From: Eledone cirrhosa
Lineage: Eukaryota
DNA length: 64,000 nucleotides
Assembly: GCA_964016885.1 (NCBI GenBank)
Contig: OZ024746.1
Location: forward strand, 58,962,001 to 59,026,000
Direction: 5' to 3'
Positions 1 through 64,000 of the stretch are shown here, piece by piece (position 1 is the first letter of the stretch; every line of letters begins with the position of its first letter). The notes below the pieces were generated by a model. It was not told the DNA's origin, did no database searches, and worked only from the letters and a program-made list of their open reading frames with translations. The translations under genes were made by a program, and so were the position numbers.

Positions 1-198
1 GCCCCAGCTAACAGGACAGACACGCGTGGTAAGTAATACACACATAAGCACATATACATACGTTCGAAATAGTAAACACATACACACACTCTCACACATA
101 AATATACATATACAAATACATAAACACGTACATACTCATACATACACAAACACGTACACGTATACAATATAAACACACACATGTATATGTAATTATAT

Positions 199-283
<85 letters not shown>

Positions 284-1505
284 GATACATACAAAAATAT
301 AAAAATATAAACGCACACACACATATAAATACGTAAACACACATATACATACATAGCTAAACAATTATACACATGCAAATACGTATATATCAAAAGAACG
401 CACAACCAAAAACAAACACACACACATATACACACACACACACACCCACATACAAACCCACACATACATAAAAATAAATAAATACACACGCACACATATA
501 CATACATACACATACATATACATATATACATATATACATATATATATATACACATATATATATAAAAATATACATATATACACACATACACGTACACATA
601 CACACATGCATACACATACACACACACATATACATGTGTGTATGTGTAAAGCTCAGTATTAGATAAGACAAATGAACCTTACATAAACGTATATATAGTA
701 GTAAAGTAATAAAGCCATACAAGGCAATTAATCCATTCACCAGAGGTTTCTTAAAAGCAAAAAAAGTTTCCTTCAATCTTCAGAATGAAAAAAAGCCTGG
801 TTTATCCACATATACATACATATACACACACAAATATACAAATATATACACACATACAGACACGCACACACACACATATATATATATACATATACATATA
901 TATACAGACATATATACATATATATATAAACATATACATACATATACATACATACATACACATATATATACATACACAAACATATACGTACACATATACA
1001 TATATACACACAAAAATACATACACATACACATAGGTATGTGAAGGGCAAAACAAAAAGAATATATGGGGGGGTCTAAGAGGAGGTAAAAATATAAGGGG
1101 AGGGAAGGGAGAAAAATTTTTTTAAATATACAAGAGTACAGAAGGTAGAAGCAGCAAAATAAAAACCGTAGCAAAGGTAAAGAGCAGAGAAGGAGTTCAA
1201 GGCGGTTGATTTATCGTAGGAGTGTCAATCCAGTTACAGATCAGATGCGATTTCAGATGAGGACAGCATCTGAAGATCTCAGTCTTAGAGTTAAGGCAAG
1301 CGGAAGTGTCTCTCAAGTTTAGCAAAATCCTATACTTTTCTGTGGTACACAAAGAACAATTCTTTGTGCCCCTTTGGTACTCCCTCGAATGGTCTAATAT
1401 AGACCAATCAATAGAGTACGGGATATTACTATCCTTGAGATCCCATACCTTACTTGCGAGGGCCGTTGATGTTCGTTTATCTGAGTGTTTAAAAGAAGCG
1501 ACATG
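1..1505 (-). mobile_element. Inverted copy of the PLE-1 3' region (reverse complement of 2466-3960); probably continues off the window's left edge
   Basis: Position 1 gccccagctaacagg is the reverse complement of 3946-3960; 1501-1505 acatg pairs with 2466-2470; the arms are near-identical. Confidence 0.95.
733..790 (-). ncRNA. Type I hammerhead ribozyme, GUG-triplet variant (mirror of 3181-3238)
   Basis: Reverse complement: tcatt CTGAAGA ttgaagg..tgcttttaa GAAAC ctctg GTG aatgg. Confidence 0.7.
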
Positions 1506-1506
1506 A

Positions 1507-2774
1507 AAAACTTTACTTTTTACTAATGATAATATTTGGGTTAAAAAGTCAAACCCTGAAAACTCTTTCGATGTTGCAATGGGTTCTTATGACAGTGCGG
1601 ATGTGTGCGACTTAGTAGGATTATTCCTTCTCCACACACTCAAAGAGAAATTTCCGTCCCATAATATCGGTTTATACCGTGATGACGGATTAGCAGTTTC
1701 TCATACCACCAATGGCCATAATCTTGATAAATTCCGTAAAGATTTAATTAGTACCTTTGCTAATCTTAACCTTAAAATTACTATAGATACGAACCTTACT
1801 AATGCTAACTTTCTTGATATTAATCTTGATCTACTTACTGCCTCTTTTAACCCCTATCATAAACCTAATGAAAATCTTAGGTATATACACAAAGAGTCTT
1901 GCCATCCCCCTATAGTTTTTAATAATCTTATTCCTAACATTAGCCGTAGGATTTCTACCTTATCTTCGTCTATAGACATTTTTAATAAAGCCGCCCCTTA
2001 TTATAATAAAGCCCTTAAGAACAGCGGTTTTACAGAAAATATTTCTTATTTACCTACTCCCCCCCCCCCTAAAACTAACCATGATAACAGGAAAAGGAAC
2101 ATTATTTGGTTCACACCCCCTTCTCTCTAAATGTCAAAACTAATGTAGGAAGGAAATTCCTTGAACTATTAGACAAACATTTTCCTCCTATTCATAGATA
2201 TTATAAGATTTTTAATAGGAATGTAGTTAAGATCAGCTACTCTTGTTGCCCATCCATGAAGTCCAAAATCACCAGTTCAAACCGTACGAGGATAAATCCA
2301 GGATGCAGTTGCAGGAAGCCGGATGAATGCCCATTGCAGGGTAAATGTAACACAAAATCTGTCGTTTATGAGGCTAAAATAACGCCAGTTATCAACAACC
2401 AGCCAGCCAGAAGCGAGCGATATGTCGGTATGACCCAGGACAGATTTAAAACCAGATTTTACTCACATGTCGCTTCTTTTAAACATTCAGATAAACGAAC
2501 ATCAACGGCCCTCGCAAGTAAGGTATGGGGTCTCAAGGATAGTAATATACCGTACTCTATTGATTGGTCTATATTAGACCATTCGGGGGAGTACCAAAGG
2601 GGCACAAAGAATTGTTCTTTGTGTACCACAGAAAAGTATAGGATTTTGCTAAACTTGAGAGACACTTCCGCTTGCCTTAACTCTAAGACTGAGATCTTCA
2701 GATGCTGTCCTCATCTGAAATCGCATCTGATCTGTAACTGGATTGACACTCCTACGATAAATCAACCGCCTTGA
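1507..2774 (+). pseudogene. PLE reverse transcriptase-GIY-YIG ORF, 5'-truncated, with one frameshift at the C run 2116-2120
   Basis: ORFs 1579-2130 and 2106-2774 join into WFTPPFSLNVKTNVG if one C is added; the frame is open from 1507 (KTLLFTNDNIWVKK). Confidence 0.9.
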
Positions 2775-3180
2775 ACTCCTTCTCTGCTCTTTACCTTTGC
2801 TACGGTTTTTATTTTGCTGCTTCTACCTTCTGTACTCTTGTATATTTAAAAAAATTGTTCTCCCTTCCCTCCCCTTATATTTTTACCTCCTCTTAGCCCC
2901 CCCCCATATATTCTTTTTGTTTTGCCCTTCACATACCTATGTGTATGTGTATGTATTTTTGTGTGTATATATGTATATGTGTACGTATATGTTTGTGTAT
3001 GTATATATATGTGTATGTATGTATGTATATGTATGTATATGTATATATATATATGTATATATGTCTGTATATATATGTATATGTATATATATATATATGT
3101 GTGTGTGCGTCTGTATGTGTGTATATATTTGTATATTTGTGTGTGTATATGTATGTATATGTGGATAAACCAGGCTTTTT

Positions 3181-3238
3181 TTCATTCTGAAGATTGAAGG
3201 AAACTTTTTTTGCTTTTAAGAAACCTCTGGTGAATGGA
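3181..3238 (+). ncRNA. Type I hammerhead ribozyme, GUG triplet (predicted poorly or non-cleaving)
   Basis: tcatt CTGAAGA [stem II] GAAAC ctctg GTG aatgg; paralog of 4276-4335. Confidence 0.72.
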
Positions 3239-3710
3239 TTAATTGCCTTGTATGGCTTTATTACTTTACTACTATATATACGTTTATGTAAGGTTCATTT
3301 GTCTTATCTAATACTGAGCTTTACACATACACACATGTATATGTGTGTGTGTATGTGTATGCATGTGTGTATGTGTACGTGTATGTGTGTATATATGTAT
3401 ATTTTTATATATATATGTGTATATATATATATGTATATATGTATATATGTATATGTATGTGTATGTATGTATATGTGTGCGTGTGTATTTATTTATTTTT
3501 ATGTATGTGTGGGTTTGTGTGTGGGTGTGTGTGTGTGTGTATATGTGTGTGTGTTTGTTTTTGGTTGTGCGTTCTTTTGATATATACGTATTTGCATGTG
3601 TATAATTGTTTAGCTATGTATGTATATGTGTGTTTACGTATTTATATGTGTGTGTGCGTTTATATTTTTATATTTTTGTATGTATATATTTATATATATA
3701 TATATGTGTG

Positions 3711-3761
<51 letters not shown>

Positions 3762-4275
3762 ATATAATTACATATACATGTGTGTGTTTATATTGTATAC
3801 GTGTACGTGTTTGTGTATGTACGTGTATGTACGTGTTTATGTATTTGTATATGTATATTTATGTGTGAGAGTGTGTGTATGTGTTTACTATTTCGAATGG
3901 TATGTATATGTGATTATGTGTGTATTACTTACCACGCGTGTCTGTCCTGTTAGCTGGGGCATGTATCGCTGTCAAAATTTGTTAATATATATTTATATAT
4001 ATTTTTCTTATATTTATTTGCGTGTGTTAATATGTAGTGGAGTGCATTCATGTATGTGTATGTATGTACGTTGTATGTTTGTGTGAATGTATGTATATGT
4101 GTGTGTATATATATGTGTGTGTGTATGTGTATGCTTGTACACACACATGTGTGTGTGTGTGTTTGCATGTGTAGTTTTATTTTATTTTTCCTTTCCTTCT
4201 CCCTTTTCCAGCCTCACTTTCATATAGATTGCATTTTTGTTTTTAGAAACCATATTCAATAAACAAACCAGGATT

Positions 4276-4335
4276 TTTCATTCTGAGGATTGAAAGCAAA
4301 ACCTTTTGCTTTTAAGAAACCACTGGTAAATGGAA
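4276..4335 (+). ncRNA. Type I hammerhead ribozyme (GUA) in PLE-1 3' end
   Basis: ttcatt CTGAGGA ttgaaagcaaaa-cc-ttttgcttttaa (12-bp stem II) GAAAC cactg GTA aatgga. Confidence 0.88.
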
Positions 4336-4434
4336 TAATTGCCTTATGTTGTTTATTACATAATAATAATAATTAAGCTCTGTTGCATACATAGAGCACT
4401 CTTTTTTCCTGGACTTTTCCGATGGAATTACTTC

Positions 4435-4490
<56 letters not shown>

Positions 4491-4499
4491 GTATATATG

Positions 4500-4588
<89 letters not shown>

Positions 4589-4597
4589 GTATATATG

Positions 4598-4693
<96 letters not shown>

Positions 4694-4699
4694 TGTGTA

Positions 4700-4744
<45 letters not shown>

Positions 4745-4753
4745 GTATATATG

Positions 4754-4840
<87 letters not shown>

Positions 4841-5232
4841 TAATATTTGATGAACATTTACATGTTATAGTTGCAATTGACTAATAAGATCGCTAGAGTG
4901 AAAAATCTTAATTCAACAACATAAGGTCTGCCTGTACGATCTAGAAAATAATAAATCAATACTCACAGACTCATATGGGCAAAAAGCCTTGGTACCTAGA
5001 CACGTTTAAAATTCAAAATACAAACTTTTTCCGCAGATCGGTCAGAACTTCAAACTTCAAACATGTTTCACAAAGGATGGTATAATAGTAAAATAATTAA
5101 CTAATTAGCAGTGAGTTAATCAACTTTTTCTGTGTTTATCAATAGGCACCCAGATACAAATAAAATAACTCAACCTCAGAAAAATATCTAAGGTCTGGTT
5201 AGCGTAGCGAAAATACACGAGGTTTTGCACAC

Positions 5233-5430
5233 GAAGGAAATGTGGTAAGGAACCAGGTGGACCATAACGCACCAAAGTACTCAATACTTAGGGTAGTAGA
5301 GTGGTTAATAGGAACCAGTAAGACCCCGACGGCTGAGCTCAAGCCGTTTAGACGGCTAATTCAGGACTGAATTCAGTCTAGAATTAGCCGTCGAAACGGC
5401 TTGAGCTCAGCCGTCGGTGTCTTACTGGTT

Positions 5431-5435
<5 letters not shown>
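5233..5435. mobile_element. Fold-back element family F1 (mirror-image half-hammerhead), copy 1
   Basis: Palindrome taggaaccagtaagaccccgacggc...gccgtcggtgtcttactggttccta plus a unique tail; homologs at 17601, 34257, 39431 (partial), 41171 and 56993 (partial). Confidence 0.8.
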
Positions 5436-5506
<71 letters not shown>

Positions 5507-5591
5507 TGTATGTGTATATATGTGTATATATATATTACCAACAAATTGAATATCCCTTCTGCTTATGTATATATATATATATGTATGCGTA

Positions 5592-5677
<86 letters not shown>

Positions 5678-5678
5678 T

Positions 5679-5769
<91 letters not shown>

Positions 5770-5810
5770 CATATATACACATACATGTATATATATTTTC
5801 TGGAGTATAA

Positions 5811-6139
5811 TATACAATGATATTAAATAAATGGAAATTATATTTATAAAACCATATTTATTCTATTATATATATTTCAAGGGTACCAAAACTTTGGTAC
5901 CCGCTCATCAGATAAGATACAAAGTTTGTTTTATAAATTTTGACATAACCAAGAAAAGATACCTTAACGGTTCAAGTTTTTCTTGGATTGTCACTATCCA
6001 AGAAAAACTTGAACCGTTAAGGTATCTTTTCTTGGTTATGTCAAAATTTATAAAACAAACTTTGTATCTTATCTGATGAAATATATATAATAGAATAAAT
6101 ATGGTTTTATAAATATAATTTCCATTTATTTAATATCAT

Positions 6140-6143
<4 letters not shown>
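5811..6143. mobile_element. Fold-back element between (TA)n tracts carrying a hammerhead on the minus strand
   Basis: Near-perfect inverted repeat with turn at about 5989-5995; related copy at 18407-18560. Confidence 0.85.
5861..5918 (-). ncRNA. Type I hammerhead ribozyme
   Basis: Reverse complement: tcttat CTGATGA gc gggtaccaaa-gt-tttggtaccc tt GAAA tatata TA atag. Confidence 0.75.
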
Positions 6144-6229
<86 letters not shown>

Positions 6230-6414
6230 TCAGAGCAAACATCATGGACGCTCTATCTCAAAATTATTTTTGAAAAGCATTTAGAAATGCGCAGCCGGTA
6301 AATCTTAAAACCAAAACTGAATACTAACCAATACAATTACTAATTCTCATTTATTCCTAATTAAACTATTTTTCACTGTGAACAATTTGTCAGCATTTTC
6401 TATTCCGTTTACCA

Positions 6415-6468
<54 letters not shown>

Positions 6469-6543
6469 GTTATATACATATATATGTATATATATAAATA
6501 CATACATATATGTATACATATATAAATATGTATATATTAAATA

Positions 6544-7050
6544 CTAGCAGTGGTACCCAGCGTTGCACGGGATAAGGTATTTTGGAACGCGGGTCGCCAA
6601 CAGACCTAATCGTGGAAAAACTACATGCCTGGACAATATGTAAAGAAAATAAACCGAATACTCTGATGGCTGGATAATCTTTAAGATTTTCCTCGATGAA
6701 GCAGGAAAAATTCAGGTTCTCACCTAATACAGGCCCTAGTGGATCAAGGAAATAATTTTTTGTGTGCCTTGAAATTTCGGGAAAAGCGGCTAGAGTACCG
6801 CCTCCTAAAAGCCATAAAAAGCTTTTAAAATGAAGTTTTTCACCTAATGCGGGCCCTAGGCCTTAAAAAAGTTGGAATTTCTTTGCTCACGGACTGACAA
6901 GGAAATCGGTCTGACGTAACGCCTCAATTAACCCCCTAAAAACCTGAAAAAACGCTGTCAATGATGACCAAAAGGTGTGTTAGAACACCCTCAAGTGTCT
7001 TGAAACCAGAACAGACCTGTATTTTTTTCTCTGGCACACTTCCTATATAT
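6544..7050 (-). mobile_element. Non-autonomous Helitron-like element
   Basis: Minus-strand 3' end cccgtgcaacgctggg hairpin + taccactgCTAG|t; the same end occurs at 19704; 5' end approximate. Confidence 0.6.
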
Positions 7051-7114
7051 ATATACGTATATACACTGTAGTTTGAGTTTGATAAAGATATCCAAGGGTA
7101 AGAGCACTCAGTTC

Positions 7115-7170
<56 letters not shown>

Positions 7171-7395
7171 GGGATAACAGGTTATCGTTATAGGCAGTCC
7201 ACGACTGAAAACGAGTGGTTATAAACAAAGTATTGGAGTCGATTGACGCAACATCAAGCGAGTAGCGGACTCTAAACCTACCAGATCAAAGAAACAATTG
7301 TCAGCAATGCGAATAAAGCCCTTATTGTATAGCAAACCATGTCACTCTTATTTCTTATATATATATAATTTATAATAAACAATACGATATAATTA

Positions 7396-7466
7396 CCTCA
7401 TTACCAGAGGTTTCCCGAATAAGACGATAACAAGAAACGTCCTCATTCGTTCGTCCTCAAGAAAGG
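7396..7466 (-). ncRNA. Degenerate hammerhead in a PLE-like 3' UTR remnant (about 7355-8060)
   Basis: Reverse complement: TTGAGGA...cgaatgaggacg/cgtcttattcg..GAAAC ctctg GTA atgagg; stem III nearly identical to the PLE-1 HHRs. Confidence 0.55.
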
Positions 7467-8176
7467 AAAAAGTCTAATGTGCAAAAAAAATATAAATATA
7501 TGTAATGCAAGAGATATATAAAAATAAAATAAGGAAATATAGTTAGGGTATGTGTATATATGCGTGTATATGCACTCATAAATGTACATATGTGTGTATG
7601 TACAAATGCATGTGTATAGTGAAAAAATGTGTGCGTAAGTACAAATATGAGGGCAAGTATATCAGTCTATGTGTGACCACAAATACGTATATAATATATG
7701 TTGAAAAAAGAAATTGTAAGAGTTAACATACATAAAGACGCAGGGACTAAGGATTGACACACATAAAAGTATGAAAGCACACACACGCGCGCAACCACAT
7801 ACATGCAAGTGATATATACAGGGAAGGGAGTGTATCAGTCAAAGCAGTTTCAGGCTGAAGATAGATACATATATAAAAAATATAAAATATGAAAATGAAA
7901 AAATGAAAAAATATATGAGAATAAAAAAATTAAATCGAAGAGTAAGTAAGAGGGAGGGGTTATCAATTATAAAGTAATACTAGAAAAAATAGAAAACATA
8001 CATAGGTTCGTACATACACATATATATAAAAATATATATATAAATACGTACAGACAAAAGCACATACATGCGTACATACATACAAAAGCGCGCATACATA
8101 CACACGAAGCACATATATATACGTACATGTACATCTAATCACACGCACGCACGCGACTATATATATATATATACAT

Positions 8177-8259
<83 letters not shown>

Positions 8260-8285
8260 AACAAAAGATGGTTAAAGGAGTTCCA

Positions 8286-8358
8286 TGTATTTTATTATGC
8301 GCATTTCAAAAACAAACATCATCATGCAATAATATTTGTGTTTTCATCAGATAAAACA
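8286..8358 (-). ncRNA. Type I hammerhead ribozyme with palindromic stem III (AUGCGCAU)
   Basis: Reverse complement: gttttat CTGATGA aaacacaaat..atgtttgttttt GAAA tgcgca TA ataaaat. Confidence 0.85.
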
Positions 8359-9352
8359 GGAGGACATGATATGAAGGCTAAAAAACACTTGTGGATAGTG
8401 CAGTTTTAAATCAACATATGAGAAGTAGTTTTAGATTGATGTGTGATATTGGGAAAAATATTTTATTTAGAGGGGGGGGGGTGAAAAAAAGAGGAGGAGA
8501 TGAGACTGAAGGTGGAGAGGGAGGAATATAATGAGGAAGGATGAGATAGGAGGAGAGATGGGTGATAGAGAGAGGGAGATAGTTTTTATACCTGAGAAAG
8601 ATATATTGTTTTACATAGAGAGGTTGAAAACCGTTGGAAGATAATGTATGAATTAAAAGAATTTGAAAATTAACGAAGGGAAAAATATGTGCGAAGAAGG
8701 AGAGGGAGTTAATATGCATTGAGAATAATGAGTTTAATGATAGAGAGAAGAGAATAATGAATTGCGGATGAATATTCTAACGTCAAAAAAAATGTATTTG
8801 TTTACGAAGGATTTTTATAAGGTGATATAAATTTTGAATGTGTTGTATTATGTAAATAATTGATTCTATGTTAGGCAAGAGTGAGAAAAGGTACAGATTA
8901 GGGGTTAGATATTAGAGGAGAGGAAAAGGAAGTGATAAATGTGGGTGGTGTAGAAAGAGTCTACAAGTATTATTTGAAAATTAACGAAGAGAAAAAAAGT
9001 TAAGGTTTGTATATTGAAAGATTTGAGAAAAATAATGTGAAGTTAAGGTTTGTATATTGAAGGAATTGATAATATGTGCGAAGAAAAAGAAAATATTAAT
9101 ATGTATTGAGAATGAGTTAGATGATAGGGAGAAAAAAATAATAAATTAAGGATGAATAATCTGGCGTCAAAACAAATGTATATGTTTACGAAGGATTTTA
9201 CAAGGTGAAATAGAGTAAGGGTAATGAGTAAACAAGTATTATAGAGTGTATAATACCCTTTGAAATAAGGTAGGAAGATGGGTGTATTTTAAAAGAGGTG
9301 TATGTATATGTGCCTTTGAGAAAAAGATTCTAAATTGATAAAGAATTGAATA

Positions 9353-11195
9353 TTAGCTGTATACTTTGTGAAATGTTTTATGGAATTTATGCAAGCAGAT
9401 AGAAAACAAGTCAGTGCGTCTATTTATTATAGAATCTAGATTAGAGATAATGGTAAATTTTTCATTTAGGCAGAGATTGCAGATTTTATATAGAGAACTG
9501 TTCAAGGATGAAGACGCAGAAGAAACCTTCTTCCAAAAGATGGTATATTTAATGTTTTTGTCTTTCAAGGACCATATGAGTTCTGAGAGAGCCGTGTTGG
9601 TTCTTTTAAGTTTGTATTTAAAAGATGAATGATGATTATAGAGACGATCTTTAAAAGAGGTGGAAGTGGAGCCAAAATAGGTGAAGGAATTGGTGTCAGT
9701 TATAACTTTACATTCATAAATTAAGTTTTTATCAAGACAATGGTTGTTGAGAGGACATTTATTTTTAATAGGGCAATTGCAATTGCAAATAGAGAGATTA
9801 TTAATGAGTGACCTAGTGTTATCTATAGAAGGAATTGGATTGGAGAAGTTGTTTGCGATAGGAATAATAGTTTCTTGATTTAGAGTTGGATTAGGAACAT
9901 TTAGCGAAGTTGTGTTTGACGTTGTATTTGGGTTTGCAGAAATTAGCCTAGGGTTTACAATGACGTCGGGAGTACTATTACTATTATTATGAAATTCAGT
10001 GTTGGAAGGAAGAGATTTAGTATTTAGCATTTTATTGTTGTGTTTAGAGATAATGTTGGAAATATTGGAGGATGTAGAATATGAAAATGTTATGGTGTGT
10101 TTGTTAAATATTTTACTATAGATATGTGAGGGAGGGAAGCATTTATTTAAGGCACTAAAGAATAATTTAGGAATATTGTTATTAATAGAGATGGAGAAAG
10201 GAGCATTATACCAGATTATGTTTTTGTATCTAGGTCTTTTATTAAAGTTATTGGAATGATCATGATTAATTATTCTACTGTAAGTTCTTCTAGAATTTGT
10301 TTCTTTACTATATTTATTTTATCAGGATAGCCGGCTTTAGAAAGTGCGTTATTATAGTAATTGGCGTTAGCATCAAAGATGTTTTTATTAGAAGATAGGT
10401 TAGATATTCTTTTTCCAATATTACTAACTATAGCATTCTTGATATTAGTAGGATGGTTAGATTTAAAGTTAACATAATTTAGGTTCTCATTGTTTTTATG
10501 GTAAGGGTAATATAGGCCAGTGTCAAGATTAAGAGATACATCCAAGAAATTAGCTAGTTTGATACTGCTATCAAATTCAATTTTTAGGTTATGTTGATTA
10601 AAGAGATTACGTATATTGTTCTTAATAATATTAAGGTTAACTATATTGCAATTTAAGATAGTAAAGAGTCCAGCGTCACGATAAATTCCACCGCGAAGTT
10701 GAGGAATTTTCCGACTCAAAGAGTTCAAAATAAAGATACCAATTAAATCAGTCAATTGGGATGAATCGGATGCTCCCATTGTGATGTCGAAGTTGTTAGA
10801 TGTATCGGCTCTGGTCCAATATTCGTTGTTGAACTCTAGGATGGTTTTACGTGCGGTGAGAATGATGTGAAGTTCATCTGTGGTGATGTCAGAATATTTA
10901 AGTGCGAAAGATAGAGCCTTATTGAGAAGTGAAGGCGAAATGGAGGAATAGTAGCTGGCAATATCAAATTGAATAAATTTTAGTTTGTTTTTATTATTCA
11001 ATTTGTTGAACCAGCTAATCACTTCAGAAGTACCAAACCATAAATTTAGGTTCAAAGAAGAGCAATTAGAACGAACCTGTGGGATAATTCTATCCAAGAT
11101 GGCTTTACTAACAACCCCCAGATCAGATTTAGAGGGGGCGATTAATCTAACAGGTAGTTCAGTGCGAAAGTTGTTTTTGTGATCCTTGAGATTTA
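9353..11195 (-). pseudogene. PLE RT-GIY-YIG pseudogene (catalytic YRDD changed to YRDA; frame disrupted near 10270)
   Basis: ORFs 10270-11097 (RT) and 9353-10030 (Asn/Pro linker, CxC..C..C knuckle, GIY-YIG). Confidence 0.9.
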
Positions 11196-11209
11196 TCCTC
11201 GGAGGTTAT

Positions 11210-11990
11210 ATATATATATATACATATACATATACACACATATATATAAGTATGTAAAAAACATAGATATAAAAACACACATACACACACACATATACAC
11301 ACACACGCGCACATACGAATGCATTCGTATACATATACAAACGCGCATACACACACATGCACGCTCACACGCATAGATACAATATAAAAACCAGCCGTAT
11401 GAATAAATGAGTAAAAATTATACGCAAGTAAACATACATAAAAGCGGCTGAGAGACAACAGAATATATCTGAAGTTGAAAACGCAAGTGACATATAATAT
11501 CAGGTAGTGAAAGAAAATGGGGAAGTAGAATATGTAAAATTGTGAAAATATAAAGTAAGTGAATCAAAAAGCTGGGGGGGGGGGTCACTGTTTGATGTGA
11601 AGTAAAAATAAAGTTAAAAATAAAAATAAAAGTAAATCAGAAAGAGAAGTCTGTAAAGAGGGTAATTTAAGGAAACTGAAGAACAAGAGTTTATGGAGGA
11701 TAAGTATCTGAAAGTGAGTTAAGTTTATATGAGCTGGAAAGCAAGTGTGATTTCATGTGTGGGCAACTGGTGAACATTTCTGTTTTTGCATTTAGGCAGT
11801 GCATAAGTGAAAAATATTGGATTTTACAGAACCTTAAATCACCAAAAACCTGCCTAAATGCAAAAACAGAACTTTTCACCAGTTACCCACACATGAAATC
11901 ACACTTGCTTTCCAGCTCATATAAACTTAACTCACTTTCAGTTACTTATCCTCCATAAACTCTCGTTCTTCAGGTTCCTTAAATTACCCG
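11210..11990. mobile_element. PLE remnant: GIY-YIG C-terminus with inverted duplication (about 11661-11808 vs 11850-11988) and a minus-strand 3' UTR
   Basis: CISEKYWILQNL...CLNAKTELFTSYPHMKSHLL is homologous to PLE-1 CTTEKYRILLNL..CLNSKTEIFRCCPHLKSHLI. Confidence 0.8.
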
Positions 11991-12005
11991 CTTGGTTTAT
12001 TCAAA

Positions 12006-12068
12006 TTCGTTGCTATGCATATTTCTGTGACAGCCATTATTGGCTGTGACCTCATCAGGCAGTAAGAA
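12006..12068 (-). ncRNA. Type I hammerhead ribozyme
   Basis: Reverse complement: actgc CTGATGA ggtcacagcca-ataa-tggctgtcaca GAAA tatgca TA gcaac. Confidence 0.78.
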
Positions 12069-12153
12069 TAAAAGGCAGAAAAAAACAGGAAACATGTATA
12101 GCGGCGAATTGGAATAAACGAAGCCAACTTTTAACGACCAACACATACTCAAA

Positions 12154-12240
<87 letters not shown>

Positions 12241-12276
12241 TATATAAGTGTATTGCAAAATACATTATATATACAT

Positions 12277-12374
<98 letters not shown>

Positions 12375-12943
12375 CTGTATGTGCGTGTGTGTCTGTGTGT
12401 GTGTCTGTGTGTCTGTGTGTGTGTATGTGTGTGTGTCTGTGTGTGTGTGTGTGGTACGACGAGCTTTTGATTCCAGCGTTGGACCAGATTGATAGAGATC
12501 GAAACTTGAGCTGATCAATAGCGAAACGCGCTTCACCAATCAATAAACGTAATGAAGGCTTAAAGGCTTAATAAATCGTCCTTGTATTATTATATTACAC
12601 TCTGTCAGCTCTACACCTCGTCACTGATATGAACCTAAACATCGAGTGCTCACGAGGATGAACCTACAGTAACCTCACGTTACAATCCCTGGATATATAT
12701 ATAGAGATTTTGAGTTTATGTTGGTTGTATACCAACACCTCAGAATGCAGGCTGGAGCACTCTACGAAGTGCGCAGGTTGGTTTGGTTACTCCGGAGTAG
12801 TGTAAAATAAAGTTAAATAAAAAGTCATATGATTCCAGTTCCTCAGTGAAATAACAACCCAACCAGGAACTGGGCATATCAGAGTATTGACAATATTTTA
12901 CACCTCAACAACATATGTACTTGTCTATACCATACTAATTCAA

Positions 12944-12998
12944 ACTGCCTGAAGAGGTCACAGCCAAAGATGGCTGTCACTGAAATATATATAGCAGT
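12944..12998 (+). ncRNA. Type I hammerhead ribozyme (same family as 12006)
   Basis: actgc CTGAAGA ggtcacagcca-aaga-tggctgtcact GAAA (ta)n TA gcagt; perfect 5-bp stem I. Confidence 0.85.
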
Positions 12999-14654
12999 AC
13001 TAAACGAAGCTAAATTTTAATCATTTGACTTTTTATATATATATATATATATATTTAAAAGATCGGAGGCCATATGCAGTTGATCAGATTAATTTAAAAC
13101 TCCGTTATACATATATCACTGCGGAATTCTGTTATACACATTTCACTGCGAGCTATTAATTATGACAGCCTGAGTTCTTCAGACAAAAAAAGACTATCAA
13201 AACTTGAAAACATTCACACTTCCTCAAATAACATTTAAATTTTTTTAAATGTAAACATTTTCTCGAAAAATGTTTTCTTTTCGTGATGCAGGTTACGGCC
13301 GAATGTGTGGATGTTGTTTCTTCGCCGACAAGCCCCAGTATAACCCTTAGAAGTATGTTCGTAGTGCTGGTCAGTCCCAGTCTCACGTCACTACCACAGA
13401 TGTATTGAGTAGCAAGTCATCGTTGTAGTAACGATATGTAATAGTGACTGCTGGCCACATGTTTCAGTCTATAGGAATATTGTATCCGATTTTCTAAGTT
13501 GTAGTCTTAGTTACTTCCTGACTTCAAGATTTTCTAGATATTCTAAGTTTACATACATACGCACACATACATATATATATGCACAAACATATATACATAA
13601 ATATGTACAAACATATATACATAAATATGCACAAACATATATACATAAATACATACACACATACCCACATACATACAAACATACAAACATACAAACATAC
13701 ACACATACATATATATATACATACATTCATAAATACATACATACATATATACATACATATGCACATACATACATAGGCACATACATATGAACATACATAA
13801 ATGCATACACACATACCTACATACATATATATACATACATACATACCTACATACACACATACTTACATACATACATGCATATATACATTCATACATACAT
13901 AAAAGATTATACATATATACATATATACATACATTCATACATACATACATACAGACAGACATACTTATGCACATACATGCATACATATGCACATACATAC
14001 ATATGCGCATACATAAATACATACGCACATTCCAACATACATACATTCAAACATACATGCATACATACAAACATACACACATACATACATACATAACTAA
14101 ATACATACATACATATATACATTCATACATACATTCATACATACATACATAAAAGATTATGCGTGAGGGTGTGTCTGTGTGTATATATATGTGTGTGCGC
14201 GTATGGATGTACACATATATATATGTGTGTGCGTGTGTGTGTTTCTTTTTTCTGTGTATGTGTTAGTATTTTACACTTAGATTGCTAGACAGAATCCTAA
14301 CAAAATCTTCCAGATTTGTTTTCATGTCTGTGTGTCGAGAATCAACAACAGTTTACTTCAGACTGGAATTGGTTTGTTGCTATAGTGTTCTTTCTTCTTT
14401 GATACAGACGACAGCCATCTATAATATCATGCAACAAACAGCGTTACTATGGTATTAGTACAATACCAAAGGTCAGCTGCTTTCCCTGGGTCACACTTAC
14501 TGTCTCAAATATTTTCAAATATATTTTAGTACTTGAGAATTATAGCAAACATCTTATAAAAGGATAATTGTTTTTTCTGTATTAAACGAGCCGTACTAGA
14601 ATGTTTTGTTTTGTTTTTTGTAGCAAAATATACATACATACACACAGATATATA

Positions 14655-14731
<77 letters not shown>

Positions 14732-14757
14732 TATACATACATGCATACATACATACA

Positions 14758-14793
<36 letters not shown>

Positions 14794-14850
14794 TTCATAT
14801 ATATATATACATATATATATATACATAATAAACATACCTCAGACACACAT

Positions 14851-14897
<47 letters not shown>

Positions 14898-14904
14898 AAG
14901 AGTG

Positions 14905-15030
14905 AAGTCGGGGGTAACCACAGGGAATAAGTTACCCAATACATAGGTAGTGTGAGAACAACGAAATTTAATAAAGAAATGGCTTCTACAGGACTAGAAC
15001 TGTTTCATTCGTATTAAATCACCAGGAGAC
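14905..15030 (-). mobile_element. Short PLE-type 3' end with a mutated hammerhead (CUGGUGA core)
   Basis: Homolog of 58590-58715; GAAAC agttctagtcct GTA gaagcc. Confidence 0.6.
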
Positions 15031-15036
15031 GATTAC

Positions 15037-15070
<34 letters not shown>

Positions 15071-15080
15071 ATATATATAT

Positions 15081-15400
15081 CGTTTCTGAATTTGTTTAGC
15101 AAGATTCTTTATCTGAAAACGTGTGTTGAAACCGATATTGTTATACTTTGGGAGGGTCATGTTGCCAATAAGAAACACACGCACCAGTTCCTTTCACTTG
15201 AATTTATTATAATAAATTTATAAATTTCCGGTTGGTTGGTTGGTTCCACAACCAGATGGTTGTTTATATATTGTCAAAGTTCTTTCGTCACACATTCTCT
15301 GACCTCTTCAGTGACTGGGGATTCTTTTCTTTGTTTTTTGTGCCTCTCCTTTGTTCTGTCCTACGCACAAAAACAAGATGGCGTAGGACAGAAGAAAGTG
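15081..15400 (-). mobile_element. HHR-bearing PLE 3'-end family F2, with hammerhead at 15273-15316
   Basis: Reverse complement: gtca CTGAAGA ggtcagagaatgtgtgac GAAA gaac TT tgac; homologs at 57060-57668 and 59877-60190. Confidence 0.82.
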
Positions 15401-16395
15401 GACTAATTAAGATCTTTCTTCGCTTAGTAACATGTTTTTGTCGGCCCTTAGATGTCAGTGAGCAGATCCGTTTGAAGCTATGTCCTGTCTCCTATTCCGT
15501 TGGTCACCTTCAGGATATATATACATATATATATATATATTTGTGTGTGCGTGCGTGTGTGTGAGCGCGCGTGTGTGTATGTAAATAGAAGTTGAAGGAT
15601 AAGGATAAATATGTGATATCTTCATGCATATATATATATGTGTGTGTGTGTTTGTGTGCGTGTGCGTGTGTGTGTATGTGAATGTTTGTATGCATGTATG
15701 TAGAGATAGATGGATAGTTAGGAAGGCTTGAAAGTTAGAGTATTCCTGTAGCTACACAACAGTAACACCTCCAACATCAACAGCAATTAGAAATGAACTC
15801 TTTAAATATGCAGAATTTGACACCAGGGAGTATCGCACCCCCAATCGTTAAATACCTCATCTATGATAAAACATATGAACCAACACTTAATCAACTATTA
15901 TCTATTTCTCATAAAAATCATTTATATCTATGTAAATATATCAATTAAGTTTTCCTGTTACTATCTACTCTAATTAACCTATTTCTAATTATTGCTCTAA
16001 TTAACTTTATTTGCTACCTTAATGAGTTGACACCTGCCATTCGCCATACATTTAAATACAGATCATTATATTAGCAAATATACAGCACATAAAACTAGCT
16101 GGTACTTGCACGAGGTTGTACTATGAAGAGCAGCGTATGAAAGGTAAATTTCGATAAGCATGTCTTTATATTGCAAGTCTTAAATACCAATGTGAAACAC
16201 TAGGATGCGAGATCCAAACTTAATTGATATATTTACATAGATATAAATTACTTTTATGAGAAATAGATAATAGTGTCAAATTCAAAACTGGCACATTCTT
16301 AACCGTTCGGGCTTGTTATGTCAACATGATGTACAATATTCAGATACACTCACACACACACACGCGCGCATACAAATACATATATATAACTTCTG

Positions 16396-16457
<62 letters not shown>

Positions 16458-17079
16458 CTACTGTACGTCTGTATACATATGTGTATGTACGTATACATAC
16501 ATACTTACATTTAAGTAAGTGCCGTTCTAAGAGTGAGAAATGAAATTTCGTTTCATTCTATTCCATTTATCGTTTTCGGTGTGCCCGGCCGACTGAACTC
16601 ACTCGATATGCAAATTAGGCTGCTCATCCGTTAATATGCATAAGGAAAGTATATACTTTCAGACGTTCAACCATCTGGCAGGAAGGTATACGATGCTGAC
16701 GATAGCTAATAAGCTTGAAACTAGTACAGCGTTCCTTTGTCAGTGTTGAACAAAAAGGTGACGTGGTTGCCTAAACACTGTACGGCGTAATTCGGGCTGT
16801 TTGTTTGTTTACAAACAAACAAACCGAGCATGATAATAAATTTTCGGTAAACCCATACGTGCATATATATATGTGTGCATGTATGTATATATATACATAC
16901 TACTGTACGTCTGTATACATATATGTATGTACGTATACATACATACATACTTACGAAGACAAACATAGAATATTCGAAAATATTCTGTATGTTTATAATA
17001 AACATTTTGAAGACCCAATCGCTATAGAATAGAATACGTCACGTATTACAATTTGAGATTCTCGATAAAAGTAAGGGAA

Positions 17080-17122
17080 GTAATCTACGCGTTTCATTCT
17101 TGTTAGAAATCTTCAGGATTAC
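17080..17122 (-). ncRNA. Type I hammerhead ribozyme (F3, inverted arm)
   Basis: Reverse complement: gtaatc CTGAAGA tttctaacaagaat GAAAC gc GTA gattac. Confidence 0.9.
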
Positions 17123-17365
17123 ATATCCAATACTTTTATCGAGAACGACACAGTTAGAGACTTCTTCAAAATGTTTATTATAAACATACAGAATATTTTC
17201 GAATATTCTATGTTTGTCTTCACATATATATCGCTATTTCAGAGCATTAAATCCAAATTCTAATTTCTGCCGGACCGGCTACCGCTCTATCAAACCAGTT
17301 CCTGTACACAGCTAAGTATTCTATAAGTCTCTAGCTGTGTCGTTCTCGATAAAAGTATTGGATAT

Positions 17366-17408
17366 GTAATCCTGAAGATTTCTAACAAGAATGAAACGCG
17401 TAGATTAC
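17366..17408 (+). ncRNA. Type I hammerhead ribozyme (F3) with palindromic stem III ACGCGU and extended stem I
   Basis: gtaatc CTGAAGA tttctaacaagaat GAAAC gc GTA gattac; stem I extended by tctcgataaaagta/tacttttatcgaga. Confidence 0.92.
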
Positions 17409-17600
17409 TTCCCTTACTTTTATCGAGAATCTCAAATTGTAATACGTGACGTATTCTATTCTATAGCGATTGGGTCTTCAAAATGTTTATTATAAACATA
17501 CAGAATATTTTCGAATATTCTATGTTTGTCTTCACATATATATCGCTATTTCAGAGCATTAAATCCAAATACATACTTACATTTATATATATATATATAG

Positions 17601-17795
17601 CAAAAAAAGTGTGGTATGAAACCAGGTGGACCATAACGCACCAAATTACTCGATACTTAGGGTAGTAGAGTAGGTAATAGGAAAAGAGCCAGGTCCCCCG
17701 ACGGTTGAGCTTCGGCCGTTTCGACAGCTAGTTCCGAACTAAGCTAGCAGCTGTCGATACGGCCGGAGCTCAGCCGTCGGGGTCCTGATTATTTT

Positions 17796-17800
<5 letters not shown>
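17601..17800. mobile_element. Fold-back family F1, copy 2
   Basis: Homologous to 5233-5435; lies between (TA)n tracts. Confidence 0.78.
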
Positions 17801-17843
<43 letters not shown>

Positions 17844-17876
17844 CATATATATATATATATATATACATATATCACC

Positions 17877-18148
17877 TAAAGAAGAGAATCAGTGTTGCGA
17901 CGAATGGAATTTATTGGACATATTACAATTGTTTCTCGGGCGCCCAGTTCGAGGCACGATCGATGTGGTGATCAAACCTGACTCTGAAATCGCGCGGTCC
18001 TCGGATATGTCTCAATTCTACGAAGCAGATTTCAAAGTCAGATTTGATCACCACATAGATCGTGCCTCGAGCTGGTCGCCCGAGAAACAATTGTAATATC
18101 TCCAATAAATTCCATTCGTCGCAACACTAATTCTCTTCTTTCTGTGAT
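17877..18148. mobile_element. Fold-back family F4 with long-stem-II hammerhead (minus strand, 17917-18011)
   Basis: Reverse complement: gacatat CCGAGGA [about 65-nt stem II domain] GAAAC aatt GTA atatgtc; homologs at 38127-38440 and 51381-51552 (the latter has CTGAGGA). Confidence 0.8.
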
Positions 18149-18164
18149 ATATATATATATTAAA

Positions 18165-18382
18165 GGATCGATCGACTTTCGTCAAATCGAACCGAGGAAA
18201 CAATGTTTCCGTCGGTCTTTCCAGTCGCTAGTACTATCTATCAGTCGCAACTCCAGGTAGAAGGAGCAACCTGAAATAAAGTGTCTTGCTCAAGGACATA
18301 ACGCATCGTCCGGTCCAAGATTCGAGCTCACAACCTCAAGAATGTGAATCCAATTCTCTAACCACTCAGCCACACGCCTTCA
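18165..18382 (-). mobile_element. tRNA-derived SINE family B (CORE/Meta-like body)
   Basis: Reverse-complement head aaggcgtgtggctgagtggttagag..gagctcgaatc..tgtccttgagcaagacacttt; matches 63908-64000. Confidence 0.75.
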
Positions 18383-18406
18383 CAAATATATATGTGTATA
18401 TATACA

Positions 18407-18560
18407 AATGGAAACTATATTTATAAAACCATATTTATTTCATTATACATATTTCAAGGACACCAAGTTAAATTATGGTGTCCTTGAAATATATATAATG
18501 AAATAAATATGGTTTTATAAATATAGTTTCCATTTGTTAATATATTGTATTTTTACTCCA
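18407..18560. mobile_element. Fold-back relative of the 5811 family, turning inside HHR stem II
   Basis: ...atttcaaggacacca-agttaaatta-tggtgtccttgaaatata... Confidence 0.75.
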
Positions 18561-19096
18561 ATAATTTGTTGAGTGCTTTATATCAGTTATAAAAATATTT
18601 GCTTGTTGTATCCCAACAATTTAAATAGAACTTCTACATATGTATATATATATATAGGAAAAGAGCCAGGACCGCGACGTCATACTAATACACACTGTTA
18701 CACACATACATGTATATAACTGTGTGTATTTGTATGATGTAAATGTGTGTTTGTGTGTTTCGATGAAGAAAAGGTTCACAAATATTAGTGAAAAAGTGAG
18801 ACAGGTTCAATACATGGCAGGGTCACTGCATTAATGTTAGTTATCATGAGTCTGAGACCTCGGTGTAATTCAATAATACTGAGAGAGGTATGGCTTCTAG
18901 AGACGTTCGCTGGTTTGACACAAATCACTGACGACATTAAGACGAAGCCATAGGCTAGCAAATACATCATTCAAACACACACAAATATACAAATATACAT
19001 ACACATGAATATACATTCACATATACACATACACACGTATATATATATATATATGCACACACACAAACACATATATATATCTATACATATATATAC

Positions 19097-19174
<78 letters not shown>

Positions 19175-19183
19175 GTACCTATA

Positions 19184-19227
<44 letters not shown>

Positions 19228-19703
19228 GATATACATATGTGTGAATATATATATGTGCGTGTGTGTATTTATATATATATATACACGCACATACACAAGA
19301 ACAGACAAATTACACGTTCATATATACACGCACCATATAAGAATACACCCTCATACACACACCATCTAACGCTCTCAGAGAGGCAACTAAGGCAATTTCT
19401 TGTGATGTGTCATGATGACATCCCATTTAATAACAAATCTGAAGGAACTGCCCCTGGGTCTATTTTACAACATTGTTCGTTTTAAACTACCCCCCCCCCC
19501 CCCCCCCCCCCATCATAATTGTATGTGAGAATCTTAGTTAACATACCTCTGAACTGGAAAATGGAATCATGAATAATATAAAATGAAAATGTCATAATGA
19601 TATGTTTTATCGTATAATACTTTGCTATGTTAGATGTCTTGTTGTATTATGATATATTTTATTATCTGTTAAATATTGTGACACGTTATGCTTATATTGT
19701 ATA

Positions 19704-20295
19704 CTAGCAGTGGTACCCGGCGTTGCACAGGATAAGGTATTGTGAAATATATAACCGCCTTAGCTAAGATTAGTATTGCCACAACGACGGCTAGCAAAGA
19801 AGTAAGGGTCTGGTGGTACGTAACTAAGCAACACTGTGGCTTAAAACGTGAGGAAGAAGCTGTGTGCACTTACCAACTGTTTGGGGAATGAGTGTGAGAT
19901 TTGTCTTGAGCAAGGGTGGCAGAATAACCGGAGGCAGCAGACAGCCAGACATACAGACATATATTATAAGGGCGCGTTCTGAGCGAAGAGGGAATTGTGG
20001 GAAGTGATCTAATGCAGACAGCCAGACATACAGCCAGTTATTATAAGGGCGCGACGCTATATATATGTTTCTATCTAAAAAGAGAAAGACTAAGAATTAT
20101 AGAGAGAGATCGCTAAATCGCCCAATGCGGTCCCTGGAGAATTGAGAAATTGAAATCTTTTTTGTTCAGAACACTCCCTGAAACATAAGTATTACATGTG
20201 TAAAGTTTGAAAACAGTCGATTGGATGCTTCTCTAGTTTTAGGGATTCTAATTCACACACACACAGACAGACATCTTCAGTTTTATATATATAGA
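19704..20295 (-). mobile_element. Non-autonomous Helitron
   Basis: 5' TCtatatatataaaactgaagatgtctgtctg; 3' hairpin cctgtgcaacgccggg + CTAG|t. Confidence 0.75.
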
Positions 20296-20330
20296 CTAGC
20301 AGAAAACCCCCCGGGGCGGTTTTCTGCTAG

Positions 20331-20864
20331 TCTATATATCTAAAAGAGAGAATGTCTGTCTGTCTGTCAGCTCACTAAAACTTGAGGACGATCCAACCGA
20401 TTGTTTTCAAACTTTAGACATGTAATACTTATGGTCCTGTGAGTCTTTTGAGCAAAAATTATTTCAAAGTTTCAATGCCCCAGGGACCGCATTAGGCGAT
20501 TTAGCGTTCTCTCTATATAATTCTTAGTCTTTCTTTTTAGATACATACATAGATATAACATTGCCCCCTTATAATAACTGTCTGTATGTCTGGCTGTCTG
20601 CATTACGTCATTATGACGCGCTCAGTGTGTGTGTGTGTATATATATGTATCGTAATGCAGACAGCAAGACATAGCTTTCCTTCCCCTCTTCCAGCGTCTC
20701 TCTCTCTCCCTCCCGCTATCCCCCTCTTGTAGTCTGTCTCTTTCTTTCACTCTCACTCTCTCTCTCTAGGCGTCGGACAGACAGACAGAGAAATTGCTGG
20801 TTATATATTATAAGGAGACTAGCAGAAAACCACCCGGTGGGCGGTTTTCTGCTAGCAAATCTAG
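20331..20864 (+). mobile_element. Non-autonomous Helitron (composite), head-to-head with the 19704-20295 copy
   Basis: 5' TCtatatatctaaaagagagaatgtctgtctgtc; 3' hairpin 20819-20855 + CTAG|t; homologous to 43595. Confidence 0.65.
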
Positions 20865-21344
20865 TGCATATACTGATATTGTTGAGATTTGGATGAGAAA
20901 TGTTTTCGGCACCACATGTTCACCGTCTCTCGGTGTGTCTTTATGCATGTATAAATATATATGTTATCGATACGGTGAAATCTTTGAAATAAATATATGC
21001 TAAAACGAAAAAGGAGAAAAAGAGATTAGTGACGGAAATATAAACGTTATGATACATAAACGTTATGATATAACGATGGAAATATATCTTCAAATGGTCC
21101 TTGGCATGGTGTCAAGTCAGAACCGCCTCGAACTGGTTACTTCTGGCTTGTGCAAGGTGTCTCTATAGCAACCAGCGATTCCCTCGGCCTCAGTGACCGA
21201 AGTCAGTGGAGAGGGGAAGGTAATGTTTCTATAGCGACAGTGTTTCTCTTGGTAGTACCAAAGTGGAGAAAGGAAGGGGAAGGTAATATTTCTGTAGCAC
21301 CTACATTTGAGTTTTAGGGAAGGACAGAAAGACAGACAGACAAA

Positions 21345-21364
21345 CAGAGAAATGCCCATATATT

Positions 21365-21439
<75 letters not shown>

Positions 21440-21706
21440 CACACACAGAAATGTATATATATTTCTGTGTGTATATATATATATATATTACACACACAGG
21501 AATGTATATATATTTCTGTGTGTATATATATTACACACACCGAAATGTATATATATTTCTGTGTGTGTATATATATATATATTACACACACAGAAATGTA
21601 TATATATTTCTGTGTGTATATATATTACACACACCGAAATGTATATATATTTCTGTGTGTGTATATATATATATATTACACACACAGAAATGTATATATA
21701 TTTCTT
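21345..21706. repeat. Minisatellite of about 40-bp self-complementary units (acacagaaat-(ta)n-atttctgtgt)
   Basis: About 7 tandem units ttacacacac(a/c)gaaatgtatatatatttctgtgtgt. Confidence 0.85.
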
Positions 21707-21823
21707 AGAACAAAATTATTATTAATGTTTTGCTGTTCATAACAATTGGAATTGAAAAATTACTTTTGAAATTATTAGTTATTTTACTAATGCTGAGATA
21801 TGTAAAAATGAAGCAATGTTTCT

Positions 21824-22015
21824 AATAATTGTTTCTACTTTTGGCACAAGGCCAGCAATTACCCAGTACATTACTGGTACTTTATTTTATCGACCCCATG
21901 AGGATGAAAGGCAAAGTTAACCTCGGCGGTATTTGAACTCAGACCGTAAAGGGACGTAACTCCATGCTATGAAGCATGGTGTCCGACTCTCTACAGATTC
22001 TGCCAATCCACCGCC
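21824..22015 (-). mobile_element. tRNA-derived SINE family A (Nin-like central domain, (TTA)n tail)
   Basis: A box tggcagaatc, B box gagttcaaatacc, ctttcatcc..ggggtcgataaaataaagtaccag. Confidence 0.88.
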
Positions 22016-22394
22016 CTAATGTCTGTACGTAATGAGGGATGAGAGGGGAGAGAAAGAAAGGCAGAGGTGAAGTGACGAAGTGACTCTCTCCTCCTCCTCC
22101 TCCTCCTCCATCTCCCCATTCGTCACAGCGATAGAGGGGAGGAATGTTCGTGTGTTACAAAGAGAAAGAGTGAGAGTGAGAGAAACAGACAGACTAAAAG
22201 AGAGGGATAGCTGGAGAGAGAGAGAGATAGCAACCACGCGCGCACGTGTTTCCACTGTCGGACAGACAGACAGAGAAATTGCTGGTTATATATTATAAGG
22301 AGATTATAATGTATAATACATGGATATATACGCATACGTCCGTATATATTCGTAAATATATGTTTGTATAAGTATCTAAAGTCTAAAGTCTGTC

Positions 22395-22648
22395 TTAAGC
22401 TTAAGCCAGAAAGCTCATTTGGCCGGTGCATATCCCGGTTTAATGGCGTGAAGAGACTGTGAGTACAGGACACCAGTCCATCGCAGGGTTAAGCCTCCAG
22501 CTATTGCTGGTACTCATTTTAGCTGAGTATACTGGAGCAATGTGAAATGAAGTGTTTTGCTCAAGAACACAACACGCAACCCAGGAATCGAACCCATGAC
22601 ATTATGATCGTAAGTCCAAGACCCTTACCACTAGGCCGTGTGTCTCCA
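22395..22648 (-). mobile_element. tRNA-derived SINE (family B-like)
   Basis: Reverse complement: ggcctagtggtaagg..ggttcgattcctgg..gtgttcttgagcaaaacacttcatttcacattgctccag. Confidence 0.75.
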
Positions 22649-22681
22649 CTTGTATAAGATTACGCGTGTTTCAATATGGCA

Positions 22682-22772
<91 letters not shown>

Positions 22773-22847
22773 CATATATATATATATATATACACATATA
22801 TGTATATATATACATATATATATTTACACATATATGTATATATATAC

Positions 22848-22920
<73 letters not shown>

Positions 22921-22935
22921 TGTGTGTTTGTGTGT

Positions 22936-23002
<67 letters not shown>

Positions 23003-23800
23003 CAAACATATGTTGGTTCGTTCGGAGCATTAATTAATTACACTAAATATTTTCGATAGTAAAAATAAAGAAAGTTATTAAAAAATATTATAGATGTATT
23101 TTCACAGTAATCTGACTTAATCTGACTAGCGTCAATGTATAAATATCAGTTTTAATTATAAAACTCCAAGTAGTGAATTAGCCTAAATATACATACCATA
23201 TTAATTTGAAGCTTTATAAGGCTAAATATTAGTTATATAATCGTAAAACGAAATCATGAATAATATAATAATAAAACGATATAAAGATAACATTATATAA
23301 CTTGATATAACATGATATAAAGATATACATTATATCGTATAGCATTATTTCTCAAGATAATTGTAGAAATGATTTTGCACACTATGGATCAGGGCGATTA
23401 TTTAATATGTGACATTAAAGAAAACAACACCGCTTTACTCAAATTAAATTTACTTCGTGAAGTCATATATTTTAATTCCTTTAAATTGAGAGTTAAATAC
23501 AAAATAAGATGAATGCAGCCAATTCAAACTGAATATTAAAACCAGATTAATATTAATGGTAATTTACGTATGTGAGAGATAGAGAGGTAAAATCATGATG
23601 AAAGAGAAAGAGGGGGAAAGATAGATAGGTAGATGAACATATACATATGTGTGTGTCTGTGGGGGAATTGTATGAATTTAAATATTCTAGAATATGTTTC
23701 ACCACCACCACAACTATATTTTCATTGTAATTGTTCCATGCATTCTAACTAAATATTTTACAACGTAGCATTCATATAACAGACGATCAAAACCTCTACA

Positions 23801-23995
23801 ATTATTATAATTGTTTCTACTTTTGGCACAAGGTCAGCAACATATCCAGTGTATTACTGGTACTTTATTCTATCGACCCCGTAAGGATGAAAGACAAAGT
23901 TAACCTCGGCGGGATCTGAACTCTGAACATAAAGGGTCGTAACTCTATGCTGCAAAGCATGGTGTCCGACCCTCTACTGATACTGCCAATCCACC
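23801..23995 (-). mobile_element. SINE family A
   Basis: Full-length homology to other copies. Confidence 0.88.
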
Positions 23996-24451
23996 TATAT
24001 TCACTGCTTCTTTCGTCCACTAATACGTCAGGCCCCTGCATGTGTGATCGAGTCGGGGAAACAGTGACGTTTCGGTGCTACAGTATATATTACTCTAATA
24101 AGTATAAACACATCTAATATTAGTAGATTGACAAACAATGATATATATGCCTTAGTATTCTCTATCAAGTAGCGGTAGTAATTGTCCTGTGTCTATTTCA
24201 ATTATATTTTGGAGTGTCTCTGTATATGTGTGACAGTATGTAACGAGTTTGTAAGAATGATGTAAGAATACTCATACACACATACACACACATGCACACA
24301 CACAGGGACACGTCCACACACACACGCACAGAAACACCCATATATATGTATATACACACATCACATATAAACATATTGCAAGAATACGTAAGAAAACACT
24401 CACATACACACACAGATACCCACTGATATTCATGTATATATATATATATAT

Positions 24452-24586
<135 letters not shown>

Positions 24587-24959
24587 CATACATATATACA
24601 TACATATATACATATGCACCCGTATGCCTTTATATATATATATATGAGCGTGTATACACAAGCACACACACACATATATATGTGTAGATATATAGATATA
24701 TACGTATACACATATACTAGCATATGTATGTGTATATGTATTTATATATGGTATTAGTGTCTGTGTATATGTGTACATGCGTGTGTCTGTGTATGTCTGC
24801 TCAATAAATTTTAGTTGTTCAACAGAATGAAATTATAGAGCATATAAACTATTTTATGTGTTCCATTCAGTAAATACCTCTTCCCCTAAAGAACCTCAGT
24901 AGCTATCTATAGTACTATAGTCAGTGTCTACCGAGACAATAATACAATGACTCAGCAAA

Positions 24960-25172
24960 CAACAACAACAACTACTACTATTACTACTACTACTACTACT
25001 TCTACTACTACTACTGCTACTACTACTAGAGCACTACAACACCAACACCACCGCTGACAACAACAACAACAACCACAACTACTACTACTACAACTACTAC
25101 TACTACTACTGCTGCTGCTACTACTACTAGAGCACTACAACACCAACACCTCCGTTGACAACTATAACAACA
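24960..25172. repeat. (CAA)n/(CTA)n compound microsatellite, duplicated once
   Basis: agagcactacaacaccaacacc occurs twice. Confidence 0.8.
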
Positions 25173-26189
25173 ATGAGAAGAACTTTCTACTCTTCTTATA
25201 GTCTTACGTGCTTTACCGTCCGATAAGTTTCTAGTTCAATAAATATCGATAGTTTATTTATTGATATATTTATTAGCAATGTCTGTATGGTGCTGGTGGT
25301 AGTGGTGGTAAGGGGTGGCGTTAGTAGCTGAACTGAAGTTAGTTACAGAAGGCCAGGTAGATAAACTAAATATAAAAAAAAAATTGTCTTTTCGTTCTGG
25401 GTTCTGGGTTGAAATGAAATGAAAATCCAGCTGAGGATCGATGTTACCTTAGCTTTCCAAACTATCCTACCGTGATCGATAAATAAGGGGAACCCTGTAA
25501 TGTTTCTAAAGGCCGATGATTCAAATGACTATATAACAACGATCACCCTAATGCTCATGCAAATACATATCCTCTCTCCACATATCGTAACGCACGGTGC
25601 TCATGTATCAAAATTAAAAACCAATGATTAGAAATATATATATTGGTTGGCCTGTATTGACATAATCTGGTCCCATCTCAATCAGCACATCATTAGAAAG
25701 TTCTTCTCGAAAGATATGACTGTGTGGTATGTACGTATGTATGTATTTATGTATGTATGTATGTATTTATGTAAGTATGTATGTATTTATGTAAGTAAGT
25801 ATGTATGTATTTATGTATTTATGTATGTATTTATGTCTGTTCAGGATATGTTACAGGTTTGTGTGGCTGGCCGGAGCCTAAAAGTGCACCAAACTTTATA
25901 ATCTGACAAGTGATGGCAATACTCTTATCAGAGTTTGCAGCCATCATACATGTACGTATGCGTGTAAGTGTGCGTACATGTCAATGTATATCTGTGGGCA
26001 TTTGTGTATGTATGTGTGTGTGTATGTGTATGTATGTATATACCGATGTATGTATTCATTTACTAGGCGTTGGCCAACCCGAAGGTATAGTGCAAGACAG
26101 CTGTCAAGAGTGCTGTGCAGTGGAATGTCTGTACCTATTTTTATTATTTCCGACTGACCAAGTAGAATCATTAAATTCTCTTCCAGCTC

Positions 26190-26342
26190 TTAACGCCATG
26201 AGTTCAAATTCTGCCGAGGTTAGGTTTGCCTTCACTCTTACGAGGTCGAAAAAATAAATACCAATATCGCACTGAGGTCGATTTAATCCACTTTCCCTTT
26301 CCCTTCAAATTACTGGCTTTGTGCTAAAAGTAGAAGCAATTA
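26190..26342 (+). mobile_element. SINE family A, degenerate long variant
   Basis: gagttcaaattctgccgaggtt..gtcga..ttgtgctaaaagtagaagcaatt. Confidence 0.7.
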
Positions 26343-27589
26343 ATATTACGAGTCAATATAAATGTACGTGGCCTGGGATGGCTTTGGAAGCCTTGCAATA
26401 TACTGATCGACCTCAGGCCACTAGAGTAAGATATGTTGTGCATTAGCGAAACTAGAATTTCCGAGTTATAAACCTTCACACCTATCTTCGGCAGATACGA
26501 CATGTACACATCTTTAAATCCGGATGCAGAATCGCTTTGTTGTTTCGGGAATCTCACGACACGTAACACTCTGTTAGATCCATTGTGACCCACGTACCAT
26601 AAATGAGATAAGTCATTGACCGGACAGATACTGATCATCGACTCTCTTTCAAGCTCCACACTTTTCTTCTCATTTGTCACACTTTTTTCAGTCTCATGAT
26701 GTCCGCCCTCAGCTGTGATCACTATAGATATATCTCTCCTTATTTTTGTTCGAGAAACCGTCTCTAGAAGGGATTTTAAACAACCCAAACGGGCCCTCAA
26801 ACCTTAAAATTGAGATGGTTTATTCTGTACTGGACACCAACTCAGTAATCTATACTCCACAGCATTATTCTTAATGTTCTTCCTTATATGTTTCCTTTGC
26901 TATGTATATGTTGTTTTTTCCTATTGCTGCTGTTGCTCCTGTTATTGTTGACGCCATTTTTACTACTGCCATTATCATATATGTTGTTACTACTGTCGTA
27001 TTAACTGGTGTTGTTTCATTTATTAAAGATTTCTTTTGTTACAGTGAGGGCGACTGTTGATTTGTTGCAGTTGTTGTTACTCGACTAATCATTGCTGGTA
27101 GTATTAACGACAGTTGTCTATGTGCTTGAGTGTTTTTTTTTTTTTTGTGCTGGAGTAGTGGCATCGGTAGTAGTGGAGTAATTGTGGTGGCGTTGACAGA
27201 GTTGTAATTATAGAATAGTGATAGTTGTTGTTATTGCTATTTTTGTGTTTTCTCTCGGTTAAGTTCCGTAGCCATAACAACAGGTTATTGTCTTTGGTGT
27301 GATCTGTTTTCTGTAGCCATACGACTAATTCCATCTTGTTGTTAAATGCTACTAGCATATCGTAGGCAAGTTGACATCTGACTTCTGCCTTCTCCTCAAA
27401 TTTCAAACTTGTAATGTTTAAATTTTCGGGGAGTTAGGAAAAGATAAAATTTGGAATGGCCCTCAACTTTCTGTTCCATGTGAAAAATACAGGTGGTTTT
27501 TACAACCCTTGGCTGGTCCCAGGCGGAAGCTAATGATGTTGTTTTTTGGCCGATCGCGGTCGGTGTAAATATAAAAAAATGGACAAAAT

Positions 27590-27870
27590 CTTACCCCGAA
27601 TAAAATAAAGTACCAGTAAATGTACCGGGAAATTGCTGGCCTCGTGTCAAAGTAGAAACAATTATCAATATTATTGTGTATTGGCAGTATCAATAAAGGG
27701 TCGGACGCCATGCTTTGCCGCATAGAGTTACGACCCTTGCCATTCTAAGTTCAAATCCCGCCGAGGTTAACTTTGCCTTTCATCCTTACGGGGTCGATAA
27801 AATAAAGTACCAGTAATGCACTGATTATTGCTGGCATTGTGCCAAAATTAGAGGTAATTATTATTATTAT
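27590..27870 (+). mobile_element. Two tandem SINE family A copies (first one partial)
   Basis: Shared taaaataaagtaccagtaa..gctggc..gtagaaacaatt. Confidence 0.8.
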
Positions 27871-28463
27871 CAAATCCTCTGACTATGGAGATCTCTCTCT
27901 CTCTCTCTCTCACTCTCTCTCTCTCTCTCTTCCCGCCACTCATGTAGTGTCGGATTTTTGGCCTCATGACACAAATAACCTTTTCAATATCTTTCCGTTT
28001 TTTTTTTTCTCGGATCGGAGTTGATTGAATGGAAGGGAAACCACACAACATTGAGATGAGATGAGGTGAGGAGATGAGATGAGGTGTGTGAAGACGGGAT
28101 ACATACATCTCTATAATTGAAAATTCCTGGGGCGTCATATAGATATAAGTTTGCAATATAACAGTTTAACGTCATAAAATTATATGCAATCAAACGGCTG
28201 AAGAATTTCAAAGGATTCCTGAGACTCTGTTGACTCCAAATAGCAATTAGGAAATTATATAGATGTCGATGTTAACTACGATACAATGAAGAAACATCGA
28301 AACGTTATATCGCTTTGTATAGTACATAATATATAGTGTGTTGTTGTAGTGGCTTTCTGGTACACTTTAGGTCAATATTGTCATCACCCTTCATATCTAT
28401 TTCACTGTGTATATATATATGTGCGCGTTTGTGTTTGTGTGTATGTGTGTGTATGTGTATGTG

Positions 28464-28505
<42 letters not shown>

Positions 28506-28531
28506 GAGAGATAGATAGATACATATACGTG

Positions 28532-28598
<67 letters not shown>

Positions 28599-28663
28599 TA
28601 GTGTGTGTTTGAGTGTGCGTATGTGTGTATGTGTATATCTGTGTCTGTATATATACATACATG

Positions 28664-28698
<35 letters not shown>

Positions 28699-28787
28699 TG
28701 AGAGAGGGAAGAATACATATACGCATATATATATATATGTCTGTATCTTTACATATATATATAAGCATACGTAAACATACATACACG

Positions 28788-28819
<32 letters not shown>

Positions 28820-29094
28820 CATATAGGGGCGTTATGTCGTTATGTATTCATGTGTAATCTGTTATCCCACAACGAAGAATCGCAATCATTAAATATCGAT
28901 CGACGCGATTTGCTGTTGATTGATTCAACTTAGGTATGTTGTTTGTATAAAAGCATCACTGACTGATAAGCAACATCAGAGGGGAAATGGAACATACATA
29001 TATATATGTGTGTATATATATACATACTTAAATATATATATTTATGTAAATATATATGTATATATATAAATATATAAATATATATATATATATG

Positions 29095-29246
<152 letters not shown>

Positions 29247-29358
29247 GATATATAAATATATGTATGTAAAGGGTAAACAGAAATAACAACACAATCGGTA
29301 CAGTACATGGAAGGTATATATAGATATATATGTATGTATGTATATGTGTATATATATG

Positions 29359-29389
<31 letters not shown>

Positions 29390-30420
29390 CACGCTAAATT
29401 AACGGACCCATAGACTCTCGCTATTCCCTGTCAATAATGTGCTCAAAATAGAAGGAATCCTGAGCTCTTTAAAATACAATATGTTGAAAAGGTAACACAA
29501 TAGAGAGAGATAGTGCGCCATCAATAACACGGAAAAAGCCACCAGTGTATGGAATTCATAACCTATGAAAGGCAGAGTAGACACACCATAATTAAAAATA
29601 TAAATTAAAGTGTATATACAAACCTCTATAACTATATAACGTACAACTCCAAAGAGATCTGTTTCGCCAATAAGTTGTTGGGAGAAATGAAATAGCCCAT
29701 GGTTCATCAGCGTGTGTATGGCTATACATTTCAGACAACTCTAAGAGAATTTAAAGCGACCGTTCAGCTCCACGTGGGAGAGAGAAGTCACAGCGTGTTT
29801 AGGGCATGAACCAGTGGCTTCTGAGGGATGAGCTGCTAGAAAGGACAGCCCAAAACCACTCAGAGAAGTGTGCTCAACAAACAGAGAAAGAGATAGGAAA
29901 GACTGTTATAAGGAGCGAAATATCACGATAGATTAACGCAGCCATAGACTCTCGCTATTTCCTGTCAATAATGTGCTCAAAGGAGAAGGAATCTTGAGCT
30001 CTTTAAAATACAATATGTTGAAAAGGTTACACAGTAGAGAGAGATAGTGCGCCATCAATAAAACAGGGAAAAAACCACCAGTATGGAATCTATAACCTAT
30101 GAAAGGCAGAGTAGACACACGATAATTAAAAATATAAATTAAAGTGTAAATACATACCTCTATAACTATATAACACACACGTACACATCCTTTGAGCACA
30201 TTATTGACAGGGAACAGCGCGAGTCTATGGCTCCGTTAATTTATCGTAATATTTCGCTCCTTATAACAGTCTTTCCTCTCTCTCTGTTTGGTTGAGCACA
30301 CTTCTGTGAGTGGATTTGGGCTGGTTATAGATTCCATACACTGGTGCTTTTTTCCCTGTTTTATTGATGGCGCACTATCTCTCTCTAGTGTGTTACCTTT
30401 TCAACATATTGTATTTTATA
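29390..30420 (-). mobile_element. HHR-bearing family F5: about 534-bp tandem unit plus inverted pieces
   Basis: ttaacg..catagactctcgctat at 29399 and 29933; 30191-30420 are inverted copies of internal parts; fold-back relative at 51570-51850. Confidence 0.82.
29639..29716 (-). ncRNA. Type I hammerhead ribozyme (F5)
   Basis: Reverse complement: cacacg CTGATGA accatggg..cccaacaacttattggc GAAAC agatctctttggagtt GTA cgt; the second copy supplies stem I as cgtgtgtg. Confidence 0.72.
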
Positions 30421-30425
30421 TATTT

Positions 30426-30472
<47 letters not shown>

Positions 30473-31020
30473 TGTATATATATATATATATATACACATT
30501 TATATATATATATATAAATATATATATATATAGCATGCATACATACATATATTAATACATACAGTGAGAAGTGCGCTAGCAGGCGATGTTTATGATAAAT
30601 TTGTATTTGAACAATTACAGTGTGTAACCAACATTGCACCAACGTGTATAAATATATAATATATATAAAATATATACACATATCTAATGTGTAGGCCTGT
30701 ACATTGAATAAATGATAAACATTTTTAATCGAATTTCGCAAGTTATTGGACCTTCATCAAAAGATGTGGATACCATTCAATCAACTGCAAAGAAATATTT
30801 ACTTGATGGGTATATAACCCATTTGCTCTTAGTATTATTCTGAGAAGATTGCATATAGCATTGGCTTTGGTGATTAATTAAGATATATAGCGAGAAGTGA
30901 CCTAGGAGCAGAGGTGTAAGATAAAGTTATATTTTTATAAATATCGAGTCTGTAACCGAAACTGCACCAATGTGTATATTAGTATATCCATAAATTAAGT
31001 TTAAGAAGTGCTTTTTTATC

Positions 31021-31427
31021 ATAATAATTGTTTCTACTTTTGGCACAAGGTCAGCTATTATCCAGTGCATTACTGGTACTTTATTTTATTGACCCCCGTA
31101 AAGATGAAGTTAACCTCGGCAAAGTGAACCTCGGCGGGATTTAAACTCAGATCATAAAGGGACATAACTATATGCTGCAAAGTATTGCGTCTGACCCTCT
31201 ACCGATACTGCCAATACACCATCATAATAATGGTTTCTGCAATTTTAGAGGAAGGGGAAAGTCGATTAAATCGACCCCAGTGCGTGGCTGGTTCATTATT
31301 TTATCGACCCTGTAAGGATGAAATCAAAGTTAACCCCGGCGGGATTTGAACTCAGATCATAAAGGGCCGTAACTCTATGATGCAAAGCATTGCGCCCGAC
31401 TCTCTACCGATTCTGCCAATCCACCAC
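31021..31427 (-). mobile_element. Two tandem SINE family A copies
   Basis: Both carry A/B boxes and the Nin-like domain. Confidence 0.85.
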
Positions 31428-32131
31428 CCAACACACACGCACACAATAATAAGAGCAGAATTATGCGCCGGCTTTTGATATAGAAAAATGTTAAAAATTC
31501 GGGCAAGTTTGCGTTTACAAACAAATACATATACAAACACACACACATGTGCAAACTCACACATGCACACACACAGAGAAAGAGAGAGGGGGAGAGAGTG
31601 ATAAAAAACAGAGAAAAACAGAGAGAGTGAGGGGGAGAATCTCCAGCACCACCAGTACCTACTGCAGCAATACTAGTCCAGTGAAACTAATCATGAAATC
31701 AGACATTTTCAAAGTGGAATTGGTCAATATGTAAACACTATTAGTATTATTAATAATACTACTGGAATATATGTTAAATCTGCTTTCCTTTTTCACCTCT
31801 TCTAAGATAAGTGGAGGGACGATATGTTGGGTGTGATGTAGGAAGAGAAAGAGGAGTAGTCGAATGGGAGTGAAGTGGGGGTGAAGTGGGGGTGGAGTGG
31901 GGGTAGTGAGATGAGGAGAACCAGCAGAAAGTCGGTTGAGACTATATTTTCGAAACGTGATTAACGGACAGTGACAAATACAAACAGACGCTGTAATAAT
32001 GCATAACAAACAATACATCTACAGAAATTACTGTGTGATCCAATCAGCTTAATAGGTTTTTAAAACTTTGTGGGACGGTGTAAGTTTCCAACTTTCAGTT
32101 TTGCTTCCTCACTAATTCACTTTCTCCTCCA

Positions 32132-32259
<128 letters not shown>

Positions 32260-32293
32260 AGACATATGCATGGAAACACACACATATAAATAC

Positions 32294-32374
<81 letters not shown>

Positions 32375-32382
32375 TATAAATG

Positions 32383-32413
<31 letters not shown>

Positions 32414-32473
32414 TATATGTATATTAATACATTATAAACATACATAAATATATATATATATACATAATATATA

Positions 32474-32564
<91 letters not shown>

Positions 32565-32953
32565 TTGTGTCCATCTATCATCTATTTCAGTTCATTCTGT
32601 GCTCGATTCATCTGCGATGGCGGCTGACGGTCAAACACCAGCTGTGTATGTTATGTCAATAAGCGATATGTTTACACATTGTTACCTCACTCTGCAGCAC
32701 TTTGTATCAATCCGTTCTGATCTGCGCTTTTTCTCCCCCTCTCACTTCCTCTGTCTCCCACTCTTTCCTTCTCCCCCCCCCCCCCCCCCCCACTCTTTCT
32801 CTCTCTCCCTGTCTCTCCCACACTCACCCCTGTCTCCCTATATCTCTCACCCCCCGCCCCCTCTTATACTACTCATCTAGGCACATATCCATCGACTTTA
32901 TGTTTTTACGATTCTCACTGCGTCAACCTTGTAAGCTGAAAATTGAAAAGTAG

Positions 32954-33015
<62 letters not shown>

Positions 33016-33368
33016 GTCTATAGAATCATAAATGTATTCTATTTTCTCCTATTTTATTTTACACCTAATTCTGTTTAATTGACTGTATTTGGGCGATTAT
33101 GCTGTCGAAATATTCGATAAATATTCCGTTGCGGCCGACGCGAAGGGCTAGTTTCGGTTATTTGTTGGAGATTTCTTCATAGAAGCCTCATTCTTATAGC
33201 CTGGTCTATTCGATTCTTTATATAGTTAATTATGCTAATTGGGAGAGGAAATGGTATATATGTTATCTTGTGATTCTATAGACATGTTTTATGATATATA
33301 GCTCTGATTGTTTGATTTAGTAAATTTTCATTGATCCACAAAGTGACCCGTTGCAAAACACGTATATG

Positions 33369-33440
<72 letters not shown>

Positions 33441-34221
33441 TATATGTATGTATGTATAAATATATATATATATGTATATGAATGTGTGTGTATGTGTTTA
33501 TGCGTGTGTGTTAGTGTGTGTAAGTGTGTGTATGATGTGTGTGCAGTTTGTATCGGGTCGTCAAGTATGAAATTTGTAGAAATGTGGTTTTTTTCTAGAA
33601 ATTTCTAGAAATTTCATAATTGATGACCCAATAAAAACACGACTCTGCTCTAACTTTGTAATTTTTATTACGATTTCTGGTATTTCTTTATTAGAGTTTA
33701 TATTCAGTTTATGGTTCCTAAATATGTGCGTGTATTAAGGTTTCGAAGCCTTTAAGGCTCCATTTTTTAATAAGAATAGTCATACTAGTAGCGTACTGGA
33801 GAGGTGTTGATAGTTGTCGTAAGGTATCACAGGAGAGATAGGAAATTGTAAAATCCTAGTTCATAATTATGAAATAAATGTTAAGCCCGTGATCAATACA
33901 CTATTAGTATGACCATTCTTATTCTGAGAGTGGAGCCTTAAGGGCTACAGCTCTAAATAGAAATGATACGAAAAACCCTTAATAAAAGAGATCACACTGA
34001 GACAGAGTCGTGTTTTCAATACTTGTTTGAACTGAAAACTGTTCTTTACTTATGCAAATACAGTGTCTTAGCTTTTTACGCGAAGATGCGTTCATAACTC
34101 TATTTTCCTTTTAATGTGTTATTGTTTCCTGAGATTCATCTTAACCTACAACATTTTCAACATATGGATTACATTGAGTTCTTCATACAGAATAGACCCC
34201 ACAATTTACAGTGGATACTTC

Positions 34222-34256
<35 letters not shown>

Positions 34257-34261
<5 letters not shown>

Positions 34262-34447
34262 AACAAGTATGACCCCAACGACAGAGCTCAGGCCGTTTCG
34301 ACGGCTATTTGAGTCCAGAAATAGCCGTCGAAACGGCTTGAGCTCTGCCGTCGGGGTCATAATTTTTTCTATTTCCCACTCTACTACCCTAAGTATTAAG
34401 TACTCTGGTGCGTTATGGTCCATCTGGTTCCTTACCAAAATTCCTTT
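34257..34447. mobile_element. Fold-back family F1, copy 3 (opposite orientation)
   Basis: gaccccaacgacagagctcaggccgtttcgacggcta..tagccgtcgaaacggcttgagctctgccgtcggggtc. Confidence 0.8.
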
Positions 34448-34461
34448 GTTATATATATATA

Positions 34462-35490
34462 TATTGTTATACTTGGGGAGGGTCATATTTGTGTAATAAT
34501 ATTGCCAGAATTAATAACAGAACACACTCACTGTTTGCTTGGTTTTCGCTTCTGTGTCCTTTATATCGGTTAATTTAATTTATTCGGTCTTCAATGTTAC
34601 CATTGACTGACGAACGGTCAAAAATACAGATACAATATAGACAAAAACACATATATATAGTCTAACAAAGTTCTTTCGTTGCACATCTGCAACATCATCA
34701 GTGGTGCTATTATGTTTCCTCCCGTTGCATTGTATGCCTATGCCATCTTTATTTAGTCTGTTTATTTATGAATTTATTTGTTTATTTGTTTGTCTTCTCT
34801 GCGCATGCGTTTGCGTGTGTGTATAGTGTTTTGTTTGATGGGTGTTCGTGTTTGGGTTACTGTGTATTGGTTAATGTATTCTATCTTCACTAGTGTGTGT
34901 GTTTATATGTGTTTGTTGTTATTGTGCTTGTGTATGTATTTATTTATTTATCTATTTATTTATTTATACTTCTGTTAGGTTAGTGTTGTTTGTTTGGGTG
35001 TTGTTGTTATTCCATTCATTTTTTCTGTTTAGCCTTGGCTTTCTAAGTTCTATTTCGCTGGCCTCTCTGATTTGCCTATCTGCTGGGTCATTTCTATGTT
35101 TAGATATTATTCTAATTTCTATGTTGTCTATGTTACCGTCCTGTTGTTGTCTGGCATGTTCGTATAGTACTGAACCGTTTTTTAGTCCTTTTAGTTTCCC
35201 CCAGTGTTGGTCTATCCTTTCACCTATGCTACGAGCTGTCTCGCCTATGTATGTTGTTGTCATGTTTCTGCAAGTACCCTTATGCTATAGACTACGTTTC
35301 TAGTGTTACAGTTTATCCGGGGGTTTACTTTACATATGATACATTTCCTATTAGTACAGTGGGTTTTCTTAAAAGGGCAGTGAGTGTGTTCTGTTATTAA
35401 TTCTGGCAATATTATTACACAAATATGACCCTCCACAAGTATAACAATATTTGTTTCGACACACGATTTCATATCAAAAACCTTGCAAAA
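34462..35490 (-). mobile_element. PLE fragment: GIY-YIG domain (34964-35375), 3' UTR with degenerate HHR (34665-34704), and inverted 3' end at 35378-35490
   Basis: CIICKVNPRINCNTRNVVYSI / YIGETARSIGERIDQH..RQIREASEIELRKPRLNRKNEW; 34462-34532 is the reverse complement of 35378-35450; core CTGATGA t gttgca-gatg-tgcaac GAAA gaac TT. Confidence 0.87.
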
Positions 35491-35582
35491 CTATATATAT
35501 ACATATATATACATATATACATTAGAAAGAAAGTTTTTTTACAAAATGGAAAATAACCGAGGTGTCCTACACGAGTGAAACT

Positions 35583-36405
35583 ATAAGGAAAAAAGATGAA
35601 ATAGAAAATGCAGCTGGAGTCATTTTTTTTTAAATATATATTTATTTGGTTCCTTTACCGCTTTCGCAGTTATTTTGCTTTTCAAAAGTAGAATTGAGAT
35701 GGAGGGTCAGTGGTTTTTCTCACATCTGGTTGGTCTTTGAATGTTACTTGTTTTATATGGAAAAAGGTGGCTCTATATTCAAATATATAGACCAGCATTA
35801 AATATAGTTTAATATACATTATGTCAACACCATAAGATGCTAACCATCCAAACAGACATGCATACACACACATAACACTTACTTTAGAAAATAAAAACCA
35901 GAACTAAATAAACCTTAGCATGCGTTAATACTCTAACACCTTAACATGCTAACCACACCCCCTCACGCACATAACTCCCTCCCCCATTTCTACTAACGGA
36001 ATCATTTTCCTACACACATACACACACAAAAAATATATATATATATATATTCTCTCCATCTTAACATGCTAATCATACTCCTACACACACATACACACAC
36101 TCACATAACACCCATACACACACATATAACTCCCACAGACACACACACAACTCCCTCCCCCATATCTACTAATAGAATCACTTTCCTTCACACACACACA
36201 AAATATATATATTCTCTCCATCTTAATATGCTAACCATACTCCCACACACACATACACACACATAACACACACACACAAAATATATATACTCTCTCCATC
36301 TTAAAATGTTAACCATGCTCCCACATACACATGCACACACACACACATAACACCCATACACACACACACAACTCCCTCCCCCATTTCTACTAATAGAATG
36401 ATCTT

Positions 36406-36448
<43 letters not shown>

Positions 36449-37114
36449 ACACACGCACAAATAAACATACATATCTCTACTTTCTTTATTTCAATAGAAA
36501 GTCTGAATTCTGACACCCCAGCGCACCAGCCATATTCACTGAATCAGAACAATTCTCCCATCCCATTTCTTTTGACCATTATCTTTGGTTTGTCATAAAA
36601 TTCTCTAAAAGGCTACAAAATAAATTCCCAAATACAGGCGCGAAATTTAATGAACTTGTTCACGTGATAGTCATCATTTCATTTATAATCAATCAAATTA
36701 CATTTTTAAAAAAAGCCTTCGTGAGCCACTTTTTTTAAGTAAAAAGAAATTCAAACAAACTGGCGCGAAAGCTGATGTGCTTATTCACGTGACTGCATCA
36801 ACCAACCAAGCTTCACTTATATATGAAAAAACAACCTGAGCCCCCCTTTGTAACGCGAACTGGCGCGAAATTTATTATACTTATTCACCAACCAATCAAA
36901 TTACTTCTCTAAAAACCTGGCATTTCGAGTCACCTTTTTCCATATAAAACAAGTAACATTCAAAGACCAACAAGATGGGAGAAAAACCACAGACTCTCCA
37001 TCTCAACTCTACGTTTGAAAAGCAGAAGAACTGCGAAACCGGTAAAGGAACCAAATAAATATATATATTTTTTTAGAAAAAGACTCCAGTTGCATTTTCG
37101 ATTTCATCTTTTAT

Positions 37115-37120
<6 letters not shown>
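35583..37120 (+). mobile_element. PLE-like 3' UTR remnant with about 190-bp inverted ends, internal tandem repeats and a degenerate HHR (37012-37048)
   Basis: 35583-35773 is the reverse complement of 36928-37120; TTGAAAA gcag-aagaa-ctgc GAAAC cg GTA aagg. Confidence 0.65.
36637..36898. promoter_or_regulatory. Three repeats of an E2F-like site with E-box and CCAAT-like motifs (putative element promoter)
   Basis: GGCGCGAAA at 36637, 36762 and 36862; CACGTG at 36661 and 36786; CCAATCA at 36892. Confidence 0.45.
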
Positions 37121-38440
<1,320 letters not shown>

Positions 38441-38581
38441 TACAGTATATATATATATATATATTATAAGTTCATTAGATATAGATTGTTCGGTTTTAAA
38501 TTGAGATTTTAGTCTATTATCGGATATTTCATACTTAATGACCTAATGTGTATCGAGTTATATATGTATATGTGTGTATGC

Positions 38582-38661
<80 letters not shown>

Positions 38662-38676
38662 ATGTATATATATATA

Positions 38677-38707
<31 letters not shown>

Positions 38708-38763
38708 ATATATATATATATATACATATATATATACATATATATATACATATATATATATAC

Positions 38764-38809
<46 letters not shown>

Positions 38810-38863
38810 GTATATATATGTATATATATATACATATATATGTACATATATATATATATGTAC

Positions 38864-38937
<74 letters not shown>

Positions 38938-38954
38938 ACATATATATGTATACA

Positions 38955-39027
<73 letters not shown>

Positions 39028-39343
39028 TGTCACTATCAATTAATGAAAGTGGTTAAACAATGTTCTTATCAGCTCTGATGAAGTGATAGCAGTACTGAGG
39101 CAAATATTTAGTCTAAGAAGCCTTCGGGGAGTCACATTAAAGTACTACTTCTCGAGTTATATTAAAAACGCAACACATACTCACTCTTATAACTATTATA
39201 TTACTATGTATAAATATATATATATGTTTATGTGTGTGTGTGTGTTGGTCGGTGTATACACTTATATACACTTATATCTATATTGATATATATAAATATT
39301 TATATATGTAAATGTATACATATATAAACTTACACACACACAT

Positions 39344-39381
<38 letters not shown>

Positions 39382-39506
39382 AAAAGTAAACAAGACAAAG
39401 AGAAATTTATCGATTTAATATATATAGCAAAGAAGGTGTGGTAAGATACTAGGTGGACTATAACGCACCAGAGCCCTTGATACTTCGAGTAGTAGAGTGG
39501 GTAATA

Positions 39507-39542
<36 letters not shown>

Positions 39543-39701
39543 GATAACAAAATATTGTTATAGGTAATCCAGTTAGAGGTTGTGAATACTTCTTATTATG
39601 GATAGTTTTAGCTACGGCGTTGTTTGACTCAACAACAGGTTTACGTAGATGAGGAGTTTATGATTTCACTTGTATTCCTATGTAAGTTTATCTTGGAGTA
39701 A

Positions 39702-39963
39702 TAAAATTGAAAAGGTGTAGAATATCATGGTCTACAGTACAAAAAAGGGGATTTATTTACAGTCTAACAATTGAACAATTGTTTTTCTGATAAAGTTGTC
39801 TAAAAATTGCTGATCGAGCTAGCATCGTATTTAAAATTGAATAGCACTGCTTCTAGTGTTTAGCAATTTTTAGACAACTTTATCAGAGAAACAATTGTTT
39901 GACTGTAAATAAATCACCTTTTTTGTACTGTTGACCATGTTATTCTCCACTTTTTCAATTTCA
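39702..39963. mobile_element. Fold-back element with half-hammerhead arms
   Basis: Inverted arms around 39810-39860; ...ttatcaga GAAAC aatt GTT tgactg. Confidence 0.7.
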
Positions 39964-40039
39964 TATATATATATATATATAAACAAGCAAATTATAAACG
40001 TAAACATGTAAGTATGTTTTTGAAACGGTGCGCGAGTTT

Positions 40040-40207
40040 TGAAATTAGAAATTGGAAAATATAAGCTTTCACCGTATTTTAGACTAAAGAAATGGCAACA
40101 CTCATCTTTTTCCATTTCTCCGAGGGTTATAAACCCCACTATCAGGCTAGAAATTTCTTTAGTCTAAAATACGGTGAAAGCTTATATTTTCCAATTTCTA
40201 ATTTCAT
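40040..40207. mobile_element. Fold-back element with half-hammerhead-like arms
   Basis: Perfect arms of about 52 bp; ...aaaatacggt GAAA gc TT atattttcc. Confidence 0.65.
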
Positions 40208-40272
40208 ATATATATATATATATATGGAAAAGTAAACAACACAAAGAAAAATTTACCTATTTAATATATATA

Positions 40273-41072
40273 CTAGCCCAATTACCCGCGCCTTGCTGCG
40301 TTTCTCACATTTTTTTTTTTTTCTGTAAGAAAATGATAATTGATTTTAAATCAGTGATATAATTTATGGAGAAAATCTCTGCATTTCAATATTACTCAAT
40401 GTAAAATGTATTGCATGAAAAATGGAAAACATTATTTTTTGTAATATATCAAATCAAAATTACATTATTAAATCTTATTCTTATTTTGTTTCTTGTAAAT
40501 ATTTATTTCAAAATATCAATTCAAATCTTTTGTGAATAGTCATCATATGTTGTCATTTACCTATGGTTTAATTTTCATATAAATCGAAGGGAAAACATTT
40601 TCAGCGGTGGTTTGTGCTCCCAGGCAACCCTAATAGGGAGTTTAACCCCCCATTACGGTGTCTTAATATTATTGAAATTTGCTGAAATTTTGTGAATATG
40701 CATCATATCTTGTCATTTACCTATCGTTTAAATTTCATATAAATCGAAAGGAAAACATTTGCAGCGGTGGTTTGTGCTCCCGGACAACCCTAATAGGGAG
40801 TTTAACCCCCATTACGGTATCTTCATATTATTGAAATTTGCTGAAATTTTGTGAATATGCATCATATCTTGTCATTTACCTATCGTTTAAATTTCATATA
40901 AATGGAAGCGAAAATATTTTCAGCGGGGAACCCTTTCATTAAAATGAAATATACTTATCCAAGCACCCTGGGCAACATACTTTCAGAATATATATGGTTA
41001 TGGCGGTCTATCTCCAAAACCATAGGAGGAGTTCGTGAGGAAAGAAACAAAGAGACAGACCAGGAACAACAA

Positions 41073-41078
<6 letters not shown>
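40273..41078 (-). mobile_element. Helitron-like element with an internal about 160-bp tandem repeat (2.5 units, 40530-40930)
   Basis: Minus-strand 3' end cgcagcaaggcgcg..gggCTAG|t; repeat unit tgtgaata..catcatat..cagcggtggtttgtgctccc; 5' end approximate. Confidence 0.55.
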
Positions 41079-41503
<425 letters not shown>

Positions 41504-41728
41504 CGTGTGTGTGTGTTTGTGTATGTAATAATACAAGGACGAATGGTTACTCCTTCATTACGTTTATTGTTTGGTGATGCGCGTTTGGCTTCTGATCAGC
41601 TCAAGGTTGGATCTGTATTGATCTGGCCCGACTCTGGAATCAAAAGCACGTCGGACCTCTTTAGTAGTAATGACAGAATGAATATTCCAACCCACCCGTC
41701 CCCTCAATCTATTTTATTTCCCATTCTT

Positions 41729-41764
41729 CCTTCTGATGAAGGTTTAGCGTCCGAAACGTTAAGA
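41729..41764 (+). ncRNA. Minimal hammerhead ribozyme (PLE-type, palindromic AACGUU)
   Basis: cctt CTGATGA aggtttagcgtcc GAAAC GTT aaga. Confidence 0.75.
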
Positions 41765-41899
41765 CCCTTTTCCTGCTATATCAAGCGTTGACCTAATATA
41801 TACCTTCCATATACTGTACCGATTGTGTTGTTATTTCTGTTCACCTTTTACACACACACACACATATATATATATATTTTTTTTTTGGGGGGGGGGGAT

Positions 41900-42371
41900 T
41901 TAATGCTCTGAAATAGCGATATATATGTGAAGACAAACATAGAATATTCGAAAATATTCTGTATGTTTATAATAAACATTTTGAAGACCTAATCGCTATA
42001 GAATAGAATACGTCACGTATTACAATTTGAGATTCTCGATAAAAGCAAGGGAAGTAACCTACGCGTTTCATTCTTATTAGAAATCATCAGGATTACATAT
42101 CCAATGCTTTTATCGAGAATGACATAGCTAGAGACTTATAGAATACTTAGCTGTGTACAGGAACTGTCTCTAGCTATGTCATTCTCGATAAAAGCATTGG
42201 ATATGTAATCCTGATGATTTCTAATAAGAATGAAACGCGTAGGTTACTTCCCTTGCTTTTATCGAGAATCTCAAATTGTAATACGTGACGTATTCTATTC
42301 TATAGCGATTAGGTCTTCAAAATGTTTATTATAAACATACAGAATATTTTCGAATATTCTATGTTTGTCTT

Positions 42372-42377
<6 letters not shown>
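41900..42377. mobile_element. Family F3 fold-back copy with hammerheads on both strands (42054-42096 minus; 42205-42247 plus)
   Basis: Near-perfect palindrome; gtaatc CTGATGA tttctaataagaat GAAAC gc GTA ggttac. Confidence 0.9.
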
Positions 42378-42411
<34 letters not shown>

Positions 42412-42734
42412 TTACATTCAATATTTGCTTAGACATTCTCATCAACTACGAGTCTATAGGCTGGTGGTGGAACTAGAAATCATTACCTTCGCTGTATCAA
42501 TGTTTATCATTGATTGACCAACATTAAAAATTATAAATATAAATATAATTTATTAAATGTTGTCAGTTCTTTCGTAACACATATTTTATATTTTTAGATT
42601 TTTTCATTGTTATTTGTTTTTGTTATTGTGTATTTTTACTCAGTTTCATTTTAACCCCCACTGTCTCTGACTTTATATTGCCCCCTATATGTCGGCCCTT
42701 GTGACCAATAAATGAAACCATTATTATTATTATT

Positions 42735-43590
42735 GGTGGTGAATTGGCAGTATCGGTAGAGGGTTGGATTATGCTTTCCAGCATAGTTACGTCCCTTTCC
42801 GATCTGAGTTCAATTCCCGCCGAGGTTGACTTTGCCTTTCATCCTTACAGGGTCGATAAAATAAAGTACCAGTAATGTACTGGGTAATTGCTGGCCTTGT
42901 GCCAAAAAGTAGAAACAATTATTATTATTATTGGCAGTATCGGTAGAGGGTCGGACGCCATGCTTTGCAGCATAGAGTTACGCCCCTTTATGATCTGAGT
43001 TCAAATCCCGCCGAGGTTAACTTTGCCTTTCATCCTTATGGGGTCGATAAAATAAAGTATCAGTAATGCACTGGGTAATTGCTGGCCTTGTGCCAAAAGT
43101 AGAAACAATTATTATTATTATCAGTAGAGCGTCAAAAGGCGAAAGTTTCTTTATTAACCCTTGTGGTTAATAAAGAAATCATTATCAGTAGAGCGTCAGA
43201 GACCATGCTTTTCAGTTATGGCGCTTTAAGTTCTGAGTTCAAAACCGCCGAGGTTAACTTTGCCTTTCATCTTACGGGGTCGATTAAATATAGTTCCAGT
43301 CACGTACTGGGTTCTGGGGTCGATTTAATCGATTTTCCCCTCTCCCAAAATTGCTGGCCTTGTGCCTATATGAGAAACGATTATTATTATTATTGGTAGA
43401 GCGTCAGACACCATGCTTTGCAGCACAGAGTTATGGCCCTTTACGTTCTGAGTTCAAATCCGCCGGGGTTACCTTTGCCTTTCATCCTTACGGGGTCGAT
43501 AAAATAAAGTATCAGTCACGCACTGGGGCCGATTTAATCGACATTCCCCTCCACCAAAATTTCTGGCCCTGTGCCTATATAAGAAATCAT
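42735..43590 (+). mobile_element. Head-to-tail array of four SINE family A copies (short and long variants)
   Basis: B boxes at about 42807, 42997, 43235 and 43450; copies are separated by (TTA)n tails. Confidence 0.9.
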
Positions 43591-43594
43591 TAAA

Positions 43595-44476
43595 TATATA
43601 TCTCTAAAACAGAGAATGTCTGTCTGTCTATCTGTCTGTCTGTCTGACTCCCTAAAACTCGAGAACCACCCAACTGATTCTTTTCGAACTTTACACATGT
43701 AATACTTATGGTCGTGTGAGTGTTTTGAGCAAAACATATTTCAAATTTTCAATGCCCTAGAGACCGCATTAGATAGCTATAACGTCGCACCCTTATAATT
43801 ACATGTTTTTGAAAAATCTTAATGGAAAATTATTTGCCTATTCACCCAAGGTGACTTCACTTTTTATTAGGACTTCTTCATCAATTGGTGAACATACAAC
43901 GAAACTGTTTCAGAAGGGAGGGATAAACATGCCAATCTATGTTTAGAATCCTGAGCAACGCCGGGCCATCTGTCTCCCTAAAACTCGAGAACCACCCAAC
44001 CGACTTTTTTCAAACTTTACACATGTAATACTTATGGTCGTCTGAGTGTTTGAGCAAAAAATATTTCAAATATTAGGGACCGCATTAGGCGAAAATCCGC
44101 ATATTTTGCGCTTTAAAGGCTTTTTTTTAGGCATAACGGAACAATAATCCAGGCGATTTCTTCAAAATTTGCATTACTTATGTCGTTTAAAGTGTATTGA
44201 AAAAAAAGATTTTCTCATTTTTTGCCCCAGGGATCGCATTAGACGAAAAACCAATTTTTTGAAGCATTTTGGTTGCGTTAGGGCCTGTAACTCGAGAAGT
44301 ACCCAAACAATTCACAAATTTTCTTGACTGAAAAAGATTTCAAATTTTTGCCCGGGGACGGCATTGTTTAGCATTTTGGTTGCGTTAGGGCCTGTAACGT
44401 TAAAAGTATCCAACTAAATTCCTTCATGATCTCCACCACTGCAGTCTCCCCGAGCAACGCCGGGCCATTCTGCTAG
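43595..44476 (+). mobile_element. Two tandem non-autonomous Helitron units
   Basis: 5' tatctctaaaacagagaatgtctgtc; hairpin c(c/t)gagcaacgccggg at about 43950 and 44448; ends ctgCTAG|t. Confidence 0.72.
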
Positions 44477-44490
44477 TTATTAGTATTAAA

Positions 44491-44725
44491 GGCGGTAGAT
44501 TGGCAGTATCGGTAGAGCGTCGAACATTATTATTTGCAGCATAGAGTTGCCGCCCTTTGCATTTTGCTTTGTGGCATAGGGCTACGCCCCTTCGTGATCT
44601 GAGCTCAAATCCCTCCGGGTTTCATCCTTACGGGTTCGATGAAATAACGTACCAGTATCCACTGGGAGTGATTTTATCGATTTTCCTGATCTCTTCAAAT
44701 TGCTGGCCTTGTGCCAATGCTAGGA
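44491..44725 (+). mobile_element. SINE family A
   Basis: ggcggtagattggcagtatcggtagag..gagctcaaatccc. Confidence 0.8.
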
Positions 44726-45841
44726 ATTTATTTTTCTTTTCTTACCTGACTTTACTTTCGCATCGGTTAATGGATTAACATTTTATACAGATATGTTTTT
44801 TTTATCAAATTTGTAGAATTATTTATCTATCGTATTGCTGCGTGCAATTATTTCAAAAGAATTGAGTATTATTTCCTTCTTCTTCGTCGTAGTCGTCGTC
44901 CTCCTCCTCATCATCATCATCGTTGCCTCCTCCTCCCTCTAGTCTACTTTTTCTCCTCCTCCATCATCATCATCATCATCATCACCACCACCACCACCTT
45001 CTTCTTCTTTTCTAGTCACTATTCAGCATAGAAATGTCGCCGAGATACGCCCCAAAAACCAGGCATAAGATTTGTCTTTTCAACGAATGGCAAAACACAT
45101 TAAAAGAAAAGTTAACATATTCAAATAAACGTGGTTTTAATAAATGTAATGCGTTCAATTACTGTTTTGTTTTTGTTTTTTTTTTGTTTAATATGAAGGG
45201 CAAGGGAAAGGAAAAATGAATAGAAAAGAAATTTCGCTCGTTTATCTCCCTTGCTAGACAAGAGAAACTGCCAATATTTGATAGTAAACAGATAATTTTA
45301 AAGAAATTACAAACTTTATGGTTTGAAAAAATAATGATAATTCCAGTGCTTTTAGTATAAAAGTTAGTGACATTAACGACTTGCTTCATCATAACAACCA
45401 AAATAAAGACAACAACAACAACAACCACAACAAAAGCCACAACAACAACCACACAAACTCACACATGCACGTACACACTGGGTGGAAAAATATGGAAATA
45501 ACGATAAAGAGAAGTTTTAAGTTACTCACGATGCCTGTCGTAAGCAGTTTTGACCTTTGTGTTTTCAGACGAAAAAGTAGAAATAATAGTGGAAATTCTT
45601 TCGGGAAAGTTGGTACATTTCGAATTAGAAAGACAGTGGTGAAACTAGAGTGGTAAAATAAGATCAACAAAACAAATATATAGTTTTGGAGTTAACCCTT
45701 TTTGTCAAAAGTTAAGGATCGAAGAGTGGTATTGTTGCTAGATGTCTCCTGTTGTGGTGGTGAAATCCGATCAGTGAATAGTTGAACTGTGTGTGTGTAT
45801 ATCTCTCCACCGAGAAGATTCCATTATTACAATGGACAAAA

Positions 45842-45955
45842 GCGGTGGATTGGCAGTATCAGTAGAGGGTCGGACGGGATATTTTGTAGCATAGAGTTAC
45901 GGCCCTTTATGATCTGAGCTCAAATCCCGCCGAGGTTACCTTTGCCGTTCATCCT
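45842..45955 (+). mobile_element. SINE family A, 5' half
   Basis: A and B boxes present. Confidence 0.8.
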
Positions 45956-46314
45956 AAACAGTGTTTGTGTTGTCCTTAATTTATTCTACCCTGGTTTCAA
46001 CTTTGTATTTCCTATTCACAGTTACGGACTTCCCGCAAAGCAATATTAACTGCATATTTCACAATAATACATATAAACTATACTGTTTACATAACAATGA
46101 TAACACATATTAATAATAATAACGAGTGCTGCATGGTCGAAAGGTTAAGAAGTTAGCTTCGAAATCATAAGAAGGGGGAATAATGAAGGGGAGAACGAAG
46201 AATTATTGTAAATAATAATTTTGCATTTTTGCATATAAAATATAACTGGTTTCGATGTATCGGTGTAATCCATCTTATCAAATATATACATATGTATACT
46301 ACATATATGTATGT

Positions 46315-46406
<92 letters not shown>

Positions 46407-46833
46407 TGGAAAATGTAGCATGAGGAAGATGTGAGGTGTAGTGATGTTTGTTATATTGAAGAAGAGAAGAATGGAAAAGTGTGGGTGTTGGTAAATGTAG
46501 AGAGAAATGGTAAGGGAGATTTAGGGACATAGACAGAGCCAGAATGAGAGAAGTAGAGAAAAGGAAACATAAGAGGAATGTAGTGGAAGAGGAGCAGGAA
46601 TTGATGAAAGGAGAGAAAGATTCGAAATGGCACAAAGATGGGAGAGGCAGATTGAGAGATGTAAAGAGTGGTGAGAAGCCAGAGAAAGGGGGAGAGAATG
46701 CGTGTATGAAAGAGGAATATATTACTTAGAAAGAAGGAAAGAGAAAAAGAGGGGGAAAGGGGTGGATAGAGAGGCAGAGTGAGAGAGAGAGAGAAAACCA
46801 GAGAGAGAAAGAAAGTGATAGAGAGACAGAGAG

Positions 46834-46933
<100 letters not shown>

Positions 46934-47520
46934 CAACAGCTTGTAACAATACCAAAATAATTGGCATGGAATTCTAGAAGTGTCAAATAGGAGAGAATTA
47001 TTTTGGAATTGTAACAGAGAACTCGTGCGTGGGTGGGGATGGTAAGATTTAAGAGAATTGAATGAAAATGTACTTAAATATATTAAACCAAATATATAAA
47101 CAAAAAAAATAAAACAAAATAAAAAAGAGAATATGATAAAAATATAGATGAAAAAACAATGAGTTATAAATAGAGAAAAAGTGATAGACCCGGAGAGATT
47201 GGCTAAAAGAAATAGACCAGGAGAGGTCAAATAAATGATCGACCATGAGAAACAGAGTAACAGATATACTGCTTATATTCTTGGAATTTGTATTTGGTTA
47301 AAATCGATCCCCTTTTAATAATTCCTGATGATATGCGTGTGTTATATGTATTGTGTTAACTGTAAATAATTGTTAACAATTTCTGATTGACTCGTTGTTT
47401 ACATATGCATGTACCATTATCAACTATATAGAAACGAACGTAGATAGTAAAAATGGGTTTAATTTGATAACCTTGGCACACTTCATTTTAAATATATGTG
47501 TGTGTGTTTTTGTATGTATA

Positions 47521-47675
47521 GGCGGCGAATTAGCAGAGCCGTTAGAACGTCGGATAGAATTCTTTATGGTATTCGTCTCACCTCATTCTGCGCTCTGAGT
47601 TCAAATCCGAGGTCAAATTTGCCTTTCATCCTTTCGAGGTCAATAAAAAAGTACCAGTCCAGTACTGGGGTCGAT
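47521..47675 (+). mobile_element. SINE family A relative
   Basis: ggcggcgaattagcagagccgttag..gagttcaaatcc..gcctttcatcc. Confidence 0.7.
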
Positions 47676-48354
47676 TCTTCCTGTACAGAAAAAATCGGCT
47701 GTGTTCAGACATGGAGAGGGTTGCGCTCCCACAGCAGACGACGGTTGGGCTTGTGCCCTAGACACGCCGTTTGACGGTGCTTCTGCGACTCCGCAAGGAG
47801 TTATGAGATATTTATCCTTTATCCTGTTAATGTATGCATATATGTATGTATGGGGATGGGATCAGTAGATTTCTATCGACGAAGTATAGACATCGAGAAC
47901 AACGTTGATGACGCGAGGCATAGATTGAATATTAATTTGTTCTATTTTTTCCAGCCGAGTTGAACCAAATATTCTCTGGTGTCTGTGACAACTTTGTAAA
48001 TACAATGAACTAGTAATTCTTCTTTTCGAAGTCTGTCAGTAACAACGCTATTGTGTAGAATATTTATGATATATATGTAGCAAATATTTAACTAAATTAG
48101 TATACAGTAGATTATATGAATTGTTATAAAACATTTTATTAGAATTGCAAATTAGAAATAAGGAATGGAAGGAGAGTGAATTAAGACAAGCAAAACGAAA
48201 TAGTTTGCATTTTTACGTTATATTTCATATTTAAGGGTTAAGAAGCCATTTTGCAAATGGTGGCTAGGAAATGAGCTCTCTTTATTTCACTCTTTTTTCA
48301 CTCCTGTATTTCTAATACATTGGTTCTCAATTGAATCCTAAACACACAATTGAA

Positions 48355-48389
<35 letters not shown>

Positions 48390-48746
48390 ACAAAAGACCC
48401 CATGAGTATATATAGGATGACTGGAGTCTTGCTCTGATCAAACTAATTTCATTTCATAAGTTAAATAAATATAAGTTCTCTTGCTGAAACTATTTCTGGA
48501 AATGAAGCATCCTCCCGGTAAAATCCTAGATGACTGCAAATATTTGTAGAGCAATCATATATATTTACATATATATTTACATATATATGTAAATATATAT
48601 GATTGGACTACAAATCCCCAAGCAAGAAACGCCTTATTTTTAAAATAGAAATTATATATAAGAAAGAATGTTTAGTGTTTAAATATCGCTACTCATAGAT
48701 ATGTATGTAATAAATATATGCGTATGTATGTGTATATGTATATATT

Positions 48747-48825
<79 letters not shown>

Positions 48826-48870
48826 CATATACATATAGATACACATAAAATATATAAACATACGTGTATA

Positions 48871-48906
<36 letters not shown>

Positions 48907-48935
48907 CACTAATACACATAAAATATATAAATATA

Positions 48936-48978
<43 letters not shown>

Positions 48979-49041
48979 TTATACATAGATACAAACATAT
49001 ATACATACATACATACATACATACATACATACATACATACA

Positions 49042-49072
<31 letters not shown>

Positions 49073-49189
49073 GTATTTTTATTTTTTTAAACTACTATTA
49101 ATTTTCTATTCCAACACCCACTTTCAGCAAATATTCTATTCAGATGTAGCAAGAAAAATTGTTTTTCCTTTGTTTCATTCATGTTCATT

Positions 49190-49357
49190 CAGTAGGGTGG
49201 GACGCCATGCTTTCCAGCATAGTTACGTCCCTTTACGATCTGAGTTCAAATCCCGCCGAGGTTGACTTTGCCTTTCATCCTTAAGGGGTCGATAAAATAA
49301 AGTACCAGTAATGCACTGGGTAATTGCTGGCCTTGTGCCTAATGTAGAAACAATTAT
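49190..49357 (+). mobile_element. SINE family A
   Basis: Family homology. Confidence 0.85.
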
Positions 49358-49384
49358 TGTCATTATTATTCAGTTATTGTTGTT

Positions 49385-49728
49385 TTTATTTCGTTTAGCC
49401 TAGTTCTGTTTCTCTGTTGCCGGGTTCAGGCCTTGAACCTAGAGCAATAGATGTTTTCATTGTAGAGAGAGAACTCCTCTGAGAATGTGTACTGTTCCTA
49501 GTAGCTCGATCTTCTGTAGCTCATATTTACTGATCTTGCAGGGAAGGATGCTAAGGTGCAGGTCTGATGTTTTCGGTATGAATGTTAATACTTCTATTAC
49601 CACAAGGATGGTGTTTGTTGTTATACTCCACATGCGGTTGATCTCTATTTCCAGGTCTTTGTATTTTGACAGTTTTTCCATTGGTTTTATTGATGTATTC
49701 TTGTCAGCTGGTACGGAAATATCTGTAA
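49385..49728 (-). pseudogene. R4/Dong-clade LINE 3' fragment (restriction-like endonuclease)
   Basis: DISVPADKN...EKLSKYKDLEIEINRMW...LQKIELLGTVHILRGVL. Confidence 0.82.
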
Positions 49729-50398
49729 GACTACAGGTCGGATCGGATTTTTTTTTTTTTTCATCGATATTCGGTTATTTTATTTTTTTTATTTTATCGA
49801 TTTTTCAGCGATTTCTTGGTCGGTTATCACAGGCAAATGGATGCGATGCCTTTTTCCATGACTTTACTTTCTCCATATCAGCATATATGCTCTATCACTC
49901 CCATTCATTCTTTCGTCTCTCTAATCGTATGCTATACGTTCTATTTATTTTATTCACTGTCTCCCTGCTGCCCCCCCCCACACACACACACACAAACACA
50001 CACACATACTCTCTCTATATATATATCTCTCTCTTTCTTTCTTTCTCTTTCTTTTTTCTCTCTCTTCTCAAAAGAGGTTGTTTAACCCAACACTTTCTTA
50101 TGATTATCGTAGCAGCGTGCTGTTTAACTGCTATTTCCCAGGTAAAGCTTCTCCAATTATAATAAATATAAATAAATATATATGCATGTGTATATATGCA
50201 TAATTATAGGTATAGTTATATTATACATATACATACGCATATACATACATTTATATGTATATATATATATATGTGTGTGTGTTGTGTGTGGTGGGGTGTG
50301 TGTAGTGTGGTGCGTGTGTGTGTGTATATATAATTTATATTATATATATATTTATATATTTATATATGCAAATATTTATGTATATACGTATACTTCAT

Positions 50399-50511
<113 letters not shown>

Positions 50512-50604
50512 TATAAATATATATATATATGTGTGTATATACATATATACATACATATATATATATTTATATATATATATGTGTGTGTGCGTGTTTGTGC
50601 GTGA

Positions 50605-51380
50605 GAGTGCATGCTGCATGTGCACTGTCAGCTTTGTTGTATGCATGTGAGACATGGCTTGCCTACAAACGGCATATCCACAGACTGGAATGGTTTCACC
50701 AGCAGTGTCTCAGAAAGATGTTCGGTATCAAGTGGCAGATGCATGTGAGTGATGTTGAGGTCCTTGAGAGAAGTCAGTGTCGGAGCATTGACAGCATTAT
50801 CCACCAACGGACACCTCTGCAGAATGGAGGATGATTGAATCCCAAAACAACACTTGTCTGGCGAGTTTTGTGAGAGTAAGAGACCACCTCACAAACCAAA
50901 GCTCCGATTCATGGATTGTGTAAAGAACTCATTGAAAAGAATTTGTTTGATGATGGTTTACTGGCAGATAGAAGCTCTTGAAAGAGAAACTTGGCGTGGA
51001 ATGTTGAATGATGGGGTCCATAATTTTGAGGGCAGACACGTAGAGCACGAGAAGATCAAACGCGATGTGCGTAAGCAATGCCCTGGTGTATCTCTCGAAA
51101 CGATCGGTGTCTCCATTGAATTGAAGTGTTCTGAGTGTGGAAAACTTTGCTTGAGTAAATCTGGTCTCAGGGGCCACAGTCGCAGCCATGTTCAAAGAGA
51201 AACAGTGAACTATGATCTCCACGGTGTTGTGAGGGTGCACGGGCAACCTAATGCAGGACCTCAAGCCAAGGAGATCCATAGTTATCGTAAGTGTGTGAAG
51301 TAGTACAAGTCTCTAGCAGGCTTGAAAAGCCATATCCGAGCGTCACACATCTGAATCTGACAAACGATTGCAATACTCTT
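50605..51380 (+). pseudogene. RTE-clade LINE 3' fragment (RT C-terminus + C2H2 finger)
   Basis: [37 protein letters not shown]; KPKLRFMDCVKNSLK; CSECGKLCLSKSGLRGHSRSH. Confidence 0.88.
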
Positions 51381-51552
51381 GGCAATCGTTTCTCTGGCGA
51401 CCGGCTCGAGGCTCGATCGATGTGATGATCGAACCTGACTCTGAAAATCGCAATGTCCTCAGATACGTCTTGATATCATACTCTGCTCTATGAGAGCATT
51501 GAATGCTCAAACGGCCTACCGCATACGGATGCTTTAAACATCCAACACCAAT
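51381..51552 (-). mobile_element. Family F4 copy with intact CUGAGGA core, 3'-truncated
   Basis: Reverse complement: gacgtat CTGAGGA cattgcgattttcagagtcagg..gtcgccaga GAAAC gatt. Confidence 0.72.
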
Positions 51553-51569
51553 TATATATATATATATAT

Positions 51570-51841
51570 ATCACGATAGATTAACGGACCCATAGACTCT
51601 CGCTATTCCCTGTCAATAATGTGCTCAAAGAAGAAGGAATCCTGAGCTCTTTAAAATACAATATGTTGAAAAGGTAACACACTAGAGAGAGATAGTGCGC
51701 TATCAATAAAACAGGGAAAAATCACCAGTGTATAGAATCTATAACGTTTCATAGGTTATAGATTCCATACACTGGTGGTTTTTGCCTGTTTTATTGATGG
51801 CGCACTATCTCTCTAAAGTGTGTTATCTTTTCAAAATATTG

Positions 51842-51850
<9 letters not shown>
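51570..51850. mobile_element. Family F5 fold-back copy (no HHR)
   Basis: Homologous to 29390-29570; inverted arm 51755-51850. Confidence 0.8.
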
Positions 51851-51930
<80 letters not shown>

Positions 51931-52219
51931 TATATATTTATATGCATGTATGTGTAGAAAAGATGGTGACTTATTTTGAAAACTGGAATTCATAACTTAA
52001 TTTATTGGACAACTCTTACAAATTCCAGAGAGAGAAAGAAAAATTGTAGTAACGAGAAGGATTTAGAAGAAGAGAGAATGATTGGTAAAAAGAAATGAAA
52101 TGGCTAGAGATTTGATGAGAATGAATGTAACGAAAATAGTTTTGAATTTCGATATTTCCAGTAGAAGAAAAAAATATATAGAAATATTTTATGCTTCGTG
52201 GGGAAAAAATATATGCACG

Positions 52220-52276
<57 letters not shown>

Positions 52277-52312
52277 TATTATATATATATATGTATTATT
52301 TATATATATATA

Positions 52313-52349
<37 letters not shown>

Positions 52350-52407
52350 GGAAGGACAGGTAGAGATAGATAGAGAGAGATAGAGAGAGAGAGAGAGAAA
52401 GAGAGAG

Positions 52408-52496
<89 letters not shown>

Positions 52497-52621
52497 TGAG
52501 AGTTAAATACATAGATTGGTTGATAGTTGCACACACTGATATTATATATGCATACATATATGTATATGAATATAAACATATATAAATATAAATATCTGCG
52601 TATACGTACACACATGTATAC

Positions 52622-52674
<53 letters not shown>

Positions 52675-52717
52675 AAATGAGAAATTAAATTCAGGAAAAC
52701 TCTATTTTCTTCATTTG

Positions 52718-52751
<34 letters not shown>

Positions 52752-52785
52752 CACACATATATATATATATACACACAAACATTTA

Positions 52786-52875
<90 letters not shown>

Positions 52876-53465
52876 TATTTATATATATATATATGTATAT
52901 ATATATATACATATACACACGCACTTATATATGTATATATATATATATTGTTCGCCTTATATATTATTTAAGTAGTGTCTCTCTCTTGAAAATGTTAAAG
53001 TCAAATTAAAATTCTCATGAATTCTGTCCACCATTGCTGAATTGAGATTTTTGGATGATTTTTCGAGCTGTTGTTGGTGTTTGTGATTTTGTTTTCTTCA
53101 TTTTTTCCTATTTCATTGTTAAAGCAATGATAACTTCAAGTTGATTTCTTATTGTTATTTTTTTTCCGTTTTGTATCGTTTATGTTCTTGTTGTTGTTAT
53201 TATTATAGTTATATATCCATTCGTTGTTGTTATTTTTGTAGTTATATATCCAATTGTTTTTGTTGTTGCTGTTTTTTTATCATTTTTCCTTCTCTTACTG
53301 TTGTATATCTCGATGTTTGTAATCTGGCTTCTCTTTTTTCGTTGCTGTTGTTTCGTTGCTCTTTTTTCGTTGCTGTTGTTGTTGTAGTTGTTGTTGTTAT
53401 CTCGTTATATTCGTTGTTGATATCGTTGTTGTAGCTATATATATATATATCGTTGTTGCTGTTGC

Positions 53466-53497
<32 letters not shown>

Positions 53498-53629
53498 CCT
53501 TGTTGATATTACTGTCGACGTTGCCATGTCGTCATAATTTCCATGTTCCATGTCTTACCATTTGGTCACTCTAGAAATAGTTTTACATAATCATCTTCTC
53601 TCTCTTTCTCTCTCTTTCTCTCTCTATCT

Positions 53630-53778
53630 TATTGTATCGTAACAACTGCCACTACTACTATCACAACCACCATCACTCTCATTTCTACCATCACGATTAC
53701 TGCCACTACCATAGCCACCATTGCTATTATTGCCACTTTCCTTATCATCATCATCATCATCATCATCATTATCTCCAT

Positions 53779-53819
<41 letters not shown>

Positions 53820-53905
53820 CCTCCATCATCATCATCATCACCATCTCCATCATCATCAGCATCATAATCATCACCGTCAACATAATCGTCGTCATCATCA
53901 TCAAC
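53630..53905. repeat. (CAT)n/(CAC)n microsatellite
   Basis: Direct reading; the poly-His and poly-Met ORFs are artefacts. Confidence 0.9.
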
Positions 53906-54444
53906 AGCGACACAAGAGGTAGGTATTCTGAGCCTCCACTGGCTGTTGTATCAAGATTGCCCCTGATATTCAAACAAGTGTTTCAATTTCTGTAAACGAT
54001 GGAGGAGCCTGGGAGACCACCGGCCCTCCACACTGGGTAGATGGAGCTCGTTAGACGTGGTTGGCATTAGATCCCTTTGATTTCAAAACTGGGATAGATG
54101 GGATTTCTTAACCACTTAGGTGATAACCACTCAAATGGCCAACAGCTTCCTCTTTGTAATGAACAGAGATGAGATTCCCGAGTAAAGGTCGGACGAAGAT
54201 TCGGGCATACCGAGATCAGCTTTTGCCCGATGAGAGTAATGGACATATAGATTGCCCATGGTACCTGACACTCAATATTAAGAATGGGTAGAGTACTAAT
54301 CAGACACCTTGTGATGCAGGTGAGCACATTGATATGGAATTTGATTAAAAAAAACCACCTGCACTGACTCATAAGAATCAATCAGAAATTCAGAAATATT
54401 AACAATTGTAAGAGAAACTGACTATAATGGATGACATATAGTCA

Positions 54445-54772
54445 TAGCATAGTTATGTCTTTTTACGGTCTGAGTTCAAATTTGCCTTTCATCTTTACGG
54501 GTCGATCGATAAAAGAAAGTACCAGTAATGTACTGGGTAATTGCTGGCCTCGTGCCAAAAGTAGAAACAATTTTTTTTTTTTTTTTTTTGTCGAAGAATA
54601 GGTCCCAAGTAATAAAGATAATAATGATTTTTAAAAAGGCACAACGCCAGAAATTTGGAGGAAGAGGAAGGCCGATTATATCCAACCTAGTATGTAACTG
54701 GTACTTAATTTTATTGAACATGAAAGGATGAAATCCAAAGTTGACAGGGGTGAGATTTGAAGTTCAAACGTA
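54445..54772. mobile_element. Two degenerate SINE family A copies in tail-to-tail orientation
   Basis: Plus copy about 54445-54570; minus copy about 54635-54772. Confidence 0.65.
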
Positions 54773-55816
54773 AAAAAAAAAATTAAATTATTTCTTCTGG
54801 CTGTTTACGTTTCGAGTCCAAAATTCGTCCGAACTCGGCTCTGACGTAAGGAATACAACAAACCAAATTATAAAGCGTGGACGGCAATTATATTACTTTT
54901 TTAAGCCTTCGATCATAGATTTTGTCAAGATTTCCGTTTAATCTATTGGACGAGCTATGGGTTGTGGTAAACAGCCATAGGAGAACAAATTGTTTTGCTT
55001 TGGAAACAAATAATGAAAAAATAGTAATAATGTGTAAATGACAAATTAAAACGCAGACGAGAAGTAGGAGAGGGCAACGATGGGGAAGAAGAAGAAGAAG
55101 AAGAAGAAGAAGAAGAAGAAGAAGAAGAAGAAGAAGAAGAAGAAGAAGAAGAAGAAGAAGAAGAAAGAGTTTTTTTGGAGTTAGAAGTAGTAAAATTATT
55201 TAAATAGTATTTCACGCTATCGTTTCCGAGAATATATTTTAATACCTTCAAATTGTGAGAAATATGGATCGAAAGTAATAATAGAGAAATGAACGGACAC
55301 ACACGTACATTCAGTCACATACACAAACACACACATACTTACATACATAGACAAAGGCACATACACATATGTAGTCACATACACACAAGGTTACACAAAC
55401 ATAATTATACACAAACGCACACAGAATTACACACACACACATACACACATGCACATACTGACGCTCACACAAACGCACACAGAATTACACATATACACAC
55501 ATACACACATGCACATACTGACGCTCACACAAACACACACAGAATTACACACAGCCACCTACAGACGCACAAGAAGCACAAAATCAAATATATGAATAAT
55601 AAATAAATATTGATATGAAATATCATACATATAGGAAATTATTGATATGAAATATCACACGAAACTATAGAAAGCAAAAGAAACTAGGAAAAGACATATA
55701 TATTTCCTGTTCAGTAAAAATCACTTTGTTTTCATCTTTAATATCATACTTGATTTTTAAATCCCTTTGATTTATATATGCTGCAGCATTATATACATAC
55801 GTCTAAATAAGTATAA

Positions 55817-55898
<82 letters not shown>

Positions 55899-55933
55899 TT
55901 ATATGGTGTATGTAGCTATATATCTATACATAC

Positions 55934-55998
<65 letters not shown>

Positions 55999-56055
55999 TA
56001 CACACACACATATATATATGTGTGTGTGTGTGTGTGGGGGTGGGTGTGTGGATGC

Positions 56056-56087
<32 letters not shown>

Positions 56088-56148
56088 ATATATAGATATA
56101 TAGCTATATACACCATATAAATATATATACACATGGACACATATGTAA

Positions 56149-56210
<62 letters not shown>

Positions 56211-56288
56211 TATACATATATATATATATGTGTATATATATATATAAATATGTATATACATAAACATATATATATACGTATATATATG

Positions 56289-56384
<96 letters not shown>

Positions 56385-56623
56385 TGTGAATAGATATATT
56401 TAATTAGTGATTCTATTTTTATCATATATTCTGGCACGCGTCTATCTACACAGTTATTTTACTTTATACTGCATTATGACAAAAATATATTCATATATAA
56501 GTATATATATATATATATAAATATATGTAGGAGGTGAGTTTTATTGTAGTACAATAAAGCAATGCAGATATCGGATAAGAAGCACTCTACAGTTTGTGGG
56601 ACTGGAGTATACATAATATAAGA

Positions 56624-56788
56624 TATGTTGATTTAAAACTGCACTATCCACAAGTGTTTTTTAGCCTTCATATCATGTTCTCCTGTTTTATCTGATGAAA
56701 ACACAAATAGTATTGCATGATGATGTTTGTTTTTGAAATGCGCATAATAAAATACATGGAACTCCTTTAACCATCTTTTGATCTTATA
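56624..56788 (+). mobile_element. Isolated PLE-2 3' end carrying a hammerhead (56684-56755)
   Basis: Near-identical reverse complement of 8257-8418; gttttat CTGATGA..GAAA tgcgca TA ataaaat. Confidence 0.88.
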
Positions 56789-56878
56789 TTATATATAAAT
56801 ATATATATATATTATATATAATATATATAATATATATATATTATATATATATATATTATATATATAATATATATATAT

Positions 56879-56931
<53 letters not shown>

Positions 56932-57059
56932 TATATGTATATACATGTATACATATATATATATACATATATATATATGTATATACATATATGTATGATA
57001 CCGACGACAGAGCTCAAGCCGTTTCGACGGCTTATATATGTATATATATATATATATAT

Positions 57060-57765
<706 letters not shown>

Positions 57766-58160
57766 CGAGTGAGAGAGAGTGAGTTAGAGTGAAATATAGA
57801 CACAGACAGAGAGAGAGAGACTCTCCTCTCACACACATATATGCATTCGGATTTCATTGGATGTATGAATCAACTCAGTTGTAATATACATGTATGTATG
57901 AATGTATATGCATGTGTGTGTTTATTCATATATGTATCTTCTTTATGCCCCCCCCCCCCCCCCCTCTCGCTGTCTCTCTCTCTCTCTATATATATATATA
58001 CAGGTTTGTGTATAATATGTTCAAAGAATACCCTTACAAGAATACCCTTGTAATGTACCCTCAAAGAGACGGTCACTAACACATTATATTATTTACCAAT
58101 GTACAGTGAGTACTTATTTAAAATATTTTTCTGGTATACATTTATCTTATATACATATAT

Positions 58161-58247
<87 letters not shown>

Positions 58248-58446
58248 GATTTCTAAAGAATGAAACAGTTCTAGTCCTGTAGAATCTCATCTATATATAT
58301 ATATATATATATAATAAATGTAATCTGGGTTTTTCTATTATTAATAACATTTGATTCGTTTGCAATTATACAAACAAGCCTCATTTTTATAGCCATGTCA
58401 GTAGAATGAACCCGTCATCCTTGCTCTTGTGTTGGCATGTGGACAG

Positions 58447-58494
58447 AACTGTAGACACTAATTTTTCTGGGTATCACCCTTCATCAGTACAGCT
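58447..58494 (-). ncRNA. Type I hammerhead ribozyme (GUC; one stem III mismatch)
   Basis: Reverse complement: agctgta CTGATGA a gggt-gat-accc a GAAA aattagt GTC tacagtt. Confidence 0.75.
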
Positions 58495-58662
58495 CACTGT
58501 TCACCTGCCAAACTGTCAGATTACATTTATTGTATTCAGCCATGTAGAGCGAAAATGTTCTTATATGTATATATATAAGTTTATCTCGGGTGCAATCGGG
58601 GGGTAACCACAGTAAGTAAGGTACTCGATATATAGCAGAGTATAAATATTTAATATAGAAAT

Positions 58663-58713
58663 GGCTTCTACAGGACTCGAACTGTTTCATTCGAGAGAAA
58701 TCATCAGGAAGCT
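58663..58713 (-). ncRNA. Type I hammerhead ribozyme (GUA)
   Basis: Reverse complement: gcttc CTGATGA tttctctcgaat GAAAC agttcgagtcct GTA gaagc; partial plus-strand copy at 58247-58285. Confidence 0.85.
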
Positions 58714-58727
58714 GACTTATATATACA

Positions 58728-58770
<43 letters not shown>

Positions 58771-58773
<3 letters not shown>

Positions 58774-59154
58774 AGGAAGTTATAGTTCACTTGAAGCATT
58801 GTGTAATGAGGTATAAACGTTTGTATATGTATAATAAAGCCAAAACAATGCAGGTATGGACATAGAATAAAGAATGCAAATGCAAAAGATATTGTTGACA
58901 ATTAGTCTTTAACCTTAGATTTATTTAAATGTCCTTAATTTTCGAGATAATATCTCTTCTTCGGATGGAAGTAAAGCGGTTAAACCAGTGTTTTAAATAG
59001 CTTTCCAAGTCATGCTGACAGGATATAGTATAGAGTATCTGTTCTATCTCTAATGTCAAAGAGTTACGGTTAGGTGGATAAAGAGTAGTCTCCCTTTAAA
59101 AGAGGTTTTATTGTACATGCCTGTTTAAGTGTGTGGGAGAATGCGTGACGGTGT

Positions 59155-59191
<37 letters not shown>

Positions 59192-59876
59192 AAGTTATGT
59201 CTATACGTAAATGTGGGGGATAGATGTTATCTCCTGTTAGAACTGGTTTTTGTGTGTGTATGTGTGTGTGTGAGAGAGAATAAGTGGAGGTGTAAGCGCG
59301 TGTGTGTGTGTGTGTGTGTGTGTGTCTGTGTGTGTGTGTGTGCGTGCGTGCGTGTGTGTGGGAGGGGGGGTGTAAATATGCTCTATCAAGTTATAAATTG
59401 GGTGTTGAGTTCTAGTCTATTATTGATTGGTAGTTGTGTTTTGTCTATAATTAGTGCTTCCTTAATTCTAAGATTGCCGAGGTTTCTTTCCTTAGTTTCT
59501 ATCCTAACTGATATGGTTTTGTCGGTGTTTTGGGATTTAACTAGGTGTTTCTTAAATGAGAAAGCGTTAGTATTGAGGTGTTCTTTTATTCTTATGTGGA
59601 GTGGTCAGGTGGTGCTACCTACGTAGAAGTTGCTGCATTTGTCGCACTCTAGTCTGTATACGACGTAAGCCTGGTGGCATAGGTCTGTGCCGTTGATGGG
59701 GCAGTTGGCTAGCCTGCAGCGGTTGTCATGTCTCGTGGAGTGTCTTTTGGTTAGCTGTCAGCGTAGAGAAGGACCTGAGTGGGCCAGTTGGATATCTAGT
59801 CCCTCTCGTCTGATAGCTCTGCGGATGGCTGTTGTTGTTTCCGAAACAACAACAGCCATCCGCAGAGCTATCAGAC
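58771..59876 (-). mobile_element. PLE fragment: GIY-YIG pseudogene (about 59386-59840), 3' UTR with degenerate HHR (58931-58969) and 5' perfect hairpin (59808-59876)
   Basis: Manual translation: [56 protein letters not shown]; HHR CCGAAGA a gagata-t-tatctc GAAA. Confidence 0.85.
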
Positions 59877-60190
59877 AAAAACAAGATGGCGTAGGACAGA
59901 ACAAAGGAGTGGCAGAAAAACAAATAAAAAATCCCCAGTCTCTGAAGAGGTCACAGAATGTGTGACGAAAGAACTTTGACAATATATAAACAATCATCTG
60001 GTTGTGGAACCAACCAACCAGCAGGAAATTTATGAATTCCTAAATTTATAAATTTATTGTAATAAATTGAAGTGAAAGCATGTGGTGCGTGTGTTTATTA
60101 TTGGCAACATGACCCTCCCAAAGTATAACAATATCGGTTTCAACACACGTTTTCAGATAAAGAATCTTGCTAAACAAATTCAGAAACGAA
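59877..60190 (+). mobile_element. Family F2 copy with hammerhead 59936-59981
   Basis: agtct CTGAAGA ggtcacagaatgtgtgac GAAA gaac TT tgac. Confidence 0.82.
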
Positions 60191-60334
60191 ATATACATAT
60201 TTATATATATATATATATAATCTGTTATTTTAATATATATACATATATATATATATATAGATATATATATAATCTGTTATTTTAATATATATATACACAC
60301 ACACATATATATATATATATAATCTGTTATTTTA

Positions 60335-60421
<87 letters not shown>

Positions 60422-60433
60422 CTGTTATTTTAG

Positions 60434-60469
<36 letters not shown>

Positions 60470-60483
60470 TTATTATTATTATT

Positions 60484-61628
60484 CTTTGAGTCTCAGTCAT
60501 TGATGTTAGTTAACTGGAAAGTATGTTGAAATGAATATCAAGCCACTACCTACAGACTCAGATATTCAGGACGTATCGGAGGGTTCTTGCTGTTCCGAGC
60601 AAGCATGCCTTTTGAAGTGTTCCAAAAAGCGGGGCGGGGCCAATTTTCTTTAACCAACGCTGGAATCTCCGTGAGATAGTACCTAGTGCGCTTTGACTTC
60701 ATGGCAGTTCCAAATCCTTTTTACCTCCAACTTTAAGTCCTGGTATCGGTTAATTTTTTCCCTCTCCTTCTCTTGCGCTCTCGTGTCGAATGGGCGGGCC
60801 ACATCCACAATCAGGCACGATCTTTTTTCCTTGTCCAAAACCACCAGGTCAGGTCTATTGTGTTCCAGTTTCTTGTCCGTCTGTATCCTAAAATCCCACA
60901 GCACCTTCACCTGATCGTTTTCTATCACCGACTCTGGCTTATGCTCATACCACTTCTCAGAATGTGGTAAATTGTTTACTTTTCATAGGTACCAGTGGAT
61001 CACCCTGCCCATCACATCATGTCTCCAGCCTTTATAGTGAGTCTGGGCTAGGTGTTTACACTCGGATACAATGTGAGCCACAGTCTCCTCTTTCTCTCCA
61101 CAGATCCTGCACAGTCGGCTAGCCTCCTCCTTGTAAATATGGTGTTTTACCCACTTCGTTTTCAGGGCCCGCTCTTGCGCAGCCATTAGCATTCCTTCTG
61201 TAGCCTTTTTAAGGTCTTCTCTTTTCAACCAGTTCCATGTCTGTGGATCTCTGAATTCAGTTTTCTCAAAGAAGTTACTATGAAGGGAATTTTCATGAAG
61301 GCTGCTCTTTCTCCTTGTTGTTATTTCCTCCTTGGACATTCCCTGGTCTATTGTCCTCTCCTTCTGTACAATTCTGAGCATTAGCTCCTTACTATCAGTC
61401 ACGTATTTGTGTAGGTTGTTTTTCTCCATCTGAACACAGTCCTCTATGCTGATAAGACCTCTTCCACCTTCAGATCTCCTTAAGTAGAGTCTATCGACAT
61501 CACTCCTCTTGTGGAACATGTTGTAGATAGTCAATAGCTTCCTAGTCTTCCTATCCATTTCTTTTTGTTCAGCAACATTCCATCTCAGAATTCCCACACT
61601 GTACCTAATAATAGACACAGCTTGGGAA
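60484..61628 (-). mobile_element. R4/Dong-clade LINE, 5'-truncated, inserted in (TAA)n
   Basis: LYLRRSEGGRGL, TEGMLMAAQE, CRICGEKEETVAHIVSEC, WDFRIQTDKKLEHNRPDLVV..IVDVARPFD..EKINRYQDL, LQKACLLGTARTLR; (TTA)n on both flanks. Confidence 0.92.
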
Positions 61629-61638
61629 ATTATTATTA

Positions 61639-61670
<32 letters not shown>

Positions 61671-61675
61671 ATTAG

Positions 61676-62085
61676 GGCGGTGACTTGGCAGAATCGTTAG
61701 AGGGTCTGACGCCATGCTTTGCAGCATAGAGTTACGGCCCTTTCCATTCTGAGTTCAAATCCCGCCGAGGTTAACTTTGCCTTTCATCATTACAGGGTCG
61801 ATAAAATAAAGTACCAGTAATGCACTGGTTATTTGCTGGCCTTGTGCCTAAAGTAGAAACAATTATTATTATATTATGTGGCGGTGGATTGGAAGTATTG
61901 GTAGAGGGTCGGACGCCATGCTTTGACGCATAGAGTTACGGCCCTTGCCATTCTTAGTTCAAATCCCGCCGAGGTTAACTTTGCCTTTCATCCTTACGGG
62001 GTCGATAAAATAAAGTACTAGTAATACACTGAGTAATTGCTGGCCTTGTGCCTAACGTAGAAACAATTATTATTATTATTATATT
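61676..62085 (+). mobile_element. Two tandem SINE family A copies
   Basis: Full-length, with (TTA)n tails. Confidence 0.9.
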
Positions 62086-62372
62086 ATAAATAATTATATA
62101 TATATTCATATATATATGTGTATAAGCAATTATGTATGTATAGCTATGCTGTACACATATATAATATATTCTCCCCTCTTGTATCATAATATGCACTAAA
62201 TAACCTTCTGCCATATGAAGGTGTAATAACCAATAATTCGCCTGGAGTAATCTTTCTAAACTACATTTGCTTTCACGCCTCTCTATTGATAGAATTTACA
62301 TATATATGTAAGCCTATAGACACATACGCATACACACACACCCGCGCACACAGGCGTACGTGACACACACAC

Positions 62373-62416
<44 letters not shown>

Positions 62417-62810
62417 CAGTGTGCGTGCTTACTTGTATGAATTTTAATGAGTAGTAGAAAATTGCGTCAAAGAGATATATTGTGTCACAGAGAGGCTTGA
62501 ACTTTTTCTGATCTGTGGTTTATTTTCGTGAAATTGATCTATTGATCAAGTCGAACGTTTCAGAATTATATCGTGTCGTTAATTGACCTTTTCATACTTG
62601 GTTTTTAATCCTCTAAATCTCCTTTGCGTATTTGCTACATACCTTTCCTGTAAATATCTGAAGAAAGAGCCTGTATACAGAAAAACATACTTAGACTAGA
62701 ATGCATTTTTTTTTGTTTTTTTTTATGTTAATACCTATTTTCAGCCTAGAAACTCATCAAGGTAGTTCTTATCATGGTTTCAGTGGCATTTAAAAACTGA
62801 AGTTTTAAGA

Positions 62811-63107
62811 CAGTCTTGGGCAGTCCTGCGGCCCGCGAAGCTTTCTGAATGGCTCACCTAAGTCACCTAAATAAAATATTTCTGATTTTTTTACCCAACT
62901 TTTCACTCGTAATTTATTTTTCTGTCGTAATTCATCTTACGATCGAGGAAAACAACGTGTACGAATTCTGAAGAAACAAATCAAAACAACCTGAGTTAAC
63001 ATCCCTTCTTATTAATGTGAGCACGAATGTAAATTAGCACTTGCGGCCCGCCTGTGATGAGCCATACCTCATGCGGCCATCTTCTCGAAAAAGGTTGCCT
63101 ATGCCTG
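62811..63107. mobile_element. hAT (Charlie/Buster-like) MITE
   Basis: TIRs cagtcttgggca / tgcctatgcctg; subterminal tgcggccc repeats; degenerate 8-bp TSD ttttaaga/ctctaaga. Confidence 0.72.
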
Positions 63108-63371
63108 CTCTAAGAGAAGGCTCCATTTCCTCGAAGCTTGAATCACAAGCTGCTGATGTTGCACGTTTTTAAAATACAACGTGCTGCCCTGGCCTTTGTC
63201 ACGAAGTACAGCCGGTGATACCCACTTCATTAGGCATGCCACTTCCTTATGCGCTTTTTTTAAGTGATACTCTTCTCCAGATTTTGCTAAGGGAAATAGC
63301 TGTTCGGGGACTGAGAAATGTACCAGAGGTCATAATGCCGATATACATGGTAAGAAACTGTATTTAAAGTA

Positions 63372-63444
<73 letters not shown>

Positions 63445-63907
63445 TATGCGAGGAAAAGGATTAAAATAGCGAAATGAAAAAGTGACAAAAATATATAAAA
63501 TGTAGAAAAAATATCGGAAAGTGGGAAATAATAGAGAAAAAGAAAGAAATATGGAAGAAGGAAAGAAGGAAGAAATAAAGAAAAGAAAGCCATTTAGTGA
63601 TGAAATCCTACGAGAGGTCTATATAAGGCAACGTAGGTGTGACTTTGGATACTTTGTAAGAAAGAATTATCGGAGATATTGTAAGGTGATATATGTTGTG
63701 AAACTGTTAATCATGTCATACGGCCTTAGGTTTAAATTTGAACCTGGAAAAGCAAAATAGCTGTAGTTTGGAAAAATATGATGGAATGAAATACTGTCGG
63801 TTTCGACGATGAATATTGCAAATGCAATATTCAAAGAAGGGAACAAGCTGCTCGTGACATTAACGTGCAAGTGGCAGAATATTATACAGGCATATGTACC
63901 TTTAGTA

Positions 63908-64000
63908 AAGGCGTGTGGCTGAGTGGTTAGAGAATTGTATTCGCTATCGTGAGGTTGTGAGTTCGCTTCCCGGACCGGGTGATGCGTTATGTCCTTGAGG
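63908..64000 (+). mobile_element. tRNA-derived SINE family B, 5' part (runs off the window)
   Basis: aaggcgtgtggctgagtggttagag..gagttcgcttccc..tgtccttgag. Confidence 0.78.

What the first reader, a model, noticed from the sequence alone, without database searches (positions are those of the whole stretch)
16955..17570. F3 has a head-to-tail junction consistent with an approximately 310-nt circular or tandem retrozyme template
Seen: the 3'-terminal 96 bp (17163-17258) is followed directly by a full unit (17259-17570) ending in the same sequence. An inverted arm precedes it, and acatacttac flanks both sides (possible TSD). No coding capacity was seen. Established: animal non-LTR retrozymes are tandem monomers of a few hundred nt processed by HHRs into circular RNAs, and PLE pLTRs are partial tandems. 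Inference: a candidate cephalopod circRNA retrozyme.
Basis: partly seen in the sequence, partly recalled or inferred. Interest (0 to 1): 0.7.

Follow-up and report, generated by a model that had tools for sequence, protein, structure and literature searches.

The report
Hammerhead mini-retroelement with Penelope-type insertion scars
A 616-base non-coding insertion built from a 312-base repeat unit that carries a predicted self-cutting hammerhead RNA belongs to a family whose unit also runs end-to-start in other genomes' sequence data, and it was likely pasted in by Penelope-like retrotransposon enzymes; the kind is already known from animals, and whether it makes RNA circles is untested.

Summary
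16955-17570 consists of an inverted arm (unit 67-275), 96 nt of unit end and a full 312-nt unit, inside a perfect 10-12-nt target duplication. The unit is non-coding and carries a type I hammerhead (17366-17408) whose listed variants spare the core and keep the stems. A second copy (41896-42374, 97% identical) has the same inverted layout. The end-to-start junction is not locus-specific: contigs of two labelled organisms show no depth drop across it, one listed contig bridges it, and the unit closes on itself. The layout (partial tandem, inverted 5' copy, 37-nt tail, TA-rich target) is the published Penelope-like (PLE) insertion signature. Best reading: a non-autonomous, retrozyme-type mini-PLE family. 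Corrections: 17258|17259 marks where reverse transcription likely starts, not where a circle would be ligated (predicted 17402|17403). This locus has only one sense hammerhead, so it could not itself release a monomer. A circle is not required, since an uncleaved multimer gives the same DNA. Expression, cleavage, host and helper element are all unshown. New member of a known kind.

The parts
16945..16954 (+). Left copy of target-site duplication (10 nt; 11-12 nt with the ambiguous bases)
16955..17163 (-). Inverted 5' copy = unit positions 67-275, lacking the 37-nt tail; 208/209 identical to 17325-17533
17080..17122 (-). Mirror copy of the hammerhead inside the inverted arm
17163..17258 (+). 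Partial upstream unit (unit 217-312), 96/96 identical to 17475-17570; 1-2 nt microhomology with the inverted arm
17259..17570 (+). Full 312-nt unit, non-coding, 34% GC, structured (z -5.0 against 100 shuffles)
17342..17430 (+). Hammerhead-bearing hairpin; 16-bp outer extension of helix I with a compensatory U-A/C-G change at 17356/17416
   Evidence: (z -7.3)
17366..17408 (+). Type I hammerhead: 6-bp helix I, 4-bp helix II, short palindromic helix III; U.U instead of G-C at 10.1/11.1; predicted cut after GUA at 17402
17534..17570 (+). 37-nt 'tail' present only on the main copy; inferred to lie between two reverse-transcription start sites
   Evidence: compared with PMC11167929 and PMC8557442
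17571..17580 (+). Right copy of target-site duplication
16499..16508 (+). Single copy of the same 10-mer in a paralogue of the target (empty-site equivalent)
41896..42166 (-). Second insertion of the family, main copy = unit 38-308, 263/271 identical; does not reach the unit junction
42166..42374 (+). Second insertion, inverted arm = unit 69 to about 277-285, running into (TA)n; 209/209 identical to its main copy; carries a hammerhead at 42205-42247

Best explanation
This is a 616-base insertion made of 1.3 head-to-tail copies plus one inverted partial copy of a 312-base non-coding unit with a predicted hammerhead ribozyme, and it was likely copied into an AT-rich site by the enzymes of an autonomous Penelope-like retrotransposon (a retrozyme-type, non-autonomous PLE). 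Shown: the layout, the target duplication, the hammerhead motif, a second copy, and end-to-start continuity of the unit in other genomes' data. Inferred steps: (1) tandem source loci are transcribed into more-than-unit RNA; (2) a PLE RT/GIY-YIG protein binds the structured 3' part of the unit and nicks both strands of an AT-rich target about 10-12 nt apart; (3) one cDNA starts at about unit 308-312 and here ran 408 nt, through the intact hammerhead site and on into the preceding unit, while the opposite-strand cDNA starts about 37 nt upstream (unit 275) and ran to unit 67; (4) the two are joined by 1-2 nt microhomology, giving inverted arm + partial tandem + tail. For the template I put about 60:40 on an uncleaved multimeric transcript over a re-ligated 312-nt circle. 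The hammerhead is predicted to cut only when two copies pair through the palindromic helix III. This locus, with one sense hammerhead, is likely a dead-end copy.
For: Layout and TSD. Two loci have near-matching ends: main copies end at unit 312 and 308, inverted arms at 275 and 277-285. Contig loose ends run into (TA)n or (A)n behind 17231 (7 contigs in X1, 9 in X2) and behind 17257/17259 (1 each in X2), i.e. the same two end zones. Junction: summed contig depth at 17251/17257/17263 is 299,579/305,709/307,032 (X1), 271,441/310,942/258,651 (X2) and 933,515/834,321/746,490 (X4). 5 of the 8 listed X4 pieces cross 17258|17259, and 1 of 8 (17195-17328) meets the tool's 31-letter bridging rule. The other end of the permuted reference closes too (17471/17474 to 17163: 3,287 + 98 of 9,053 X23 reads; contigs in X1, X2, X4). 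All 8 listed variants inside the hammerhead spare the core and keep the pairs (rough chance 1e-4). The published PLE signature is partial tandem, inverted 5' copy, 30-40 bp tail and microsatellite targets (PMC8557442). A purified PLE protein cut and extended both strands and started at two sites bounding the tail (PMC11167929). Xenopus retrozymes are related to pLTRs (preprint). Two degenerate PLE ORFs with Hydra-clade motifs lie in the window.
Against: No listed contig spans a whole unit. None of the 8 listed pieces of X1 or of X2 crosses the junction (3,359 pieces not shown), so for organism A the crossing rests on depth and on 'from_end' values of 29 and 23 letters at 17257. The tool warns that summed depth is no copy number. 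Unitigs break at branch points, so a minority of copies with another upstream sequence (a PLE ORF) could be invisible. The raw-read run is cut at AATT exactly at the junction (17256, 17262) and cannot test it. No helper element shares sequence with the unit: of 9 other hammerhead neighbourhoods in the window only 58712- scored above shuffles (z 3.4). The hammerhead lacks the G10.1-C11.1 pair called highly conserved (PMC4209133). 11 variant rows were not shown, and the tolerance classes were defined after seeing the data. The two-strand, two-start model comes from one in vitro study of a different clade.
Confidence: 0.8

Rival explanations
1. Within the best explanation, the first reader's version: tandem source loci are cut by paired hammerheads at GUA, ligated into an abundant 312-nt circular RNA, and that circle is the template that the PLE RT runs round more than once.
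For: The unit closes on itself. Size, GC and helix sizes match animal retrozymes that accumulate as circles (PMC7229834; PMC4209133). The core is conserved and the stems covary. The helix III palindrome can pair between two copies (-7.5 kcal/mol).
Against: DNA cannot separate a circle from an uncleaved multimer. In the anole PLE, unprocessed RNA was the dominant substrate and ribozyme mutants still inserted. Only 1 of 9 Xenopus retrozyme dimers cleaved in vitro. The 10.1/11.1 pair is U.U.
Confidence: 0.33
2. The 312 nt are just the 3' end (pLTR) of a longer autonomous PLE, and the 96-nt duplication arose once, by template jumping or by insertion into its own pLTR.
For: The second copy in the window has no junction. 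5'-truncated, inverted PLE ends are common in this window. PLEs can target their own pLTR.
Against: There is no depth drop across the junction in three contig sets from two labelled organisms, and a bridging contig carries 9 differences, so it is not this locus. The share of laid contigs running on into unlike sequence was 0 in X1, X2 and X4.
Confidence: 0.1
3. A DNA-level repeat (fold-back MITE, or satellite spread by recombination or rolling-circle DNA) in which the hammerhead is a passenger.
For: The element has long inverted arms, and many palindromic repeats lie in the window.
Against: The arms are not terminal in a fixed way: the inversion points differ between the two loci and one arm lacks the tail. 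The 10-12 nt duplication, the 5' truncation and the RNA-level covariation point to retrotransposition.
Confidence: 0.05

Closest known systems
Metazoan non-LTR retrozymes (Cervera and de la Pena 2020, PMC7229834: passages and sections 14, 17 read; Li, Clavereau and Pollet 2026, bioRxiv 10.64898/2026.07.22.740005: parts 1-3 of 5 read, supplements closed)
   Same: Non-coding unit of 150-450 nt, GC under 50%, type I hammerhead with 6-bp helix I, 4-bp helix II and short palindromic helix III, head-to-tail arrangement, TSD longer than 4 bp.
   Different: This locus has 1.31 units with one sense hammerhead; U.U replaces G10.1-C11.1; no RNA evidence. It carries an inverted 5' copy and a 37-nt tail, which the parts of those papers that I read do not describe for retrozymes.
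Penelope-like element insertions (Craig et al. 2021, PMC8557442: passages and section 11 read; Frangieh et al. 2024, PMC11167929: parts 1-2 of 4 read; Cervera and de la Pena 2014, PMC4209133: parts 1-2 of 4 read)
   Same: Partial tandem, adjacent inverted 5'-truncated copy, 30-40 bp tail at one end, AT or (TA)n target, hammerhead upstream of the RT start sites.
   Different: No RT/GIY-YIG ORF in the unit; the tandem period is 312 nt instead of about 3 kb.
Non-autonomous Chlamys PLEs such as MRC1 (PMC8557442, passage)
   Same: Short non-autonomous PLEs that make pLTRs and multicopy head-to-tail insertions.
   Different: Green algal; that paper reports Chlamys elements as mostly lacking canonical hammerheads and sharing 3' sequence with known autonomous partners, whereas no partner is identified here.

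Membership tests
Metazoan non-LTR retrozyme | Non-coding repeat unit of 150-450 nt, GC below 50% | tested here: met
   312 nt, 34% GC, longest ATG frame 34 codons
Metazoan non-LTR retrozyme | Type I hammerhead motif in the unit | tested here: met
   Core and helices I-III present; variants spare the core; sub-threshold Rfam HH9 hit; 10.1/11.1 is U.U, not G-C
Metazoan non-LTR retrozyme | [quoted passage not shown] 2026) | tested here: not met
   1.31 forward units with one sense hammerhead at 16955-17570; less than one unit at 41896-42374
Metazoan non-LTR retrozyme | Family occurs as head-to-tail dimers or multimers elsewhere in the genome | tested here: inconclusive
   The unit closes end-to-start in contigs of organisms A and B, but no listed piece spans even one whole unit; no genome is held
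Metazoan non-LTR retrozyme | TSD longer than 4 bp | tested here: met
   10-12 nt at the first locus with an empty-site paralogue; not discernible at the second locus, whose two flanks are TA runs
Metazoan non-LTR retrozyme | Self-cleavage and accumulation as circular RNA | not testable with these tools
   Needs transcription assays and RNase R or northern data
Metazoan non-LTR retrozyme | Loop 1-loop 2 tertiary contacts of canonical type I hammerheads | not tested
   Only secondary structure was computed
Penelope-like element (autonomous) | ORF with RT and GIY-YIG endonuclease between the pLTRs | tested here: not met
   No ORF in the unit; the element works like a PLE insertion but is not an autonomous PLE
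PLE-type insertion (non-autonomous derivative) | Partial tandem with an adjacent inverted 5'-truncated copy | tested here: met
   Both at the first locus; inverted copy only at the second
PLE-type insertion (non-autonomous derivative) | 30-40 bp tail at one end only | tested here: met
   37 nt at the first locus; about 23-32 nt at the second, blurred by (TA)n
PLE-type insertion (non-autonomous derivative) | Sequence shared with the pLTR of an autonomous PLE | tested here: inconclusive
   None in the window; no genome or repeat library available to search further

The most novel reading that the evidence does not exclude
The family is an expressed 312-nt circular-RNA retrozyme of this (probably cephalopod) lineage, whose individual insertions record the PLE mechanism directly: two fixed reverse-transcription starts 37 nt apart, two-strand priming and more-than-unit copying. 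That would be insertion-level proof that PLE enzymes, possibly of the Hydra clade, mobilise retrozyme circles, with a hammerhead that works without the G10.1-C11.1 pair.
Probability: 0.25. Interest if true: 0.58.

Novelty: new member of a known kind. Interest (0 to 1): 0.36.

Why it matters
That PLE proteins mobilise animal retrozymes has been proposed from co-occurrence (PMC7229834) and from pLTR phylogeny, with the mechanism left open (2026 preprint). This young insertion carries the PLE-specific scars on a closed 312-nt hammerhead unit, so it is a compact natural substrate for testing that link and for asking whether the template is a circle or an uncleaved multimer. It does not by itself reveal a new kind of element. 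Searches for 'retrozyme' with 'cephalopod' or 'octopus' and for 'Octopus' with 'hammerhead ribozyme' listed no paper whose title or abstract start describes such a family; subscription papers, Repbase/Dfam and the preprint's supplements were not seen.

Tried and rejected
No own genome is held, so copy number and multimers could not be counted. No RNA holder was listed; this is no evidence on expression. Exact-pattern scans found nothing in metagenome contigs, viral contigs or prokaryote genomes. The raw-read run X23 shows molecule ends at 17256, 17262 and 17435. These are exactly the three AATT sites of the reference, so I rejected them as element ends and read them as restriction cuts. Its loose-end consensus before 17262 is the reverse complement of the one behind 17432 and is absent from the window; I treat it as a probable ligation partner and not as an upstream ORF, without proof. 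Rfam miRNA hits at 16903-16970 are microsatellite noise. A Poseidon-like ORF start inside the hammerhead was considered, but the longest frame is 34 codons. Lunse et al. 2017 is not held and is known only through review passages. The earlier-findings index had nothing for this sequence or genome.

Full report
Observation. On the + strand, 16955-17163 is the reverse complement of 17325-17533 (208 of 209), 17163-17258 equals 17475-17570 (96 of 96), and 17259-17570 is a 312-nt unit. In unit coordinates the insertion reads: inverted 275 to 67, then 217-312, then 1-312; 616 nt in all, 1.31 units forward. A 10-nt sequence flanks both sides (11-12 nt if two ambiguous bases are included). The 10-mer occurs 8 times in this microsatellite-rich window, so the match alone is weak. 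However, a 91%-identical paralogue of the target 440 nt upstream has one copy followed by the same letters, which is what an empty site looks like. Near-identical arms and a perfect duplication indicate a young insertion (inference).

The ribozyme. The unit holds a type I hammerhead at 17366-17408: helix I of 6 bp, CUGAAGA, helix II of 4 bp, GAAA, a palindromic CGCG helix III and GUA, with the cut predicted after 17402. It sits on a 16-bp outer helix (z -7.3 against 200 shuffles); the whole unit folds at z -5.0. A strict scan found 7 such motifs in the window (4 of this family) and none in 60 shuffles. Rfam gives only a sub-threshold HH9 hit and nothing at gathering level. The helix sizes match what Cervera and de la Pena call canonical metazoan type I, which needs a second copy to cut. 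The pair closing helix II is U.U, not the G-C they call highly conserved. The two window copies differ at 8 of 271 sites, including a compensatory U-A to C-G change at 17356/17416; organism A reads carry C (2,174 of 2,193) and G (1,961 of 2,001) there. All 8 listed variants inside the hammerhead are G.U-preserving, in loop II, at the free N7, or turn the U.U into A-U. The rough chance is 1e-4, with the caveats that 11 variant rows were hidden and the classes were set after the fact. Selection on the RNA structure is therefore likely; activity is untested.

A second copy. 41896-42374 is a head-to-head insertion: unit 38-308 on the minus strand and unit 69 to about 277-285 on the plus strand, with arms 209 of 209 identical and TA runs on both sides. 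It has no end-to-start junction. Both loci thus have a main copy ending at 308-312 and an inverted copy ending about 25-37 nt earlier.

Is the junction private to this locus? No genome is held. I laid three contig sets and one raw-read run (4 of the 24 runs listed; three samples, three studies, two organism labels) on the permuted unit 17163-17474, which puts the junction inside. Summed contig depth does not fall across 17258|17259 in X1, X2 or X4. Five of 8 listed X4 pieces cross it; one (17195-17328, 9 other letters) has more than 31 letters on each side. None of the 8 listed pieces of X1 or X2 crosses it, but 25 and 19 contigs carry a variant at 17257, with up to 29 and 23 letters to their end, which I read as crossing. 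The reference's two ends also join (3,287 + 98 of 9,053 raw reads; contigs in all three sets), so the unit is closed. Loose ends into (TA)n or (A)n lie behind 17231 and 17257-17259, the same two end zones as in the window. Limits: no listed piece spans a whole unit, depth is not copy number, 199 loose-end rows were hidden, and the raw reads are cut at AATT at 17256, 17262 and 17435, so they say nothing about the junction. The majority alleles of organisms A and B differ from each other and from both window copies, so the family has lineage-specific subfamilies (inference).

How it likely works. Craig et al. describe PLE insertions as partial tandems, often with an adjacent inverted 5'-truncated copy and a 30-40 bp tail at one end, biased to microsatellites. 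Frangieh et al. showed that a purified PLE protein cuts and extends both target strands, starts internally at two sites that bound the tail downstream of the hammerhead, and does not need ribozyme cleavage. Applied here (inference): a helper PLE protein nicked both strands 10-12 nt apart; one cDNA began at unit 312 and ran 408 nt, the other began at 275 and ran to 67; they were joined through 1-2 nt microhomology. The long cDNA crosses both the intact GUA site and the unit end, so its template was a circle or an uncleaved multimer. I put 60:40 on the multimer, given the U.U pair, the anole result and 1 of 9 Xenopus dimers cleaving, against the conserved core and the abundance of circles in coral, mussel and axolotl. 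With one sense hammerhead, this locus cannot release a unit-length RNA.

Helper. Two frameshifted ORF pairs (1507-2774 +, 9353-11205 -) are related to each other (37% over 140 aa). They show the CxCX5C, CxxC and CxH motifs that Craig et al. give for Hydra-clade PLEs, which target (TA)n. Pfam did not recognise them. They lie beside other hammerhead families and share no sequence with this unit, so the helper is not identified.

Comparison and verdict. The family works like a non-autonomous PLE and has the size, composition and ribozyme of an animal non-LTR retrozyme. This locus fails the two-hammerhead criterion, and circles and cleavage are untested, so I file it as retrozyme-type and not as a demonstrated retrozyme. 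The PLE origin of retrozymes is already proposed, and non-autonomous tandem PLEs are known. What this locus adds is a clean insertion-level example. PMC13282606 (passages) lists recently active Penelope families in Octopus vulgaris, and none of the five passages shown concerns such units. Supplements of the preprint and repeat libraries were not seen and may already hold this family. New member of a known kind; interest 0.36.

Noticed in passing
window 17325/17327 (unit 67 and 69): The inverted arms of both insertions stop within 2 nt of each other, inside the hairpin at about 17305-17341. This could be an RT stall site, an RNA 5' end, or chance (n = 2).
   Followed up: no
window 57060-57668, 59875-60190, 15081-15366: A second non-coding hammerhead family (G-C closed helix II, 85-87% between loci) with the same layout: head-to-head arms 99.6% identical, one arm about 55-58 nt longer, in (TA)n.
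   Followed up: partly
whole window: 14 type I hammerhead-like motifs from about 8 families in 64 kb, against a mean of 0.03 in 60 shuffles; many long palindromes may be inverted PLE ends.
   Followed up: partly
window 1-3960 and 8150-11205: Two degenerate PLE-like elements with RT then endonuclease and Hydra-type CxCX5C/CxxC/CxH motifs. The first has a 1.5-kb inverted copy of its 3' part; the second has a hammerhead at 8358-8288 that recurs at 56684-56754.
   Followed up: partly
window 58712-58664 (-), related copies near 14910-15080 and 58180-58311: Another hammerhead family with U.U at the base of helix II; the only neighbourhood with weak similarity to this unit (z 3.4).
   Followed up: partly
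run X4, loose ends at 17360 and 17415: An organism B subfamily appears to change both arms of the outer helix together (A-U to G-C and G.U); linkage on one molecule is not shown.
   Followed up: no
window 21823-22016 and at least 15 related copies (e.g. 42735-43121, 61675-62065): An abundant ~190-nt SINE-like repeat, sometimes in tandem.
   Followed up: no
window 40528-40926: 159-nt tandem of 2.5 copies with no hammerhead motif detected.
   Followed up: no
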